DNA from: a virus
Length of the DNA stretch: 64,000 nucleotides
Direction: 5' to 3' (one strand)
Virus record (IMG/VR): IMGVR_UViG_3300017589_000061
Location: 1 to 64,000 of that record
In this document: positions 1-64,000 of the stretch, one piece after another
Numbering within the stretch: position 1 is the first letter of the stretch
Layout: the number at the start of each line of letters is the position of its first letter
The notes under the pieces: model-generated
What the model was told of the DNA's origin: nothing
What the model saw: only the letters and a program-made list of their open reading frames with translations
Database searches by the model: none
Translations under genes and position numbers: made by a program

Positions 1-94
1 TCACGATGGACACCCTTGTCTTTGGCTAATGGTTGCTACTACCAAGCCCCATAACGGACTTTCACCGTCAAGCTGTCGCCCATGCTGGGCACAC
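1..94 (-). mobile_element. 5' end of a group IIC intron (continues beyond the left edge)
   Basis: Minus strand reads GTGTGCCCAGCATGGG...GGTGAAAGTCC...GTAGCAACCATTAGCCAAAGACAAGGGTGTCCATCGTGA, matching the domain I start of class C introns. It begins 4 nt after a terminator hairpin, the typical IIC target. Confidence 0.88.
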
Positions 95-121
95 TAAAAG
101 GGCAGTTGATAAAACTGCCCT
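95..121 (-). terminator. Rho-independent terminator and intron insertion hairpin
   Basis: AGGGCAGTT-ttatc-AACTGCCCT-TTTA downstream of 143..778. Confidence 0.85.
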
Positions 122-142
122 AAAAATTTATTATTTATTTAA

Positions 143-778
143 TTATTTATATGTTCCATATTCTACTTCAGTTCCAATTCTATTTTTCATTACTTGGAAT
201 ATATTTTGACCACCTAGCATTGATTCTACATAATCATAATTAAAACATAATAATAATTTATCGGTATTATAATAAGATTCATTTCCAAAAATTTCTTCTA
301 TTTTTTTACTTCCAAATAATAAAAGATTATCTTCTCCATAACTATATATTATATTTTTTATTTCATCAAATGTTAAATCACCATTATATACAAAATGTCT
401 TATTTTAGTTCCATTTGCTTCATCTGTAGAAAATCGAAAGTCGAACATCTTCATAAAATCTTCATAAGTAATTTCAATTTCGTTCATATTATTCACTTCC
501 TGTTTATTACTTTTATCTACTATACTAGCTGTCATAGTATCTTGATTCCATTGAACTTCTTTATCAACAGCTTCAGCAACAGCCCTCATAGGTAAATATG
601 TCGTTCCATTGTATAAAATATTATTCGCATTTAGATTTTCACCATTTACTTCAACTTTAACAGTATTTAATACAACATCTATTTTTTGTATAATTGTATT
701 TGCTAAAACTGGCATAGTAGTCATTAACATGCAACCAATTATAAAACCTATAAATATATCTTTTATTCTCTTTTTCAT
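143..778 (-). CDS. Secreted protein with copper-amine-oxidase N-terminal-like (stalk) domain; moron
   Basis: Signal peptide followed by VNG...YNGTTYLPMRAVAEA...VQWNQDT motif; has its own promoter and terminator. Confidence 0.75.
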   Translation of the reverse strand: MKKRIKDIFIGFIIGCMLMTTMPVLANTIIQKIDVVLNTVKVEVNGENLNANNILYNGTTYLPMRAVAEAVDKEVQWNQDTMTASIVDKSNKQEVNNMNEIEITYEDFMKMFDFRFSTDEANGTKIRHFVYNGDLTFDEIKNIIYSYGEDNLLLFGSKKIEEIFGNESYYNTDKLLLCFNYDYVESMLGGQNIFQVMKNRIGTEVEYGTYK

Positions 779-810
779 TTATAATACTCCTTTTAATTTA
801 TTCTAATTGT

Positions 811-840
811 ATTATACCACAATTTTACAAATATATTCAA
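811..840 (-). promoter_or_regulatory. SigmaA promoter of the moron
   Basis: TTGAAT-18-TATAAT with extended TG. Confidence 0.6.
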
Positions 841-855
841 GTATTATTTTTAATT

Positions 856-3693
856 TTATGCAAATTTAGCAACAACACTATCTTGTGTAGTTAATACATC
901 ATAGCCATTAAATTTTAAACTACTTCCTGTAATTGTTATAGGTGTCCATATCATGCCTTCGAGTTTTATGCCATTATCGCCACTAACAGTCAAAATGCCA
1001 TTAGTTCCAGACGATATAGAACCTCCACCTAAAAATTGTAATCTACTAGAATAATCTGTAGCAATTCGAATTACATTTCCGTTTATAACAGAACCGCTTA
1101 TTTCAGCACCAACAATATTTGGAGATATAACATAATCTAATCCTATTCTAGTGTAACCAATATTATCCTTAACAAGAGATAATTCATCATCAACATCATC
1201 TGCTAAATTAAAAGCACTATTAGCTAATGAATGAGCATTTTGAGCATTTAATAAGGCAGAATTCGCTGTACCTTGTGCCAAAGCTATTTTAGGGTCACTA
1301 CTCGCCCAAGAAATACTTCCACCATAGATAGTCATATTTCCAGCCCCATCAACTGTGAGTTTGTTAGCAACATTTAGTGTTCCATTCATGTTAACATTTC
1401 CCAATTGGTCAACTATAAAATTTGAATTAATATTAAGACTACCCTTTTTGATACTAACAGTACCATCTGTGTCTACTGTGAAAATGTTAGCTATATTAAA
1501 ACTACCACGTTTTATTGATACTTTACCTGTATCATCTACTGTAAAATTTCCTTGACCGATATTTATGCTCCCACCATTTAAACTACTACCTGTTATAGTT
1601 GAAGCATCTATGTTACCTTTGAATACTGCGTTGCCATTAGTGTCTAAATATATCATGTCGGTGAATGTAGTGCCAACTTTTTTTTGTATTTTAAATCCAT
1701 TTGTAGGATCAAGTAGGATTTTGTTTAAGCCCTTTTCAATTGTAAAAGAGCTATTTTTTAAAGTTGCTCCATTTGCATCGACCTGAAACGTATTAGACGA
1801 ATTCGCAATTAATAACTGATTACCAATTAGCAAATTTCCCAAAATTACATTTCCCGAAATCCCATACGATTTACTACCATCTGGGAGCGAAATTTCACCC
1901 ACAGCCATTTCAGCAGAATTCCAAGAATCTTTTGTGAACATCAATTTATTGTTTATAAATTTCCATTGTTTGTCGTCATAGCCACCAATATCTACTTTCT
2001 TTCTACCATACAAGCCCGTACTATCAAAGATTATTTCTTGATTTGTAGCTGATTTTATTTCTGTTAAATCTAAATCTAAGCCATATCGTATTATATTATT
2101 TAATCTATCTTTAGCACCTGAATTTACATATTCTCCCCATGAAATCGAACTACCAACTACCGTATTAGATACGTTAGACAATTGGTTGGCTAAATAGTCC
2201 TCATAAGACATAGCACTATCTTTATATCTTAAATCTTCACCAAATAAAAATTGAATATCATCCTCATTATCTAAATTAATGTCTAACCCAAGCAACATAG
2301 GATAAGCAATTCCATTTGATTCAGTTTCGATGTTTAACATTGTACACCACCGTAACTGTTGCGTGAAAAGTTTATATTCTTCAAGCGTTATAAAGTTTAT
2401 TAAGTCTATTGAAAATTTATATCTCATTTTTGAAGCTGTATCTAAATATCTTTTATATTTATCATATAAATCTTGTGCAGTATTTTGAATATCTAAATCT
2501 GTATCAATATCATTTTTAGTAAAATTTTCATCGGTTACGGATATGTTTATTATAAATGGTTCTAATTCCAAAAGTTCAGATTGTATAAAATAATTCTTTA
2601 AACTAACTAAATTTTGAATACCTTCTAATAATAAATCTATATTATCAATTTCTACTTGTTTATTTTTTATAGCTGTTTGTTTATTATTAATCTCATTTTG
2701 TTTATTTTTAACATTAGTATTAGCTACTACTGCATTTAATCCTGATTCTAATAACGCATCTCTAACTTCTGTCAATGAACGTAACTGCCCTTGCAATTCT
2801 ACTAAATCAACTTCTAAATTAATTCTTTCTTGTAATTTAGCCTTTCTTTGTGTTAAATAATTAGAATAATCTATTTGCTTTGTATTAATTAAGTTTTGCC
2901 AACTATTAATTTTATCAATTAATTCTTGTGACATAAATTCAGTTGTAGTAAAATGTTGGAAATTATATATAGTATTTCCAAGTGGATTCACTAAATTAAT
3001 AGCAAGATTATTTGCCCCTTGAACTGTAATTGACGTAATTAAATTTTCAGTATCTTCAGTAATATTTAATTCATTAACTAAATTATCAAAAGACAAATAT
3101 ACATCCGATGTTTGTGGTATTTCTTCAAATGATTTGATATTTATTTTTTGTTCCAATGTATTAAATTCCCAGACACATTCAAATGTATTAGATATATCTT
3201 CTTGAATTAATTGTAGAAGTGGTCGATTTTCTAAATCAAACGTTCTGTAGGTGTTCCACAAATTTGGAGAAACACTTTCTAATGTCCAATTAGGCAAAAA
3301 ATCCATTACTTTTTTTACAACAGTTTCATCAGTTGATATCGGTGAATAGAATTTTATTGTCCCTTCAAATAATGGTACGACTTTTCTGTTTATATCTATC
3401 TCTAAACTTCTGCACGTAACTTCTTTATATTTTCTTAAACCGTCATTTGATTCTAATGGTTTTTCGATTATGAATTTCATCAAATCTTGTACCAAAATTC
3501 TACGCCAAGAAGTAATCTGGTCATAATATGGACATTCATCTTCATATATTTTAAAAGATAATGTTGAAACAGAATTAAATCTTGCTGAAAACATTCCATC
3601 ATGTAAATTGTTTAAAACACCAATTTTATCACCATTGATATTTTCAAGGAAGATTAGTTTTTTATCTAAATTTAATAATTCTCTTAAATCCAT
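856..3693 (-). CDS. Tail tip/spike protein (Tal-like N-terminus, coiled coil, beta-helix repeats)
   Basis: Follows Dit and TMP; C-terminal GxFxVDxxG repeats. Confidence 0.75.
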   Translation of the reverse strand: MDLRELLNLDKKLIFLENINGDKIGVLNNLHDGMFSARFNSVSTLSFKIYEDECPYYDQITSWRRILVQDLMKFIIEKPLESNDGLRKYKEVTCRSLEIDINRKVVPLFEGTIKFYSPISTDETVVKKVMDFLPNWTLESVSPNLWNTYRTFDLENRPLLQLIQEDISNTFECVWEFNTLEQKINIKSFEEIPQTSDVYLSFDNLVNELNITEDTENLITSITVQGANNLAINLVNPLGNTIYNFQHFTTTEFMSQELIDKINSWQNLINTKQIDYSNYLTQRKAKLQERINLEVDLVELQGQLRSLTEVRDALLESGLNAVVANTNVKNKQNEINNKQTAIKNKQVEIDNIDLLLEGIQNLVSLKNYFIQSELLELEPFIINISVTDENFTKNDIDTDLDIQNTAQDLYDKYKRYLDTASKMRYKFSIDLINFITLEEYKLFTQQLRWCTMLNIETESNGIAYPMLLGLDINLDNEDDIQFLFGEDLRYKDSAMSYEDYLANQLSNVSNTVVGSSISWGEYVNSGAKDRLNNIIRYGLDLDLTEIKSATNQEIIFDSTGLYGRKKVDIGGYDDKQWKFINNKLMFTKDSWNSAEMAVGEISLPDGSKSYGISGNVILGNLLIGNQLLIANSSNTFQVDANGATLKNSSFTIEKGLNKILLDPTNGFKIQKKVGTTFTDMIYLDTNGNAVFKGNIDASTITGSSLNGGSINIGQGNFTVDDTGKVSIKRGSFNIANIFTVDTDGTVSIKKGSLNINSNFIVDQLGNVNMNGTLNVANKLTVDGAGNMTIYGGSISWASSDPKIALAQGTANSALLNAQNAHSLANSAFNLADDVDDELSLVKDNIGYTRIGLDYVISPNIVGAEISGSVINGNVIRIATDYSSRLQFLGGGSISSGTNGILTVSGDNGIKLEGMIWTPITITGSSLKFNGYDVLTTQDSVVAKFA

Positions 3694-4509
3694 CTAATCA
3701 CCAAACTTTCTTGCAGTTTTATAGAAAATTTTAAATTCTGATATGTCACCTGTTATTTTAAAGTTATTTACGCCACGTGGTATTTTCATAAAATTTGGGT
3801 ATGTAAATAAATCTAATACGCCATTTGTCCTCATATTTGAAGTTATAATTCCATGTTCTGTATCAATTCGCAAAACTTCATCATTAAATAATCCAGTAAA
3901 TTCCACTATGTTTAATCTATCATCTTCATATTGATTGTTAACTATTTTAATAGTTCTACCATCGGAATCTAATCCCATTAACCCATATAAAGCAGAACAT
4001 TTAATTTCATATATTGGACTCATTACATCCTCTGATGAAAGATTGTGAAATTTAGCTATATAAGGTGTAGAAGTTATATTATAAATTCTTGGTTTTTCAT
4101 CCTTCCACGCATAAATTGAATCACATTCCATGATACAATTAAATACGTGTGGCTTATTATAATAGCTTTTAACACTTAGTTTTTGTAATCTACAGTTATA
4201 ATAATATCCTTGCATATCTTCTTGATTGATTCTTAGTTTTCTAAACTGTCCGTCAGTCCTAAATAACCATCGTTCTATACTATCTATTTGATTTCTTGTC
4301 AGTGGAGTTTCAGAAAATATTGACACGGCTAACATTAACGGTTCATCTATTCTTTGTTTTGTCGCATAAAATTTACTTCTTCTTGGTGTTTTTATTAATT
4401 CTGATTTATATTCAGATACATTAATTGTATCTTCTGAATCTGCAATTTTTAAATTAAATCTTTTAGATGAAACATTATCAAAACTAAAAGTTTCTCCGTA
4501 AAAAGCCAT
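3694..4509 (-). CDS. Distal tail protein (Dit)
   Basis: Immediately after TMP; F.FDNVSSKRFNL start and PRGVNNFKI end typical of Dit. Confidence 0.75.
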   Translation of the reverse strand: MAFYGETFSFDNVSSKRFNLKIADSEDTINVSEYKSELIKTPRRSKFYATKQRIDEPLMLAVSIFSETPLTRNQIDSIERWLFRTDGQFRKLRINQEDMQGYYYNCRLQKLSVKSYYNKPHVFNCIMECDSIYAWKDEKPRIYNITSTPYIAKFHNLSSEDVMSPIYEIKCSALYGLMGLDSDGRTIKIVNNQYEDDRLNIVEFTGLFNDEVLRIDTEHGIITSNMRTNGVLDLFTYPNFMKIPRGVNNFKITGDISEFKIFYKTARKFGD

Positions 4510-4535
4510 TCAATCACTCCTTTCTTAGTTATATT

Positions 4536-4558
4536 AAAAGGGACATTTTATTGCCCCT
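4536..4558 (-). terminator. Hairpin/terminator after TMP
   Basis: AGGGGCA-loop-TGTCCCT-TTT on the minus strand. Confidence 0.5.
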
Positions 4559-4565
4559 TAGTTTA

Positions 4566-7500
4566 TTAAACAAATTTTGGTTTCTTTTTAAATCCAGTAT
4601 TATTTCTGGCAGTTTCAAGTTTACTTATTACTGTATCTGCTAATTTATTTATTTGTTTTTCAAACGCTTTAACTGTATCAGAATCAGCGTTGCCTTCAAT
4701 TACAATCGGCATACTAATAGTTACATTGCTGTTAGAATTATTAGTTATCATATCCATAACTTTATTAGCTTGTGGTGGTGTTATTACTAATTCACCTTTT
4801 AATAATTTAGCTAATTCTTCGGTAGATTTTGTCGCATATCCACTTCCACCTACAACTCCACCATCATGATAAACACGTAATTTCTTTTCTTTATCATAAA
4901 ACCATGCTCCAAGAGCAGAATCGTATGTTAATCCTAACGCTTTACCTAATTTCTGATTTTCTTCAGCTATTTGTTGTTTCCCTTGTGAATCAGCTTTAGT
5001 CCATCGTTCTGAATTAGATTGCATTTTAGCTATTGATTGTTCTCTATTCACATTTCCAGTTCCTGCACCAATTTTTTCAGCATAATCACCTGTGCTTAAT
5101 TTTTCAATTTCTTTTAAACTTTCTTGTGTATTTAATAATTCAGCAGAAATTTCTTTTAAAGTTCCAAGCAATCCTTGTTGTTTACTATCAAAATTATCAA
5201 CTGCTTCACCAGCTATATCCCAAGCATTAGAAACTTCTTCAATTGTGAATGTACCGTATTCTTTTGCGTGAGCGATTAATTGATTCTTTAATTTTTCCCC
5301 ACTTTTTTCAATACGTTTGTCTGCTAATTCTCGCATTGTTACTTCATTAGATAATGTGTCGTCAAGTTCTGATATTTCTTCTTCTAGTTTTGACTTTTGA
5401 ATTTCTAATTCTTCGTCTAATGATTTTTCTGCAAGTTCTATTGAATGGTCATATTGATAATCGGCTAAATCTGTTTTCGCATCCGTCAATTCTTGTTCTA
5501 ATTGCTTGCGTTTTGCAATTGCAGTTTCATCGTTTTTAATTAGTGCAAGTTGATTTTCTAAATCTGCTACTAAGGAAGATTTTTCTGTCAAACCTTTGTC
5601 GTAATTACGAGAATCTTGTTCGTCTTTTAATGCTTGTTTTTTTGCGTTGAATACTTTTTCAATACCATCAATTTCACTCTGAATAGATTCTTTTTGGGCA
5701 TCTAATTCATCTTTAATCATTTGCATTGTATAATCATGCAAAGATTCTATTGCAGATTTTTGATTTTCTAATGATTCAATTTGTTTGTTGTACATTGCAA
5801 TTTGTGATGATTGCATATTTTCTATTATGCTATATCGCTCTTTGACTGTATCATAATAAGTTTCAATTAGAGACTCGGCTTCAGCTTTGGCTTGATTAGT
5901 CCCGATTTTCTGTAATCTAGCAATTTCATTTTGAAGGAGAGTTTCTTGTTCAATTTTATTGTCATATTTCTGTTTTTCTAAATCAAAATAATCCTGAGAA
6001 TCATCTTTAACTAATTGCTGTTTTAACTCAATTTGTACGTTACCATCTGCTAAATTCTTGTTGGCTTTATTGTAGGCATCAGATGATAAATCTAAGATTT
6101 TATTTGAATAGTCGATATATTGAGTTTTTAAATTTTGGATGTATTCTGCATTTCCAATTAAGTCGAGCTCTCTTGCTTTTTCTGCTAAAGCATGAACTTC
6201 TGATTGCATTTGCTCGTAGATTGCGATTTGCTTGGATGTGGAATCTTCGCCCCCGTTAAAATCGAGAAGGGAAATTTCGAACTCTTTGTCTGAAATTCGT
6301 TTCTCAAATGCTTCGTAGAGTTTTTCAATTTCGGATAATTCTTCTTCTACTGCTTTGCTCGCAGAGGATGATTTGGAATCACTAAAATCAAATGTAACTG
6401 GTTTATATACTTTGTTGAAAATTTCATCTAATTTGAATTGTGAATCCTTTACATCATTGTAAGCTTTAGTAAAATCATTATCTTTGCCAAATATACCACC
6501 TGTTCCACCAGAACCAAGTCTAGGGTCAACCGTATCTTTTAATTGACCTGTAAAAGCATCAAAATAATCTGCCCAGCCACCAGCTAATTGTGATAATATT
6601 TTTGTTGTTAATTTTACTTTTGCATCTTCAAGATTTTTATAATTGTCAAAATCGTCTGTATAATCTAGTCCTAAATCATTGAAAAATTCAGCCGTATTGT
6701 TTCTTAGGTTATTGTAAAGATTTGTATCACCTTTAATTTTTTCGCTATAAAAATCGTCTGAAGCACTCAATATTTCATTGTAGCCATTTTGATAATCATT
6801 CTTATAATTAGTTATACTTTCGCCAAGTTTTTCACGTAGGGCAATTTCATCGTTTAGGTATGGAATAAATTCTTCGGATATTCCTAGTAATTCTTCCATA
6901 TCGGATGCTGATAAACTGTCTGTATCTAAATTGGATAAGATATTTTGAAGTGATTCGATTTTTGAACGTGTTCCGCTTAGACTAGCTAAAGATTCTTCAA
7001 ATGATGTTACAGCTTCAGTTGCTTGGTCTGCCGCACTTGCTATCTGATTTAAATTCTCTTGTAAATAATTTTTACCAGAATCGGAATTTAATATTAAATC
7101 AATTAACTCTTGTGTCGCTATTGTTCCATTTTTAACACCATCAACATATTTAATTAAAGTATTTTCATCTAATTCAGAAAAAGCTTTTCTGACTGCATCA
7201 GCTTGTTCGTTTGATAATTTACCCCACTCTTTAGTGTCTACTATTGTGGTAATAAATTTATCAGAAATATTAGTTAATGATTTATCAATACTAATTCTTG
7301 ATTTTTCTATTTCGCTACCAAGAGTTTCACCAGCTTGTAGTCCAAGCATATTATTTAAATTTATTCTTTGTTGTTGCTCTTGTCTTGATAAACCATCAGT
7401 GTTAAATTTTTTATTTAAATCTTGTAATTTAATTAATTGTTTTAATCTTTTACTTTCATTTTCGTATTCGTCAAGAGAATAATCTACAACTTTTTTAGAA

Positions 7501-10196
7501 GCTAAATTTAATTTTTCACGCTCTAATTCTAATGATTTTTCTTGTAAACCAACTAATTCACTTAAATTAGATTTTTCTTTATCGGTTTCTATATTAAAAT
7601 TACCAAGTTCATTATAATAACCTTTTAAGTTTGGTAATAGTTCTTTTAGTTGATTCTGTGTTTCAATTAATTCTTGAATTTGTTCGGGTTTTTTGTTTTT
7701 CGTACCCGATAATTTCTCAAAATTATTTGCTAATTTATTTAAATCATCATTAGCTTTTGATAATTCTTTTAAGCTGTCTGATAAAACTTTCACTTCTTTT
7801 TCTGCTCGTTCTGATTGGGTAGCTAAATAATTAATTCCATAACCAATAGCCATTACAGTAGCGACAACAATTCCACCTGTTAATAATTTGCCTGCCAAAG
7901 TTAAAGAAGTTACAGCTTTGCCAGCTATAGTAGCGGTAGTAGAAACCTTAACAAATCCTTCTACTAATTTTAAAAGTGAATCTGTTTTTAAAATTGCTCT
8001 AAAAGAAATAAAAGATAAAATTAAACCACCTAAAATTACTTGAAGCCCCCCACAAGCATCTGTTAATTTTACTATCCAAGTAACTGTATCAATTAAACTT
8101 TTTACAAAATCTGAATCCATTGAACTTGTTGCTAGTGATTGCCATGCAGATTCTAATCTTGCTAAGTGACCAGATATAGAATTAAAGTATGCCTCTTGCT
8201 CTTGTGCATAACTTCCTGCTGAATTCATAGCTGATTCAGTAGCTTTTTCAACTTTATTCCAATTTTGTATTAAAGCTTGAAATACTGACCTTTGACGTTT
8301 TCCTGCTAAAATCTCACCTAATGCACTCTTATCTATTGAGTCTAAATTATCATAAACTTTAGCAATATCATCTAATATTTCATATGTATTTCTTAGTTGA
8401 CCATTTGCATCCCTTACATCAACCCCAGCAATTTTACGTAAAGCCTCATCAACCTTCGATAAGTTTTCAGGATCTTCTTCAAATGCATTTGTTACGCCTT
8501 GTATACGCTGAGTGATAATCAGTAAGCCACTGCTTGATTTTTCAATGTTCTGAATGATTTCATTAGCACCAGTGACTAATCCTGCTAATTGCGATACGGA
8601 CGTGCCAGCTTGATTATAAACAGCGGAAGTTCTAGTGAATGCTTCTGCTAAGTCTGAAAATGTGATGGCTGACGTATTCGAAACCTCGTTCAAAATATTT
8701 ACTGTACGTTCGGCAAATTCAACACTTTCATCTCCGAAACCTTTCATAGTTGAAATTAAAACATTAGCATTTCTTTCTACGTCGTTCATGTTATCTCCAA
8801 CATTCTTCATAGAAAGAGCGAGGCTGGAAAAATCCATTGCTTCATCTAAATCTGCAAATCCAGCTTTTACTATTGTTCCAGTCGCATCAATCATGTCACG
8901 ACCTGTACGTGATATTGCTTCCCCCATTGAATACGCTTTAGATACAAACTTATCCATTTCATCGGTTGAAAGGTTTAGTATTTTGTTTACCTCTAAAATA
9001 CTGTCATCAAGTGCTTTAATTTCTGTAGCTACTTCTCGAATTAACCTTTTACCCGTTTGTAAAACGTCGTAGAATGAATAAAAACTTAGAAATCTTTTAA
9101 ACCTGCTTGAGAGTGTTGACGTACTTGCACTCGCTTTGCGTGCTTCCGTCTCAAATTGCTTCATTTCTGGTGAAAGTTTCTTCATTTGAAGATTAAAGTC
9201 TTGAGATGAAATTGCCCCACTTTTTAAATTACTTTCTAATGTATCTAAACTATTGTTAAGTTTATCGTACTGATTTTCATCATATTTGCCATTTTTAGCT
9301 ATAATATCGTTTAAATTCTGTCTAGCATTGTTAATTTTTATTTGTGCTTCTTCTTGTAATTTTTGAATATTCAAGCTATCTTTTTCTAATGCTAATTTTT
9401 GTTTTAAACTATCTACTATTTGATTTATTTCATTTCTCTGATTATCATATAAACTTTCGCCAGTTGTTGACAATCCACCTAATACGCTTCTTAGATTTTC
9501 AATTTCAGGAGTGTAATTGCCTGTATTAATACCTTTAGTTGTAGATAAAGTGTTTATTTGTCTTTCTAAGTCTAATAACTGTTTTCGTTTTTGATATATA
9601 AAATCAACTTTATCTTCTTCTTCTTTTAGAGTATTTTCTTTTATTTTTTGATATTCTTTTTCTAAATTTATTACATCTTTATAATAACTATCGACTTCTT
9701 TTTTTAATTGCTTAAAGTCATCCACGCTATCACTTGTATCTAAAAGTTTTAAATTATCATAAAAATCATCAACAGCTTGAGTTTCTTTGAATACTGAAGG
9801 TATATTATCTAATGTGTTTCTTATTTCCTTGGCTAATTCAGCTTGTTTTTCTAAGGATTTTTCTTGTTTTTCTAAATCAATAGTAGGAGTTACTTTATAA
9901 CTTGTTTCCCCAGTTAATTTATTTAATCTCTTGACAATTTCTATTGTTTTACCAAGATTATCTTTTAATTTTGTGGTAGTGCTTATCCATTCATCATCGA
10001 TTCTTGTTTCACTAAATGTCTTTTTTAATTTATTAAATTGTTTCAGTAAACTATCTAAATCAAAATTAGCATCGATATCTAATTCTAAATTAGGTAATTT
10101 TTGTTTTAAAGTTGCCAGTTGAGCCTGTATATTTTTACCACTTCCATCAATATCAATTATGGCTTGGAGGACAACTTGTAAATCTTTATCATTCAC
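4566..10196 (-). CDS. Tail tape measure protein (TP901-type core)
   Basis: 1876 aa helical protein with TP901-like core (LDDSILEVNK...LAGKRQ) and C-terminal YHDGGVVGG. Confidence 0.92.
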   Translation of the reverse strand: MNDKDLQVVLQAIIDIDGSGKNIQAQLATLKQKLPNLELDIDANFDLDSLLKQFNKLKKTFSETRIDDEWISTTTKLKDNLGKTIEIVKRLNKLTGETSYKVTPTIDLEKQEKSLEKQAELAKEIRNTLDNIPSVFKETQAVDDFYDNLKLLDTSDSVDDFKQLKKEVDSYYKDVINLEKEYQKIKENTLKEEEDKVDFIYQKRKQLLDLERQINTLSTTKGINTGNYTPEIENLRSVLGGLSTTGESLYDNQRNEINQIVDSLKQKLALEKDSLNIQKLQEEAQIKINNARQNLNDIIAKNGKYDENQYDKLNNSLDTLESNLKSGAISSQDFNLQMKKLSPEMKQFETEARKASASTSTLSSRFKRFLSFYSFYDVLQTGKRLIREVATEIKALDDSILEVNKILNLSTDEMDKFVSKAYSMGEAISRTGRDMIDATGTIVKAGFADLDEAMDFSSLALSMKNVGDNMNDVERNANVLISTMKGFGDESVEFAERTVNILNEVSNTSAITFSDLAEAFTRTSAVYNQAGTSVSQLAGLVTGANEIIQNIEKSSSGLLIITQRIQGVTNAFEEDPENLSKVDEALRKIAGVDVRDANGQLRNTYEILDDIAKVYDNLDSIDKSALGEILAGKRQRSVFQALIQNWNKVEKATESAMNSAGSYAQEQEAYFNSISGHLARLESAWQSLATSSMDSDFVKSLIDTVTWIVKLTDACGGLQVILGGLILSFISFRAILKTDSLLKLVEGFVKVSTTATIAGKAVTSLTLAGKLLTGGIVVATVMAIGYGINYLATQSERAEKEVKVLSDSLKELSKANDDLNKLANNFEKLSGTKNKKPEQIQELIETQNQLKELLPNLKGYYNELGNFNIETDKEKSNLSELVGLQEKSLELEREKLNLASKKVVDYSLDEYENESKRLKQLIKLQDLNKKFNTDGLSRQEQQQRINLNNMLGLQAGETLGSEIEKSRISIDKSLTNISDKFITTIVDTKEWGKLSNEQADAVRKAFSELDENTLIKYVDGVKNGTIATQELIDLILNSDSGKNYLQENLNQIASAADQATEAVTSFEESLASLSGTRSKIESLQNILSNLDTDSLSASDMEELLGISEEFIPYLNDEIALREKLGESITNYKNDYQNGYNEILSASDDFYSEKIKGDTNLYNNLRNNTAEFFNDLGLDYTDDFDNYKNLEDAKVKLTTKILSQLAGGWADYFDAFTGQLKDTVDPRLGSGGTGGIFGKDNDFTKAYNDVKDSQFKLDEIFNKVYKPVTFDFSDSKSSSASKAVEEELSEIEKLYEAFEKRISDKEFEISLLDFNGGEDSTSKQIAIYEQMQSEVHALAEKARELDLIGNAEYIQNLKTQYIDYSNKILDLSSDAYNKANKNLADGNVQIELKQQLVKDDSQDYFDLEKQKYDNKIEQETLLQNEIARLQKIGTNQAKAEAESLIETYYDTVKERYSIIENMQSSQIAMYNKQIESLENQKSAIESLHDYTMQMIKDELDAQKESIQSEIDGIEKVFNAKKQALKDEQDSRNYDKGLTEKSSLVADLENQLALIKNDETAIAKRKQLEQELTDAKTDLADYQYDHSIELAEKSLDEELEIQKSKLEEEISELDDTLSNEVTMRELADKRIEKSGEKLKNQLIAHAKEYGTFTIEEVSNAWDIAGEAVDNFDSKQQGLLGTLKEISAELLNTQESLKEIEKLSTGDYAEKIGAGTGNVNREQSIAKMQSNSERWTKADSQGKQQIAEENQKLGKALGLTYDSALGAWFYDKEKKLRVYHDGGVVGGSGYATKSTEELAKLLKGELVITPPQANKVMDMITNNSNSNVTISMPIVIEGNADSDTVKAFEKQINKLADTVISKLETARNNTGFKKKPKFV

Positions 10197-10220
10197 GCTT
10201 TTAGCTCATCTCCTTTAATT

Positions 10221-10246
10221 AAAAAAGACACGCTTTGAACGTGTCG
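10221..10246 (-). terminator. Rho-independent terminator
   Basis: GACACGTTCAAAGCGTGTC followed by T6. Confidence 0.7.
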
Positions 10247-10738
10247 TTATTTTGTTTTAATCCCTAATTTATTTAATTCTTTTTTAAGTTCATATCTAAA
10301 ATTATCTTCCACCCACTCTTTTAAATTAATTATTCCTCCAACGGGTTCGTGGCTATAATAAGGGTTGTTAGTACCTTCTTCTAAAAATAAAGGTATTAGA
10401 TTTGCAGTAGAATTACCATCAAAATCTGCATGCTTATTCCATAAACCAGTAGTAGGTAAAATAATATATGGTTGTATATTGTCGGTGTTATAATGAATTA
10501 TCAAACTAACAACACCTGTTATTTTGTCAAGTTTTGCATTAATCTTTTCTATGCTTTCTAAATATTCATATGTTCTATCATACAATCCACTTTGATTAGA
10601 AACTCTTTCTTGCATTTGTTTATCCACAAAAGTTTTCATATGTTGTAACGCAGTGTTTCCAACTCTATCCATAGCCTTGATTAGTTTATCGTTCAAATAA
10701 GCCTGTAGTTCTTTTTTATTTCTTACGAAAATAGGCAT
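10247..10738 (-). CDS. Putative tail completion/neck protein
   Basis: Position; YDRTYEYLES motif seen in HK97 gp10-like proteins. Confidence 0.45.
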   Translation of the reverse strand: MPIFVRNKKELQAYLNDKLIKAMDRVGNTALQHMKTFVDKQMQERVSNQSGLYDRTYEYLESIEKINAKLDKITGVVSLIIHYNTDNIQPYIILPTTGLWNKHADFDGNSTANLIPLFLEEGTNNPYYSHEPVGGIINLKEWVEDNFRYELKKELNKLGIKTK

Positions 10739-10740
10739 TT

Positions 10741-11208
10741 TTATTCATCTGCCCTTGCTACTTGTTTTTTAACTTCGTTATTAACTAAAGGTTTTAATGT
10801 TTCTGTGTATGTATCAAACATATTTTTTACACTTTGTAAACTTTCTTCATTGAAATATGATACTAATTGATTGAATAATTTTAAATTAACCAAACCTTCA
10901 ATAAAACTTAATTCATGTGAATATTGTTTTTCTAATTCTTTATATTTATTAAAGGAAACATTTGTGAAGTATTTTATAAGTAAAAAATAAATATTTTGAG
11001 TTACATCAAATTCTATATTATTTTTTTCACATAGTTCAGCTCTTTCTACGAGGTCAACCACCAGTTTTGATACAGAAACGTCGTCGAGTTTTTCTTGTAT
11101 TTCTAATTCGTATTCTACATTATTACTTGCAGTCAAAACAACTTTTCGTGAAGTATACTCTTGTTTTGCAGAATTTATTACATCTATTGCTTTCATTTTT
11201 TTAGCCAT
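10741..11208 (-). CDS. Putative tail assembly chaperone
   Basis: Position between tail tube and TMP; small helical protein. Confidence 0.4.
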   Translation of the reverse strand: MAKKMKAIDVINSAKQEYTSRKVVLTASNNVEYELEIQEKLDDVSVSKLVVDLVERAELCEKNNIEFDVTQNIYFLLIKYFTNVSFNKYKELEKQYSHELSFIEGLVNLKLFNQLVSYFNEESLQSVKNMFDTYTETLKPLVNNEVKKQVARADE

Positions 11209-11224
11209 CTTTTAATTTCTCCTT

Positions 11225-12547
11225 TTAATTTAATATGGTTTTTATTATTTCGTTACAAAGTTCTGTAAAATATTCTATATTTTCTCTTTCATATGGTATT
11301 CTTATTAAATTAATACCATTAAGTTGACAATATTTATTTTTAATTTCATCTTTAATTTTCAATTCTTCAAAAGCCTCTTCCCCACCAAAGAAATCAACGG
11401 GTTCTCTATGCTGTTTCCCATCAACTTCCACACAGTAATTAGTTTTAGGCAAATAAAAATCAAATCTAAGTAATTTTTTATATTTACAATCATCAAAAGT
11501 ATATTGTGGAATGTACTCAATGTTATTTTCAACAAATAAGTTTTTTAAAATTTTTTCACCTGTTGGAGTACCAATATTACAGTAAGGGCAAGCCTTAATT
11601 GTTTTTACACGAAATTCATCAAGGGAACATTCAAAAGGTTCTCCACATTCTGAGCATTTAATAATTAAAGGTGAATTTGTATTAATATATGTATCACTTA
11701 ATAATTCACATCCAGATGTTGAAATTTCATCGTAAACATCTTCGTAACTATTTGATAGTTTTCTTGCCCTAATTTCAACTCCACAAACATTGCATTGCTT
11801 TTTATTTTCTGTAATAAAACTATTTAAATTTGTATAAAAAACCTCGCCACATATGCATTTAAATGGCATTTTAGTTTTACAATCAATATATTCAGTCGCT
11901 AACAATTCACAATCAGAATTACTTAATGCCCATTGTTTAACTTTATCTAAATTCCACTTAGAATGATTACTGCAATATTCACATTGTTGTTTACCCCTTA
12001 AAAAGGAATTTAATGAAGTTTTAAATGTGTGATTCTTGCAACCACAAAGTAATTCTAATTTATCTTTGGAATGTACATATTTTTTACTCAATAATTTACA
12101 ATCAGATAAAGATTCAATTAAATTCTTAACTTCTTGATAATTATGTTTTTGGTTTTCACCTTTAATTTTATTTGAACATTCATTACAAGTGTATTTTCCC
12201 CATTTTAAAAATGTAGACCAATCAGTATTATAAGATTTCCCACACATAATACATTTAAATTCCATTTTTGTTTTACTATTTTTATATTCTTTTGAAATTA
12301 AAACAACACCTTGTTCTTTTGCATATTGTTTTACTTTTTCATAATTCCATGATATTTTGCCAGAACAAATCTCACAAGTAACCTTACCATTAACAAAATC
12401 GTGCAAATTTACTAAGAATATGTGATTGCCACAAGAGCATATTACTTCCATTTTAGTAGAACTATTTATGTAATTTTTAGAAATTAATTTACAACCTTTA
12501 CTTTCTATAATTTCGACTACCTTTTCATATTTATATCTTCTTGCCAT
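11225..12547 (-). CDS. Free-standing endonuclease with five Zn-ribbon repeats and a Vsr/PD-(D/E)XK-like C-terminal nuclease
   Basis: Repeated Y.N.K.KM..C..C...C..C units; FDFYLP...VEVDGKQH...DEIKNKYC...LIRIPY. Confidence 0.8.
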   Translation of the reverse strand: MARRYKYEKVVEIIESKGCKLISKNYINSSTKMEVICSCGNHIFLVNLHDFVNGKVTCEICSGKISWNYEKVKQYAKEQGVVLISKEYKNSKTKMEFKCIMCGKSYNTDWSTFLKWGKYTCNECSNKIKGENQKHNYQEVKNLIESLSDCKLLSKKYVHSKDKLELLCGCKNHTFKTSLNSFLRGKQQCEYCSNHSKWNLDKVKQWALSNSDCELLATEYIDCKTKMPFKCICGEVFYTNLNSFITENKKQCNVCGVEIRARKLSNSYEDVYDEISTSGCELLSDTYINTNSPLIIKCSECGEPFECSLDEFRVKTIKACPYCNIGTPTGEKILKNLFVENNIEYIPQYTFDDCKYKKLLRFDFYLPKTNYCVEVDGKQHREPVDFFGGEEAFEELKIKDEIKNKYCQLNGINLIRIPYERENIEYFTELCNEIIKTILN

Positions 12548-12647
12548 TCTTTAATACTCCCTTTTAAAATAATATAATTCAGATTTATACCATTTTAAAA
12601 ATTAGTATTATTCTGAACTATTAGTTGCTATAATTCGTTGATTTTAT

Positions 12648-12718
12648 AAACAAGAAAAGCGTGTTCAACTATACACGCCTTGTCGCAAAAAATGATCAGT
12701 AATTTGCTATTCTTGTAT
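12648..12718 (-). ncRNA. Putative structured RNA (three-way junction) upstream of the endonuclease
   Basis: Stems ACAAGAA/TTCTTGT, GCAAA/TTTGC (loop with CTGATCA) and AGGCGTGT/ACACGCTT. Confidence 0.4.
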
Positions 12719-12781
12719 TTACAAACATTGAAATTTCAACGTCTATTTTTTAGTATAATAAAAGTTTGATTTTATCACTTT

Positions 12782-12813
12782 AAAAAAATAAGCGTAGTTT
12801 TTTATGCTACGCT
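12782..12813 (-). terminator. Rho-independent terminator
   Basis: AAGCGTAG-loop-CTACGCTT-ATTTTTTT. Confidence 0.75.
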
Positions 12814-12826
12814 TTCAGTTTTTAAT

Positions 12827-13051
12827 TTATTTCTTATTAAACTTTTTATTATCTTTTATTTCAACTTTTGGTTCAATTCTTTGAACTAAAATTAATCCAT
12901 TAATAATTAATGATTCGTATTTAGATAATATTTCTTCATATTCATCTTCATCAACTATACATTGCGACTCGGCTAGAGTTAGTTGTATAATTCTTTTCGA
13001 TAAATTCATTTCGATATTACCAATATAAAGTTTTGTTATTGTATATTTCAA
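12827..13051 (-). CDS. Hypothetical protein
   Basis: ORF with GGGG RBS in the tail operon. Confidence 0.55.
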   Translation of the reverse strand: MKYTITKLYIGNIEMNLSKRIIQLTLAESQCIVDEDEYEEILSKYESLIINGLILVQRIEPKVEIKDNKKFNKK

Positions 13052-13068
13052 TTATTCCAGCCCCTTAA

Positions 13069-13866
13069 TTAAAAGTTGGTGTCTATCACTTGTTCAAATA
13101 ATATGCGATATGGATATCCTGCTGTTGAGTCATGCAGGCAAGTGATTTCAACGGTTTGGTCGTCAGGAACGTCTTGACTATTCTTTGCTCCCCAATTATA
13201 GTTACTGCTCATTTGAGCTGACGGAATTTCAATACTACCTCTGTAAATAGCCCCAGTATCAACATCTTGTCCTGTAACAATTCCAACTAGCTCGTATATA
13301 GCGTGCGTGGAAGGCTTTGCCTCAATTGCCTGAACTTCCTTCTCTGTTAGGTAATAAACATTTAATTTTCCAGTAACAGCAACATTTACGGTAATAGTTG
13401 TGCCTGCAATTGAATATGCAGTAGGATCAGATGCAGGAGTCCCTGCTTTTAATAATGTTTTATTTCTTCCATTAGCATCAGCTACATATACTGTAATTTC
13501 TCTTCCTGCTACGGGAGTTCCTTTTGTTAGTGTTGCGGTGGATGAATTTATTGCAATTCCTTTATCTATAACATCTACTGCCACTGTCTTAGTTGTAATT
13601 ACATTACCCGTCATAACTCTCAATAATTCTGGGGATATTGCTCCAAAAGTACCCGAAAGCGTTGTAGAAGTATCACCATACAGCGTAAATCTGATCGGTG
13701 CTCCAAACCCAAATCTTTTTTCTGATTTTGCTTCTTCATTTGACAATGTTAAATCTACTAAAGTATCGAAGTCACCTATAACTGTTTTAGGAGCAGTTTT
13801 TGTCTTAACAAGTAAATTTTTAATACCTGTAAGCATTATATTACCAACATTAGTTTCTATAGCCAT
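13069..13866 (-). CDS. Major tail tube protein
   Basis: T/V/G-rich beta protein in the tail-tube position; IEIPSAQMSSNY motif. Confidence 0.7.
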   Translation of the reverse strand: MAIETNVGNIMLTGIKNLLVKTKTAPKTVIGDFDTLVDLTLSNEEAKSEKRFGFGAPIRFTLYGDTSTTLSGTFGAISPELLRVMTGNVITTKTVAVDVIDKGIAINSSTATLTKGTPVAGREITVYVADANGRNKTLLKAGTPASDPTAYSIAGTTITVNVAVTGKLNVYYLTEKEVQAIEAKPSTHAIYELVGIVTGQDVDTGAIYRGSIEIPSAQMSSNYNWGAKNSQDVPDDQTVEITCLHDSTAGYPYRILFEQVIDTNF

Positions 13867-13898
13867 ATTAATTCACTCTCTTTCTTTTTAATTTAATT

Positions 13899-14663
13899 TT
13901 AAACATTTAATTCATTCGCCCAGAAAATACTTTCTAAGTTTGTTCCACTCTTCTTTAAATCAAAAACACCATGATATACACTATCTAAAATATATTCATA
14001 GTTTTCATTTTGTTCAGTTCCATAATATTGCATCATTACTTGGTACACTGTCAAATCCCAAATATTTAATAAACTATAAGAATTCTCTTTTGCACTCAAT
14101 TGATTTATTATGCTCGAAAGAGTTACATTGCCTTTTTTCTTTTTGCTTCTCGCTATTCTTTCAGCTTCAGCTAATTCTTCAACAATTTTCCTTGTTTCTT
14201 CATCAACTGCCTTACTCGGATCAAATTTTGATTTAGATTTATTTCTACCAACTGAATAAATTTGTTTCATTATCTCCATAAATCCATCAAATTTAGCTTT
14301 GTTCATTCTAAATCGCTTTTTATTTATATCATTATCTTCATAAGCGACAAATTCTTTTATAACAACATATTCCCACTCTAAATATGTAAATGTATTTAAA
14401 AACTCAATAAACCATCTATTAAATTCAAAATCTGTACAAATTATATCGTACATTTTTAAATCCTTTATATTGTCAATTTTAGAATCTTTGAGTATATCTT
14501 TAACTTCTAAAATTGCCAAACTAATCAAATAGTTATATTTATCTAAACCCAAGCCGTTTCTTTTACTGAAAATTTCTTTGAGTTTATAATTTCTTATAAG
14601 AATGCCTTCGTATTCAATATCTTCACCATAAAGCAAAGAGCCTTTTATATCTTCGGTACTCAT
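13899..14663 (-). CDS. Conserved SPbeta-like morphogenesis protein
   Basis: IWDLTVYQ motif; position in the operon. Confidence 0.5.
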   Translation of the reverse strand: MSTEDIKGSLLYGEDIEYEGILIRNYKLKEIFSKRNGLGLDKYNYLISLAILEVKDILKDSKIDNIKDLKMYDIICTDFEFNRWFIEFLNTFTYLEWEYVVIKEFVAYEDNDINKKRFRMNKAKFDGFMEIMKQIYSVGRNKSKSKFDPSKAVDEETRKIVEELAEAERIARSKKKKGNVTLSSIINQLSAKENSYSLLNIWDLTVYQVMMQYYGTEQNENYEYILDSVYHGVFDLKKSGTNLESIFWANELNV

Positions 14664-15151
14664 TTTCTATCAATCCAATCAATAAAATACAATTGAATCA
14701 CCCTTGAAGAATAACCCGTATCACAATTTTCATTAATTGAACCAGAGATTCTTACATTTCCAACGTTACCGACATTTTGAAATTCAAAAGTATCAGTCAA
14801 GCATTGTTCAATAGCAAGCATTCTATCCCCAACAGTTGTTTCTAATATTGCATTAGGACACACAATTGTAAATTCAAAATATGGTTGCATCCAAAATGGA
14901 TTTTTCATACTTCTGCCAACTTTACCGAATTGCATACTCAAGAAACACTTAGTAAACGTTTCATTATTCAACGGCATTCTTTTATATTTAAAAATTTGTG
15001 TATCTATCAACGATTGTCGTTGTGTCCTATTCAAAATAGGTTGGGATAATACATCATCTTTATCACAATAAAATAACAATTTTAACAAGTCTTGATTTGT
15101 CATAACTTTGTTTATTATTTCTTCTCTAAGTTCATTTAATTGTCCGTACAT
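14660..15151 (-). CDS. Putative tail terminator
   Basis: NQDLLKLLFY start; position and size. Confidence 0.45.
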   Translation of the reverse strand: MYGQLNELREEIINKVMTNQDLLKLLFYCDKDDVLSQPILNRTQRQSLIDTQIFKYKRMPLNNETFTKCFLSMQFGKVGRSMKNPFWMQPYFEFTIVCPNAILETTVGDRMLAIEQCLTDTFEFQNVGNVGNVRISGSINENCDTGYSSRVIQLYFIDWIDRK

Positions 15152-15161
15152 ATCCCACCTC

Positions 15162-16220
15162 CTATGCTAATGATACAATCGGAATTTCTTTTGTTACTGT
15201 TGCACCATAATCCAAATACGCCGTTAAAATAACTACTTTACCTATCAATTTAGTATCATAAGGGCAAGTAACAGTACATTGACCGTTTATACCTGTTAAT
15301 CCTAACGTTGCTATAACACCATTATCACTCAATCCCCATGTTACAGTATTATTGGTTGTGATTGTGTATGTGTTAGTTTCATTTATTGGTAAATCATTGT
15401 AATCACAATTAATTACTAAATCTGCTGGTGGTTCTTCGGGTTGTGGTAAGTTGTTGTAGTAGTCAGCAATTCCTAATTCGAGGTTATCATATGGTGTTTT
15501 GTTATCTAATTCAAGTCCGAGGGTGATGAGTCCTTTCGCTGTTACAGGATCACTACCAGCTATTTTATAAGCTAAACCATCAATTAAAATTCTACTAATT
15601 TTGTTAGATTTTCCACTTGCCGTAGTTCCAGTAACATCTATAAATCGTCTTGAAATTGCATCATGTTTTACATATGCTTGGAATGTAGAATTTTCAGTAA
15701 CGCCTGTTTCTGAACGTTCCGACAAAGAAGGTCGGGATTTATTATCCTGAAAAAAGCATGGATAATCCCAAGTTTTTATACCATTATCATCAAGAATTTT
15801 TACATTATATTGACATTCTAACAACATTAATTTATCATGATTACGTCTTTTATCTGGTTCGGCTCTAACTAAATACACATCTTCCGTATCACGAATAGTC
15901 ATGGTAATATAATCACCACTATCACATTCGTTTGGAGATGTGTAACAACTAAGTGCAAGAGCATCATATACAGGTTCTTTATAACGTTCATCTTTTAATG
16001 CTAAGATTATATCTTTTGTAAAATTTACTTTAGCTGTTCGTCTGTATTCAGCAATGCCAATACGCAAATCATATTCGGTTATTAGATTATTCTCGATATT
16101 ATTCTGCATATCAGTTTGTAATTCAGCAATTAAAGATGATTTATCTTGACCAATAACATTCGCAGTAGAGTAATGAGTTTTTAGTGCTTCGTAATAATCT
16201 ATCACCATATCATCACCCAC
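15162..16220 (-). CDS. Head closure/neck protein with C-terminal Ig-like domain
   Basis: DNLELGIADYY motif followed by a beta-rich domain. Confidence 0.55.
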   Translation of the reverse strand: MGDDMVIDYYEALKTHYSTANVIGQDKSSLIAELQTDMQNNIENNLITEYDLRIGIAEYRRTAKVNFTKDIILALKDERYKEPVYDALALSCYTSPNECDSGDYITMTIRDTEDVYLVRAEPDKRRNHDKLMLLECQYNVKILDDNGIKTWDYPCFFQDNKSRPSLSERSETGVTENSTFQAYVKHDAISRRFIDVTGTTASGKSNKISRILIDGLAYKIAGSDPVTAKGLITLGLELDNKTPYDNLELGIADYYNNLPQPEEPPADLVINCDYNDLPINETNTYTITTNNTVTWGLSDNGVIATLGLTGINGQCTVTCPYDTKLIGKVVILTAYLDYGATVTKEIPIVSLA

Positions 16221-16721
16221 TTATCCGAGATTCCAATTAAAGTATCTGTATTTCCAAGTTTCTCTATCTCTACGCAAGTACATTTTTACTTTATCTTCAT
16301 TTTCTTCTTTTAATCCTGTTGTTAAATTATTAAACTCTTTCAAACTATTAGCTGGACTATTCATCACGATTTTAACTTCATCATCGGTAAAATATCTTTG
16401 GTTTAATGATTTCCACATGATAATTCTATCTTCACATGCGTAACAGTAAAACATATAATTAGCTATTAAGTATTTTTCAACAGGAATTAATTCAAACGAA
16501 AATTCGGACAAAGTATCATCTTTATTGTAAAAATCAATTTCAAAATTCTTTTTATCTTTAACTGTTACTATATAATAAATAGCTCGATTTAATAGTTTTT
16601 TCATTCTAATTTCAGCTATTTGTTCTATTTCTTCTGGCGTAACATTTTTAATATAGAAAGTTGTATCTTTAATGATTATATCTTTAAATAAATCATATAT
16701 TTCACTAAATGGGGTGTTCAT
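16221..16721 (-). CDS. Head-tail adaptor
   Basis: MNTPFSEIYDLF start; position after capsid genes. Confidence 0.55.
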   Translation of the reverse strand: MNTPFSEIYDLFKDIIIKDTTFYIKNVTPEEIEQIAEIRMKKLLNRAIYYIVTVKDKKNFEIDFYNKDDTLSEFSFELIPVEKYLIANYMFYCYACEDRIIMWKSLNQRYFTDDEVKIVMNSPANSLKEFNNLTTGLKEENEDKVKMYLRRDRETWKYRYFNWNLG

Positions 16722-16738
16722 ATTTCATTCCCCTTTTC

Positions 16739-17257
16739 TTATTTCTTTTTAGTACGTTTAATTGTTTTATCGGAAATATCAGATTTTTCAACTATATCAA
16801 TATTATTTTCAATATCTTCTATTAAAGGTAATCCTGTATAATCCTCTAAAATTCCCAATATATTTTTATCTTTAATTTTCTCTTTGACAGCAGTTTCAAC
16901 TATCATATCAAGTTCTGAATCTTCACAACTTTCAACAATTTCTTCAACTTTATTACTATCTTTAGAATTTAATAATTCTTTGATTTTATCGGAGTCTAAA
17001 TAATCTTCGCTTAATGGTGAAAGTCTTAGAAATTCTCTAGCTTCTTCATCTTTAATTAGAAATTTATTTTTTTCAAATATACTATTGATTACTTGACTTC
17101 CTAATGCATCTTCTAAATCAGATAACATAATATCCTTGTATTCTAAGTTTTCTTCCCAATATGAAGGGAATCCTTTTGCACTAAAACTACAACTTCCTAT
17201 CAAATTTTTGAAAACTCTAACCTTATCAGATGCTTTTATTTTCTTTACAGTTGCCAT
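16739..17257 (-). CDS. Hypothetical head-associated protein
   Basis: ORF directly after the capsid gene. Confidence 0.55.
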   Translation of the reverse strand: MATVKKIKASDKVRVFKNLIGSCSFSAKGFPSYWEENLEYKDIMLSDLEDALGSQVINSIFEKNKFLIKDEEAREFLRLSPLSEDYLDSDKIKELLNSKDSNKVEEIVESCEDSELDMIVETAVKEKIKDKNILGILEDYTGLPLIEDIENNIDIVEKSDISDKTIKRTKKK

Positions 17258-17287
17258 ATATTATAAACCTCTCTTTTATTTTCTTTT

Positions 17288-17310
17288 AAAAAGGGGATTA
17301 TTCGTCCCCT
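17288..17310 (-). terminator. Terminator after major capsid gene
   Basis: AGGGGA-loop-TCCCCT-TTTT. Confidence 0.7.
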
Positions 17311-17317
17311 AATTTAT

Positions 17318-18355
17318 TTATGCATATTTCTTATAAACACCAATGCCATCAGCATTTCCAAGCATAACACCTAATTTTGCATATACTTCATATGTAAGTG
17401 ATCTATCATCATTTTCTTTGTCTTTGATTTCAGTGTCACCTTCGTATCCAACTTTTATAAATTTATCCTCTGGTCTATTTCCTGAAGGGAATACAAATAA
17501 TGCATCTTCTGGGAATAAAGCAGTTCCATCTTTATCATACTGTTGTTCAATAACTACTACACTTGCTCCTCTAACTTTACCAACATATCCTCTTTCACGA
17601 ACATCAGTCTTATCTTGGTCAGATAAGAAATCAGCATCTTTAATTCTTGCTACCATTGAAGGAGAACCCATAATTGTAGCTCCACCTGCACCATATGATT
17701 TAGCATAAGAAATTAAAGTTACTATTCCTTCTATAGAAAATGCATCTGTTAATTCAGTATGAGTTTTCTTGAAAGTAGTTCCATCAATAGCTGTATTTAA
17801 AGCTGTGATTATTTCGTCATAAGCCGCATTGATTAATTCGTCTACTAAAGCGTTACAAAGATCAATAAAATCTATTGAGCCGTCAAGATAATTTTCCCAC
17901 TCAATATATACTGCTCCACCAAGTGCGAACATTTCCATAGTCTGTTGATTTCTCATTAATCTTGTTCTTAGCATTGGTACACCAAGAGCTACTCTTTTTA
18001 TAAATCTGCGAATTTGTCCTTTACCTTTAGGCATATTGAATAATGGTTTGTCACCATTTGAAAATGTTTTAAACTCACAAAATTGATTAAATACTTCATT
18101 TGCTCTAATTGGGAATAATTCATCTACTGTTTCTTCTATTAATTCAAATACTGAAGTTTGATTTCTTCTTAATGCTTTTCTATTTGGAGCTAATTCTTTA
18201 AATTTTGCTCTTAACATTTCTTCTGCTACGTCTTTTGTTAATTCTTTTCCATCATTTTCTGCTGAAAATGCCATTGATACTTTAAAAGGAATCTTGTTTG
18301 TTGCTACTATCTTTGCCAAACCAAGTATTGTATCTCTTTCTTTATTTACGCTCAT
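17318..18355 (-). CDS. Major capsid protein (YonB-like)
   Basis: 345 aa; order protease-decoration-capsid-terminator; VFELIEETVD motif. Confidence 0.78.
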   Translation of the reverse strand: MSVNKERDTILGLAKIVATNKIPFKVSMAFSAENDGKELTKDVAEEMLRAKFKELAPNRKALRRNQTSVFELIEETVDELFPIRANEVFNQFCEFKTFSNGDKPLFNMPKGKGQIRRFIKRVALGVPMLRTRLMRNQQTMEMFALGGAVYIEWENYLDGSIDFIDLCNALVDELINAAYDEIITALNTAIDGTTFKKTHTELTDAFSIEGIVTLISYAKSYGAGGATIMGSPSMVARIKDADFLSDQDKTDVRERGYVGKVRGASVVVIEQQYDKDGTALFPEDALFVFPSGNRPEDKFIKVGYEGDTEIKDKENDDRSLTYEVYAKLGVMLGNADGIGVYKKYA

Positions 18356-18394
18356 TATTATTAACCTCTTTCTTTTTTAATTTAATCTAAATTA

Positions 18395-18925
18395 TTATTT
18401 TAAAGCTATTACTATTTCTAATCCAGTTTCTCCATTAGGAAGTGTAACTACTGATTTAACTTTTCCATATTTAGGAACAGTTGTTGGTGCTGTAGCAGTC
18501 AAAGTCCAAGTTCCAGCAGTGCTAGGAATAACATACAAAGGTGCAGATGCTAAAGCTGTTGCGATAGCTCCTACTGTTGCATAAGTTGCATCATCATAAA
18601 CTATTGCGTTAGTTTCAAAAGTTTGTCCTTCTTTTAGTCTGTAAACTCTTGCATAAAATCCTTTGTTATTTTTTACTGCAAATTCAGTTGTAGCTTCGCC
18701 ATTGTAAAGTTTTTCTACTGAAGCATGTAACCAAACTATATCTGTAATGCCTGTTGGTAAAGAAGCTTCATCTTTTAATTCATCAACTACTACTCCCATT
18801 CCATTCATTAAAGCTGTAACGCCTGTTGCCAATTTAACTGATTTAATATCGTTTGTTCCTAAGTTATTAACACCAGTTAAAGATACTACTGGATATGTTC
18901 CAGTGTATAAATTTTTATTTGCCAT
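18395..18925 (-). CDS. Capsid decoration protein (YonC-like)
   Basis: A/T/V-rich; LHASVEKLY motif; lies between protease and capsid. Confidence 0.6.
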   Translation of the reverse strand: MANKNLYTGTYPVVSLTGVNNLGTNDIKSVKLATGVTALMNGMGVVVDELKDEASLPTGITDIVWLHASVEKLYNGEATTEFAVKNNKGFYARVYRLKEGQTFETNAIVYDDATYATVGAIATALASAPLYVIPSTAGTWTLTATAPTTVPKYGKVKSVVTLPNGETGLEIVIALK

Positions 18926-18956
18926 TATTGTATACCTCTTTCTTTTTTAATTTAAT

Positions 18957-20171
18957 TTATTTTCTTGTTTCGTCTGCTAATACAGACAGCCAATCACTTG
19001 AAGTTTTTGTGTGATTAAAATTGATTGTTACTTTTTTATTCGGTTTTTCTTCTTTAGAAAATTGTGCTTGTTTTTTACCAATTAAAGCAAAGCATTTTTC
19101 TTCTATCTGTTCAATTGTTAAATTATCAATATCTATATTTGACAATTCTTCTACATCTAATTTAGATGCAAAATCTTGCAGAACAGCTTCTTTTTGTTCT
19201 TTTGTTACACTTAATTGGAACTCTTCAAGTTCTTTAGTTTTTTCTGTTAATTGATTAAATTCTACTAATAAATCATTATATAGTTTTTCATAATCAACAG
19301 ATTCTTCTTCTTGAACTTCTTCAACTGTTTCTGTAAATTCTTCTTCTGATTCCTCTTCTACAACTTCTTCAACATTATCTATTTCAACATTTTCAGTTGT
19401 TTCGGCTTCCTCTTCGAATTCTTCTACGGTTTCAGTTTCTAGTGTTTCAAATTTTTCAGTATTTTCTACGTCTAAAATCTTTTCATCTTCCAACGAAAAT
19501 ACCTCCTTGCCATTATTTTTGTTATCTATATCATTAGATAGTTTGTTTATTTCTTCTTTTAACAAACTAAAATCTAAAGCTACCTTATTAAGATTAAATG
19601 AATTAACCCCACCAATCTTACTACCTTCAAAACAAGGCTCAACTCCTATTGCACAAAAACCAGCAAATTCGCCATCTTTTACTTCATATGCATCTAATTC
19701 ATTTGACCATTCACCACTTTTAACAGTGATTTCCATACTATGTTTTGAACCGTCTTGAAGTATCTTTTTAGCTTCATCTTCAAATCTCTTCCATATGTAT
19801 CCAGTTACGCATAAATATTCATGTTCATTTACCCCGTCATCTTCAGTATAGTTTTCCCATGTAATTTCTGTTGATTCTGGTATCATTCCAAAGGCGTATG
19901 TAATAGTTTCAAATTCTATTTCACCATTACCACTGATAATTAATCTATCACCATGATCTGTAAAGTTATCATCTTTCATATAACCTATAATTGGAGTATT
20001 ATATATAGTAGGCAACATTTTGTTTTCTATTACTTCTTTAGTAAAATATGAACCATTCCTATTTTTACCAGCATACATAACTCTAATTTTTACTTTGGCA
20101 AGATTAGAATTTAATCCTTCCACATAAAGTAATTTAGTGTTAAATGTCATTTTATTATCCAGCTTTCTCAC
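18957..20171 (-). CDS. Prohead protease/scaffold (YonD-like)
   Basis: NRNGSYF, HSMEI and EPCFEGS motifs; acidic coiled-coil C-terminus. Confidence 0.8.
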   Translation of the reverse strand: MRKLDNKMTFNTKLLYVEGLNSNLAKVKIRVMYAGKNRNGSYFTKEVIENKMLPTIYNTPIIGYMKDDNFTDHGDRLIISGNGEIEFETITYAFGMIPESTEITWENYTEDDGVNEHEYLCVTGYIWKRFEDEAKKILQDGSKHSMEITVKSGEWSNELDAYEVKDGEFAGFCAIGVEPCFEGSKIGGVNSFNLNKVALDFSLLKEEINKLSNDIDNKNNGKEVFSLEDEKILDVENTEKFETLETETVEEFEEEAETTENVEIDNVEEVVEEESEEEFTETVEEVQEEESVDYEKLYNDLLVEFNQLTEKTKELEEFQLSVTKEQKEAVLQDFASKLDVEELSNIDIDNLTIEQIEEKCFALIGKKQAQFSKEEKPNKKVTINFNHTKTSSDWLSVLADETRK

Positions 20172-20188
20172 TTCCTTTTAATTTAACT

Positions 20189-20362
20189 TTAGAAAGTTAA
20201 TCTATTTGTAAAAATTACTCTGTCTTTATATAAATCAAAATTTATTTTATTAGAGTAATTAACTAAAGAATAGATTCCATTTTCTTTTTTTAATAATTTA
20301 CAACCTTTAGCTAAAAGTTCTTGTGCTGTTTTTTCATCTTTACATATTACAATATTATCCAT
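20189..20362 (-). CDS. Small 57-aa protein between portal and protease (not in ORF track)
   Basis: MDNIVICKDEKTAQELLAKGCKLL... with GGTGGA RBS. Confidence 0.6.
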   Translation of the reverse strand: MDNIVICKDEKTAQELLAKGCKLLKKENGIYSLVNYSNKINFDLYKDRVIFTNRLTF

Positions 20363-20370
20363 ACTTCCAC

Positions 20371-21789
20371 CTACTTTTTAGCCCGTGTTTTTTGAGTTTC
20401 TTTATCTCTCTGCTTTGTAGTTTCTTCTGACGGATTATCCGTTTCAGGTCTACCAACTTCGCCACTTTGTGTATACGATGTTTGTAATGGTATTAATAAA
20501 TCTAATAAACCACTATCGTTTTCATATGTAATTAAACTTATTATTTCGAATTGTCTTAAATTTGATGATGCTACCAAGTAAGGTATTTTTGCACTTCCTA
20601 AAGTTGCAGATTCTTTTAAGTAACCGACAACTTCTTTTTGATTATATATAGTAATCCCTAAATCTTTCATGAAGAATTTTATTTTAGACAAAGCTCGTAA
20701 TCTTATATTATAGTGTTTTTCAAATTCCCCAATTAAGGTTGTGATTAAACTTTCGTCATTTTTAATTGATTCAGTTAAACCAATGGAAGTTGTCCCACTA
20801 TTGAATAGAAGTTGGCTTGTACCCATTGAAGAATACATATTATCTTTAGCACTAGCTATTATGTCACGTTGTTTATCACCTTTGTTCGATAAATCCACAC
20901 TTTCTACGGTAGCAGGAGTTGTCAAAACATCTATTAATTGGTCGCTACCTAACATGTTTTTAGCATTAGTATGTAATTGTTGTGCCTCTTCATCTACTAT
21001 TACTGGTTCATTAGTATTTTTATCTAAAGGAATTTTTTGCACAAGTATTTTATAAATATCTAGTTTACTTCTTGTTTTATCAATTTCTTTATATTCTTGT
21101 AAGTTAACAATTTCAGGAAATGCACTAACGAATAATGGTGTTTTGTCTGGTGTCAAAAAATGACAACGAGTAAAGTTAATATCTAATTGTCTCCAATGTT
21201 TATCTATGGATGTTTCGGATAATGCACCAGCTTTATATTGATTATATAAAGTTAAGAATTCTTCTGGTAATCTTTCAAACATTAATAATTTCTCTTTAGC
21301 ATTTCTTATACTGTCAAAATATCTAAAATCAAACTCTATCGCATGTAATCCGTTTTCGTCAAATAGAGAACGACAATATTGTGATGGTAATTCTTGTAAA
21401 ACAGTTATATCATCAAAAACTCTTTCGTATCCATAAAATACACCGTTTAGTAAAACACTAAATGTAATATATGTGTTTGATTCCTCTACATCATAATTCA
21501 TCAGATAATTAGTTACATCTTCATATGCCTTTTCTACTTTTGCTTTTTTACTTGTAATTAAGGGGGCATATATATATCTAAAAGTATGAATATTAGACAT
21601 ACTATGAATTAATCTTCTATATTCACCAGAGGTTAAATAGAAATAATTACTCATTTCTATAAGTTTTTTATTTTCTCTGTTTTTTAAGGCATTTTCAATT
21701 TCTGTTTGTGTGTATTTTGAGTTGATTTTTACAAGTGCATCAAAATCTACAGCTAAAATATTTCCGTTTATTTTTGCATATTTAAACAA
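20371..21789 (-). CDS. Portal protein (YonE-like)
   Basis: After terminase; LPSQYCR, ILVQKIP and PLQTSYTQSG...GRP motifs. Confidence 0.82.
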   Translation of the reverse strand: MFKYAKINGNILAVDFDALVKINSKYTQTEIENALKNRENKKLIEMSNYFYLTSGEYRRLIHSMSNIHTFRYIYAPLITSKKAKVEKAYEDVTNYLMNYDVEESNTYITFSVLLNGVFYGYERVFDDITVLQELPSQYCRSLFDENGLHAIEFDFRYFDSIRNAKEKLLMFERLPEEFLTLYNQYKAGALSETSIDKHWRQLDINFTRCHFLTPDKTPLFVSAFPEIVNLQEYKEIDKTRSKLDIYKILVQKIPLDKNTNEPVIVDEEAQQLHTNAKNMLGSDQLIDVLTTPATVESVDLSNKGDKQRDIIASAKDNMYSSMGTSQLLFNSGTTSIGLTESIKNDESLITTLIGEFEKHYNIRLRALSKIKFFMKDLGITIYNQKEVVGYLKESATLGSAKIPYLVASSNLRQFEIISLITYENDSGLLDLLIPLQTSYTQSGEVGRPETDNPSEETTKQRDKETQKTRAKK

Positions 21790-21813
21790 TTAACCCCCTC
21801 CTTTCATTTTAAT

Positions 21814-23924
21814 TTAATTGTAAAACATTAAGCTTGACCATGAGGATTTCTTTTTCTGCATTTTATTGAGTTTTCTTTCAAACTCTGTGGATATAATGTA
21901 CGATGCGTATGCAGTCGCCATGTAACGATCTTTAAAGCCATTGCTTGGTTCTATAAGCTTAACTTGCCCACCTTCTTTATCAATTCTAGTTAAATTAACC
22001 ATTTCATTAGTTAATGCACTTGCTTGATAATATTGTTCTAAGATTGACATTTGATTATCTGGTGTCATTTCATAAAATCCTTTTATTCCAGAAACCATAT
22101 CCTTTGCATCATTTTCACTTATTAAAAATGATATCCTATTTAACGTCAATACGTTTAGCATATCATAATGTATATCCGAATTAAGTTGAGCAGAACCATG
22201 TATTGCATATATTACAGGTTTGGCATTAGGGTAAGTACATCTTTCAGCTAGTTTTTCATCATTAATACAAGTCCACGGAACATTATATTCGACACCATTC
22301 GACAAGTCTATCAACGGACGTGAAAGTTCGTCAAAAATTGCCTGACCTAAGCCTTGGCAGTCAAGCACGAGATAATCAGCATTAAATTCTTCAAACATTC
22401 TTTTTATTTCTAACGCCTGTTCGTCAACCCTTCCACCAATTATTGATTTCATATATGGTACTTCACGCATATAGTATTTAGTAACATTGTCCCCAATAGT
22501 TTTTTGTCTTGGTATAGCTCTCATAATTCCTAGTATAGTATGGTCATTATTGTCCCCTGACGACATGGCGATATCTGCAAATAAAAATCTAATCTCATTT
22601 TCTTCGCTATTTTTATTATTAGATTTAATTTTATCCATGTTTATATATTTTTTATTGCCAATCATCTCTAAGACATCTTTTGTATAAAATGGTTTCTTCA
22701 ATTTTCTACATTGTTCCAATAATTCATATTTAAAAAATGCCGAAGAATCTTGACCAACCCACCTACCTTCAGCTTCCATTTTCCAGCTTATAGGATTGAA
22801 TGTATTTTCCGACATCTGATTTAAGATTTGTTTTAATGATTTTATTCCATATTTAACAGAAATTTGATAAGGTAAATCAACTAAAAAATAACTTTTACCC
22901 TTTTTCATTTGTTCGAAATAATCTTTAAATTTCTCAAACGACCAGTGATGACAATAATAGGTTGAAGATGCATAGATTTCTTTATTTTCTGTCATCGGAT
23001 AATCTTTCCACTCTGGTAAATCATAGAATTTTGGTCTACGTCTATCTGAAGCAAATTGACGTAATACAGAATTTATTACCTCTAATTTTATAGTTCGATG
23101 TTCGTCTAAAATTAATACATGACAACGAGCCACTATGTTATCGTATAGTTTTTTATCTATACTTCTAATTCATTACAAATTAGGTCAGCATATCTTTTTA
23201 CGTACATATATTACATTACAACGTAGAACGGTCTCTTGGTGTATTATTTCAACACTATGCGTTGCTCCTGACTGTGTTTAAAAACACATCATTATATTAC
23301 TATAACTTAGTAACCATAATTAGGTTACGCCTTCGGCTCTGATTATCTGCGTATAATACGCTTTACGACTTCCCAGCTTAATACCATTCTAATAATCTTA
23401 GGATTTCTGTAATGTGTTTATCCTAAGACGGCACTCATTTTACCTCTCGCATTGTCATTAGCTACTGCTATTTTAAAGGAACTACCACCAATCCAAGCAA
23501 CTCTTGCATCATTTATTGAATCACTTAAATATGAAATTGAACGTCTTAAACATTCACTATCATCATAAAAAGCTTTTATATATCCGATAACTTCCATGCA
23601 CATTCTTTTTTGCCCAGCACTAATTACGATTTTACTACCACAGTAAAGTTCTGCCCAGCAAATGACAAAAACTGCAAGCATCCAGCTTTTGGAAAGCCCA
23701 CGGGCGGCAAGAAACATATTGTAATCATTATGAAACATTTGATATAATATTATTTTTTGGAACGGTTTTAATTTAATTCCTAGAAAATCTTCAGCAAAAA
23801 TAAATGGATAACATCTATAAAATGAAGTCCATTCAGAAACATGGTCTAAAAAATCATCAGATACATCTAATTTATTAACATCCGAAGAAAATATATTTAT
23901 TGGTTTGTTACTATTCCTAGCCAC
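21814..23924 (-). CDS. terL: Terminase large subunit, spliced from exons 23442-23924 and 21814-23130 (599 aa)
   Basis: Walker A-like AARGLSKS; splicing restores NARG-ARCHVLILDE; RNase H-like FADIA and KDRYMA motifs. Confidence 0.9.
23131..23441 (-). ncRNA. Group I intron (311 nt, no internal ORF) in terL
   Basis: 5' splice after U, terminal G. P1 (GAGAGGU/GCCgUCUU), P10 (AUGAGU/GCUCGU), P/Q-like AAGCUGGGAA and AAUCAGAGC, P7 GCAUA/UAUGC within AAGAUAUGCUG. Confidence 0.88.
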
Positions 23925-24876
23925 TTATATCATCCTCTTCTTCATTTTGTTGCGAAGATAAATCAGGCGTATATTTACTTAAATCTTTGTATAGAGAATC
24001 GGTAAATTGAGTTTTTTGACCGTTTACATCTAATAAATATCCATAGAAATATAACTGTAATAATTCTTTAATTTCATCTTTATTACCTAAATCTCTTTCC
24101 CAATCAAATACTGGTCGAGTTGTTTCTATTTTTTTTATAAATAAATCATATGCACCTTTATTAGAGTTATCTTCTTTTTTTTGAATTGCTTTAATATTTA
24201 AATCTGAAGATAATTTAGAAATCATATCAACAACTTTAGATAAGTCTGCAACCTTATCACCATTACCTATCATGTTTCTTTTCATAAGTTCAAGTTCACA
24301 TAAAGTTTTATAATCTGATTGTTTTTTATAATCTATTGAATCTTCATCTTCGACTTCCATAAAATTGTCATACATTTCTTGCAATTCAAAATAATCTTCT
24401 GTTTTTTTACCATGTCCCCAAAAACTTTTCATATAATCTGTTACTTCTTTATTTTCATTTTCTTTAGTTTTAACTTTACTATTCAAGACTTTTTCCTGTT
24501 CTATTTGAATATCAATTGTATCGGAATACCTACAATCTTTATATTTTGGCTTTAAGTTAATCAAAGATATATATTTACCCAAAAATGTTGCATTAGTTGT
24601 TTCTGGATTGTTTTTAACTTCCATAAAAACAGATTCAATTAATGGTTTATCTAGTTTTCTCAATGCATCTTTAATACTTTCCATTGTTACTGTATTTAAG
24701 TTTTGATCTATTGTTGATTTTCGTAAACAAGTTTTGCAAGTAGTGCAATATCCATCGTATTGATTATACTCATCTCTAGTAGATTTATAAAAATTACTTA
24801 ATGCTTTCGACTTATCACTACATCCATTACTACATATTATTGTTTTTGATAGCTTTTTATTTTTACTACTCGCCAT
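23917..24876 (-). CDS. Putative terminase small subunit (YonG-like)
   Basis: Overlaps the terL start; N-terminal Cys cluster (C..C...FY...CKTC), FWG motif. Confidence 0.6.
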   Translation of the reverse strand: MASSKNKKLSKTIICSNGCSDKSKALSNFYKSTRDEYNQYDGYCTTCKTCLRKSTIDQNLNTVTMESIKDALRKLDKPLIESVFMEVKNNPETTNATFLGKYISLINLKPKYKDCRYSDTIDIQIEQEKVLNSKVKTKENENKEVTDYMKSFWGHGKKTEDYFELQEMYDNFMEVEDEDSIDYKKQSDYKTLCELELMKRNMIGNGDKVADLSKVVDMISKLSSDLNIKAIQKKEDNSNKGAYDLFIKKIETTRPVFDWERDLGNKDEIKELLQLYFYGYLLDVNGQKTQFTDSLYKDLSKYTPDLSSQQNEEEDDISG

Positions 24877-24907
24877 ATACTCACCACTCTTCTAATTTCT
24901 TTTTAAT

Positions 24908-25147
24908 TTATTCGTCTCGTTTTAAATCGTTATAAAATTCTTTAGCATATTCTAAATCAATCAAAAAATCGCCTTCGATTAAAAATGCAAAAACTGTTCT
25001 TTTATCACAAGGCAAATTAGTAATATCACATATAAATTCCCTATGCCTTTTAATATTAACAATCCGATAACCCTTGCCAACTAAAAAAGATGCTATTTTA
25101 TAATCTCTAATAACACGAACACTTTCATCTTTTATCTTCTCTTCCAT
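24908..25147 (-). CDS. DUF5659-like small protein
   Basis: IASFLVGKGYRIVNIK...TVFAF pattern. Confidence 0.55.
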   Translation of the reverse strand: MEEKIKDESVRVIRDYKIASFLVGKGYRIVNIKRHREFICDITNLPCDKRTVFAFLIEGDFLIDLEYAKEFYNDLKRDE

Positions 25148-25171
25148 ATCTATTCTCTTTTTAATTTATTT

Positions 25172-26074
25172 TTAATTGCTTTTAAACTTAAAAACATATC
25201 CTTTTGTTTGCATTCTTTCACCCTTACAAACTCTTGATATGTATTTATAACTAATACTCGTCATTTTTTCTGCTTCTCTTGCAGATTCATATTCGGCAAT
25301 GAAATTATTATTTAAATCATATTGTAAAACAGGTTTTTTCATTGGTCTTTTTCTTCCACTTATGTCGTCAAAAACAATACCTTCTGTTAAATAGCACCAT
25401 GTTCTATGATGTCTTATATCGTCTATAGTATTAAAATTAACATTATAATCTCTTGCTATGTCAACATTAAACTCATTATTTTGCAGTCTTATAATTATTT
25501 CTTTAACATCAAATTCTGTTAGCAATGAATTGTTTCCTAACTTTCTCTTTTTAAATTTCATATCTTTTGTAATATCTGTATATTGTTCTTTAAAATATAT
25601 TTGATAGATACTTCTTTCATTAACTTTTACAATGTCTGATATTTTAGGAATTGATATGTTTGTATTAATTAAATAATTAGTTATTTCATAAAATTGTTCA
25701 TACGATATTTTATATTTACCTAATATTAATTCTTCTTCTGTAGCTGGTTTAATAATATAACATATAGCATTATTACTCATATTATATCCATAAATATTTA
25801 TATATGAGAGATAATAATCCATCCAATATTGCTCACGTTTAAATAATTCTTTTTTATTACAATCGTTTACTTCTAATATATAAAACTTAAAATTATTTTC
25901 GCCGTACTTATTCCAAGCCCTTTGCAATAAAATGCTATGATGCATATTTTTGTTTAATGATCTTTTATGTTGATTCCATCTACTATGAATGTTATTAGAA
26001 GAACCTATGTATTTTTTACCATTTACTAAATTTTCAATGCAATAAATACCTTGTATTTTATTAATTTTTATCAC
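25172..26074 (-). CDS. GIY-YIG homing endonuclease with C-terminal NUMOD1
   Basis: GIYCIENLVNGKKYIGSS...R...H; KPVLQYDL...YESAREA. Confidence 0.9.
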   Translation of the reverse strand: MIKINKIQGIYCIENLVNGKKYIGSSNNIHSRWNQHKRSLNKNMHHSILLQRAWNKYGENNFKFYILEVNDCNKKELFKREQYWMDYYLSYINIYGYNMSNNAICYIIKPATEEELILGKYKISYEQFYEITNYLINTNISIPKISDIVKVNERSIYQIYFKEQYTDITKDMKFKKRKLGNNSLLTEFDVKEIIIRLQNNEFNVDIARDYNVNFNTIDDIRHHRTWCYLTEGIVFDDISGRKRPMKKPVLQYDLNNNFIAEYESAREAEKMTSISYKYISRVCKGERMQTKGYVFKFKSN

Positions 26075-26094
26075 TCCAATTTATTTTTTTTAAT

Positions 26095-26124
26095 AAAAAG
26101 GAGTTAGATAAACAATCTAACCCT
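26095..26124 (-). terminator. Rho-independent terminator
   Basis: GGGTTAGAT-tgttt-ATCTAACTC-CTTTTT. Confidence 0.65.
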
Positions 26125-26163
26125 AAACGCAAAATCGAAGCACAGTCGAAAGCGTATTTTAAT

Positions 26164-27351
26164 TTAATTTTTAAAATTTATATCATAACTACAAACTATA
26201 CCATTTGTATCACAAATACAAACTAACTGTTGTGGTTGTCCCACTATCCTTTTCTGTACACAATAAGAATCTGTACTTTGAAAACTACCAGCCATAATAA
26301 GTTTGATATTTTGAATATAATCTGATTTATTTCTATGTTTATGCCCCAAACAGACCGCATACACTGGTTCACTTACCATTGACACTAAAGATAATATTTT
26401 ATAATTACTATCATCGTAGTCGCCATGCGTATTTAAATAATTTTTACCACGAATATTAAGCAAATACATAGTTGTGTCTAATTTATCATTATTAATAACG
26501 ACATTATTAACATTCTGTAATCTTGCTTCTATATACCATTGAATTAAATCGTCCAATCTTTCATCTTTCAAAGCATCATCTTTTTTTTCTAATCTACTAT
26601 GATTACCAGCAACACTTGAAAAGATTACTTTATCAAAATGTTGACTTAATTCAAATAAAAAATTAGATATAAGTTCGGAAACCCCTTTAATTTGTTGAAT
26701 TACATTTTCTTTATTTTCAATAGAAATTGCCTTGTGCGAAAATCCACTTACGAGGTCACCGTTGGCACAAACATAACAATTTTGTGAATTATGTGTTTTT
26801 TTTATTTGAATAATTCTATCTAAATAATCCTCGAACATATCTCTACAAATATCAGAATTATATGTACACCATGAATTTTCAATGTTTATTCCGTAGTGGA
26901 TATCGTTTAAACTCACCATTAAATCATTGTTTGTTGGTTTATGTTCTTTATATGTATAGTTTAATTGTGGTAAATTACTATCATTAATTACATTTATAAG
27001 AATATCATTTAATTCTTCTTGCCTAGCTCGTTCTCTAACTAATTTATTAAAAGCAGTTCGTTGATCTTGAAACTTTATCTTTTCTTTCTGAAGTTCGATT
27101 TTCTTTTGTTCAATTTCTTTTATCAAATCATCTTCAGTAAAGTTTTTAAAATATTCTTTATCTATTTTTTCTAAATATTTTTTCATAAAATAAAAATTCT
27201 TACGAAAATTTTCTGAAGAATATTCTTCATCAATTAAAGCTATTCCCCACTCAATATAATCTATATCAAGCGTTTTATCGTCTTTGCCTTGAGTTATCCT
27301 CTTAGTATAAGCAATAAAATCTTCCCCTTCTAATCTTTTAATATCATTCAT
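26164..27351 (-). CDS. Calcineurin-like metallophosphoesterase (YonJ-like)
   Basis: DIHYG, GDLVSG, GNHSR, THGD and GHKH motifs. Confidence 0.85.
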   Translation of the reverse strand: MNDIKRLEGEDFIAYTKRITQGKDDKTLDIDYIEWGIALIDEEYSSENFRKNFYFMKKYLEKIDKEYFKNFTEDDLIKEIEQKKIELQKEKIKFQDQRTAFNKLVRERARQEELNDILINVINDSNLPQLNYTYKEHKPTNNDLMVSLNDIHYGINIENSWCTYNSDICRDMFEDYLDRIIQIKKTHNSQNCYVCANGDLVSGFSHKAISIENKENVIQQIKGVSELISNFLFELSQHFDKVIFSSVAGNHSRLEKKDDALKDERLDDLIQWYIEARLQNVNNVVINNDKLDTTMYLLNIRGKNYLNTHGDYDDSNYKILSLVSMVSEPVYAVCLGHKHRNKSDYIQNIKLIMAGSFQSTDSYCVQKRIVGQPQQLVCICDTNGIVCSYDINFKN

Positions 27352-27391
27352 CTAATCCCTCTTTTATCATCTTTTCTTTTATTTTTAGACA

Positions 27392-27600
27392 CAATGAATA
27401 GACCTGCAAAAAGCAAGCCTACCCATCAAATCCCGTTCCCATCCCAAAGAACGCTGTCAGCCCCATACAGAAGTGCCTAAGCACTTCCAAGGAGGAATTA
27501 TGAAAAAATTTATCGGTCTTTAGAAACTTCTGTATAGGGCTGAAGTTGTTAAGCAGAAAGCGATACCTTGCGAATACCGCAATCAGAGTCCTTTTCTACT
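27392..27600 (-). ncRNA. Multi-hairpin RNA exposing an anti-SD/anti-start-codon sequence
   Basis: 18-bp stem 27457-74/27526-43 (G-U pair only on the minus strand) around UUUCAUAAUUCCUCCUU, with flanking hairpins. Confidence 0.55.
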
Positions 27601-27649
27601 CGTGGTAGATAGGTTATTATAAATTTGTTTACCTAATAAAATACACTTT

Positions 27650-27910
27650 TTAATAGTCTATATCGCAGTTTTCACAGTCGCCATCGCAAATATCTTGATC
27701 TGTACAATAAGTTTCTATATATTCATCTTCACCCAATACTACAATTTGTTCTTCGCAATCCACAGGATATCCAAAGTTATTTAAGAATGCTTTGTAAGAA
27801 TTGTGTAAAAATTCTACTTCAGTCATATCTTGAAAATCATTATGAACTTCTTTATTAATATTAAATTTTTCACCATACTCATTTGTATAGTTGATTTCAA
27901 TTTTTCTCAT
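27650..27910 (-). CDS. Hypothetical protein with C-terminal Cys cluster
   Basis: CDGDCENC motif; GAGG RBS. Confidence 0.6.
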   Translation of the reverse strand: MRKIEINYTNEYGEKFNINKEVHNDFQDMTEVEFLHNSYKAFLNNFGYPVDCEEQIVVLGEDEYIETYCTDQDICDGDCENCDIDY

Positions 27911-27950
27911 TCTTCTATCCTCTTTTTAATTTATTTTTAAAATCTGTGTT

Positions 27951-28103
27951 TTATTGTTCTACTTCAGAAAATTCTTTACATTCATTTATTGTAATAGTTA
28001 CACCCAAATCTTTTTTAGCTTCTTCATGGAATGGCTGTAACTTATCATTAATCTTACACACTAATAAATGATTGCAATTCTCACATATATTATTTTTAAT
28101 CAT
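27951..28103 (-). CDS. Small Cys-containing protein, 50 aa (not in ORF track)
   Basis: MIKNNICENCNHLLVCK... directly after the HU-like gene. Confidence 0.55.
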   Translation of the reverse strand: MIKNNICENCNHLLVCKINDKLQPFHEEAKKDLGVTITINECKEFSEVEQ

Positions 28104-28105
28104 AA

Positions 28106-28378
28106 TTATTCACCTATAACATCTGCTAAAAAACTATCTGCAACTTTTACGGAAATTCTCTTTCCTGCTGGTTTTACCCAAGCTTTGCCGTTAATAACAC
28201 CGCTTGAAGGATTAGTATCTTTAACTTCCATCACTAAAGTTTTATAAATATTAACCTTACCGTCAGAAATTAATCCTGTTTTAATTCCTTCAAATACAGT
28301 ATCAACCCACTTTTCAGCTTCTAATTGGCTAATTTCTTGTTCAATTCCTATTTGTTTTATAAGTTCATGCTTTGTCAT
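28106..28378 (-). CDS. HU/IHF-like DNA-binding protein
   Basis: MTKHELIKQI...AEKWVDTVFEGIK..L..GKVNI; 90 aa. Confidence 0.8.
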   Translation of the reverse strand: MTKHELIKQIGIEQEISQLEAEKWVDTVFEGIKTGLISDGKVNIYKTLVMEVKDTNPSSGVINGKAWVKPAGKRISVKVADSFLADVIGE

Positions 28379-28513
28379 CTTTTATTACCTCTCTTATTCT
28401 CTTTTTTAATTTAATTTTATTTTTCTTCGGATAATACGCATATATTTACTATCCATATAGCTATAATCAAGCATAGCAAATAAACGTTGATATTTAAACA
28501 TTATTTTAATGTT

Positions 28514-29263
28514 CTATTTGTCGAGAATTTTTGATTTATATTTATTTTGTTGATAATTTCTATCTATTTCTTTATGCTTTTCATTAGCACATTCATCACA
28601 ATATTTCATTTTATTTCCTGATTTCTTAACTGGCTTTCCACACCCTTCACATTTAATATAATCTTCGCCCAAATAAGCTAAATATTGAAATCCTAAATCT
28701 CTAAAATCATCTACTTTTAAAACTACTTCGCTTTCATTATCAATAAAAGTTACACATAAATTAACATTATCAATTTTATGACTATATTTAACTAATCCTA
28801 AATTTTTAATATCATTTATCGATAAACATTGTTTATTGGAATTATCTCTTATATCTGCTAATTTAAAAATATCTTTAATTTCTCTATTTACCCAATTATT
28901 ATTCTTCTCATGAACCATATTATTAAATTTAGCAAGACATAATATTGTAAATGATATTTTTTCTAATCTTCTATTTTTAATTTGTTTTATAGTTTCTAAT
29001 TCTTTTTCTGTAATTGGGACTGCATCAATTTCGATTAATTCCTTATTTCGTTTTTCAATTATCTTATCTAAACTTTCTTGCCAATCAAGAACATCTTCCT
29101 TTTGCTTAACAAGAAAGTTTTCTAACTCTTTATATATATTGCCTTTTTTATATCCCAATTGAGTGTAATATCTAGCCAATAATGTAAGTGTATAGTAAAT
29201 ATTTTCAACTGGTTTACCACTTATAATTGCTTCTATATATTCTTTTTCGTTTAGTATTATCAA
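28514..29263 (-). CDS. Protein coupled to the RNA polymerase gene, C-terminal Zn ribbon
   Basis: 4-nt overlap with the RNAP gene; CEGCG...KYCDEC. Confidence 0.6.
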   Translation of the reverse strand: MIILNEKEYIEAIISGKPVENIYYTLTLLARYYTQLGYKKGNIYKELENFLVKQKEDVLDWQESLDKIIEKRNKELIEIDAVPITEKELETIKQIKNRRLEKISFTILCLAKFNNMVHEKNNNWVNREIKDIFKLADIRDNSNKQCLSINDIKNLGLVKYSHKIDNVNLCVTFIDNESEVVLKVDDFRDLGFQYLAYLGEDYIKCEGCGKPVKKSGNKMKYCDECANEKHKEIDRNYQQNKYKSKILDK

Positions 29264-31995
29264 TCTTCACACTCCACTTCTACCATATCAAAATAATATC
29301 CGCCAAATTCAATTTCTCCATCTAAATCTTGCATTGGAAAACTCATTTTATTATTATTTTGCTCCAATAAATTCTTGATAAAAGTTTTACCACAGATATC
29401 CCATGCAAACTGTTTGGAATTATTATTTGCATAGCATATATCTAAAACTACATCACATAATTCATCTTCATTTGGGCAAATTATTTCACATTGACTTTTA
29501 AACTCATTCTTTAAAATTTCTCTACTAACTAAATTATCTTCAGATACCATTCTATGTTTTTTCTTTTGTTGTGCGTGTTCCTGTGTCTTTTTTATGTATT
29601 CTTTATATAATTTTTTTATAGAATTAAACGTATTGTTTGAATATCCAACATTTGATTTTAAAATATTATAATCAAAATCAAATTCTTCACTTGTCAGTTT
29701 TAAATATCCATCAAATTTATTTTCAAACTTTTTACAAATTCTATTCATAACACAATCACTTATTCCAACTGGCATATATTTATAATAATTTTCTATAAAT
29801 ATTTTTTGCTCATTAGTGATATCTTTTTTATTTAAAAGTTCGTTTAAGCTTAATCTGTATTCTAATAATAATTTTTTATTAGCATTATTAACGTATGTAT
29901 TGTATAAATTCATTGTCGCAGGATATACATATCTCATAAAGTAAGGTTTTTTATCCGCCAAAATTGATTTATTAAAACTTTTTTCTTTTTTAACTTCATC
30001 AGTATCATATTCTTTTATTTTACAAGAATATTTATCATACCATTCTTTATTTATTGGTTTAGCAACAATCCCTTTTATCTTATCAATTGCATTCTGTTGA
30101 AATAATTGTCCACAAATAATTCTATATTCTAACTCTTTAAACTCTTTGCTATCTTTGCCAAATAGTGCTTGCTTTTCAAACATAGAAGTTATTTTATTGG
30201 TTGTCGAACCTATCTCATCCCCGAAACCATTAATATTAGAAATAACTATATCTTCTTCTGTTGGTATTTTTTTTGTAGCTTGCCTTTGAACACACATTAT
30301 AGCTAGAAGTTTTTTTATATTGTTAACTAATATACTATTATCTGTAGTAAATACAGAATCTGAATCTTTGTCTGCACCATTTAGTGCATGTGTTATAGTG
30401 TCCCATGAATTTAATATTGTTATAGTATTCATATATTTATACCAATATCGCATATCTTCTGTATTTTCAAATATCAATAATCCAATATTATTATGAGATG
30501 TCATTGGCGCACGAAAACATGCTACTTTTTCAACATTTCTATCATTCCAATATTTCGAGTAATATCTATTAGCTTTCAGTAACCCTGTAACTTCTAAACC
30601 GAAAATACTTTGACATAAACTATATGGATCACCAGATATAATTGAATAATTTCCTTTGCATTTAATAACCCCAATTTTAGCATCATCAATTTTCTTTTTT
30701 ATCATTTGGTGAATTTTACTTCTAACAAAAGGATCGTTTATCATTCGTTCATCAATACTTAAAGCTTTTATAAAATCATCGTCGCTTCTAAGAATATCTT
30801 TTTCATTTGCATTTATACCTTTTAAAAACAGCAATGACTTTTTATAATCTAATCCTAAAATATCTTCTATTTCGTCCATTGTTGGTTTAATTAATTCATT
30901 AATTTGTTCATCATTTAAATCGTAACTCTGTATGAACTGATAATTTAAAGTACGTTCATTATCTAATTCTTTTGGAGTAACTTTTGTTATGCTAAAGCTA
31001 TAATGATTTTCTTCACAATGTAGCAAATAATCTTCTATACTTTCATAAGAGTCCCATAATTTTAACATAGAAGTAGTTAATATAACTTCTATATCATTTA
31101 TGTTATGACTATCCCCCCAAGCATCTTTAACCCATTCTTCTTTGGCTATTTGCTTACTGAATTCAATGAAGTCAAATGTAAATAACATTCCCTTACAAAA
31201 ACTATTTCTAATACAAAATCCACTAGGTAAATAATCTTCTCTTAATTCTTTTCCCCAGCGAGATGAACATTCTGGAAGTATTAATCCATAGCCGTCACTA
31301 TCATTTAAAGTAATTTCTTTACCTTCAATATAATTAATTTTAGGATTAATGCTATCAGTATCATCTAACTCTATTACATTAGCTTTAAATTTTGTTTCAC
31401 AATCATTTACTACTAATATACCTTTGGGTAAAGAAACTGGTATTGATGCACTACAAGTTAATGCTTTATAAGCTTCAAGTTTGGCAGGGACTAATTTTTT
31501 ACTTAAATCCCTACCATTTTCAGTTCTTTTATTTATTTTATCATAATATTTTTCATCTATGTATATTATTGTTTCATTTTTAATTCCGCCAGTTGTTCCT
31601 AAAAATCTTTTATACTTAATACCATTAACCGTAAATCCTTTATTTGCTCGATAATATTCTTGTTTTCTATCAATTATTAAGCATAAATAAGCTGATCTAA
31701 ACTGTAAATTATCCAATTGAGTATATAATTTTTTAATATTCCTTTTATTTTCTTGACTAACTGGCAATTTTCTTATTCTTTTTATTTCTTTTTTAATTTC
31801 ATTTACTTTAGCATCTGTATCAGTCATTTCACTTAATTCATCAATCCAACGAAGAACTGAACTTTCTGCTAGGGAAATAACTTCATCATTTTTTCTTGCT
31901 TGTTGTAATGGTAAAATTAAATCCCATTTTGCTTTCTTTAATCTTGTACTATGTATTTTAAAAACAAATTTTTGAACCGCTTGTTGTTTTGCCAT
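29260..31995 (-). CDS. yonO: YonO-like single-subunit DNA-dependent RNA polymerase (RdRP-like two-barrel fold)
   Basis: SDGYGLI, IRNSFCKGML and FRAPMT motifs; catalytic GADKDSD; IDKIKG; SPbeta-like context. Confidence 0.88.
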   Translation of the reverse strand: MAKQQAVQKFVFKIHSTRLKKAKWDLILPLQQARKNDEVISLAESSVLRWIDELSEMTDTDAKVNEIKKEIKRIRKLPVSQENKRNIKKLYTQLDNLQFRSAYLCLIIDRKQEYYRANKGFTVNGIKYKRFLGTTGGIKNETIIYIDEKYYDKINKRTENGRDLSKKLVPAKLEAYKALTCSASIPVSLPKGILVVNDCETKFKANVIELDDTDSINPKINYIEGKEITLNDSDGYGLILPECSSRWGKELREDYLPSGFCIRNSFCKGMLFTFDFIEFSKQIAKEEWVKDAWGDSHNINDIEVILTTSMLKLWDSYESIEDYLLHCEENHYSFSITKVTPKELDNERTLNYQFIQSYDLNDEQINELIKPTMDEIEDILGLDYKKSLLFLKGINANEKDILRSDDDFIKALSIDERMINDPFVRSKIHQMIKKKIDDAKIGVIKCKGNYSIISGDPYSLCQSIFGLEVTGLLKANRYYSKYWNDRNVEKVACFRAPMTSHNNIGLLIFENTEDMRYWYKYMNTITILNSWDTITHALNGADKDSDSVFTTDNSILVNNIKKLLAIMCVQRQATKKIPTEEDIVISNINGFGDEIGSTTNKITSMFEKQALFGKDSKEFKELEYRIICGQLFQQNAIDKIKGIVAKPINKEWYDKYSCKIKEYDTDEVKKEKSFNKSILADKKPYFMRYVYPATMNLYNTYVNNANKKLLLEYRLSLNELLNKKDITNEQKIFIENYYKYMPVGISDCVMNRICKKFENKFDGYLKLTSEEFDFDYNILKSNVGYSNNTFNSIKKLYKEYIKKTQEHAQQKKKHRMVSEDNLVSREILKNEFKSQCEIICPNEDELCDVVLDICYANNNSKQFAWDICGKTFIKNLLEQNNNKMSFPMQDLDGEIEFGGYYFDMVEVECED

Positions 31996-32028
31996 TCAGT
32001 CACCCCTTGTGCATTTTTTAATTTAATC

Positions 32029-32475
32029 TTAATATTCAAGTTTTGGTAATTTCTTTGCCCACTTAGTTATTTGCTTTGCGTTATCACAAATATCTATCAA
32101 TAATTCATTCATTGATTTTTTATCATCAAATCTTCTTCTTATTGAAACACTATTGTCTTTGTCGTTATATTCAAGAGTATAATCTTTTAAAGTTTTAATG
32201 TTTTCTTTTATATAATCATTGATAATTTCATATCCATAAAACTTAATATAGCTTTGCACCAATCCGCAATGTCCTTCGTGAATATGACCGCTACAGCAAA
32301 ATTCCGTTATATAACCTTTTTTATTTAACTCGATTATTACTGGAACAAATAATTCATCAATTTCCACCAAATCTCCACTACAATTTAATTTAGGACAATA
32401 ATTCCAATCATCATAATAATCAAATTTAACCTTCTCTTTATCAAATAATTCGTAACAATTTAAACAAACCAACAT
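32029..32475 (-). CDS. Zn-binding hypothetical protein
   Basis: CLNC...CP...LNKKGYITEFCCSGH. Confidence 0.6.
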   Translation of the reverse strand: MLVCLNCYELFDKEKVKFDYYDDWNYCPKLNCSGDLVEIDELFVPVIIELNKKGYITEFCCSGHIHEGHCGLVQSYIKFYGYEIINDYIKENIKTLKDYTLEYNDKDNSVSIRRRFDDKKSMNELLIDICDNAKQITKWAKKLPKLEY

Positions 32476-32520
32476 TTTATTTCTCCTTTTTTTAATTTAT
32501 TTTTTCGGGCGATAAAACTC

Positions 32521-32751
32521 CTATTCTATTCGGTTATTCAATACTTTTTCCATAGAATTATAATAATTTAATATGTATTCTATTTCTTCATCTGTTAAAC
32601 AATCTTCACAAACCCATTCATCGTCCAATATCCAAACAGGTTTACTCCATCCGCATCTCCAACAAGTAGGTTTATAATCCATTTCTTTATTAACATAATC
32701 AATACAGCCAACTTTTACATTTTTTCGTTCATTCCCGTATTTGTCTATCAT
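32521..32751 (-). CDS. Small Zn-finger protein
   Basis: CWRC...CEDC. Confidence 0.55.
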   Translation of the reverse strand: MIDKYGNERKNVKVGCIDYVNKEMDYKPTCWRCGWSKPVWILDDEWVCEDCLTDEEIEYILNYYNSMEKVLNNRIE

Positions 32752-32778
32752 TTAATTCTCCTTAATAAATCATTCATT

Positions 32779-33063
32779 TTAAGTCCAATAATCATTTTGT
32801 AACCAATTAAATAATTCTTCTCTGCTCATTTTCTTAACTTCTTTTGGCGAAACTAATGCAATTATTTCTTCGTCTTTCATAAATAAAGCCCTGTTTAATA
32901 ATAAAATATAAGTATCAAGTTTCTTAGTATAATGCCTAGTGTTATAAAAATTAAAACTATTATCAATTTTACTTTGTACATTCAGTATCAATTTTTGATA
33001 AGGTAATAATTTAATATTATAGCTTTGCTCTATAAAATTATAAAATTCTTCATTATTTTTCAT
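32779..33063 (-). CDS. Hypothetical protein
   Basis: ORF with GGAG RBS. Confidence 0.55.
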   Translation of the reverse strand: MKNNEEFYNFIEQSYNIKLLPYQKLILNVQSKIDNSFNFYNTRHYTKKLDTYILLLNRALFMKDEEIIALVSPKEVKKMSREELFNWLQNDYWT

Positions 33064-33156
33064 TTAATCATCATTCTCCTTTTCGCAAACAATCGGTCTT
33101 TTTTCAGAATTTACCCGTTTGTTTAGGGTAATAAAAACATAGTTTTATCTGATATT

Positions 33157-33507
33157 TCAACATTTCTTCTTCTTTTTATTACCTATCATACCACCAATTA
33201 ATTGTAATGATTTATTTTTTACCCATGAATCTTTAGGTAAATCAAAGCCTGTGATTCCCGTCCATCCTTTAAATGCTTCGGCATAACAAATTTTATTTGC
33301 TATGTCAGGATAATCATTTTGAAGTTTAGCTAACTCTTTTCCCCATAGGTCATAAATTCTATCCGTTACTAATTCTACGTCAGTATCATAATACAAATAA
33401 CTATTTATAAGTATTTGTAATCGTCTACGTTGAATTAATTCAGCTATTGGCAATTCTTCATTTGAAAATGATCCGTCATAGTTTATAAACTCTGGCTTAT
33501 ATTCCAT
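33157..33507 (-). CDS. Stand-alone NAD+-dependent ligase domain Ia-like protein
   Basis: NSYLYY...VTDRIYDLW..EL..L...YP matches the Ia motif YY...ISD.EYD....EL. Confidence 0.65.
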   Translation of the reverse strand: MEYKPEFINYDGSFSNEELPIAELIQRRRLQILINSYLYYDTDVELVTDRIYDLWGKELAKLQNDYPDIANKICYAEAFKGWTGITGFDLPKDSWVKNKSLQLIGGMIGNKKKKKC

Positions 33508-33516
33508 TTACTTCTC

Positions 33517-33909
33517 CTAATCCCACAAGCTATAGCAATATTTAGTAAATAATTTCATTCCTTCTTCTAAATTCCCCTGCATAAAATTATATTGATCCAA
33601 TATATTGTCAAAATTATAATTATCATCAACATAATTTTCATCTGCATTTTGGAAATAAATTAACATTTCTTTTAAAATACTTTCCCACTCTTCGCTAGTT
33701 AGTTCTGATGGATAGCTATGCCCAAGCTTAATAAAATCATTTAATATCAATACTATTTTTTCTATTATAGCATCCCCAAATCCCCAAACATCACAATCAT
33801 CATATCCTCGCCAAGCTCTCTGCCAAGCATATTTTAATTCTCGTTTTAAATCTTTTAATCTATTTATGAAACTCATACCTTCGTTTCGTTTCCAAAATCC
33901 TTTTAACAT
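33517..33909 (-). CDS. Conserved phage hypothetical protein
   Basis: AWQRAWRGYDD..W...LWD pattern. Confidence 0.6.
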   Translation of the reverse strand: MLKGFWKRNEGMSFINRLKDLKRELKYAWQRAWRGYDDCDVWGFGDAIIEKIVLILNDFIKLGHSYPSELTSEEWESILKEMLIYFQNADENYVDDNYNFDNILDQYNFMQGNLEEGMKLFTKYCYSLWD

Positions 33910-33919
33910 TTACTCCTCC

Positions 33920-34327
33920 TTATAAAATACGATTTTTATTCGGTTCTGCCAACAACATTTTAGGTTTTTCTGTCCACCAAGTATCAGGACATACTTTAAT
34001 ATCTAAATGATAATCAATACAAAAGTATAAATCTTTTGTATATTCAAATGCTTTATTAATTACTCGACCTAAATAATACGCATAAATTTCTTGTTTCTCG
34101 GGTAATTTGCCAAACATTTCTTGATATTTTTCTAATGGTATAATTATTGATATATCAATATCTCTTGGAACTTCCTTATATAATACAGAACCAACTAAAT
34201 ATACGGGATATCCAAAACTATTAGCTACTTTTTGAGCCGATTCTCTTAATTTTAAAAATGCATTCCATTTCATAGGTTGATAATCAAAACCATGTGGTTC
34301 AGCTTTTCCTAAAATTGGTTCATTCAT
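33920..34327 (-). CDS. Pol-beta superfamily minimal nucleotidyltransferase
   Basis: VYLVGS...RDIDI motif plus a third Asp (LDIKV). Confidence 0.65.
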   Translation of the reverse strand: MNEPILGKAEPHGFDYQPMKWNAFLKLRESAQKVANSFGYPVYLVGSVLYKEVPRDIDISIIIPLEKYQEMFGKLPEKQEIYAYYLGRVINKAFEYTKDLYFCIDYHLDIKVCPDTWWTEKPKMLLAEPNKNRIL

Positions 34328-34682
34328 TATGTAACACTCCTTTTAATTTAATCTTTCTTTGTTCTTCTTTTAATTGATTTATTTCTTTCTGAATCTCTAT
34401 ATATTTTTGCGTTTTGCTTATCTTATATTCTATTTCTTTTTTGCTTACATTTACGACTTTTCCACCATAAACCATATTGCCTTTATATAAAACTAAACTA
34501 TATTTTAAATCTTCACTTAATATCATTAATACATTAAATGTTTTTAATTGATAATATCCGTTTTTATTTTTATAAAATTCAAAATTACCATATAAATTAT
34601 CAATACAATAAAGATATTCTTCTCTATTATGAAGATAAGATTTATAACTTGGTAATATATGAACATATCCTAAAATATCCAT
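34320..34682 (-). CDS. Hypothetical protein
   Basis: ORF with RBS, overlapping the next gene. Confidence 0.5.
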   Translation of the reverse strand: MDILGYVHILPSYKSYLHNREEYLYCIDNLYGNFEFYKNKNGYYQLKTFNVLMILSEDLKYSLVLYKGNMVYGGKVVNVSKKEIEYKISKTQKYIEIQKEINQLKEEQRKIKLKGVLHNE

Positions 34683-34724
34683 TTTTCTACATCCTTTCTT
34701 ATAAAATATGGTATTTATTGCTTT

Positions 34725-34964
34725 TCAATCTTCTATACAATAATTTTTATAATAATTTTCACCATAAAAATCATTCGTTATATTTTGAACCAATATATTA
34801 TTCCCACAAACAGGACATTTTAAATTACAAGTTTGGCTATAAATATATTCTCCTTCATATTCAGTAACCGTACAATCACTTTTAGTAAATCTTAAAACGC
34901 TATTGCATTCATTACATATTATTTTCTTTAAACTGTTATTTCCAAACTCTAAAACTTCTATCAT
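34725..34964 (-). CDS. Zn-ribbon protein
   Basis: CNEC...CPVC; start moved to MIEV after the GAGGTGGAG RBS. Confidence 0.55.
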   Translation of the reverse strand: MIEVLEFGNNSLKKIICNECNSVLRFTKSDCTVTEYEGEYIYSQTCNLKCPVCGNNILVQNITNDFYGENYYKNYCIED

Positions 34965-34989
34965 TTGCTCACCACCTCTCACCCACGCC

Positions 34990-35300
34990 TTACCCTACTA
35001 AGTAAGCTTTTTATGTCATTAAACAGAGCTAAAAAGCACGAAGGGTAGTTGGTTGATTAATTGTTCACCCAAGAAATAACTTTTGTTTTAACCCCTGTTT
35101 TAATGCTTATTTTTTTAGTTTAATTTTTAATATAATCTATTAAACTTATTGCTATAAAAATTAACTTACCTCCCCATCATGAGTACCCCCTAAGTAAGCT
35201 TTTTAACCCCTTATTTAGAGCTAAAACTAACGAAGTATAGCTGGTGGACTTATTACTCATTTAGAAATTAACTTTCGTTTAAAAGTTGTATAAGGGTTAT
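34990..35300. repeat. Two diverged ~120-bp direct repeats; partial inverted copy at 44021-44070
   Basis: Shared CTAAGTAAGCTTTTTA...AGAGCTAAAA...ACGAAG..TAG.TGGT blocks about 190 bp apart. Confidence 0.6.
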
Positions 35301-35305
35301 TTTTA

Positions 35306-35734
35306 TTAATAGGTATTTTTAATCCATTCACATTCAAATTCTGTTTTAAATTCCTTAACATCTTCATCACCTTTATACCTTGTAAACCCAACAACAGAAA
35401 TTGAATATTTCTCGCATAACTCTAATATCTTCATAGTTTCATCTTCATCTATTCTTACTTCGTCAAACAAAATTACTTTCTTGTCTCTGTTTATTCCTCG
35501 TAAATTGTTATACGACTGAATAAATTTTTCAGCAAAGTATTCTATATTTTGATATGACGTAAAAACATAGACCGTATAATCTAACGCCTGTAAAGTTAAG
35601 GCAAGTTCATTTATTAGATAAGTTTTACCTATTCGTCTTATTCTCCCGTTTATAAATCGTATTCCATTTCTATGTATAGCTTCTTCAAATTCATCAAATC
35701 TTTCTTGTTGCCATTTTGTTAAAATTTCAATCAT
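35306..35734 (-). CDS. Small P-loop NTPase-like protein
   Basis: RRIGKT (Walker A-like) and ILFDE (Walker B-like). Confidence 0.5.
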   Translation of the reverse strand: MIEILTKWQQERFDEFEEAIHRNGIRFINGRIRRIGKTYLINELALTLQALDYTVYVFTSYQNIEYFAEKFIQSYNNLRGINRDKKVILFDEVRIDEDETMKILELCEKYSISVVGFTRYKGDEDVKEFKTEFECEWIKNTY

Positions 35735-35738
35735 CTCC

Positions 35739-35945
35739 TTATTTAAAATAACATTTTGTTATAGCCACTACATTCTTCCACCAATCGGCAAATGTTTTTT
35801 TAATTTCACTTTCATATGTATATTCAAATACAATTGAACTACCATCAGCCTTTAAATAATCTGTAAACCCAAATAAATTAAATTCACCATTCACAATGAA
35901 CTGTTCTGGAACTACTATTCGCAATCTTTTATCTATTTCACTCAC
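35739..35945 (-). CDS. Hypothetical protein
   Basis: ORF in the operon; start uncertain. Confidence 0.45.
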   Translation of the reverse strand: MSEIDKRLRIVVPEQFIVNGEFNLFGFTDYLKADGSSIVFEYTYESEIKKTFADWWKNVVAITKCYFK

Positions 35946-35977
35946 CTCCAACCCGATAAAATTATGGTTTTAACTGA

Positions 35978-36196
35978 TTAAAGTTCTGTCACAGCATCAA
36001 TTTCAAATGATACTTGAACTACTACTCTTGCACTTTTGTTAATTTCATTACCATTATAATTAACGTTAAATTTTTGCCCAGTGAAGTATAACATTTTATT
36101 AGCTATCACATCAGGAAAAGTTTCTATTTCGTCAACTAATATTAAATCATCATTATTATTAATAATAAAAAATTTTTCATCTGATTTCAAATTCAT
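35978..36196 (-). CDS. Hypothetical protein
   Basis: AGGAG RBS. Confidence 0.55.
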   Translation of the reverse strand: MNLKSDEKFFIINNNDDLILVDEIETFPDVIANKMLYFTGQKFNVNYNGNEINKSARVVVQVSFEIDAVTEL

Positions 36197-36248
36197 TTTT
36201 TCTCCTTTTAATATAATTTATTAACAATTTTTAATTACTTTTATTTTT

Positions 36249-36470
36249 TTATCTGTATTTACTTGTATCAAAATATGGTTTACTATTAATCATTTTAACT
36301 TCTACAAATTGATTAATCTCATTATTGAGCTTATCGTATAATACTTCAGCAACAAATTCACTCATTATTGATAAAAACTTTTTATGAAACCATTTAATTT
36401 TAGTAATTTTATAGATTTTAAAAAATTTATTTGCTTTATCTAATTGTTTCTCTTGTTTTTCTTTGTCCAA
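36249..36470 (-). CDS. Hypothetical protein
   Basis: AGGA RBS with TTG start. Confidence 0.45.
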   Translation of the reverse strand: MDKEKQEKQLDKANKFFKIYKITKIKWFHKKFLSIMSEFVAEVLYDKLNNEINQFVEVKMINSKPYFDTSKYR

Positions 36471-36520
36471 TATATATATTTTCCTTTCATATAAAATTGT
36501 GTTTTTATTGTTTTTTTAAT

Positions 36521-37084
36521 TTAATTTTCACCATAATTTTGTTCTAAATTAGTAATAAATTTAATTAGCTCTTTTTCATTTTCAATTGCGTAGAACTTAT
36601 CTACAACACCAATACCATTCATCCATTCGTCTACCTTTTTAATACATCTATCTGGATTCCAATAATATGTTGGGAAATCTCCATACATTGTTGATTTTGC
36701 AGTTCCATCCAATATACAACTTCTCAAAGGCTCTGTTTTACTTTGTTTTGCTTTTGCAATTCCAGCAAGTCTTAATAATTTTCCCATAGTTTTAGCCCCA
36801 ATAGATATTTGATAACACTGACCTAAATCACTAAGACTTATATATCCATATTTATGTTCTTCTGCTCGGTGTCTTTTAATTTCTAATTCTCTTAAAGTTT
36901 CATTTTCAGATTTCATTATTTCTACTTCTTTTTTAGTTGTTTCTTGTTCCTCTTTTAATTCATTTAAATCTTTTCTAATTAATATGTATTGTTGTTGCAT
37001 AAATTGGTTTATAATTAACTGTAAGTCATCGTAGTCCATATTTTCAATATTAAAATTATTACTTATACTTGTTAATTCGTTCAT
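36521..37084 (-). CDS. Coiled-coil protein with KilA-C/antirepressor-like C-terminus
   Basis: YISLSDLG....IGAKTMGKLLR pattern; coupled to the ParB-domain gene. Confidence 0.45.
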   Translation of the reverse strand: MNELTSISNNFNIENMDYDDLQLIINQFMQQQYILIRKDLNELKEEQETTKKEVEIMKSENETLRELEIKRHRAEEHKYGYISLSDLGQCYQISIGAKTMGKLLRLAGIAKAKQSKTEPLRSCILDGTAKSTMYGDFPTYYWNPDRCIKKVDEWMNGIGVVDKFYAIENEKELIKFITNLEQNYGEN

Positions 37085-38127
37085 TATTCTATAACCTCCA
37101 CATCTATTATTTCTATTTCATTATCTTTTTTTATATAGTTATTCATTTCGTCTATCCAATTTTGAAATGTATCTAAAATATCTTTTAAATTTCTTTTTAC
37201 TATTTCATCTTCTGAAGCTTCTTGAATTGCTCTTGAATATTTAATAGGTGCAAATTTTCCGTCAAAATAATGCTTAACCTCTACAACTAATCCAGAAAGT
37301 TCTGTTGCTGAATGCATTTGCCTACTCATATTATCTTTCTGTTGAGATAGAGTTTTAATTTGTGATGTTAATTCTTCATATCTTTTAGCATTTTTATCAT
37401 TTAATTCTGCTTTTCTAATAAGTAATTCTTTTTCTTTTATTAAATCGTTTATTTGTGATTGTTTTTCTTCTACTTTACGTTTGTCAGAATAATAATCACT
37501 TGGGACTTTTTCAATTACTGTTGGTGGCTGATTTTTTAATTGTTGATTTTCTTTTTCTAAAGCTTTTTTTTCTTCCATTAAAGTTATATAAGCTTTATTT
37601 GTTGAAATATTACCTTTATCCCACGCATTGAGAATTTCTTCATTTGCATTATCTACTATGTATTTTTCTTTTTCATATTGCTTACCAGAGCCAATTCCAA
37701 GTTTTTGAGCAACTATATCTCTTGTGTTACCCGTTTCTGCTTGTGGAAAATTTTCCGTAAGCAAAGATTTTCCGTTTAATTCAGATTGTCTTTCATTTGC
37801 CTTAACCTTTTCAATTCTTTCTAACCTTCTGGCATAATCAATTCTTTCTTTTTTGCTAAAATCTTTTCTAGTTTCATTTTCCGATATTTCTAAATTTAAT
37901 TGGTGTTCTGCATCTTTTACACTCATTACCCTTACTTCAATTTGTTTATAATCTAATAATTGTAAAGCCTTTAATCTTCTTTCCCCTGCAATTAGTTCTA
38001 ATTCAGGTGTTACTACTGGTGGATTAATTAAACCATTTTCTTTTATATCATCTGCAAGTTCTTGTATATCACCAAAATCTTTTCTTATTCTGTCTCCTGT
38101 TGTTATTTTGCTAATTTCTATTAACAT
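37084..38127 (-). CDS. ParB/Srx N-terminal domain protein with HTH and coiled coil
   Basis: RIRKDFGDIQELA..I..GLINP...IAGERRL; EISENETRKDF. Confidence 0.85.
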   Translation of the reverse strand: MLIEISKITTGDRIRKDFGDIQELADDIKENGLINPPVVTPELELIAGERRLKALQLLDYKQIEVRVMSVKDAEHQLNLEISENETRKDFSKKERIDYARRLERIEKVKANERQSELNGKSLLTENFPQAETGNTRDIVAQKLGIGSGKQYEKEKYIVDNANEEILNAWDKGNISTNKAYITLMEEKKALEKENQQLKNQPPTVIEKVPSDYYSDKRKVEEKQSQINDLIKEKELLIRKAELNDKNAKRYEELTSQIKTLSQQKDNMSRQMHSATELSGLVVEVKHYFDGKFAPIKYSRAIQEASEDEIVKRNLKDILDTFQNWIDEMNNYIKKDNEIEIIDVEVIE

Positions 38128-38151
38128 TAATTTCTCCTTTTTAATTTAATC

Positions 38152-38352
38152 TTAAAATTTACCTTTAATATAATCATTATAAATCTTTGTGTTTTCTTTT
38201 AATATTTCTATGTATATTTCTTCTGGATTACGAAACCAATCGTCTTTCATATATGTATCATCTATAATATCATCTGGATTTTCTTCAAATATCATTTCAT
38301 CACTATATACTAGATTGCCTTCATCATCTCTGTAAGATGATCGACTTTTCAT
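38152..38352 (-). CDS. Small acidic protein
   Basis: First ORF after a strong promoter; AGGAG RBS. Confidence 0.55.
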   Translation of the reverse strand: MKSRSSYRDDEGNLVYSDEMIFEENPDDIIDDTYMKDDWFRNPEEIYIEILKENTKIYNDYIKGKF

Positions 38353-38442
38353 AACTTCTCCTTTCTTTTTTAATTTAATTTTAGAGTCGCAATTGTACTA
38401 CCTACTTATTGATGTTCAGTGTATTGCCTAACTCATATTTAA

Positions 38443-38471
38443 AGTATACCATAATGAAAATAGCTTGTCAA
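38443..38471 (-). promoter_or_regulatory. Strong sigmaA promoter for the leftward operon
   Basis: TTGACA-17-TATACT with extended TG. Confidence 0.8.
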
Positions 38472-38519
38472 GTCTTTTTTTAATTTAATTTATAAATATT
38501 TTAACTTGTTTCTTTACCT

Positions 38520-39005
38520 TATAAAATGTAATATATTATAATAAAACACAGCATCATCTTTATATTTTCTTATCTACTATATTTCTATAATATTATTCAA
38601 TATCTTATTTATTATATATTATTTATATTATCCATAATAGAATCTATAGTGCTATATAGAATATTATCTAGTTTATTATGTATTTTGTTATATATTTTAC
38701 TATAATATTTATTATGCTATTTATTATCTATATTCTTATCTATTATATTATCCATATTCTTTTATATATTATTTTATATATTATTTTTATTTTGTTTTTA
38801 TTATGTATTTTATAATGATTTTAATGTATATAATATTATCTATCTTGTTTTTATATTGATTTTATTTTATATATTATTATATAATTTATTTTATATTCAA
38901 TTATAGTGTTTATTATCTTTTCTATATTATAATTTACTATCTAATATATTATATATCTTATATTGTTTTTATTTTAGAAAATAAATTTATTTTATTATAC
39001 ATAAT
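38520..39005. repeat. Extremely AT-rich degenerate repeat tract; possible centromere of the ParA system
   Basis: Many ATATTAT/TATCTAT/TTTTATA units upstream of parA; no ORFs. Confidence 0.45.
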
Positions 39006-39008
39006 ATA

Positions 39009-39037
39009 TTGCATTTTAGAATATGCTATAGTATAAT
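39009..39037 (+). promoter_or_regulatory. SigmaA promoter of parA
   Basis: TTGCAT-17-TATAAT. Confidence 0.7.
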
Positions 39038-39069
39038 GTAGTTAATAAGATATAAAGGAGAATAATTAT

Positions 39070-39918
39070 ATGAAAATAGTAGCTATTACAGCTTTAAAAG
39101 GTGGAACTGGCAAAAGCGTAATTACTTTTAATATAGCCGCATTATTGGCTCAAAAATTTAAACGTAAAATTTTAATATTGGATTTGGATCCTCAGCACAA
39201 TATGAGTAATTTGTTATATAAGACAGCCATCAGAAGTATTAAATCAACTCCACCTACATCAAAAAGGCGACAAGATGAATTAGCCATGAGTACCAAAGAA
39301 TATACTACAGAAGATATATTTGACCACAGTTTAGATGCATCTCAAGTAATACACAAAACACATATACCTCGATTAGACATTGTACCAACAACTATTTCAA
39401 TGACAGCTGTTGAACTTCAATTAACAGGAATGGCAGGTAGAGAATTAGTTTTAAAAAATTGGATTGAAGATAATAGATTATATTTAGAACAATATGATTA
39501 TATATTCTTTGACTGTAATCCTACCATGTCCATAGTAAATATAAATGCTTATATAGTTTGTGATAGTGTTATTTTGATAAGTGACATTGACATTGATGGA
39601 ATTGAAGCTGTGGGAACTTTTCTTGAATTATATTATCCAATTCAGAGCCGAATTGACAGAAAAGCAGTTGATAATATTAAAGGATTGATAATTAATAAAA
39701 GAGATGATACCACTAAGATAACAAAAGATTTTATAGATTATGTTTATTCAGATAAGTTTGCATTTGATGATATACTTTTGAAAAATAATATTCATAAATC
39801 TACTGCTATCAGCGAAACTAAAGTTCATAGAGAACCAATCAATTCCAGACGAGATGAAAGAAGTTATAATGAATTAATGGATATTATTAACGAATTAACA
39901 GAAAGGGGTATTTTATAA
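39070..39918 (+). CDS. parA: ParA/Soj family partition ATPase
   Basis: KGGTGKS, LDLDPQHN, YDYIFFDCNP. Confidence 0.95.
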   Translation: MKIVAITALKGGTGKSVITFNIAALLAQKFKRKILILDLDPQHNMSNLLYKTAIRSIKSTPPTSKRRQDELAMSTKEYTTEDIFDHSLDASQVIHKTHIPRLDIVPTTISMTAVELQLTGMAGRELVLKNWIEDNRLYLEQYDYIFFDCNPTMSIVNINAYIVCDSVILISDIDIDGIEAVGTFLELYYPIQSRIDRKAVDNIKGLIINKRDDTTKITKDFIDYVYSDKFAFDDILLKNNIHKSTAISETKVHREPINSRRDERSYNELMDIINELTERGIL

Positions 39919-40373
39919 TGGAAAATATGTTTGAAGTGCGTAAAAATGAAAGTAGACGAAAACAATTTGTCGAAGAAAATTTAGATGTAGCCGATAAAAT
40001 TATAAATACCAATCCTTCTATTAAAACGTTTAAAACCGAAGAAAATTTAGCAGAGAAAAAAAATAATATAGAACAATCTGCTGAACAAATTATAACAGAA
40101 AATCAAGAAGAAACATTACCAAAAGATAATACAAATTCATTAATATCAATGCTTTTAGATGAAGATGGAAGAACAAAAGACTCCTTTACTTATTATTTGG
40201 ATAAGTCAATAAATGCTTTAGCAGAATTAATTGTAAGTGGTAATAGTCGCAAAAAATCCAAATTAATAAACTTATTACTCAAATCGGCTATATTATCAAG
40301 TGATGATATTAAACAAATGGCTACCACAAATAAGGATATACAGAAATGTTTGGACAAAATAAAAGAAAATTAA
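39918..40373 (+). CDS. Putative type Ib centromere-binding partner of ParA
   Basis: Coupled to parA; disordered N-terminus and RHH-like C-terminus (SFTYYLD...KSKLINLLL). Confidence 0.55.
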   Translation: MENMFEVRKNESRRKQFVEENLDVADKIINTNPSIKTFKTEENLAEKKNNIEQSAEQIITENQEETLPKDNTNSLISMLLDEDGRTKDSFTYYLDKSINALAELIVSGNSRKKSKLINLLLKSAILSSDDIKQMATTNKDIQKCLDKIKEN

Positions 40374-40440
40374 TTTGATTTTTCTCCAAAGTATGTTATT
40401 CTATATGTTAAAGAATAATAACTTTGGAGGATTTGTTTTT

Positions 40441-41196
40441 ATGAAACTAAAGATTAAAAATCTCAATAAGTTAATAGATAAGCTTTCTGGTAGAGAAATT
40501 GACCTTTATTTATATCTTATAAAAAGGCAAAATACTTTGGGACAAGTTGATGCAATAAGGTATAAAGATGTTATGTTAGATTTACATATGCCCAAATCAA
40601 CTTTTTACAAAGCTTTGTATGAGTTAGAAGAAAATGAGTTTATTTGCATTAACTGGGGATCACGTCAAGGATCATTTGATATCACTGTACTTGATAATAT
40701 TTTTACATCTAAAGATAATTATAACGAAGGATATTTAAATCTAAATCTTGATTTAATATTAAGCCCACTGTTTATTCGACTTCATGTTAATCTTAAAAAA
40801 TTATTATTAAGATTATTAGGACAACAAGCAGGAGATAAGAATATTAAAGTTTCAAAAGAAACATTGAAAAAATTTAGAATGTATTATCTTTTTGATGATC
40901 TTAAAGCTTTATTTAATATACGTGCGTACTCAGAAGATACTTATCTTTTTACATTAAGAAAAGAACTGCGAACAAAGAGCCATAATGTTGACTTCCTACA
41001 ATATCAACATAAATTAATCAATTACTGTAAACAATATAAAATAAGTTACACACTTGAAGATTTAATAGATTCAGTTAAAGTTATTATGAATAATAGAAAA
41101 AAAATGTCCAAAGTGCAAAAAGCATTAGATAAGATACGAAATGAAATACATATGCTACAACCTAAATTAATAAATTATTCTTGTACAAATTTTTAA
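40441..41196 (+). CDS. Putative replication initiator (winged HTH)
   Basis: EIDLYLYL...MPKSTFYKALYELEE..FI; followed by iterons; GGAGG RBS places the start at 40441. Confidence 0.65.
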   Translation: MKLKIKNLNKLIDKLSGREIDLYLYLIKRQNTLGQVDAIRYKDVMLDLHMPKSTFYKALYELEENEFICINWGSRQGSFDITVLDNIFTSKDNYNEGYLNLNLDLILSPLFIRLHVNLKKLLLRLLGQQAGDKNIKVSKETLKKFRMYYLFDDLKALFNIRAYSEDTYLFTLRKELRTKSHNVDFLQYQHKLINYCKQYKISYTLEDLIDSVKVIMNNRKKMSKVQKALDKIRNEIHMLQPKLINYSCTNF

Positions 41197-41263
41197 TTAC
41201 TTCTTAGAAAATTACTACTCTTAGAAGTTTTTGTTGTGTAATTAAATAATTTCAAAATATCAT

Positions 41264-41286
41264 GGCAATGAAAATTGTCTTTTTTT
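41264..41286 (+). terminator. Terminator after the initiator gene
   Basis: GGCAAT-gaaa-ATTGTC-T7. Confidence 0.6.
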
Positions 41287-41344
41287 ATGTCCAGATTTAA
41301 TTTACAAAAGTTAATTTTGTTCAAAATGTTTTATAAAACATGAC

Positions 41345-41450
41345 TTGTCCACAGTATTTTAACTTTTTGAACCTGTGGATTGTCCAATAAAGTTATACAC
41401 AATCATGTGGATTGTCCAATTAATGAAAAAATAGCCTGTGGATTGTCCAA
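41345..41450. repeat. Putative origin: three iterons and DnaA boxes
   Basis: TGTGGATTGTCCAA at 41374, 41406 and 41437; TTGTCCACA at 41345; TTATACACA at 41393; AT-rich flank. Confidence 0.75.
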
Positions 41451-41590
41451 CGGCATGACCAACTAATATTTATACTGCAACATTTTCGTTGAGCTATATC
41501 TTTTTATTTGTTTTAATCTTCTTATCTTTTTCTATTCTTTTATATTTGTCCGACTGGAGAAAATAATTTAATTATTTTTTAATATAATCC

Positions 41591-41619
41591 TTGACAAGTA
41601 TATTTGGCTGTGTTATACT
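41591..41619 (+). promoter_or_regulatory. SigmaA promoter
   Basis: TTGACA-17-TATACT with TG. Confidence 0.8.
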
Positions 41620-41707
41620 ATTTATATATGGCTAGGAGGCGATGTAATTTGATTGTGTATGAATTAAATTAAAAAAAATATTACTAAATAATAGGAGATG
41701 ATTAATA

Positions 41708-42028
41708 ATGAGTAAGATTGAAGTAAAAACTTATAAAGAAGTATTTGAAGTTATTTTAGGAATTAAATTTGATGAAAAACTTCAAAAGTGTGTTAAGTAT
41801 TTAGAAACTGAAGATTATGATGAAAGAAGTATTGTTTATGCAATATATACATCTCAAGACAAATTATCAATATACATAGGTGATCCGAGATTTTTTAGTA
41901 TTTTACAGAACGAAGTACGTAAAATTGCCCACACAAAAACATATTGGAGAGAATATTGGGCGAAAAAAGATGCTAAAAAGAAAAGTGATACTACTAAAAA
42001 GAAACAACCCACCCAAACTAAAAAATAG
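41708..42028 (+). CDS. Hypothetical protein
   Basis: AGGAG RBS; first gene after the promoter. Confidence 0.6.
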   Translation: MSKIEVKTYKEVFEVILGIKFDEKLQKCVKYLETEDYDERSIVYAIYTSQDKLSIYIGDPRFFSILQNEVRKIAHTKTYWREYWAKKDAKKKSDTTKKKQPTQTKK

Positions 42029-42039
42029 GGGATGACAAT

Positions 42040-42225
42040 GTGAATTTAATATATATCTACGATTTAAAACAAGCCACTTGGATGGCTAATAACGGTGCAG
42101 AAATTTATAGAATTGGTAAAGGTGGAAAAGGCGATATATTAATTACCTTTGAGAAAACAGAAAAAACAAATAAGTTGATGAAATATTGGCAAGAAAATGA
42201 TAACTTAATGAAAGGAATAAATTAA
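42040..42225 (+). CDS. DUF5659-like small protein
   Basis: IYIYDLKQATWM..NG...ITFEK pattern. Confidence 0.5.
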   Translation: MNLIYIYDLKQATWMANNGAEIYRIGKGGKGDILITFEKTEKTNKLMKYWQENDNLMKGIN

Positions 42226-42231
42226 ATTAAA

Positions 42232-43515
42232 ATGGAAAACAAAATTAAAGTAGTAGATGCAATTTGTGGGGCAGGGAAAACTTCAATGAGCATTCAAGAA
42301 ATGAACAATAATCCAAATAAAAGATATATATATATTACACCATTTTTATCAGAAATTGATAGGGTAATAGCCAATACTAATATTAATATGAAAGCCCCTG
42401 AACATAAAGGTAGAGGTAAAATTGATAATTTTGAATATTTAATATCAACTCAACAAAATATAGCTTCAACTCATGTTTTATTTCAAAGGTTTGATATTAA
42501 TAAAAAACAGAAGTTAAAAAATGGACACTATACATTATTTTTAGATGAAGTAATGAATGTTATTCAAGAAATTGAAGATATAACTAAAGGAGATATTGAT
42601 TTATTAATAGGTGAAAAAATAATTGAAATTGATAATGAAAATTATGTCCATTGGATAAAAGATTATAATGACACTAAATATGACAAAATTAAACAAATGG
42701 CAGAAAACAAGAGCTTGATATTAGTTAATAAAAAACTTATGGTATGGAATTTTCCAGTAGATATATTTGATTGTTTTGATGAAGTTTTTATCTTAACTTA
42801 TAAATTTGACGGTCAAATTATGAAACATTACTATGATTATCACAATGTAAAATATACTAAATATAGTATAAAAAAAATTACAATTAGCGATGATTATTCA
42901 AAATATAAATTAGTAGAATACTCTCAGCAAAATGAATTTGAGTACATAGACAAATATAGAAAACTAATCAATATTTATACCAACCCTGATTTAAATGAAA
43001 TAGGGGATAAAAAAAGTGCATTATCAGTTTCATGGTTTAAACATTCCAATAAGGAAATTAAGACATTATTAAAAAATAACACATATAATTATTTTAAAAA
43101 TAAGATAAAAGGTAAAGCTTACGATAATATGTGGACTACATTTAAAGATTATAAGAAAATATTAAGAGGAGATAGTTATAAACAATGTGTTTTAGTAGAT
43201 GAATTTAATAAGCCATTAAAAGACGAAAATGATAAAGAAGTAGTTCAAGATTGTTTTGTATCATTTAACGCCAGAGCTACGAATGATTATAAATTCAAAC
43301 GAAATCTAGCTTATATGTGCAACGTATACATACATCCAAATATTAAACAATTTTTCAATTTAAAAGGAATTGAATTTAATGAAGACGAATATGCTTTGTC
43401 GGAATTAATACAATGGATTTTTAGAAGTAGTATAAGAGAAGGCAAAAATATTAACATATATTTACCATCAAAAAGAATGAGAACTTTTTTAATAAATTGG
43501 TTAAATAATATTTAG
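42232..43515 (+). CDS. SF2 helicase-like protein (SPbeta YonV-like)
   Basis: VDAICGAGKTS, YITPFLSE, LFLDEV, QWIFRSSIR...YLPSKRM. Confidence 0.75.
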   Translation: MENKIKVVDAICGAGKTSMSIQEMNNNPNKRYIYITPFLSEIDRVIANTNINMKAPEHKGRGKIDNFEYLISTQQNIASTHVLFQRFDINKKQKLKNGHYTLFLDEVMNVIQEIEDITKGDIDLLIGEKIIEIDNENYVHWIKDYNDTKYDKIKQMAENKSLILVNKKLMVWNFPVDIFDCFDEVFILTYKFDGQIMKHYYDYHNVKYTKYSIKKITISDDYSKYKLVEYSQQNEFEYIDKYRKLINIYTNPDLNEIGDKKSALSVSWFKHSNKEIKTLLKNNTYNYFKNKIKGKAYDNMWTTFKDYKKILRGDSYKQCVLVDEFNKPLKDENDKEVVQDCFVSFNARATNDYKFKRNLAYMCNVYIHPNIKQFFNLKGIEFNEDEYALSELIQWIFRSSIREGKNINIYLPSKRMRTFLINWLNNI

Positions 43516-43721
43516 TTTAACGTACACCCCACGTTAAAATTAAAAAATTTCTTCGGTAAAATCAGACATAATTGGGGGTATTCCCTAAAAGAAAAAGATA
43601 ACAAAAAACATTACAAAATTAGAGGTATGTTTCACGGTATGTTTCACAAAAATATTAAAATTCGTATTAAGTTTTTAAATTAAAATGTAACATAAATTAA
43701 ATTAAAAATATACTATGACGA

Positions 43722-43765
43722 AAAAATATATCTAATGGGACGGTTTTGCCATTAGATATATTTTT
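43722..43765. repeat. Perfect 17-bp inverted repeat
   Basis: AAAAATATATCTAATGG-10 nt-CCATTAGATATATTTTT. Confidence 0.8.
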
Positions 43766-43842
43766 AAAAGGAAATGAAAGTGGTTTTCTTTCATTGACGC
43801 TTCTTTTGACCTTAGAGCCTTCAGCAAGTATTATGTTATATT

Positions 43843-43881
43843 ATAAGTATTACTAATTGTTTAAGTAATACTTATTTTTTT
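43843..43881 (+). terminator. Terminator-like hairpin
   Basis: ATAAGTATTACT-loop-AGTAATACTTAT followed by a T run. Confidence 0.55.
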
Positions 43882-44225
43882 GCCCAATCATATATATTTT
43901 AGTTAATTATCACATAAATACATCATTTCTGTTGGGAAATCAACGTTTTATAACACTTTTACGTCATTTTTAATCAAAAATACATTGAAATTATAACAAA
44001 ATTTATCATATACATACTTTTAAGCATTAAAATAGGGTTAAAACGCACGTAATATTGTTAATGAGTAAATACTTACCCAAGTGGGTTGCGTGAAGATTTG
44101 GTACTGTTTATTAGCTTTTTACCCTAGTTTGAGGGGGTGTAGGTATAGTCTAGTGGTAAAGTTTTAAATTTAATATTTCTGTGAATAAAATTTTAAATTA
44201 TGGATAATATATATTTTGAAAGAGG

Positions 44226-44627
44226 GTGATTGTTTTCAGCTATAAAGAACATATTTTATATTCTGAATATATTGGTTGGATAATTTCTATTTTTCTAAAT
44301 TTTACAGTTCAAGAAAAAATTATTTATTTTATTTGTGTTGGAGTAGGATCAATACTTCCTGATGTTGATAGAGCAGATTCGATGGTAGGGCATAATATTA
44401 AATATTTTTCTAGTTGGTTGAATAAAACTGTCGGACATAGAACTTTAACACATAGTCTGTTTTTTATAACTGTATTATATTATTCTGCTAATATAGCATT
44501 CGGAATGAGTGTTGTTTCAACTGGGCTTATGATTGGATGTGTCTTACATGTATTATTTGATTTAATGACACCAATGGGAGTTTCTCTAGCATATCCAATT
44601 AGTCATAAACTGTACAAAATTAAGTGA
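44226..44627 (+). CDS. YdjM-like membrane metal-dependent hydrolase
   Basis: GSILPDVD, GHRTLTHSL, HVLFDLMTPMG; start uncertain. Confidence 0.85.
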   Translation: MIVFSYKEHILYSEYIGWIISIFLNFTVQEKIIYFICVGVGSILPDVDRADSMVGHNIKYFSSWLNKTVGHRTLTHSLFFITVLYYSANIAFGMSVVSTGLMIGCVLHVLFDLMTPMGVSLAYPISHKLYKIK

Positions 44628-44635
44628 GCTGGTTA

Positions 44636-45184
44636 TTATTCCAGCTCCTTAAAATTTATATTATTTAAATTTTGTATATACTCATTCTCAATATTTCCTG
44701 TTGGTAAATTACTAATTAACAGTACGCTTTTAAAATCAGTATTTTCATATTTTTTAATTGTCTGTTTTAAATTTCCGTATGAACGCTCAATTTCTATTGC
44801 TACAGTAGTTATTTTATTATTACGTTTTAATTCAACTACTAAATCTGGTTTAATACCTTGTTGAATTTGTTGGAGTTTGCAATTTAATATTTCGTATCCA
44901 TTTTGCTGAAGCCAAAAGTATGTCTTTGCTGCTATGTCAAGATGTTCTCGTTGACTTTTTAATTTACCCGTATAGTAGAAATATTTTTCATGTGCAAATT
45001 TACGATATCTTTTTATGTGACTATATTTGTATAAATGTTCTAAATGCTTATTTGCCATTCGCTGACTTGTGTAAAACATTTTTTGAATTGTGTCCGAGTA
45101 GCAAGGGATAAGTTTGATAAATTCTACTACTTGATTATCTCGTTCTTTGGATTGTGTATTGGTTAATCTTTTTTTATCTAACAC
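44636..45184 (-). CDS. Replication-relaxation family protein (wHTH plus PD-(D/E)XK nuclease)
   Basis: ERD...ANKHL..L; H; KPDL...AIEIERS...KKY; directly downstream of the FtsK gene. Confidence 0.7.
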   Translation of the reverse strand: MLDKKRLTNTQSKERDNQVVEFIKLIPCYSDTIQKMFYTSQRMANKHLEHLYKYSHIKRYRKFAHEKYFYYTGKLKSQREHLDIAAKTYFWLQQNGYEILNCKLQQIQQGIKPDLVVELKRNNKITTVAIEIERSYGNLKQTIKKYENTDFKSVLLISNLPTGNIENEYIQNLNNINFKELE

Positions 45185-46764
45185 ATTAAATCAACCCTTC
45201 CTTCTTTCTTCTGTCTAAGTTTTTCTATTGGAATTGTTTTATCTTCAATAGGTTTAACATCTTCTAGTTGTATATTTTTTTCAACACATTTAGAAGAAAT
45301 AAGTTTTTCAATAGTAGTGATTAATTTATTTTTATTACTTTCTTCGTCATCCTCTAAGTAAAAACTTTTAAATGTTACATCTTGATACATATCATGAATT
45401 ATAGCTTCACCTTTGTCATGTAATTCTTTAAATAATCGATTATCTCCTTCTCCAAGTACAACTTCTGAATTTGGAATACTAACCGTTCTAAATCCAACTG
45501 TATGATTAAGATTAGCTTTTAATATAGGATCAAGATTATCTTTACAAGGTCTTTGCAGGGATAATATGAATTTTATATTACAAGCTCTTGATTTGGCTAA
45601 GATTTGATTCATTTCTTCTACAATTCTATTTTTCTTTGTGTTTAACATATAATATTCTTCAATCACAACAACTATTGGTTTCATTGGATTGTTTTTATGT
45701 TTATTATTGTACGAAATATAATCCTTACAATTTGTTATATCCAAAAGGTGATATCTTTCATTCATAGTATCTTTAATTTTAGTAATTTCATTTCTTGCTA
45801 CCACAACATCTTTTGTAAATGTAGTAAGATTTTTATAATTTTTCAATATATTATAATCTCCGCCAAACTTTAAGTCTAATATTTTTATTTCAATATTTTG
45901 TAAAATCATTGCAGTTAATAAACATTTTATAAAGTTTGTTTTTCCTGAACCATTTGTTCCAGCTACAAGGATATGTGGTTCGTCTGTTAAATCTATAGTT
46001 ACTATTTGCTGACCATTTTCAGTTAAAGTTATACCAATTGGAAATATTAATTTTCCTTTAATTGGTATAATTGAATTATAATTTGGAGTATAAAATTTTT
46101 GATAATGTAAATCGTATTCTTGTATTGTGAGTTTATAATCGGGAGTTAAATTGAATTTTAAAGGTTTTTTAATTGCTGATTGAATTAAAGGTTTCATATT
46201 TTCAAATATTTCAATACATAATCCATATGGTAATTTGAAGATATATTTATTTCCTATTTTGGTTTCTTCAGTTTCAATAAATTCTGGATATTCGCCTTCT
46301 TTATTTTTAATTCCACAACTTTTAAATATTTTATCCCACACAAAACTTAATGATGCTTTTTCAAATACTTCTATTTTTGCATAGAAATTTTTAGTTACAG
46401 TTATTATCATTGGTTTATGAATTGATGCTTCAATATTATCTTGATATTTAATTAGATCATATGCAGTCATTGGAGATGGTGTTTCAAAGATATATGTTGT
46501 TTTATCATCATCTTTAAAATCATGTAATTTCTTAGGCATCTTACCATCTTTATTTATTAAACCAACTTCTTTAAAAGTTTTATCCCATTTACTGTTAAAT
46601 AAATCGTTGAACATAAATCCACCAGATATACTTGTTAATGCTAATGGAATTATATTTCCAAATGGTAAGAAACTTAATACTGCATTGCTTGCCAATAAAA
46701 CTGCACTTCCAGTTAAACTATAAATATCTTTTTCAAAATTAGTTGTTACTTTTTTTATTGCCAT
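45178..46764 (-). CDS. FtsK/SpoIIIE-family DNA translocase with N-terminal TM segments
   Basis: PHILVAGTNGSGKT, LDLK, VVVIEE, LSLQRP. Confidence 0.92.
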   Translation of the reverse strand: MAIKKVTTNFEKDIYSLTGSAVLLASNAVLSFLPFGNIIPLALTSISGGFMFNDLFNSKWDKTFKEVGLINKDGKMPKKLHDFKDDDKTTYIFETPSPMTAYDLIKYQDNIEASIHKPMIITVTKNFYAKIEVFEKASLSFVWDKIFKSCGIKNKEGEYPEFIETEETKIGNKYIFKLPYGLCIEIFENMKPLIQSAIKKPLKFNLTPDYKLTIQEYDLHYQKFYTPNYNSIIPIKGKLIFPIGITLTENGQQIVTIDLTDEPHILVAGTNGSGKTNFIKCLLTAMILQNIEIKILDLKFGGDYNILKNYKNLTTFTKDVVVARNEITKIKDTMNERYHLLDITNCKDYISYNNKHKNNPMKPIVVVIEEYYMLNTKKNRIVEEMNQILAKSRACNIKFILSLQRPCKDNLDPILKANLNHTVGFRTVSIPNSEVVLGEGDNRLFKELHDKGEAIIHDMYQDVTFKSFYLEDDEESNKNKLITTIEKLISSKCVEKNIQLEDVKPIEDKTIPIEKLRQKKEGRVDLMC

Positions 46765-46891
46765 AATATTCTCCTTCCAAATTGATATAAATTTATATTC
46801 AAAATTGTTCCAACAGATAGTTCTAATTCAAAGGAATATATAAATGTTGATGTTTCAATATTTGGACAAATTTGTATTAGTGTTTTTCAAA

Positions 46892-46966
46892 GTAAGGTTA
46901 GCGACCGTGAGTGAGCTAATCGAACTTTGCCCACGGTGAGTGGGTGACGGGTAACCCCTACCTTGC
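46892..46966. other. GC-rich structured intergenic element with two GTGAGTG repeats
   Basis: Stems GTAAGGT/ACCTTGC and ACCGTG/CACGGT in an AT-rich background. Confidence 0.45.
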
Positions 46967-47077
46967 AAATGTGAATAGTAGGGGTATTATACTGGTGAAA
47001 TTAATGTTCGATAATGATACAGCTAGGATGAGAAGTATTGATATTATTGTTAGTGACCAAGATAATATATTTTTCAT
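46958..47077 (-). CDS. Small 39-aa membrane peptide
   Basis: MKNILSWSLTIISILLILAVSL... after an AAGGAG RBS. Confidence 0.55.
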   Translation of the reverse strand: MKNILSWSLTIISILLILAVSLSNINFTSIIPLLFTFAR

Positions 47078-47087
47078 ATCTACTCCT

Positions 47088-47339
47088 TTAAAATATTCGT
47101 TCTCGGTAATTATCATCTTTACCTTTAAATACAAACGCATTTTTACAAGAGTTACATTTACTGGTTCTTTTATAGAGACAGGTATTACAAGATTGTCTGA
47201 AATTAAAATCAAATATTGTGGAATTGATTTCATACTCTTCAAATTTTTTTCTAGCTTTATTTACATCTTTACCTTTATTTGTTGACCAATCTAATGCGTC
47301 ATAGCAGAGATGCTCGTATGCTTTATAAAGCTTGCTCAT
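47088..47339 (-). CDS. Small Cys-rich protein
   Basis: CNTC...CNSC; GGGG RBS. Confidence 0.55.
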   Translation of the reverse strand: MSKLYKAYEHLCYDALDWSTNKGKDVNKARKKFEEYEINSTIFDFNFRQSCNTCLYKRTSKCNSCKNAFVFKGKDDNYRERIF

Positions 47340-47348
47340 ATTTACCCC

Positions 47349-47522
47349 CTATTCTAATCTTAGAAATCCTTTCATAATTTTACTTGCTGATTTTTCTTCC
47401 TTACGTTTAGCTTCGAGTAGAATATCTTTGATACATCCGCTTTTAGTCGTGTGTTTACATACCCAAGTGTATAATTCTAGTTCTTCAGTATTATTTTTGA
47501 ATGTTAAATTGATGGCTTTCAT
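47349..47522 (-). CDS. 57-aa RHH-like regulator (not in ORF track)
   Basis: MKAINLTFKNNTEELELYTWV...KSGCIKDILL; AGGAGGTG RBS. Confidence 0.65.
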   Translation of the reverse strand: MKAINLTFKNNTEELELYTWVCKHTTKSGCIKDILLEAKRKEEKSASKIMKGFLRLE

Positions 47523-47550
47523 ACAATCACCTCCTATTAATTTATATTGT

Positions 47551-47578
47551 ATTGTATGTTTTAGGTATGAAAGTGTGC
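47551..47578 (-). promoter_or_regulatory. Mother-cell sporulation (sigmaK/sigmaE-type) promoter
   Basis: GCACA-15-CATACAAT upstream of the RHH-FtsK-relaxase operon. Confidence 0.6.
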
Positions 47579-48246
47579 GTAAAATTTGTGTTAATTTTTA
47601 TCTTATTAAAATATATTTTGAAGTGTTGATAATTATGTATGTCCATTATAAAAAAATATGAGCGTTCTTCCGCTACAGATTAAGTCTTAGAATTAATTTT
47701 AAAAAAAGTTAAAGTCGATAGGTATATTTATGTTAGAAATTAGGTTACGTTAGTTTTAGGGGTGATTTGATAGGTATTAGTGTTAATTATACCCCTATTA
47801 GTTGTTAGTATGGATATGAATTTTTACGAACGGGATGGACTTTGGTAAATTATCGTATGAATGTTTAAATTAGAATGGGTGAGGGGATTGTTTGGGTAAA
47901 TTAGGTTAATTTATTGGGATTTTGAAGGGGAGTTTTGGTTGGGATTGACGAATGTTTATCGACTTGAGGAACGACTCAAAATGGGGGAATTTTACCTAAA
48001 TAGTGGAAAATATTAGTGGTGTGATTATAGAGGTACTAGGGGCATATTGTGGATCTGGAATTGGTTATTTAGTGTAAATATAGCCCAGTTCAAACCTTGT
48101 AACCATTGCAATTACTGCATCATAGCTATTATTATATATCATAATCGACTTACTATAATATGTATTATGCATTGCAGATGCTGATTGACTATTGAAGGAT
48201 CAAATATAGTTTTAATAATTATTAGACATAGTTATCATAACTATGT

Positions 48247-48608
48247 CATATAGTATTAGTAAGCACCTTTAATAAATCTAGTATCATAATGATATCATTT
48301 TAATATCATATTGTTTCACGTGAAACATTTTTAATATAATTTTACTAATAACATACTAAACTACTATGCATTATAATATACTAATCTAGTATGCGATAAA
48401 CTAATTAAAACATACTAATAAAATTGGTATTAAAACATACTAAAACAGTATGTAATGAAACTGGATTAAAATATAGGATCAATAAACATACTATACATAT
48501 AATAATTGTATATAATAGTAATACATACTAATCTACTATGTAAACTATACATTAACTATCAAACTATATAACCATTAATTAACAATATTAACATACCAAA
48601 CTTATATG
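48247..48608. repeat. Array of 17-bp CATACYAA-N5-TATG pseudo-palindromes
   Basis: Copies at 48352, 48377, 48436, 48524 and 48592; inverted copy at 48247. Confidence 0.65.
48312..48327. promoter_or_regulatory. Host-type parS site (Spo0J/ParB binding)
   Basis: Perfect palindrome TGTTTCACGTGAAACA. Confidence 0.85.
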
Positions 48609-49308
48609 TATTATATATCATACCAAACATATTAATTAACTATACTATTAAATTAAGTTAAAAGTAAATTGCATAAACATACAAATTATATTAAAAATAT
48701 AATGTCATAGAATGCGTTTAAACAAACGATAATAAACTAATCGACTTAATATATCATCTATTAAAATATACCTCGAAACGCCACAAAATGCAATATAAAC
48801 AAAGATATCAGAATCAATCAATTACTATTTATCGATAAACAATATATATTTATCGAATTACGATAAATAATCAATACTGGATCAAATGAAATGATGTAAT
48901 TAAGTTAAGATTGTATTAAAAGTAGTATTTTAATCATTACTAACTGTTACAATTGATTAACAATTACAAAATATATAGTAACCAATACACTACTATATTA
49001 TTACTAATAGCAATATATAACTATTAAACCATTACGAATAGAATAGATAAATTAAATTAAAATAAATGTTAAATCGATTGTAACATTTAAAAATTAATGT
49101 TAATTAATGGTAAAATATTAGGAAAACAAAGCAAATTTATATTTTAGGAAAACGTTTACTGAAAACGATATCTTGCATGAAATGACGCAAATAAGGCATT
49201 ATGCAAGGAAAATAGGAAAACGACTAAAATTATGCAAGTATTTATGCATGAAACAAAGCATAAACATTTTTTAACTATTACTTTATTGTAACATTAAATT
49301 AAAAAAGA

Positions 49309-49375
49309 TTGACATATCAACGAAAAATATGTTACATTTATTTCACTTGAGGAAAATAGGAAAATGTGGTATTCT
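49309..49375 (+). promoter_or_regulatory. Tandem sigmaA promoters at the start of the early region
   Basis: TTGACA-18-TACATT and TTGAGG-17-TATTCT, both with TG. Confidence 0.55.
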
Positions 49376-49480
49376 ATTATTAACAGAAGGGCAATAGTGC
49401 CTATAAATTATATTAAAAGGAGGGCAACAAGTGGAGGCTACCCATTCAAAGCGGTTATGATATAAAGATTTTCCTAAAAA

Positions 49481-49504
49481 TCTTTGAACATTGAAAACTG
49501 AATA
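49481..49504 (+). promoter_or_regulatory. rrn boxA-like element
   Basis: GAACATTGAAAACTGAATA resembles the Firmicute rRNA leader/spacer boxA region. Confidence 0.55.
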
Positions 49505-49695
49505 GTCGCAAATTGATTAATACTTGCAAGATAACTTGAAAATGACTTGCAATGATAACTAATAGCTCGATAGTGATAATAATAATGAGGCTATTAAGGA
49601 AAATCAATTTAAGGATTTAAGTCTTAAATAAGAGTATAAAATATTATAAGTTTATTTAAGATTTAAAAAAATTAGATTAAAGGAGATTAAAAAAA

Positions 49696-49932
49696 ATGGA
49701 AAACAATTTTAGAACTATGACTTATAAAGAATTAAAAGGATTAAACAATAATGCACATTATCCAGTATTAAAAGAACAAGAAGTCAATGAATTATTAAAT
49801 CATAAAAATGTTAGTGGTTTTAGCAAACGATTAGATACAGATTTTCAAGGTTATTACAAAATTAAAATTGCATTCAATGGTTACAAACAAAATTTAGAAA
49901 TTATCGTTTTTATGGAAAATGAAAATGAATGA
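49696..49932 (+). CDS. Early hypothetical protein
   Basis: AAGGAG RBS. Confidence 0.65.
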   Translation: MENNFRTMTYKELKGLNNNAHYPVLKEQEVNELLNHKNVSGFSKRLDTDFQGYYKIKIAFNGYKQNLEIIVFMENENE

Positions 49933-50954
49933 TGAAATGTTAAAAGATTTAATTCAAGATTTTCAAACGGCTATTGTAAATGAAGCAATAGCCGAAGCCG
50001 TTGAATTTAAAAATCAAATAATTGAAATTTTAGAAAATGAAATCAAACAAAATAAAATAAGCAAATAAAACATAAAATTTATTACCTTGAGGAGGGTAAA
50101 ATGGAAATATTGAAAAAAAATAAAGAAGATATAAAACAATTTTTAATTAATGTATCAAATGGATATGAAATTAATGATGAACAAGGAATGATGTTTTTAC
50201 AAATGGACAATAAAAGAATCTGTATTAGTGAAAAATTAAGAAGTTATTTATTAGATAATAAAATTATTGTATTAGAATAAAACAATTAATTTAATGGTTT
50301 TACCTGCTAATAAGTGATAATATTTATTAGCAGGATAAAGCTTTTAAAAGCTAAAATATTAAAAGGGGATTGAGAATATGAAAACAAAGCAAGAAATAAA
50401 AAAGGATTTATTTGCAACCTTAGCAGAACTACAAAGCAAAACGGCAGCGGGAGAATTAGAAAACTATTTAAGAATTAAATTACAAATATTATATGATATA
50501 CTGGAAGAAGAAATTGATGAGGAATACTGGGAACAAATAGAAAAGGAGTTATAAAAAATGAGTAAAGAAGAAAAACAGGAAATAAAAAAAGCTATTGATT
50601 TTTTAATTAATCAGCATAGTTATTTTTACGAATCTAAAATCGAAAATGAACAATTGATATTAAAAAATTTGGATACAAATGAACAATTTGAAATAACAAT
50701 TAAACAAATAAAAGGAAGTGAAAAATAATGTTAATGATTGAAAAAATGCAAATTGAAATTGAAAACTTAAAAGAATTAATGGAAGATCAAGAACTTGAAA
50801 ACGAATGTAAAATTAAAATTGCACTGGATAACATTAATCATATTTTAAATGATAGATAAAATTTTGAAGGTTTGGGATTGCTTACAAGGTTAAAAAATTT
50901 GTAAGCAAAGTTAAGCTTTTAAGGTTAAAAATTATATTAAAAGGAGTGTAAAAA

Positions 50955-51443
50955 ATGATTAATAGTAAAAATTTTAATTTTAGTTTTTTCATGAGTGACA
51001 GAAAAAAAGTTGATAGCTTGCAAACTGGAGCTATTGAAAATGGAGGAGCAACAAAGTTTGATGATGCAATTTATTCTAACATTGAAGGAAATAATTTTAT
51101 CGAATTAAAAGAAAACAATAATCAAATATCAATTTTTATACCATCTACAATAGATATAAATAATAAAATTGATAATCAATATTATATTAAAAAATCAATA
51201 AATTATTTAGAAAAATACTACAATATTACAAACAATCTAAAATATTATAAAACAATTGGATCATGGTTTAGTGACAGTTTGAATAAAGTCATAATTGAAG
51301 ATATAACAATAATTACATTGCAATTAATCGAATTAAATGAAAATGATATTAATATATTTATAACACTTGCAAACATGATAAAAAATGAAATGAATCAGGA
51401 AGCCGTTTCAATCACTATCAACGAATCACTTGCAATTATTTAA
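50955..51443 (+). CDS. DUF3574/PII-like fold protein
   Basis: IFIPST...GSW....IIED....IKNEMNQEAVSITIN. Confidence 0.5.
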   Translation: MINSKNFNFSFFMSDRKKVDSLQTGAIENGGATKFDDAIYSNIEGNNFIELKENNNQISIFIPSTIDINNKIDNQYYIKKSINYLEKYYNITNNLKYYKTIGSWFSDSLNKVIIEDITIITLQLIELNENDINIFITLANMIKNEMNQEAVSITINESLAII

Positions 51444-51687
51444 TAAATATAGTAATATGATAAAAAGGAGTGATTAATATTAAAAAAGGTTATATAATAC
51501 ATGAGACTACAAAGGAAAATTTTCAGCTATGCAAAATATTAAAAGAATACGATAATATTGAGGATGCCAAAAATGACTTAATAAAAATATTATCAAATAA
51601 CATAACAGAAAAAAAGTTATTGAAGGAAAATGATAATAAATAAAAATATTAAATATAAGAATAAATTAAAAAGGAAGGTAAATAAAA

Positions 51688-51963
51688 ATGGCACTAACAA
51701 ATAAGGAAATAATCATGACAGAAAAATTATTGCATAATATAGAATTAGACAAAATAGTTGATACATTTGCAGGATGGAATAAACAAGGTTATACAATCAA
51801 TAAAGGAAGTAAAGCATTATTTCAAACTAAAATATGGAAGCCAACACTATTAAAAAATAAAGATACAGAAACAAAAACTAAAAAAATAATTTTAGTAAAT
51901 GCAAGTTTTTTCTCACTGGATCAGGTTACAAAAATAGATAATAAAAATATAATAGCAAGTTGA
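51688..51963 (+). CDS. ArdC N-terminal-like ssDNA-binding protein
   Basis: TFAGWNKQGYTINKGSKA...IWKP...FFSLDQV. Confidence 0.6.
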   Translation: MALTNKEIIMTEKLLHNIELDKIVDTFAGWNKQGYTINKGSKALFQTKIWKPTLLKNKDTETKTKKIILVNASFFSLDQVTKIDNKNIIAS

Positions 51964-52255
51964 TAAAATTAGAATTTTAAAAGATTATATTAAAAGCATA
52001 CAGAGATATGCAAATATACTCTTTATAAATATATAAGAATGATTATATGTTTATAAAGCTTTTAAAATAAAAATAAAGGAGTAATAAAAATGAATGTAAA
52101 TAAAAATAGCATGATTGAATTATTGGAAAATGAACTGGAGGACTTTAAGAACTTGCAAGAAAAATATAAAAATGATATTGACGAATTCGCTTTTTATAAT
52201 GGATGTGTTAGCACTATAGAATATTTATTAATAAAAATAAAGGAGTAATAAAGCT

Positions 52256-52567
52256 ATGAATGAAAACTTATACAATCATAATCAAGTTATGGATGCTATT
52301 AACAAAATAAAAGATTTTAATGTTACTTGTACAAGAAAAATATATCATAAAACATTATGTTATGACTTTAAAAAAATAATTGAAAATGATTTAATGCCGA
52401 TTAATGACTGGTTATACAATGAGGATATGTTTGCATTTTATAACTATCATGAATTAGTTGAAAAATTATACGATATAACAACAAAAAAAGAAATGGACAC
52501 ATCACTAAATTATTTAAAAGTATCAATAATAAATGATTTATATAAAACATTAGAATTAGCAAGTTAA
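52256..52567 (+). CDS. Early hypothetical protein
   Basis: AAGGAG RBS. Confidence 0.6.
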   Translation: MNENLYNHNQVMDAINKIKDFNVTCTRKIYHKTLCYDFKKIIENDLMPINDWLYNEDMFAFYNYHELVEKLYDITTKKEMDTSLNYLKVSIINDLYKTLELAS

Positions 52568-52602
52568 TAAAAATAAAAATAAAAATAAGGAGTAATAAAA
52601 AA

Positions 52603-52836
52603 ATGATAGAAAATGGATTTGTTTATGCAATTGAGCAATACAGTAAAAAGCAAGACAAAATAAAAGCTAAAAATGATAAAAAATCCGATAAAATGCAAAT
52701 CATATATAAAAAATATAATAAGTCACTGGATCAATTAGATAAAAACGAATTATTAAAAAGTGAATATAAAATAGTAATTGATTATATTGAAAATGTATTA
52801 AAATATCCATTACGATGGTATGAAAATTTAATATAA
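52603..52836 (+). CDS. Early hypothetical protein
   Basis: AAGGAG RBS. Confidence 0.6.
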   Translation: MIENGFVYAIEQYSKKQDKIKAKNDKKSDKMQIIYKKYNKSLDQLDKNELLKSEYKIVIDYIENVLKYPLRWYENLI

Positions 52837-52946
52837 AAATAAATGCAAGGAGTTTATTCCTTGCTATATGGATATAAAAATATTAAAATAGTTTATATCC
52901 TGTATAGCTTGAAATAAGCAAAATAAAAATAATAGGAGTGAAGAAA

Positions 52947-53162
52947 ATGAATAAATTAAGTGAAGCTATTGAGCAAGTAAAACAAGATTGTATTGAAAAT
53001 GGGGAAGCAGAAATAAAAATAAACAATATAACTATATGTGCTGAATGGGTAAGATATACAGAAGATTTAGAAAATTTTGATACAATATTAATATCAATAT
53101 TCGAAAACAATAAACATAAATTCAATTATTTTTTAAACAATGAAATAAAAGTAATAGTATAA
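52947..53162 (+). CDS. Early hypothetical protein
   Basis: AGGAG RBS; start at MNKLS. Confidence 0.55.
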   Translation: MNKLSEAIEQVKQDCIENGEAEIKINNITICAEWVRYTEDLENFDTILISIFENNKHKFNYFLNNEIKVIV

Positions 53163-53225
53163 TAAATATCATGTTTTATGTACTGGGAAAATGTATTATA
53201 ATAAAAATATAAAAATAATAGGAGA

Positions 53226-53459
53226 ATGCAGAAAATGAAAAAATATAAATATCAATTGGATGTAGTGGAAACAATTTATGATGAACATTTTTGTTTGTTA
53301 TACAATATTTATAATGAAGCTGAAGAAAATGAAAATGGATTTAATACAATGTTATTAATTTGTGACATACCAAACAGAAAACAAATACAATTAAATGATA
53401 CAGAAGAAAATAGAAATTATTGCATGAATAGAATTGAAAAATATTTATTATGGGAATAA
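53226..53459 (+). CDS. Early hypothetical protein
   Basis: GGAG RBS. Confidence 0.55.
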   Translation: MQKMKKYKYQLDVVETIYDEHFCLLYNIYNEAEENENGFNTMLLICDIPNRKQIQLNDTEENRNYCMNRIEKYLLWE

Positions 53460-53501
53460 AACTTATATTTTATAAAAATAAAAATAATATGGAGAATCAA
53501 A

Positions 53502-53792
53502 ATGATAGTTAAAAATAATATAATAAATTTAAATAATATACTGGGAAATTTAAGCTTTGATTGTTATTACAATGTAAATTATAAAAATGGTAAAAGAAAG
53601 TATAAATATAATCAAAGTTATTCATTAAATGATGAAGCATTAAAATGTTTAGAATTGTTAAAAATAGCAAATAAAAACGATATAACAATTGATGAAGAAG
53701 AAGAAATAAAAGCTTTTTTATTAAGATATAAATTACTCAATGAAAGTTATTTACTGGATAATAAAGAATATATAAAATTAAAAGTAAGTTAA
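53502..53792 (+). CDS. Early hypothetical protein
   Basis: GGAG RBS. Confidence 0.6.
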   Translation: MIVKNNIINLNNILGNLSFDCYYNVNYKNGKRKYKYNQSYSLNDEALKCLELLKIANKNDITIDEEEEIKAFLLRYKLLNESYLLDNKEYIKLKVS

Positions 53793-54171
53793 ATAAAATT
53801 AGCATAGTTAATGCTATGCTACAAGCATATAAAAATATTTATGTGTTTGTAATTTAGCATAAATAAAAATATATTAAAAAGGAGTAACAATGGATAAAAA
53901 ATATAAAAATTACTATGAAAACATGATAAAAGAATACACAGAAAATAATAAAAACGGATGCAATAATGCAAAAATTGAATTTTATAAAAACAAATTAAAA
54001 GAATTAAAGGAAGGATCTGAAACAAATGATAAAAATATATAATAAAAATTGGAATATCAAAGTATTTGCTGAAAATGTATTCATATTGATATTTTGTATA
54101 ATGTTTATATATTGCTTTATTGGATATATAAAAATAATATCAACAAATATAAGATTATATTAAAAAAGTTA

Positions 54172-54200
54172 TTGCTAAAAATATAAAAATATGATATAAT
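54172..54200 (+). promoter_or_regulatory. SigmaA promoter
   Basis: TTGCTA-17-TATAAT with TG. Confidence 0.6.
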
Positions 54201-54582
54201 AAAAGAAAAAATAAAATTTGAGGAGGATTTAAAGATGTATAGTAAAGATCAAATAACCAAAACTTTAAGTTTTATACAAAATTATGCCAACAAAACGAAT
54301 CAGCAAGCAAAATTTAAACAAACAATAAATTTATTAAAAAAGGAGTTAGAAAAATGACATTAAGAGCCGTAAAAAAAGCATTAAAAAAACAAGATTACAA
54401 AAAGCATATATTAAATTATTGGAATGAATTTGATACAATTTATATCGAATTTGATGATGGACAGCAAATAAAATTAGACTTTGACTTAAATATAATTTAA
54501 TTATTTTGTATCGATTATTAATTTAATTATTTAATAATCGATATTAAGCAATTAAAATATAAAATAAAAGGAGCATATAATT

Positions 54583-54798
54583 ATGGATAGCAAAGAACAC
54601 ATAAAAAGATGTGAGGAATTATTAAAAGAAGCAGCAAGCAGAATAAATATGATAATTGAATTAAAAGAATACAAAGAAGGAAGAAAAGTTATAGGAATAG
54701 AAATATTATTAAAGAATGGAAAAGGTTTAATTTATAAAAATTATGACGATGTATCAGATATGTTGGGTTATATACATGGGTACGAATATAATTTATAA
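54583..54798 (+). CDS. Early hypothetical protein
   Basis: AAGGAG RBS. Confidence 0.6.
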   Translation: MDSKEHIKRCEELLKEAASRINMIIELKEYKEGRKVIGIEILLKNGKGLIYKNYDDVSDMLGYIHGYEYNL

Positions 54799-54951
54799 AT
54801 CATTCTTTTATATGTTATATATAATAGCTTTAAGGGCATTAAATAAGGTTTAAAGCATTGAAATTATCAAGATTGATGGCAAATAAAAATATAAAAATGT
54901 TTATAAGTTTGTAGAAAGCTTTTAAAAATAAAATAAAAAGGAAGTAGAAAA

Positions 54952-55218
54952 TTGAAAAATATAAAAAAGTGGTTAATAAATAATAATATTGAATTTGAAA
55001 TAGTTAATAATTATATTGTTATTTATAAAGAAAAAAATTGTTGTTGGATCAACGGATATAATGAAAAAATGTACTATGATAAAAAAATAAGCATATATCA
55101 AAATACATACAAAGAATATATAATAGGCGAAACAATAGGCTATAATTTAGGCGGTAAAATATATCAAAGTGGGAAACAAACAAATATAATTGAATTTTTA
55201 AATAAGAAATTAATATAA
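54952..55218 (+). CDS. Early hypothetical protein
   Basis: AGGAAG RBS with TTG start. Confidence 0.55.
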   Translation: MKNIKKWLINNNIEFEIVNNYIVIYKEKNCCWINGYNEKMYYDKKISIYQNTYKEYIIGETIGYNLGGKIYQSGKQTNIIEFLNKKLI

Positions 55219-55253
55219 AAATAATAAAAATATAAAATGGAGGTTTTAACACT

Positions 55254-55445
55254 ATGAAAAATTTATTAGCTAGTGCAGGAAACAAGGAAGATTTAGAAAA
55301 ATTAATAAATAAATTTTATTATTCAACTAATTACATAATAACAGAAGAAAACGAAATATATAATACAAAACTAAATAAAATAGCTGAAGGAACAAAAATA
55401 ATAGTTAAAAAAGGAAGATGGCGTTTTGAAATGATTGAAGAATAA
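55254..55445 (+). CDS. Early hypothetical protein
   Basis: GGAGG RBS; C-terminal KKGRWRFE. Confidence 0.6.
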   Translation: MKNLLASAGNKEDLEKLINKFYYSTNYIITEENEIYNTKLNKIAEGTKIIVKKGRWRFEMIEE

Positions 55446-55478
55446 AAGGTTAATTTTATAAAAATAGGAGGTCGCAAG

Positions 55479-56060
55479 ATGCTAAACAATGAACATATAG
55501 GAAAAATATTACTTGAATTATATAATTATGTAAAAGTTGAAAAAATAGGAATTGCAGGCGGAAAAGAATGGTATTTTATAAATGATAAATATCCCGAAGA
55601 AGTTACAAACGGACAATATCAACTTTGGGATCAAAACTGGATGGATAGAATTTTAAGTAAGCAAGAAGAATATAAAAATAAATTAGAATTACATAAAAAA
55701 GCATTAATTGAGGAAGAAAAAAGAGAAGCTGAAGAAGCAAGATATAAAGCAGAAAAAGAAGATTTATACGGCTTTGATGATGGAAAAAATCCAATGCAAA
55801 AAGGAAAAATATTAAAATGTTTAATGATTTATAACAATTATAGCATAGGTTTTATGACTAGAAAAGATTTTTTAATGATAAGATTAAAAAATGGTTTTAA
55901 ATTAGATTATAAACAGTTTACGAATTATAAAACAGATACAAAAAAATGGTGTTATGTATTAGGAAATGAAAATTGCTTTACTGAAATAACAAAAACAGAA
56001 TATGATTTTGCACAATATTTATTAAACAATAATTTAATTAAAGCCGAACAAATATCATAA
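55479..56060 (+). CDS. Early hypothetical protein
   Basis: AGGAGG RBS; EITKTEYDFAQYL motif. Confidence 0.65.
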   Translation: MLNNEHIGKILLELYNYVKVEKIGIAGGKEWYFINDKYPEEVTNGQYQLWDQNWMDRILSKQEEYKNKLELHKKALIEEEKREAEEARYKAEKEDLYGFDDGKNPMQKGKILKCLMIYNNYSIGFMTRKDFLMIRLKNGFKLDYKQFTNYKTDTKKWCYVLGNENCFTEITKTEYDFAQYLLNNNLIKAEQIS

Positions 56061-56178
56061 TAAAAATAAATTGATATTAAGCTGATACAGTGATATCAAA
56101 ATATCAATCTACAAGCCACAGAATGAGTTTTAAGCAAAGAAAATATAAAAACAATATAAAACTATGGAGGATGTAAAA

Positions 56179-56361
56179 ATGAATTATAAAAATGAATATG
56201 AAAAGAGTATGACAAAAATAATTGACGAATGCAAATATAAAACAAATAATATCCCAGTTGGTCAATGGGCATTATGGACAATTTATAGTAATTTAAATAA
56301 TGAAGATCAAAATAATTTTAATGGTCAATTTAATATAATATTAAATAATTTAACAGAATGA
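56179..56361 (+). CDS. Early hypothetical protein
   Basis: GGAGG RBS; start at MNYK. Confidence 0.55.
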   Translation: MNYKNEYEKSMTKIIDECKYKTNNIPVGQWALWTIYSNLNNEDQNNFNGQFNIILNNLTE

Positions 56362-56413
56362 TAAAATACAAAATTTATTTGATAGATTAAGTTAAAAAAA
56401 TAAATAAAATATG

Positions 56414-56442
56414 TTGACAAAGTAATAAAAATATGATAGTAT
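56414..56442 (+). promoter_or_regulatory. SigmaA promoter
   Basis: TTGACA-17-TAGTAT with TG. Confidence 0.65.
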
Positions 56443-56493
56443 GTAGATACTAAAAGAAATCAAATAAAAATATAAAAATAAGGAGAAATAAAA

Positions 56494-56895
56494 ATGACTA
56501 TGAATGAATTTGTAAAAAGAAATAATATTAGAATCAACGTTGAGTGGGCAGAAAGAAATCCAAGTATGGCTGATGATGCATGGAGTAGAACAGCTAATCA
56601 TTACAAAACTACATTAAAAAAAGATAATAAACAATTAACAGTATATTACAGCATGGGATCAGCATTAACTAACGAACCAACGGCTGAAGAAGTTTTAAAT
56701 AGTTTAGCACTTGACGGAAGTGTGTATTTAAATAATAACAGTTTTGAAGATTTTTGTTCAGAATTTGGATATGATGAGGACAGCAGAACAGCAGAAAAAA
56801 CATATAATACAATCATAAAACAAGCTAAAAAAACTGAAAAATTTTTAGGAGCGGAATTGTTTAATCAATTAACATATGATGTTGAGCAATTGTAA
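56494..56895 (+). CDS. Conserved phage early protein
   Basis: FEDFCSEFGYDEDSRTAEKTY motif. Confidence 0.7.
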   Translation: MTMNEFVKRNNIRINVEWAERNPSMADDAWSRTANHYKTTLKKDNKQLTVYYSMGSALTNEPTAEEVLNSLALDGSVYLNNNSFEDFCSEFGYDEDSRTAEKTYNTIIKQAKKTEKFLGAELFNQLTYDVEQL

Positions 56896-56902
56896 AAATA
56901 AA

Positions 56903-56966
56903 ATTTCCTTGATAAGTCTTTGAAAATTAAGACGAAATATCCCTTAATAAAAGGGGTATCGGAAAT
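56903..56966 (+). ncRNA. Type I hammerhead ribozyme (U3-A8 core variant)
   Basis: ATTTCC-TTGATAA-GTCTT/AAGAC-GAA-ATATCCCTT/AAGGGGTAT-C-GGAAAT; all three stems pair; AUC cleavage triplet ends at 56960. Confidence 0.85.
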
Positions 56967-56995
56967 AAAAATAAAATTATGGAGGATTTAAGAAT

Positions 56996-57295
56996 ATGAA
57001 AAAGACAATATCAAAATATGAGTTTATTGAAGAATTTAAAGAAATGAACAGAGAAAATAATTTTAGTTATGAAGGCAGAATAGCATTATTCGATTATTTA
57101 GAAAGATTAGAAGAAGATACAGGCGAAGAAATGGAATTAGATGTAATTGCTATATGTTGCGATTTTACAGAATATGAAAGCCTTGAAGAGTTTAATAATA
57201 CTTATGGTAAAGATTGTGAATCAATAGAAGATATAGAATATTATACAGCAGTCATTCCAGTTGACGATGAAAAATTTATAATACAAGATTTTTAA
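56996..57295 (+). CDS. Highly acidic conserved early protein (DNA-mimic candidate)
   Basis: FSYEGRIALFDYLE..E.D.GEEMELDVIAICCDF; D/E-rich. Confidence 0.7.
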   Translation: MKKTISKYEFIEEFKEMNRENNFSYEGRIALFDYLERLEEDTGEEMELDVIAICCDFTEYESLEEFNNTYGKDCESIEDIEYYTAVIPVDDEKFIIQDF

Positions 57296-57369
57296 ATAAA
57301 AACAATAATAAAAATATAGATTAAATTTTATACATGAGATATAAAAATCTATAACTAAAAGGTGATTAA

Positions 57370-57630
57370 ATGGAATTACAAAACATTATAAAAATAGCGG
57401 ATCAATATAATAATACCGATAAAGATATTATTAAAAATAATATAATCAATTATATCAATGAATCAGAATATAACAGGGACAGCCAAAAATTAGCTGATAA
57501 AATAGGGGTATCAATACAAACAGTATATTCATATAGAAAACAAGAACAGGGTAATATTCCCGACTTTGTGACAGCTTTAAAATTAGTAAATGAATTAAAT
57601 ATAAAAATAAATGATCTTATGGAGGATTAA
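57370..57630 (+). CDS. Cro/XRE HTH regulator
   Basis: QKLADKIGVSIQTVYSY....PDFVTALKL...LNIKINDL. Confidence 0.8.
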   Translation: MELQNIIKIADQYNNTDKDIIKNNIINYINESEYNRDSQKLADKIGVSIQTVYSYRKQEQGNIPDFVTALKLVNELNIKINDLMED

Positions 57631-57632
57631 AA

Positions 57633-57863
57633 ATGATAGCCATATTAAAAAAGGAATCAAGATATAAAAAATATGAAACGGTTGCATTAATAAAAGATGA
57701 TACAAATAATCAATTTATAGTTGCATATCATTTCAAAGAAGATGATAATTTCAAATCTTATGCAGACACACCAAATGATAATATATTTACATTTTTGGAT
57801 GACGAAACACAACTAGGGGCATTAAAACAAGCTATAAATAAATTTGAAACTATAAGAATATAA
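57633..57863 (+). CDS. Early hypothetical protein
   Basis: GGAGG RBS. Confidence 0.6.
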   Translation: MIAILKKESRYKKYETVALIKDDTNNQFIVAYHFKEDDNFKSYADTPNDNIFTFLDDETQLGALKQAINKFETIRI

Positions 57864-57931
57864 AAAAATGCATTAAAATTATACAGGGATATAAAATGCA
57901 TATTTTAATGGCTAAAATGTAAAAATAAGTG

Positions 57932-57960
57932 TTGAAATTTGAACGTTTTAAGAGTATAAT
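57932..57960 (+). promoter_or_regulatory. SigmaA promoter overlapped by an 18-bp palindrome
   Basis: TTGAAA-17-TATAAT. Confidence 0.65.
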
Positions 57961-57994
57961 AAAATTAAAAATATAAAAATAGGAGGATTTAAAA

Positions 57995-58270
57995 ATGACA
58001 AGATTTTATTTTGATGATGCAGATGATTACAAATTTGGCAACATGGGAAGATTAGAACACGAAGGAAAGATTTATGTATTAGAAGAAGGAGCAGATTTTA
58101 CAAGTAGACAAATAACAGAAAGATCACAGGATTACAATTTCTTTGAATTATCAGCACTTGCACACGATTTAAGTGGAAATAAATATAGTGTTTATTGGGT
58201 ATTCGAAGATGAAGGAAAAGAGTTAGACGAATATGACTACAGCGATATTGACAGAATAATAGAAATATAA
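57995..58270 (+). CDS. Small acidic early protein
   Basis: AGGAGG RBS; D/E-rich. Confidence 0.65.
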   Translation: MTRFYFDDADDYKFGNMGRLEHEGKIYVLEEGADFTSRQITERSQDYNFFELSALAHDLSGNKYSVYWVFEDEGKELDEYDYSDIDRIIEI

Positions 58271-58369
58271 AAATTAGAATAGCTTAAATGCTATTCTACC
58301 AGTAAATAAAAATAATTTGTCTATTGGTAAAATAGCATTTATAAAAATAAATTAAAAGGAGGAAATATT

Positions 58370-58552
58370 ATGTTTGCTATTATTAATAAAAATAAACAAT
58401 ATCTAACAAGAAGGGGAATTGATGCAGATTACACTTTTACAGACAATAATAATTTTGCTTATGTGTGGGGAACAATTAATGAAGCTGAAGCAGTAAGAAA
58501 TATATTGACAGATTATCAAGGAGTTAATGATCTTGAAATAGTAGCAATATAA
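58370..58552 (+). CDS. Early hypothetical protein
   Basis: AGGAGG RBS. Confidence 0.6.
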   Translation: MFAIINKNKQYLTRRGIDADYTFTDNNNFAYVWGTINEAEAVRNILTDYQGVNDLEIVAI

Positions 58553-58629
58553 CAACAGTACAGAGGTCATAGAATCGATTTTAAGCAACGAAATAAAAAT
58601 AATAATATGAATTTATGGAGGGTTTAAAA

Positions 58630-58908
58630 ATGTTAAATAGAAATGAAATAGGAATTATAGAATTAAGAGACAATAGTTATGTAATCAGAACTGAAAAGGG
58701 TGATTATAGGTTAGACATATACACTGATGGAGTAGTAGTTGAAAAGGGGTATTATGTAGACGCAAGCAGTCATGGCTACATATGGGAAACTAAAGGATAT
58801 TTATTTCATGAAGATGACAGAAAAATTAAAAGAAGAACTAAAAAAATAGCAAATGAAATAATTCAAGAAATAGTTACAATGTTATGTGAAAAAGAATTAT
58901 CTGCATAA
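58630..58908 (+). CDS. Early hypothetical protein
   Basis: GGAGGG RBS; start at MLNR. Confidence 0.6.
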   Translation: MLNRNEIGIIELRDNSYVIRTEKGDYRLDIYTDGVVVEKGYYVDASSHGYIWETKGYLFHEDDRKIKRRTKKIANEIIQEIVTMLCEKELSA

Positions 58909-59296
58909 CCAAATAAAAAGTAGATTTCATCATAATAAAAATAATTATAAATTATATTAAAAAAGAGTTGTATTTTTCAAGAAGTAGTATATAATAGAAT
59001 AAAGAAATTAAAATAAAAATAATAAGGAGAAATAAAATGGAAAAGGTTAAATGTGTAAATTGTGATTGGACAGGGACAAGTGATGAATTGGGGTGGGACA
59101 AAAAATTGAAAATTGAATTATGTCCTAAATGTTTTGGAAATGATGGGTTAGAGTTAATGAAATATGATAATAGAGATGCTGATTGTGAAAATTAGAAATA
59201 AATGAATAGCTTAATGCTATTCTATGAACTAATAAAAATAATTATTAGCTGATAGATTGGCATTAAATAAAAATAAAATAAAAAGGAGAAATAAAA

Positions 59297-59599
59297 ATGA
59301 AAAAAGGGTATGTATTATTAGTAGATGATGAGTGGGAATTTGCAGAATTAACAAAGAAAGATGTTGAAAGAATAAAAGATGATATCAATGGAGAATATGC
59401 TGAACAATATTTAATCAAACTTAATAATGGTGAAACAATTGATGTTGGAATAATTGACGATATAAAAGAAGCTGAAGAATATTATAAAAATAAAATGTAT
59501 GAAGCTATGCAAATTTTAAATGACATAGTATATGATGCTGAAAGAAATAGAATTGAGTGGAACGAAGCATTTAATCAAATGAAATGTGAATTTGTATAA
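59297..59599 (+). CDS. Acidic early protein
   Basis: AAGGAG RBS. Confidence 0.65.
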   Translation: MKKGYVLLVDDEWEFAELTKKDVERIKDDINGEYAEQYLIKLNNGETIDVGIIDDIKEAEEYYKNKMYEAMQILNDIVYDAERNRIEWNEAFNQMKCEFV

Positions 59600-59669
59600 A
59601 GTGACTTGTATCACTATAAATAGGTTGTTAGGTGCAAGGCGGTTGCTGTCTTAGGATGGCAACATCAAC
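59600..59669 (+). ncRNA. Pistol ribozyme 1
   Basis: P1 AGTGA/TCACT; loop CTTGTA pairs with TGCAAG; linker ATAAATAG; P2 GTTG/CAAC; TTAGG; GCG; P3 GTTGCTGTC/GATGGCAAC; A-U cleavage site at 59664/59665. Confidence 0.85.
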
Positions 59670-59695
59670 AAAATAAAAATAAAAGGAGAAGTAAA

Positions 59696-60337
59696 ATGAA
59701 AAAGAGTAAGTTAGATAACAAATTTAGGCATCATGCATGGTTTAAAGAAGGGGTAACGGTCAGATATGCATTAGATAATTTTGCTAAAACTTCAGATGTT
59801 TATTTGTCGCAGAAACCTAGCAAACATCAATCAATGAGATTATTTGATCCGATAAACTATGATGATATATTGACAGACGGAAGGTATTCTTATAGACCAA
59901 CAGAGGAAGAAAAAGAGTATTATTTAGAGAGAAAGGCTTACTGGAAAGAGCAAAAAGAAATTAAATATAATGAATGGCTAGATACTGAAATTGACGTTGA
60001 TAAAGAGTTAAGAATACATTTAGGAAATAATTCACATTATGATTTGAGAGGCAGTGAATACCAATTAAATATTTGGAGGAATTATAAGGTAACTGAAAAA
60101 ACTATAAAAGATTATAGTATAGATGAAAAAGAGAGAGCAAGATTAATTGAATCTTGGGAAAACAGAATTAAAATGACAAAAATTACAAGAGCAATAATTG
60201 ATGATTTAATTAGTAAATATAAACATGAAATAAAAACAAATAGAGATTTTGAAAATTTTAAACAGATTATAGACGAAGAATTATCAGAAGTGGTAGTATG
60301 GAATACCGAAACGGTAGACTGGGAACTAATAGCATAA
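59696..60337 (+). CDS. Early hypothetical protein
   Basis: 213 aa; AAGGAG RBS. Confidence 0.7.
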   Translation: MKKSKLDNKFRHHAWFKEGVTVRYALDNFAKTSDVYLSQKPSKHQSMRLFDPINYDDILTDGRYSYRPTEEEKEYYLERKAYWKEQKEIKYNEWLDTEIDVDKELRIHLGNNSHYDLRGSEYQLNIWRNYKVTEKTIKDYSIDEKERARLIESWENRIKMTKITRAIIDDLISKYKHEIKTNRDFENFKQIIDEELSEVVVWNTETVDWELIA

Positions 60338-60370
60338 TAAATATAAAAATAATAAAAGAGGTGTTTTAAT

Positions 60371-60622
60371 ATGGTAAAAATGTTAAAGTATAAAGATATA
60401 TTATTTGATGATTATTCAAAAGACGAATACGGAACATACTCAACAATATGTAAAAAGTGTCAAGAAAAATATAAAAATAATCTATCCAATAATGAAATTG
60501 ATAATGGAACAGGTGGAGGTGTTTGTGGAGTTAAGGGTTGTACAGAATCAGATTGGGAAACAGAAATTGATGTTGAATATATAGATTTTAAAGATGGTGA
60601 ATTTGAGATAGTAGAAATATAA
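60371..60622 (+). CDS. Cys-containing early protein
   Basis: ICKKC...VCGVKGC. Confidence 0.65.
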   Translation: MVKMLKYKDILFDDYSKDEYGTYSTICKKCQEKYKNNLSNNEIDNGTGGGVCGVKGCTESDWETEIDVEYIDFKDGEFEIVEI

Positions 60623-60789
60623 CAATAAAATTATAATAAAAGGGGAAGTAAAATGAATGATGAAGAAAGAAAAGAATTAGAAGAATTCAAAGAAATAGAA
60701 TGCGAATTCAAATGTGTTGGATGTAAAATGGCACAATTATGTTATGAAGAATCTAAAGAACAGGCAATAAAAGAAGGGTGGTATTAAAA

Positions 60790-60981
60790 ATGAAAGATAG
60801 TTATTTTGTAAAACAAGATTTATTAAAATATAAAAATGAATTAGAAATAAAAATAAAAAACTCCAAAGGTCAAGAATATTTTGAAGATTTTTATGGTGGT
60901 GAATTAAGAGGTATAAATATGGCAATAGATTTTATTGATGGATATTTATATTATAAAGATGATATGTTATTTAACAAATAA
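60790..60981 (+). CDS. Early hypothetical protein
   Basis: GGGTGG RBS; start at MKDS. Confidence 0.55.
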   Translation: MKDSYFVKQDLLKYKNELEIKIKNSKGQEYFEDFYGGELRGINMAIDFIDGYLYYKDDMLFNK

Positions 60982-61043
60982 AAATATAATAATAAAATTA
61001 AAAATAAAAAAGATGTGGTTTATGTGAGGGGTGGAATAGTAGT

Positions 61044-61265
61044 ATGGCAAAATTAAATAACGATTGGTGGAATACGTTTGGAGGTAGTTTTGAAACTGAA
61101 GAAGATGTGATTGAATTTATTTTTGAAAAATTAGATACAAAAAAATGGGAAGATAGCTATATTGATATGGGAGGATATGGTGAACCAAATGAAATGTTTA
61201 AGCAAACAGTTGAAGATAAAAAGAATTTATTGTATGAATTTATGATGAGTTTAGTGAATAAATAA
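61044..61265 (+). CDS. Early hypothetical protein
   Basis: GGGGTGG RBS. Confidence 0.6.
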   Translation: MAKLNNDWWNTFGGSFETEEDVIEFIFEKLDTKKWEDSYIDMGGYGEPNEMFKQTVEDKKNLLYEFMMSLVNK

Positions 61266-61288
61266 AATTATAAAAAGGAGGGTATAAG

Positions 61289-61471
61289 ATGGAAACTATA
61301 ATATGTATTAAAAACTATATAACAGATGGAGAAACTTTCACACAAGGAGAAAATTACGAAGTAATAGAAGATTGTGGCGATAATAGTGTATATGTATTTT
61401 CTAATGAAGGGAATGTAACTTGGTTAGATTTAGAATATGAAGAAATTGAAAAATATTTTATAATTAGATAA
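61289..61471 (+). CDS. Small SH3-like early protein
   Basis: ICIKNY...FTQGENYEV pattern. Confidence 0.55.
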   Translation: METIICIKNYITDGETFTQGENYEVIEDCGDNSVYVFSNEGNVTWLDLEYEEIEKYFIIR

Positions 61472-61486
61472 ATGGAGGATTTTAAT

Positions 61487-61693
61487 ATGAAAGATAATAA
61501 ATTTAAAAATGTTTCATCCGATAATTATAGTTTTTTATCAAAAAATAATACACATTGGTGTAACAAATATTGCAACAATGGAACAGCTTCATTAAAGGGT
61601 TTAAGACAATGTTATGATTGGAAGGATGCATATATTGTATTATGTAAAAATGTTTATATGACAATAACAAAAGAAATATTTGAAACATTATAA
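61487..61693 (+). CDS. Early hypothetical protein
   Basis: GGAGG RBS; start at MKDN. Confidence 0.55.
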   Translation: MKDNKFKNVSSDNYSFLSKNNTHWCNKYCNNGTASLKGLRQCYDWKDAYIVLCKNVYMTITKEIFETL

Positions 61694-61709
61694 AAAGGAG
61701 GATATGAAA

Positions 61710-61976
61710 ATGTTAAATAATATAAAAACAACACAGGAATATTTTAATTTGACAATAGATGAATTATTAGAAATAAAAAATAAATATGGTTATACGAGAG
61801 AAGAGTGTAAATTATTTGATGCCGGTGCAACAGTGACTTTTTTTGATGATGAAAAAGAATTTGCTCATGAAATGAAAAACGTAGGTGGTTTTCAGGAATA
61901 TATGGATATCCATAAATATGAAATAAAAGCTATATTAAAAACTATTAATGAACGTATAGCAGTAGTATTAATATAA
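61710..61976 (+). CDS. Early hypothetical protein
   Basis: AGGAGG RBS; start at MKM or MLN. Confidence 0.55.
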   Translation: MLNNIKTTQEYFNLTIDELLEIKNKYGYTREECKLFDAGATVTFFDDEKEFAHEMKNVGGFQEYMDIHKYEIKAILKTINERIAVVLI

Positions 61977-62154
61977 CAATAACAAAGTTACATTAAAAAT
62001 AAAAATGTTATAATATGGGAACGTCATGATAATTGTAATTAAATAATTAGTATAAAATCGTAAATTTATTATATAAAAATAAAGGGGATGTAATAAGATG
62101 GTAAATAAAATATCAGTTGGACAAAGAAGAAAATGGATTGATGAAGATATAGAA

Positions 62155-62228
62155 AGTGGCTTGTACCATTGCAACAAGTCCATTAAGTGCAAGGCGTTTG
62201 GCGGTAGTTAGCGACCGTCAAGGTTGGA
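62155..62228 (+). ncRNA. Pistol ribozyme 2
   Basis: P1 AGTGG/CCATT; loop CTTGTA pairs with TGCAAG; P2 TCCA/TGGA; TTAAG; GCGT; P3 TTGGCGGT/ACCGTCAA; G-GU with cleavage at 62223/62224. Confidence 0.88.
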
Positions 62229-62257
62229 AATATATAAAAATAAGGAGAAATAAAAAA

Positions 62258-62458
62258 ATGAGAGTAAAGTTTGGTAACAGAATAAGATTATGTGCAACAA
62301 TTACACATTCTGACGATAGCAAATTATTAATAATTACAACAATTAGTAATGAAGTATATACAGCAGATATGTTAACAATTAAAAATGCTGAAAATTACTT
62401 TGATAAATTACTTAAATCGGGATATTGTGATTTATCAGAATATGAATATAGTAATTAA
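62258..62458 (+). CDS. Early hypothetical protein
   Basis: AAGGAG RBS before MRVKFG. Confidence 0.6.
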   Translation: MRVKFGNRIRLCATITHSDDSKLLIITTISNEVYTADMLTIKNAENYFDKLLKSGYCDLSEYEYSN

Positions 62459-62520
62459 ATTATAAGTGTATAAAATGATTGTTTTAAACATATAAAAATA
62501 AAAATAGAAAAGGGGATAAA

Positions 62521-62829
62521 ATGAAAATAGGTCATACTTACATAGGAATACATGGGAATAAAAAGGGTTGGAAACATTATTTACTACCTAAAAATTATTA
62601 TGGTAGCAAATGGAAACATTCATATTTTCAATATTATATAAGATGGTTTAATATCTTTTGGTGTAAGCCTAGAAAATGTGAAAAGTGTGGAAATTATATG
62701 GTTGGTGATGGTCATCATATTTGGGATAAAGAAGGAAATAAAATTTTAATAACAGTATGCAGAGAATGTTACAACGAAAAGGGATGTAGTGGTTGGATAG
62801 ATTGGGCGTGGGTTCAGCAAACAAAATAA
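62521..62829 (+). CDS. Zn-ribbon early protein
   Basis: CEKC...CREC. Confidence 0.6.
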   Translation: MKIGHTYIGIHGNKKGWKHYLLPKNYYGSKWKHSYFQYYIRWFNIFWCKPRKCEKCGNYMVGDGHHIWDKEGNKILITVCRECYNEKGCSGWIDWAWVQQTK

Positions 62830-62923
62830 AAATAATTGAGGTGACAGTATGATACAAATAATATTAATTGGAATTGTGTGGTTGTTTTGTAAGTCATTAG
62901 GAATATAAAAAAAGGAGAATAAA

Positions 62924-63259
62924 ATGAGATCAAAGAGAAATCAAATATATAATTGTTGTAAATTCATTCATTACCTAGATATAGTTGATAGAAATTTTAC
63001 ATTAGATAATTATAAATGGTTAAATGATTTTAATAGCAATGAAATATTTAAAAGTTACAATATTGAATTAAGTAAAAATGAAAAAGAAATGTTAAAATCA
63101 AGATTAGAACAAATAAAAATAAATCATGCTGAAGAAGTAAGAATATATGACGAACAGATACATAAAAAAGCAATGAAGTCACTTGGAGAATTAAGTTATA
63201 TGCTCAGTTTAGTAAGTGGGAATAATCATTATAATGATTTAAAGGGGTTAATGCGATGA
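62924..63259 (+). CDS. Early hypothetical protein
   Basis: AAGGAG RBS. Confidence 0.6.
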   Translation: MRSKRNQIYNCCKFIHYLDIVDRNFTLDNYKWLNDFNSNEIFKSYNIELSKNEKEMLKSRLEQIKINHAEEVRIYDEQIHKKAMKSLGELSYMLSLVSGNNHYNDLKGLMR

Positions 63260-63492
63260 ATAGAGATATTTTAATAAAAAATATAACAATAATTGAAAAG
63301 TTTGCCGACTGGTTAAGAGAGAAAAGCATTTATGATGATTATGATTATTGTAATATTGATGACTTATTGGATGATGACGATGAAGAAGAGGAAGATGTAG
63401 CGGATAGATTATATAGAATAGTAAAAAATATGGAAAAAGAATTAGAAGTATGTAACAATAAATTATTAGAGAAATATAAAAATAAATTTTAG
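63256..63492 (+). CDS. Small protein with an acidic D/E tract
   Basis: DDLLDDDDEEEED; ATGA overlap with the upstream gene. Confidence 0.6.
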   Translation: MNRDILIKNITIIEKFADWLREKSIYDDYDYCNIDDLLDDDDEEEEDVADRLYRIVKNMEKELEVCNNKLLEKYKNKF

Positions 63493-63503
63493 GAGGATTT
63501 AAA

Positions 63504-63746
63504 ATGGATCAAGAAAATAAAATAAAAAATATTATCAATGAATTAAAATTAAAGTTTCAGGAAAATGTTTATATAGATAAAATAAATCAAATTTATTTTG
63601 TCGAACTGACTCTAAAAAATAAAATTATATTTGGTCAATATAATAATTATAATAAAGAGTTGTATAATGCTTTTAATGAATCGGCACTTACTTCTATTGA
63701 AGAATCAGACAATGATATAATATTAGGTTTTCAATTTTACATATAA
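63504..63746 (+). CDS. Early hypothetical protein
   Basis: AGGAGG RBS. Confidence 0.6.
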   Translation: MDQENKIKNIINELKLKFQENVYIDKINQIYFVELTLKNKIIFGQYNNYNKELYNAFNESALTSIEESDNDIILGFQFYI

Positions 63747-63812
63747 TCTGTTAGGATAATAAAACAGTTGTTTTAAGAATGTAAAAATAAAAATATAAAG
63801 GAGAATATAACA

Positions 63813-64000
63813 ATGAGTACAAGATCAGCGATAGGCATTAAAAATAGCGATGGTTTTATAACGGGAGTTTATTGCCATTATGATGGTTATTTAGACCACA
63901 ATGGAAGAATTTTAAAGGAACATTATGACAATAAAAACAAAGTTGAAGAATTACTATCTTATGGTGATATGTCAAGTTTAAGAGAAAATATTAATCCAAA
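63813..64000 (+). CDS. Conserved phage protein, truncated at the window edge
   Basis: MSTRSAIG...VYCHYDGY motif; AAGGAG RBS. Confidence 0.7.
   Translation, partial: MSTRSAIGIKNSDGFITGVYCHYDGYLDHNGRILKEHYDNKNKVEELLSYGDMSSLRENINP

What the first reader, a model, noticed from the sequence alone, without database searches (positions are those of the whole stretch)
62098..62228. Second pistol ribozyme overlapped by a 37-codon ORF
Seen: the same CTTGTA/TGCAAG pseudoknot as copy 1 but entirely different, compensating P2 and P3 stems, which is strong covariation within one genome. An ORF at 62098-62211 reads through P1, the pseudoknot and P3. Inference: translation may inhibit cleavage, or the ribozyme inserted into and truncated a gene.
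Basis: partly seen in the sequence, partly recalled or inferred. Interest (0 to 1): 0.7.

Follow-up and report, generated by a model that had tools for sequence, protein, structure and literature searches.

The report
Phage pistol ribozyme with chimeric ORF
A convincing self-cutting RNA (a pistol ribozyme) lies just ahead of a small phage gene, and the short reading frame that runs into it looks like the leftover head of another gene joined there by recombination, not a conserved control device.

Summary
Window 62155-62228 (+) has the full pistol-ribozyme architecture. Rfam RF02679 scores it 33.0 bits, 1.5 below the curated cut-off (E 2.4e-4 in a 501-nt scan). Stems, the 6-bp pseudoknot, the core nucleotides and the 2-nt G|U junction (62223|62224) are in place. 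Only the A-rich linker deviates (AAC for AAA). Copy 1 (59600-59669) shares the pseudoknot; P2 is fully compensated (4 of 4 pairs) but P3 only partly.

The 37-codon ORF (62098-62211) exists. Its first 19 codons look like a real gene head: a Shine-Dalgarno site as strong as its neighbours' and gene-like codon usage. Its last 18 codons are simply the ribozyme. The nearest relative (L005) has the same ribozyme letter for letter from 62156 on, and the same downstream genes, but an unrelated leader with no such ORF. Homology starts exactly at the ribozyme's 5' edge. So the ORF is a strain-specific chimera at a recombination junction, and translation-cleavage coupling is not conserved.

Cleavage is untested; no RNA data were available. 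This scan has noted pistol ribozymes between phage early genes many times on other DNA. Verdict: an ordinary new member with a curious but probably incidental ORF.

The parts
61987..62014 (+). Promoter-like site: GTTACA, 16-nt spacer, TG-extended TATAAT
   Evidence: 10 of 12 matches, TG before the second hexamer. Promoter-like sites as a class are not enriched here (43 found against 34.1 expected). However, 61977-62012 is 92% identical over 36 nt to L005 184-218, while the sequence on both sides of it differs.
62015..62154 (+). Strain-specific leader, with no counterpart in the closest relative L005
   Evidence: blastn of 61977-62155 against L005 matches only leader positions 1-36. L005 has about 79 unrelated bases here.
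62081..62088 (+). Shine-Dalgarno-like AAAGGGGA, 9 nt before the ATG of the 37-codon ORF
   Evidence: Duplex energy with a generic anti-SD motif is -8.2 kcal/mol. The 26 neighbouring starts average -7.9. Only 7.7% of 444 other AUGs score as well. 62064-62096 is 88% identical to 52223-52251, the initiation region of the 103-aa gene 52256-52567.
62098..62211 (+). 37-codon ORF. Codons 1-19 (62098-62154) form a gene-like head; codons 20-37 and the TAG are ribozyme sequence
   Evidence: Codon log-odds are +0.69 per codon for codons 2-19 and -3.4 in total for the ribozyme part. None of 355 wrong-frame stop-free windows and 0.9% of 3000 stop-free shuffles reach the head's score. No homologue was found.
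62155..62228 (+). Pistol-type self-cleaving ribozyme. P1 62155-62159/62166-62170. Pseudoknot 62160-62165 with 62188-62193. Linker 62171-62178. P2 62179-62182/62225-62228. Core UUAAG 62183-62187 and GCG 62194-62196. P3 62197-62204/62215-62222.
   Evidence: Rfam RF02679: 33.0 bits, E 2.4e-4, model 1-68. The sequence is identical in L005 from 62156 on.
62223..62224 (+). Predicted scissile bond G|U, the 2-nt junction between P3 and P2
   Evidence: Position of the ',' junction in the Rfam alignment. Harris 2015 states that cleavage occurs in this GU junction and that its length is strictly conserved. Not tested experimentally.
62155..62184 (+). Competing hairpin (62155-62164 with 62174-62184, one bulge). 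It sequesters the 5' strand of P1, five of the six pseudoknot-loop bases (62160-62164), part of the linker, three of the four bases of the 5' strand of P2 (62180-62182) and the first two core U's (62183-62184)
   Evidence: It is in the MFE of the 74-mer and of 62021-62262. Its energy is -8.6 kcal/mol against -3.3 for P1 alone; 4.7% of 2000 random linker/P2 variants do as well. Significance is marginal.
62242..62458 (+). AAGGAG (62242-62247) and the downstream 66-aa gene (ATG 62258), an orphan conserved in 5 other proteins
   Evidence: Its start is fixed by the homologues' shared N-terminus MRVKF, and by a 2-nt indel at 62230-62231 in L005 that breaks the longer GTG-62156 frame.
59600..59669 (+). 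Copy 1: a pistol-type element with the same pseudoknot, an AUAAAUA linker and A|U (59664|59665) at the junction. It starts 1 nt after the TAA of 59297-59599.
   Evidence: It is not found by Rfam at E <= 10. A relative that also has A|U lies in a MAG contig titled Clostridium sp. (L011; 80.2 bits with my model R1; 18.8 bits with Rfam).

Best explanation
62155-62228 is a pistol-type self-cleaving ribozyme in the early region of a 137-kb phage. It heads a conserved block made of the ribozyme, a 66-aa gene and a 102-aa gene. It lies downstream of a promoter-like site and a roughly 135-nt leader.

Once folded, it should cut between G62223 and U62224. That detaches the leader and the ribozyme itself (about 200 nt, ending in a 2',3'-cyclic phosphate) from an mRNA that starts with a 5'-OH. 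The cut is 34 nt before the ATG and 18 nt before the AAGGAG. Copy 1 would cut at a similar distance, 31 nt before its gene's ATG. The likely role is mRNA processing: it uncouples the downstream genes from whatever lies upstream and gives them a defined 5' end. The effect on stability is unknown.

The 37-codon ORF is a strain-specific chimera. A genuine-looking gene head (Shine-Dalgarno site, ATG and 19 codons) abuts the ribozyme at a recombination breakpoint, and the frame stays open by accident for 18 more codons, up to a TAG in the P3 loop. It is probably translated, so ribosomes probably disturb ribozyme folding in this phage. But this is a by-product and not a conserved regulatory design.

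Shown: the architecture, the core nucleotides, the breakpoint, the absence of the ORF in the relative, and the gene-like head. Inferred: cleavage, the transcription start, translation of the ORF, and the function.
For: Ribozyme:
- Rfam Pistol aligns full length at 33.0 bits, E 2.4e-4.
- 98.5% of 68 pair cells are standard pairs, and 7 of 23 pairs are changed on both sides between the copies. Versions with the 3' partner slid by 1-3 columns give 34-56% paired and 0-1 such pairs.
- The core UUAAG, pseudoknot strand and GCG correspond to the A32, G33, G40, C41 and G42 positions described for env25 (passages read in PMC6101554).
- The 2-nt junction is as in Harris 2015 (section read).
- The strict core motif occurs at only 3 places in both strands of the 137-kb genome, two of which are the two copies.

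Context:
- Canonical pistols (65.4 and 59.8 bits) lie in the same MAG that holds the copy-1 relative. They sit in the same stop-codon/promoter to RBS position.

ORF as a chimera:
- L005 (66-aa protein 95% identical) has the same ribozyme. blastn homology to the window runs 62156-62910 at 91% and stops at the ribozyme's 5' edge.
- L005's leader is unrelated apart from the promoter piece.
- L005 has no ORF of 20 aa or more in the entering frame.
- Three more distant homologues of the 66-aa gene have no ribozyme upstream.

A second breakpoint case:
- In L011 the copy-1 ribozyme is a 96.5%-identical, 86-nt island (59597-59682) between unrelated genes.
Against: - The score is below Rfam's curated cut-off.
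- The linker reads GCAACAAG, so the third of the three adenines called highly conserved (A19-A21, PMC6101554) is a C.
- A competing hairpin is predicted to be more stable than P1.
- Identity of the ribozyme between the window and L005 does not show selection. The local divergence is only 8 differences in 333 nt, and a 145-nt identical run also exists. By my own arithmetic, the chance of no change in 74 nt is about 0.17.
- The covariation rests on two independent sequences only.
- No homologue of the ORF head was found, so 'gene remnant' rests on codon usage and the initiation region of a 19-codon stretch. Composition explains part of that score: the stop-free shuffle mean is +0.32.
- The promoter is a consensus match only.
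Confidence: 0.65

Rival explanations
1. Translation-gated ribozyme. The leader ORF is a functional sensor. Ribosomes reading 62098-62211 keep P1, the pseudoknot and P2/P3 unfolded, so cleavage, and with it the fate of the downstream mRNA, is set by how heavily the leader is translated. The competing hairpin would act as a second state of the switch.
For: The SD is as strong as those of real genes. The stop codon lies in the P3 loop, 12 nt before the scissile bond, so a terminating ribosome would cover the cleavage site (inference from ribosome footprint size; recalled knowledge). An alternative hairpin (-8.6 against -3.3 kcal/mol) uses the unusual linker.
Against: The only close relative with the identical ribozyme lacks the ORF and has an unrelated leader. 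The ribozyme-encoded half of the ORF has non-coding codon usage (-3.4). Alternative hairpins as stable arise in 4.7% of random linker/P2 variants. No RNA or ribosome data are available.
Confidence: 0.1
2. Decaying or inactive pistol relic. The element keeps the shape but no longer cuts at a useful rate.
For: The score is below Rfam's gathering score. A C replaces the third adenine of the conserved A-minor triplet. The competing hairpin is predicted in the MFE. The identity with L005 is explained by low local divergence.
Against: All core positions of the P2/P3 internal loop, the GCG, the G|U junction and a perfect 6-bp pseudoknot are intact. All four helices pair fully. Position and spacing relative to the RBS match copy 1 and canonical pistols. 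Two further adenines follow the C in the linker.
Confidence: 0.12
3. The ORF is pure chance in a non-coding leader and is not translated. There is no gene remnant.
For: It is short. There are no homologues in 1.84 billion representatives, in Pfam or PHROGs or in phage records (best E 3). The A/purine-rich composition alone gives positive codon scores (shuffle mean +0.32). The sequence is absent from the representative library, which suggests that no gene caller predicted it (inference).
Against: The head's codon score exceeds all 355 wrong-frame stop-free windows and 99.1% of stop-free shuffles. The SD is matched by only 7.7% of other AUGs. The upstream 33 nt closely resemble a real gene's initiation region.
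Confidence: 0.12

Closest known systems
Pistol self-cleaving ribozyme class (Rfam RF02679; Weinberg 2015, not held here; Harris 2015, PMC4604425, sections 5-6 read)
   Same: The order P1, linker, P2, internal loop, P3, 2-nt junction, P2'. A 6-bp pseudoknot between the P1 loop and the internal loop. The core UUA-R-G ... GCG. A G|U junction. Location next to phage genes, as Harris 2015 describes.
   Different: It scores 1.5 bits under the curated cut-off. The linker is GCAACAAG where the consensus has AUAAAuA. A short ORF with its own SD runs into it. Activity is not tested.
Canonical pistols L013 and L014 (65.4 and 59.8 bits) in the MAG contigs titled Clostridium sp.
   Same: The AT-rich phage-like setting. 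The ribozyme lies just after a stop codon or a promoter-like site. Counting on the sequences printed, the predicted cut lies about 30-40 nt before the next ATG.
   Different: They have the consensus linker AUAAAAA, different pseudoknot sequences and no ORF entering the ribozyme.
Copy 1 of the same phage (59600-59669) and its relative in L011
   Same: The same pseudoknot hexamers, the same core and the same spacing to the RBS. Both are conserved islands or edges at mosaic breakpoints.
   Different: A|U at the junction. Harris 2015 says the GU 'varies somewhat'. The linker is the consensus one. Rfam scores this type at only 18.8 bits.
Pseudoknot (RAGATH-1-type) hammerhead, which has the same secondary structure as pistol (PMC11300833, passages read)
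   Same: The same helix connectivity, a 6-bp pseudoknot and an A-minor linker.
   Different: The loop between P2 and the pseudoknot here is the pistol UUAAG, not the hammerhead core. Pistol was the only ribozyme family matched at 62155-62228 with E <= 10 in the 501-nt scan.
Hammerhead and twister ribozymes proposed to process polycistronic bacterial and phage mRNAs (review PMC6765202, passages read)
   Same: An intergenic or 5'-leader position, and the proposed role of cutting transcripts into pieces with different stability or translation.
   Different: A different ribozyme class. That role is a proposal in the literature too.

Membership tests
Pistol ribozyme (RF02679) | Three stems P1, P2 and P3 in the canonical order | tested here: met
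   Full-length alignment to the model. P1 has 5 bp, P2 4 bp and P3 8 bp, all standard pairs in copy 2.
Pistol ribozyme (RF02679) | Pseudoknot between the P1 loop and the junction on the 5' side of P2/P3 | tested here: met
   CUUGUA (62160-62165) pairs with UGCAAG (62188-62193): 6 of 6 pairs, one of them G-U. It is invariant between the copies, so there is no covariation support for this helix.
Pistol ribozyme (RF02679) | Junction of exactly 2 nt between P3 and P2 that holds the scissile bond (usually GU) | tested here: met
   G62223 and U62224. Harris 2015 states that the junction length is strictly conserved and that GU is modestly conserved.
Pistol ribozyme (RF02679) | Conserved core nucleotides of the internal loop (equivalents of A32, G33, G40, C41, G42) | tested here: met
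   UUAAG at 62183-62187 and GCG at 62194-62196 match the consensus letters in the Rfam alignment. Their roles are described in PMC6101554.
Pistol ribozyme (RF02679) | Three consecutive adenines in the P1-P2 linker that make A-minor contacts with P1 | tested here: inconclusive
   Copy 2 reads GCAACAAG: two adenines, a C, then two more adenines. Whether a shifted register supplies the third contact cannot be told from sequence. Copy 1 has AUAAAUA.
Pistol ribozyme (RF02679) | Score at or above Rfam's curated gathering cut-off (an annotation threshold, not a structural feature) | tested here: not met
   33.0 against 34.5 bits. No match in the gathering scan.
Pistol ribozyme (RF02679) | Mg2+-dependent self-cleavage giving 2',3'-cyclic phosphate and 5'-OH ends | not testable with these tools
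   No RNA run holds the stretch. Only DNA contigs could be laid.
Pseudoknot (RAGATH-1) hammerhead (RF03152) | Hammerhead catalytic core between helix I and the pseudoknot | tested here: not met
   No RF03152 match at E <= 10 in 61900-62400. The loop is UUAAG.
Leader-peptide-controlled RNA switch (attenuator-like) | A leader ORF that overlaps the regulatory structure and is conserved among relatives | tested here: not met
   The one close relative with the same ribozyme (L005) has no ORF of 20 aa or more in that frame and an unrelated leader. Only one relative was available.

The most novel reading that the evidence does not exclude
The ORF is not an accident but a translation gate. A leader peptide gene with a full-strength ribosome-binding site ends inside stem-loop P3, 12 nt before the scissile bond. 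The ribozyme has a second, competing fold built from its unusual linker. Ribosome traffic would then decide whether the ribozyme folds and cuts, coupling processing of the downstream early genes to the translational state of the infected cell. That would be a natural translation-controlled self-cleaving ribozyme.
Probability: 0.1. Interest if true: 0.6.

Novelty: new member of a known kind. Interest (0 to 1): 0.3.

Why it matters
It adds one more probable pistol ribozyme in a phage early region, of a subtype that standard Rfam annotation misses. Copy 2 falls just under the cut-off and the copy-1 type falls far under it.

Two points go slightly beyond that. First, in both available comparisons the edge of sequence homology between related phages coincides with a ribozyme (62156; the 59597-59682 island). 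The ribozymes therefore mark, and may help to create, the joints of the shuffled early-gene cassettes. Second, this copy is a natural case in which a probably translated frame runs through most of a self-cleaving ribozyme. It could serve as a ready-made test object for how ribosomes and ribozyme folding compete, even if the overlap is accidental.

Tried and rejected
- RNA evidence: no RNA holder was listed for 54001-64000. The four DNA runs with small shares, laid as contigs, gave nothing usable at 62017-62350.
- Relatives by DNA: blastn of 61000-64000 against phage records found no match. The pseudoknot-plus-core pattern found nothing in viral contigs. It found 3 places in genome contigs, of which only L011 is a ribozyme. 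L009 and L010 have no P1 and I take them as chance matches.
L007 may be P0006's contig (same 1,112-base length and 56% identity).
- ORF homologues: phmmer found 0 hits. Pfam and PHROGs found 0. tblastn against phages gave a best E of 3. Nothing turned up in the phage's own genome or in L005-L008 outside the ribozyme-coded part. The back-translated pattern of residues 2-13 found 0.
- The back-translated pattern of residues 12-19 gave one viral hit (L012). It is an 8-residue identity inside an Sf6-type small terminase. About 0.1 hits are expected by chance by my own rough arithmetic, the flanks do not align, and the phage itself has no Sf6-type terminase match. I treat it as a weak lead only.
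- Selection on the ribozyme from the L005 comparison: rejected, because local divergence is too low.
- A third copy: my model R1 finds only the two copies in the 137-kb genome. The weak hit at L003 263-319 lies, by my reading, in a Cys-rich coding stretch.
- How common linker variants are: the family-level genome sample had 1 of 149 scored genomes over the cut-off, too few to say.
- Papers PMC4990474, PMC5293083 and PMC4509812 are not held. The identity of the '10 highly conserved nucleotides' is therefore taken only from passages of PMC6101554 and from the Rfam consensus. Supplements were not asked for.

Full report
Setting. The window is the first 64 kb of a 137,366-bp IMG/VR virus record with direct terminal repeats. 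The region 55-64 kb is a run of small plus-strand ORFs with AT-rich spacers. None of the five neighbouring proteins that I scanned matches PHROGs. Only one has a weak, sub-threshold Pfam hit. A MAG contig titled Clostridium sp. (L011) carries a close relative of copy 1 and patches of the neighbouring genes. That is a weak pointer to a Clostridium-like host.

Is the ribozyme there? Rfam's Pistol model aligns over its whole length to 62155-62228 (+) at 33.0 bits, with E 2.4e-4 in a 501-nt scan. The curated cut-off is 34.5 bits. Accordingly the gathering scan of the window found nothing. The match was also lost in the whole-window E-value scan and in the own-genome search (0 matches, 35 candidates scored).

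Read on the sequence, the parts are:
- P1: 62155-62159 with 62166-62170.
- Pseudoknot: CUUGUA at 62160-62165 with UGCAAG at 62188-62193.
- P2: 62179-62182 with 62225-62228.
- P3: 62197-62204 with 62215-62222.
- Core: UUAAG and GCG flanking the pseudoknot strand.
- Junction: two nucleotides, G62223 and U62224.

Harris 2015 (sections 5 and 6 read) says cleavage occurs in this GU junction. It says the junction's length is strictly conserved while its letters vary somewhat. It also says pistols are frequent near phage genes in Firmicutes. Passages of PMC6101554 name G40, the G33-C41 pair, A32 and G42 as the active-site network; all their equivalents are present here. The same passages call the linker's A19-A20-A21 highly conserved. 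Copy 2 has AAC there, followed by AA. That is its one clear departure and part of the reason for the low score.

More than chance? The hexamer pair occurs twice in the window against 0.16 expected. The strict core motif occurs at three places in both strands of the whole genome, two of which are the copies. I aligned copy 2, copy 1 and L005, and 98.5% of the 68 pair cells are standard pairs. Seven of 23 pairs are changed on both sides: P2 in 4 of 4, P1 in 1 of 5, P3 in 2 of 8. Versions with the 3' partner slid by 1-3 columns give 34-56% paired. The pseudoknot never varies, so it has no covariation support. There are only two independent sequences.

A covariance model built from these rows finds only the two copies in the 137 kb (circular for the two copies themselves). 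Copy 1 is invisible to Rfam. Its relative in the MAG scores 18.8 bits, while two canonical pistols in the same MAG score 65.4 and 59.8.

The ORF. The ORF 62098-62211 is real as an open frame. Its head behaves like a gene start.
- The AAAGGGGA nine bases upstream pairs with a generic anti-SD motif at -8.2 kcal/mol. The 26 neighbouring starts average -7.9. Only 7.7% of 444 other AUGs score as well.
- The 33 nt before the ATG are 88% identical to the initiation region of the 103-aa gene at 52256.
- Codons 2-19 score +0.69 log-odds per codon on a table trained on 75 long ORFs of the phage. Neighbouring genes score +0.43 +/- 0.21 over the same codons. None of 355 ATG-started, stop-free wrong-frame windows reaches that score, and only 0.9% of 3000 stop-free shuffles do.
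- The ribozyme-encoded codons 20-37 score -3.4 in total.
- No homologue of the peptide was found by any route. An 8-residue identity to an Sf6-type small terminase is about what chance allows.

The decisive comparison. The 66-aa downstream protein has five homologues. Four loci with relatives of that protein were recovered.

L005 (95% identical protein) carries the ribozyme, identical from 62156 on. Its blastn homology to the window runs from 62156 to 62910 (91%) and ends at the first stem of the ribozyme. Further upstream, only 36 nt around the promoter-like site are shared, at 92%. The leaders between them are unrelated: about 140 nt in the window and about 79 nt in L005. L005 has no ORF of 20 aa or more in the frame that enters the ribozyme. 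By my reading, that frame is open from L005 position 228 but has no ATG, GTG or TTG before the ribozyme.

The three more distant homologues have no ribozyme before the gene. A 2-nt indel just after the ribozyme in L005 also breaks the long GTG-62156 frame that would otherwise fuse the ribozyme to the 66-aa gene. So that frame is not coding either.

The ribozyme's identity between the two phages does not prove selection. The adjoining 333 nt differ at only 8 places.

A second case points the same way. In L011 the copy-1 ribozyme is a 96.5%-identical, 86-nt island (59597-59682) between genes with no similarity to the window's.

Mechanism. What follows is inferred.
- Transcripts from the promoter-like site, and any read-through from upstream, fold the ribozyme and are cut at 62223|62224.
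- The 5' piece keeps the leader, the whole ORF with its stop codon, and the ribozyme.
- The 3' piece begins with a 5'-OH, 34 nt before the ATG of the 66-aa gene.
- Copy 1 would cut 31 nt before its gene. Counting on the sequences, the canonical pistols L013 and L014 would cut roughly 30-40 nt before theirs. One of these sits right behind a TTGACA promoter-like site.
- This fits the proposal in the literature that bacterial and phage ribozymes process transcripts into pieces of different stability or translatability (review PMC6765202, passages read).
- I cannot say which way stability goes. From memory, the 5'-OH product of the glmS ribozyme is degraded by RNase J1 in Bacillus.
- Ribosomes starting at 62098 would unwind everything up to the P3 loop. 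While terminating, they would cover the scissile bond. Some interference with folding is therefore likely in this phage. Its absence from L005 argues that it is a side effect of a recombination event.

An extra observation. The nested MFE of copy 2 prefers a 10-bp hairpin, 62155-62164 with 62174-62184. It is built from the unusual linker (ACAAG) and a second CCAUU. It excludes P1, the pseudoknot and P2, at -8.6 against -3.3 kcal/mol. Random linker/P2 variants do as well in 4.7% of 2000 trials, so I treat it as a possible slowing or switching fold, not as a finding.

Novelty. Pistol ribozymes beside phage genes are described (Harris 2015). This scan has many earlier notes on them in other genomes: 451 findings hold the words 'pistol ribozyme phage'. 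I found no paper on a pistol overlapped by an ORF in one full-text search for 'pistol ribozyme', 'open reading frame' and 'bacteriophage'. It returned 8 papers; I read only their listing, plus passages of one. Since the overlap is not conserved, I rate this as a new member of a known kind, with modest interest.

Noticed in passing
window 56880-56965 (+): Weak match to the pseudoknot (RAGATH-1) hammerhead: 25.8 bits against a cut-off of 56.3, E 0.02 in a 251-nt scan. It lies between the stop at 56895 and the ATG at 56996. The core reads UUGAUAAG where the consensus has CUGAUGAG, and the first helix pairs poorly. With the two pistols it would make three pseudoknot-type ribozyme candidates spaced about 2.6 kb apart.
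   Followed up: partly
window 59600-59669 (+); L011 1042-1111 (-): Copy 1 and its relative in a MAG contig titled Clostridium sp. both have A|U at the scissile junction. They score 82 and 80 bits with my model, but the L011 relative scores only 18.8 bits with Rfam and copy 1 gets no Rfam match at E <= 10. This pistol subtype is missed by standard annotation.
   Followed up: partly
L011 (reverse-complemented) against window 57509-60703 and genome 65835-65875: The 3.7-kb MAG contig is a mosaic of short islands homologous to the window: 57509-57630, 57891-57981, 58265-58543, 59597-59682, 60609-60703 and 65835-65875. Unrelated DNA lies between them.
   Followed up: partly
window 62156-62458 (+): An annotation trap. 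A GTG at 62156 opens a 100-aa frame that fuses the ribozyme in frame to the 66-aa gene. In L005 a 2-nt indel at 62230-62231 breaks it, and all homologues start at MRVKF.
   Followed up: yes
L004 11834-13677 (-), i.e. genome about 135.4-137.3 kb: Group II intron domains: RF02001 at 159 bits, RF01998 at 75.6 bits and RF00029 at 47.8 bits, near the right end of the phage genome.
   Followed up: no
L013 1501-1573 (-) and upstream: A canonical pistol (65.4 bits) sits about 45 nt after a TTGACA promoter-like hexamer and before an RBS and gene. It is a second example of the promoter-then-pistol layout.
   Followed up: no
window 27452-27600 (+): The third genomic occurrence of the pistol core motif (27549) lies beside a long perfect stem that produced a spurious miRNA-family match. 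It has no pistol helices around it.
   Followed up: no
L012 6792-7217 (-): An Sf6-type small terminase (PF20901, 97.2 bits; phrog_1482) in an unrelated viral contig shares 8 residues, and about 25 identical bases, with the ORF head. The match is probably chance.
   Followed up: yes
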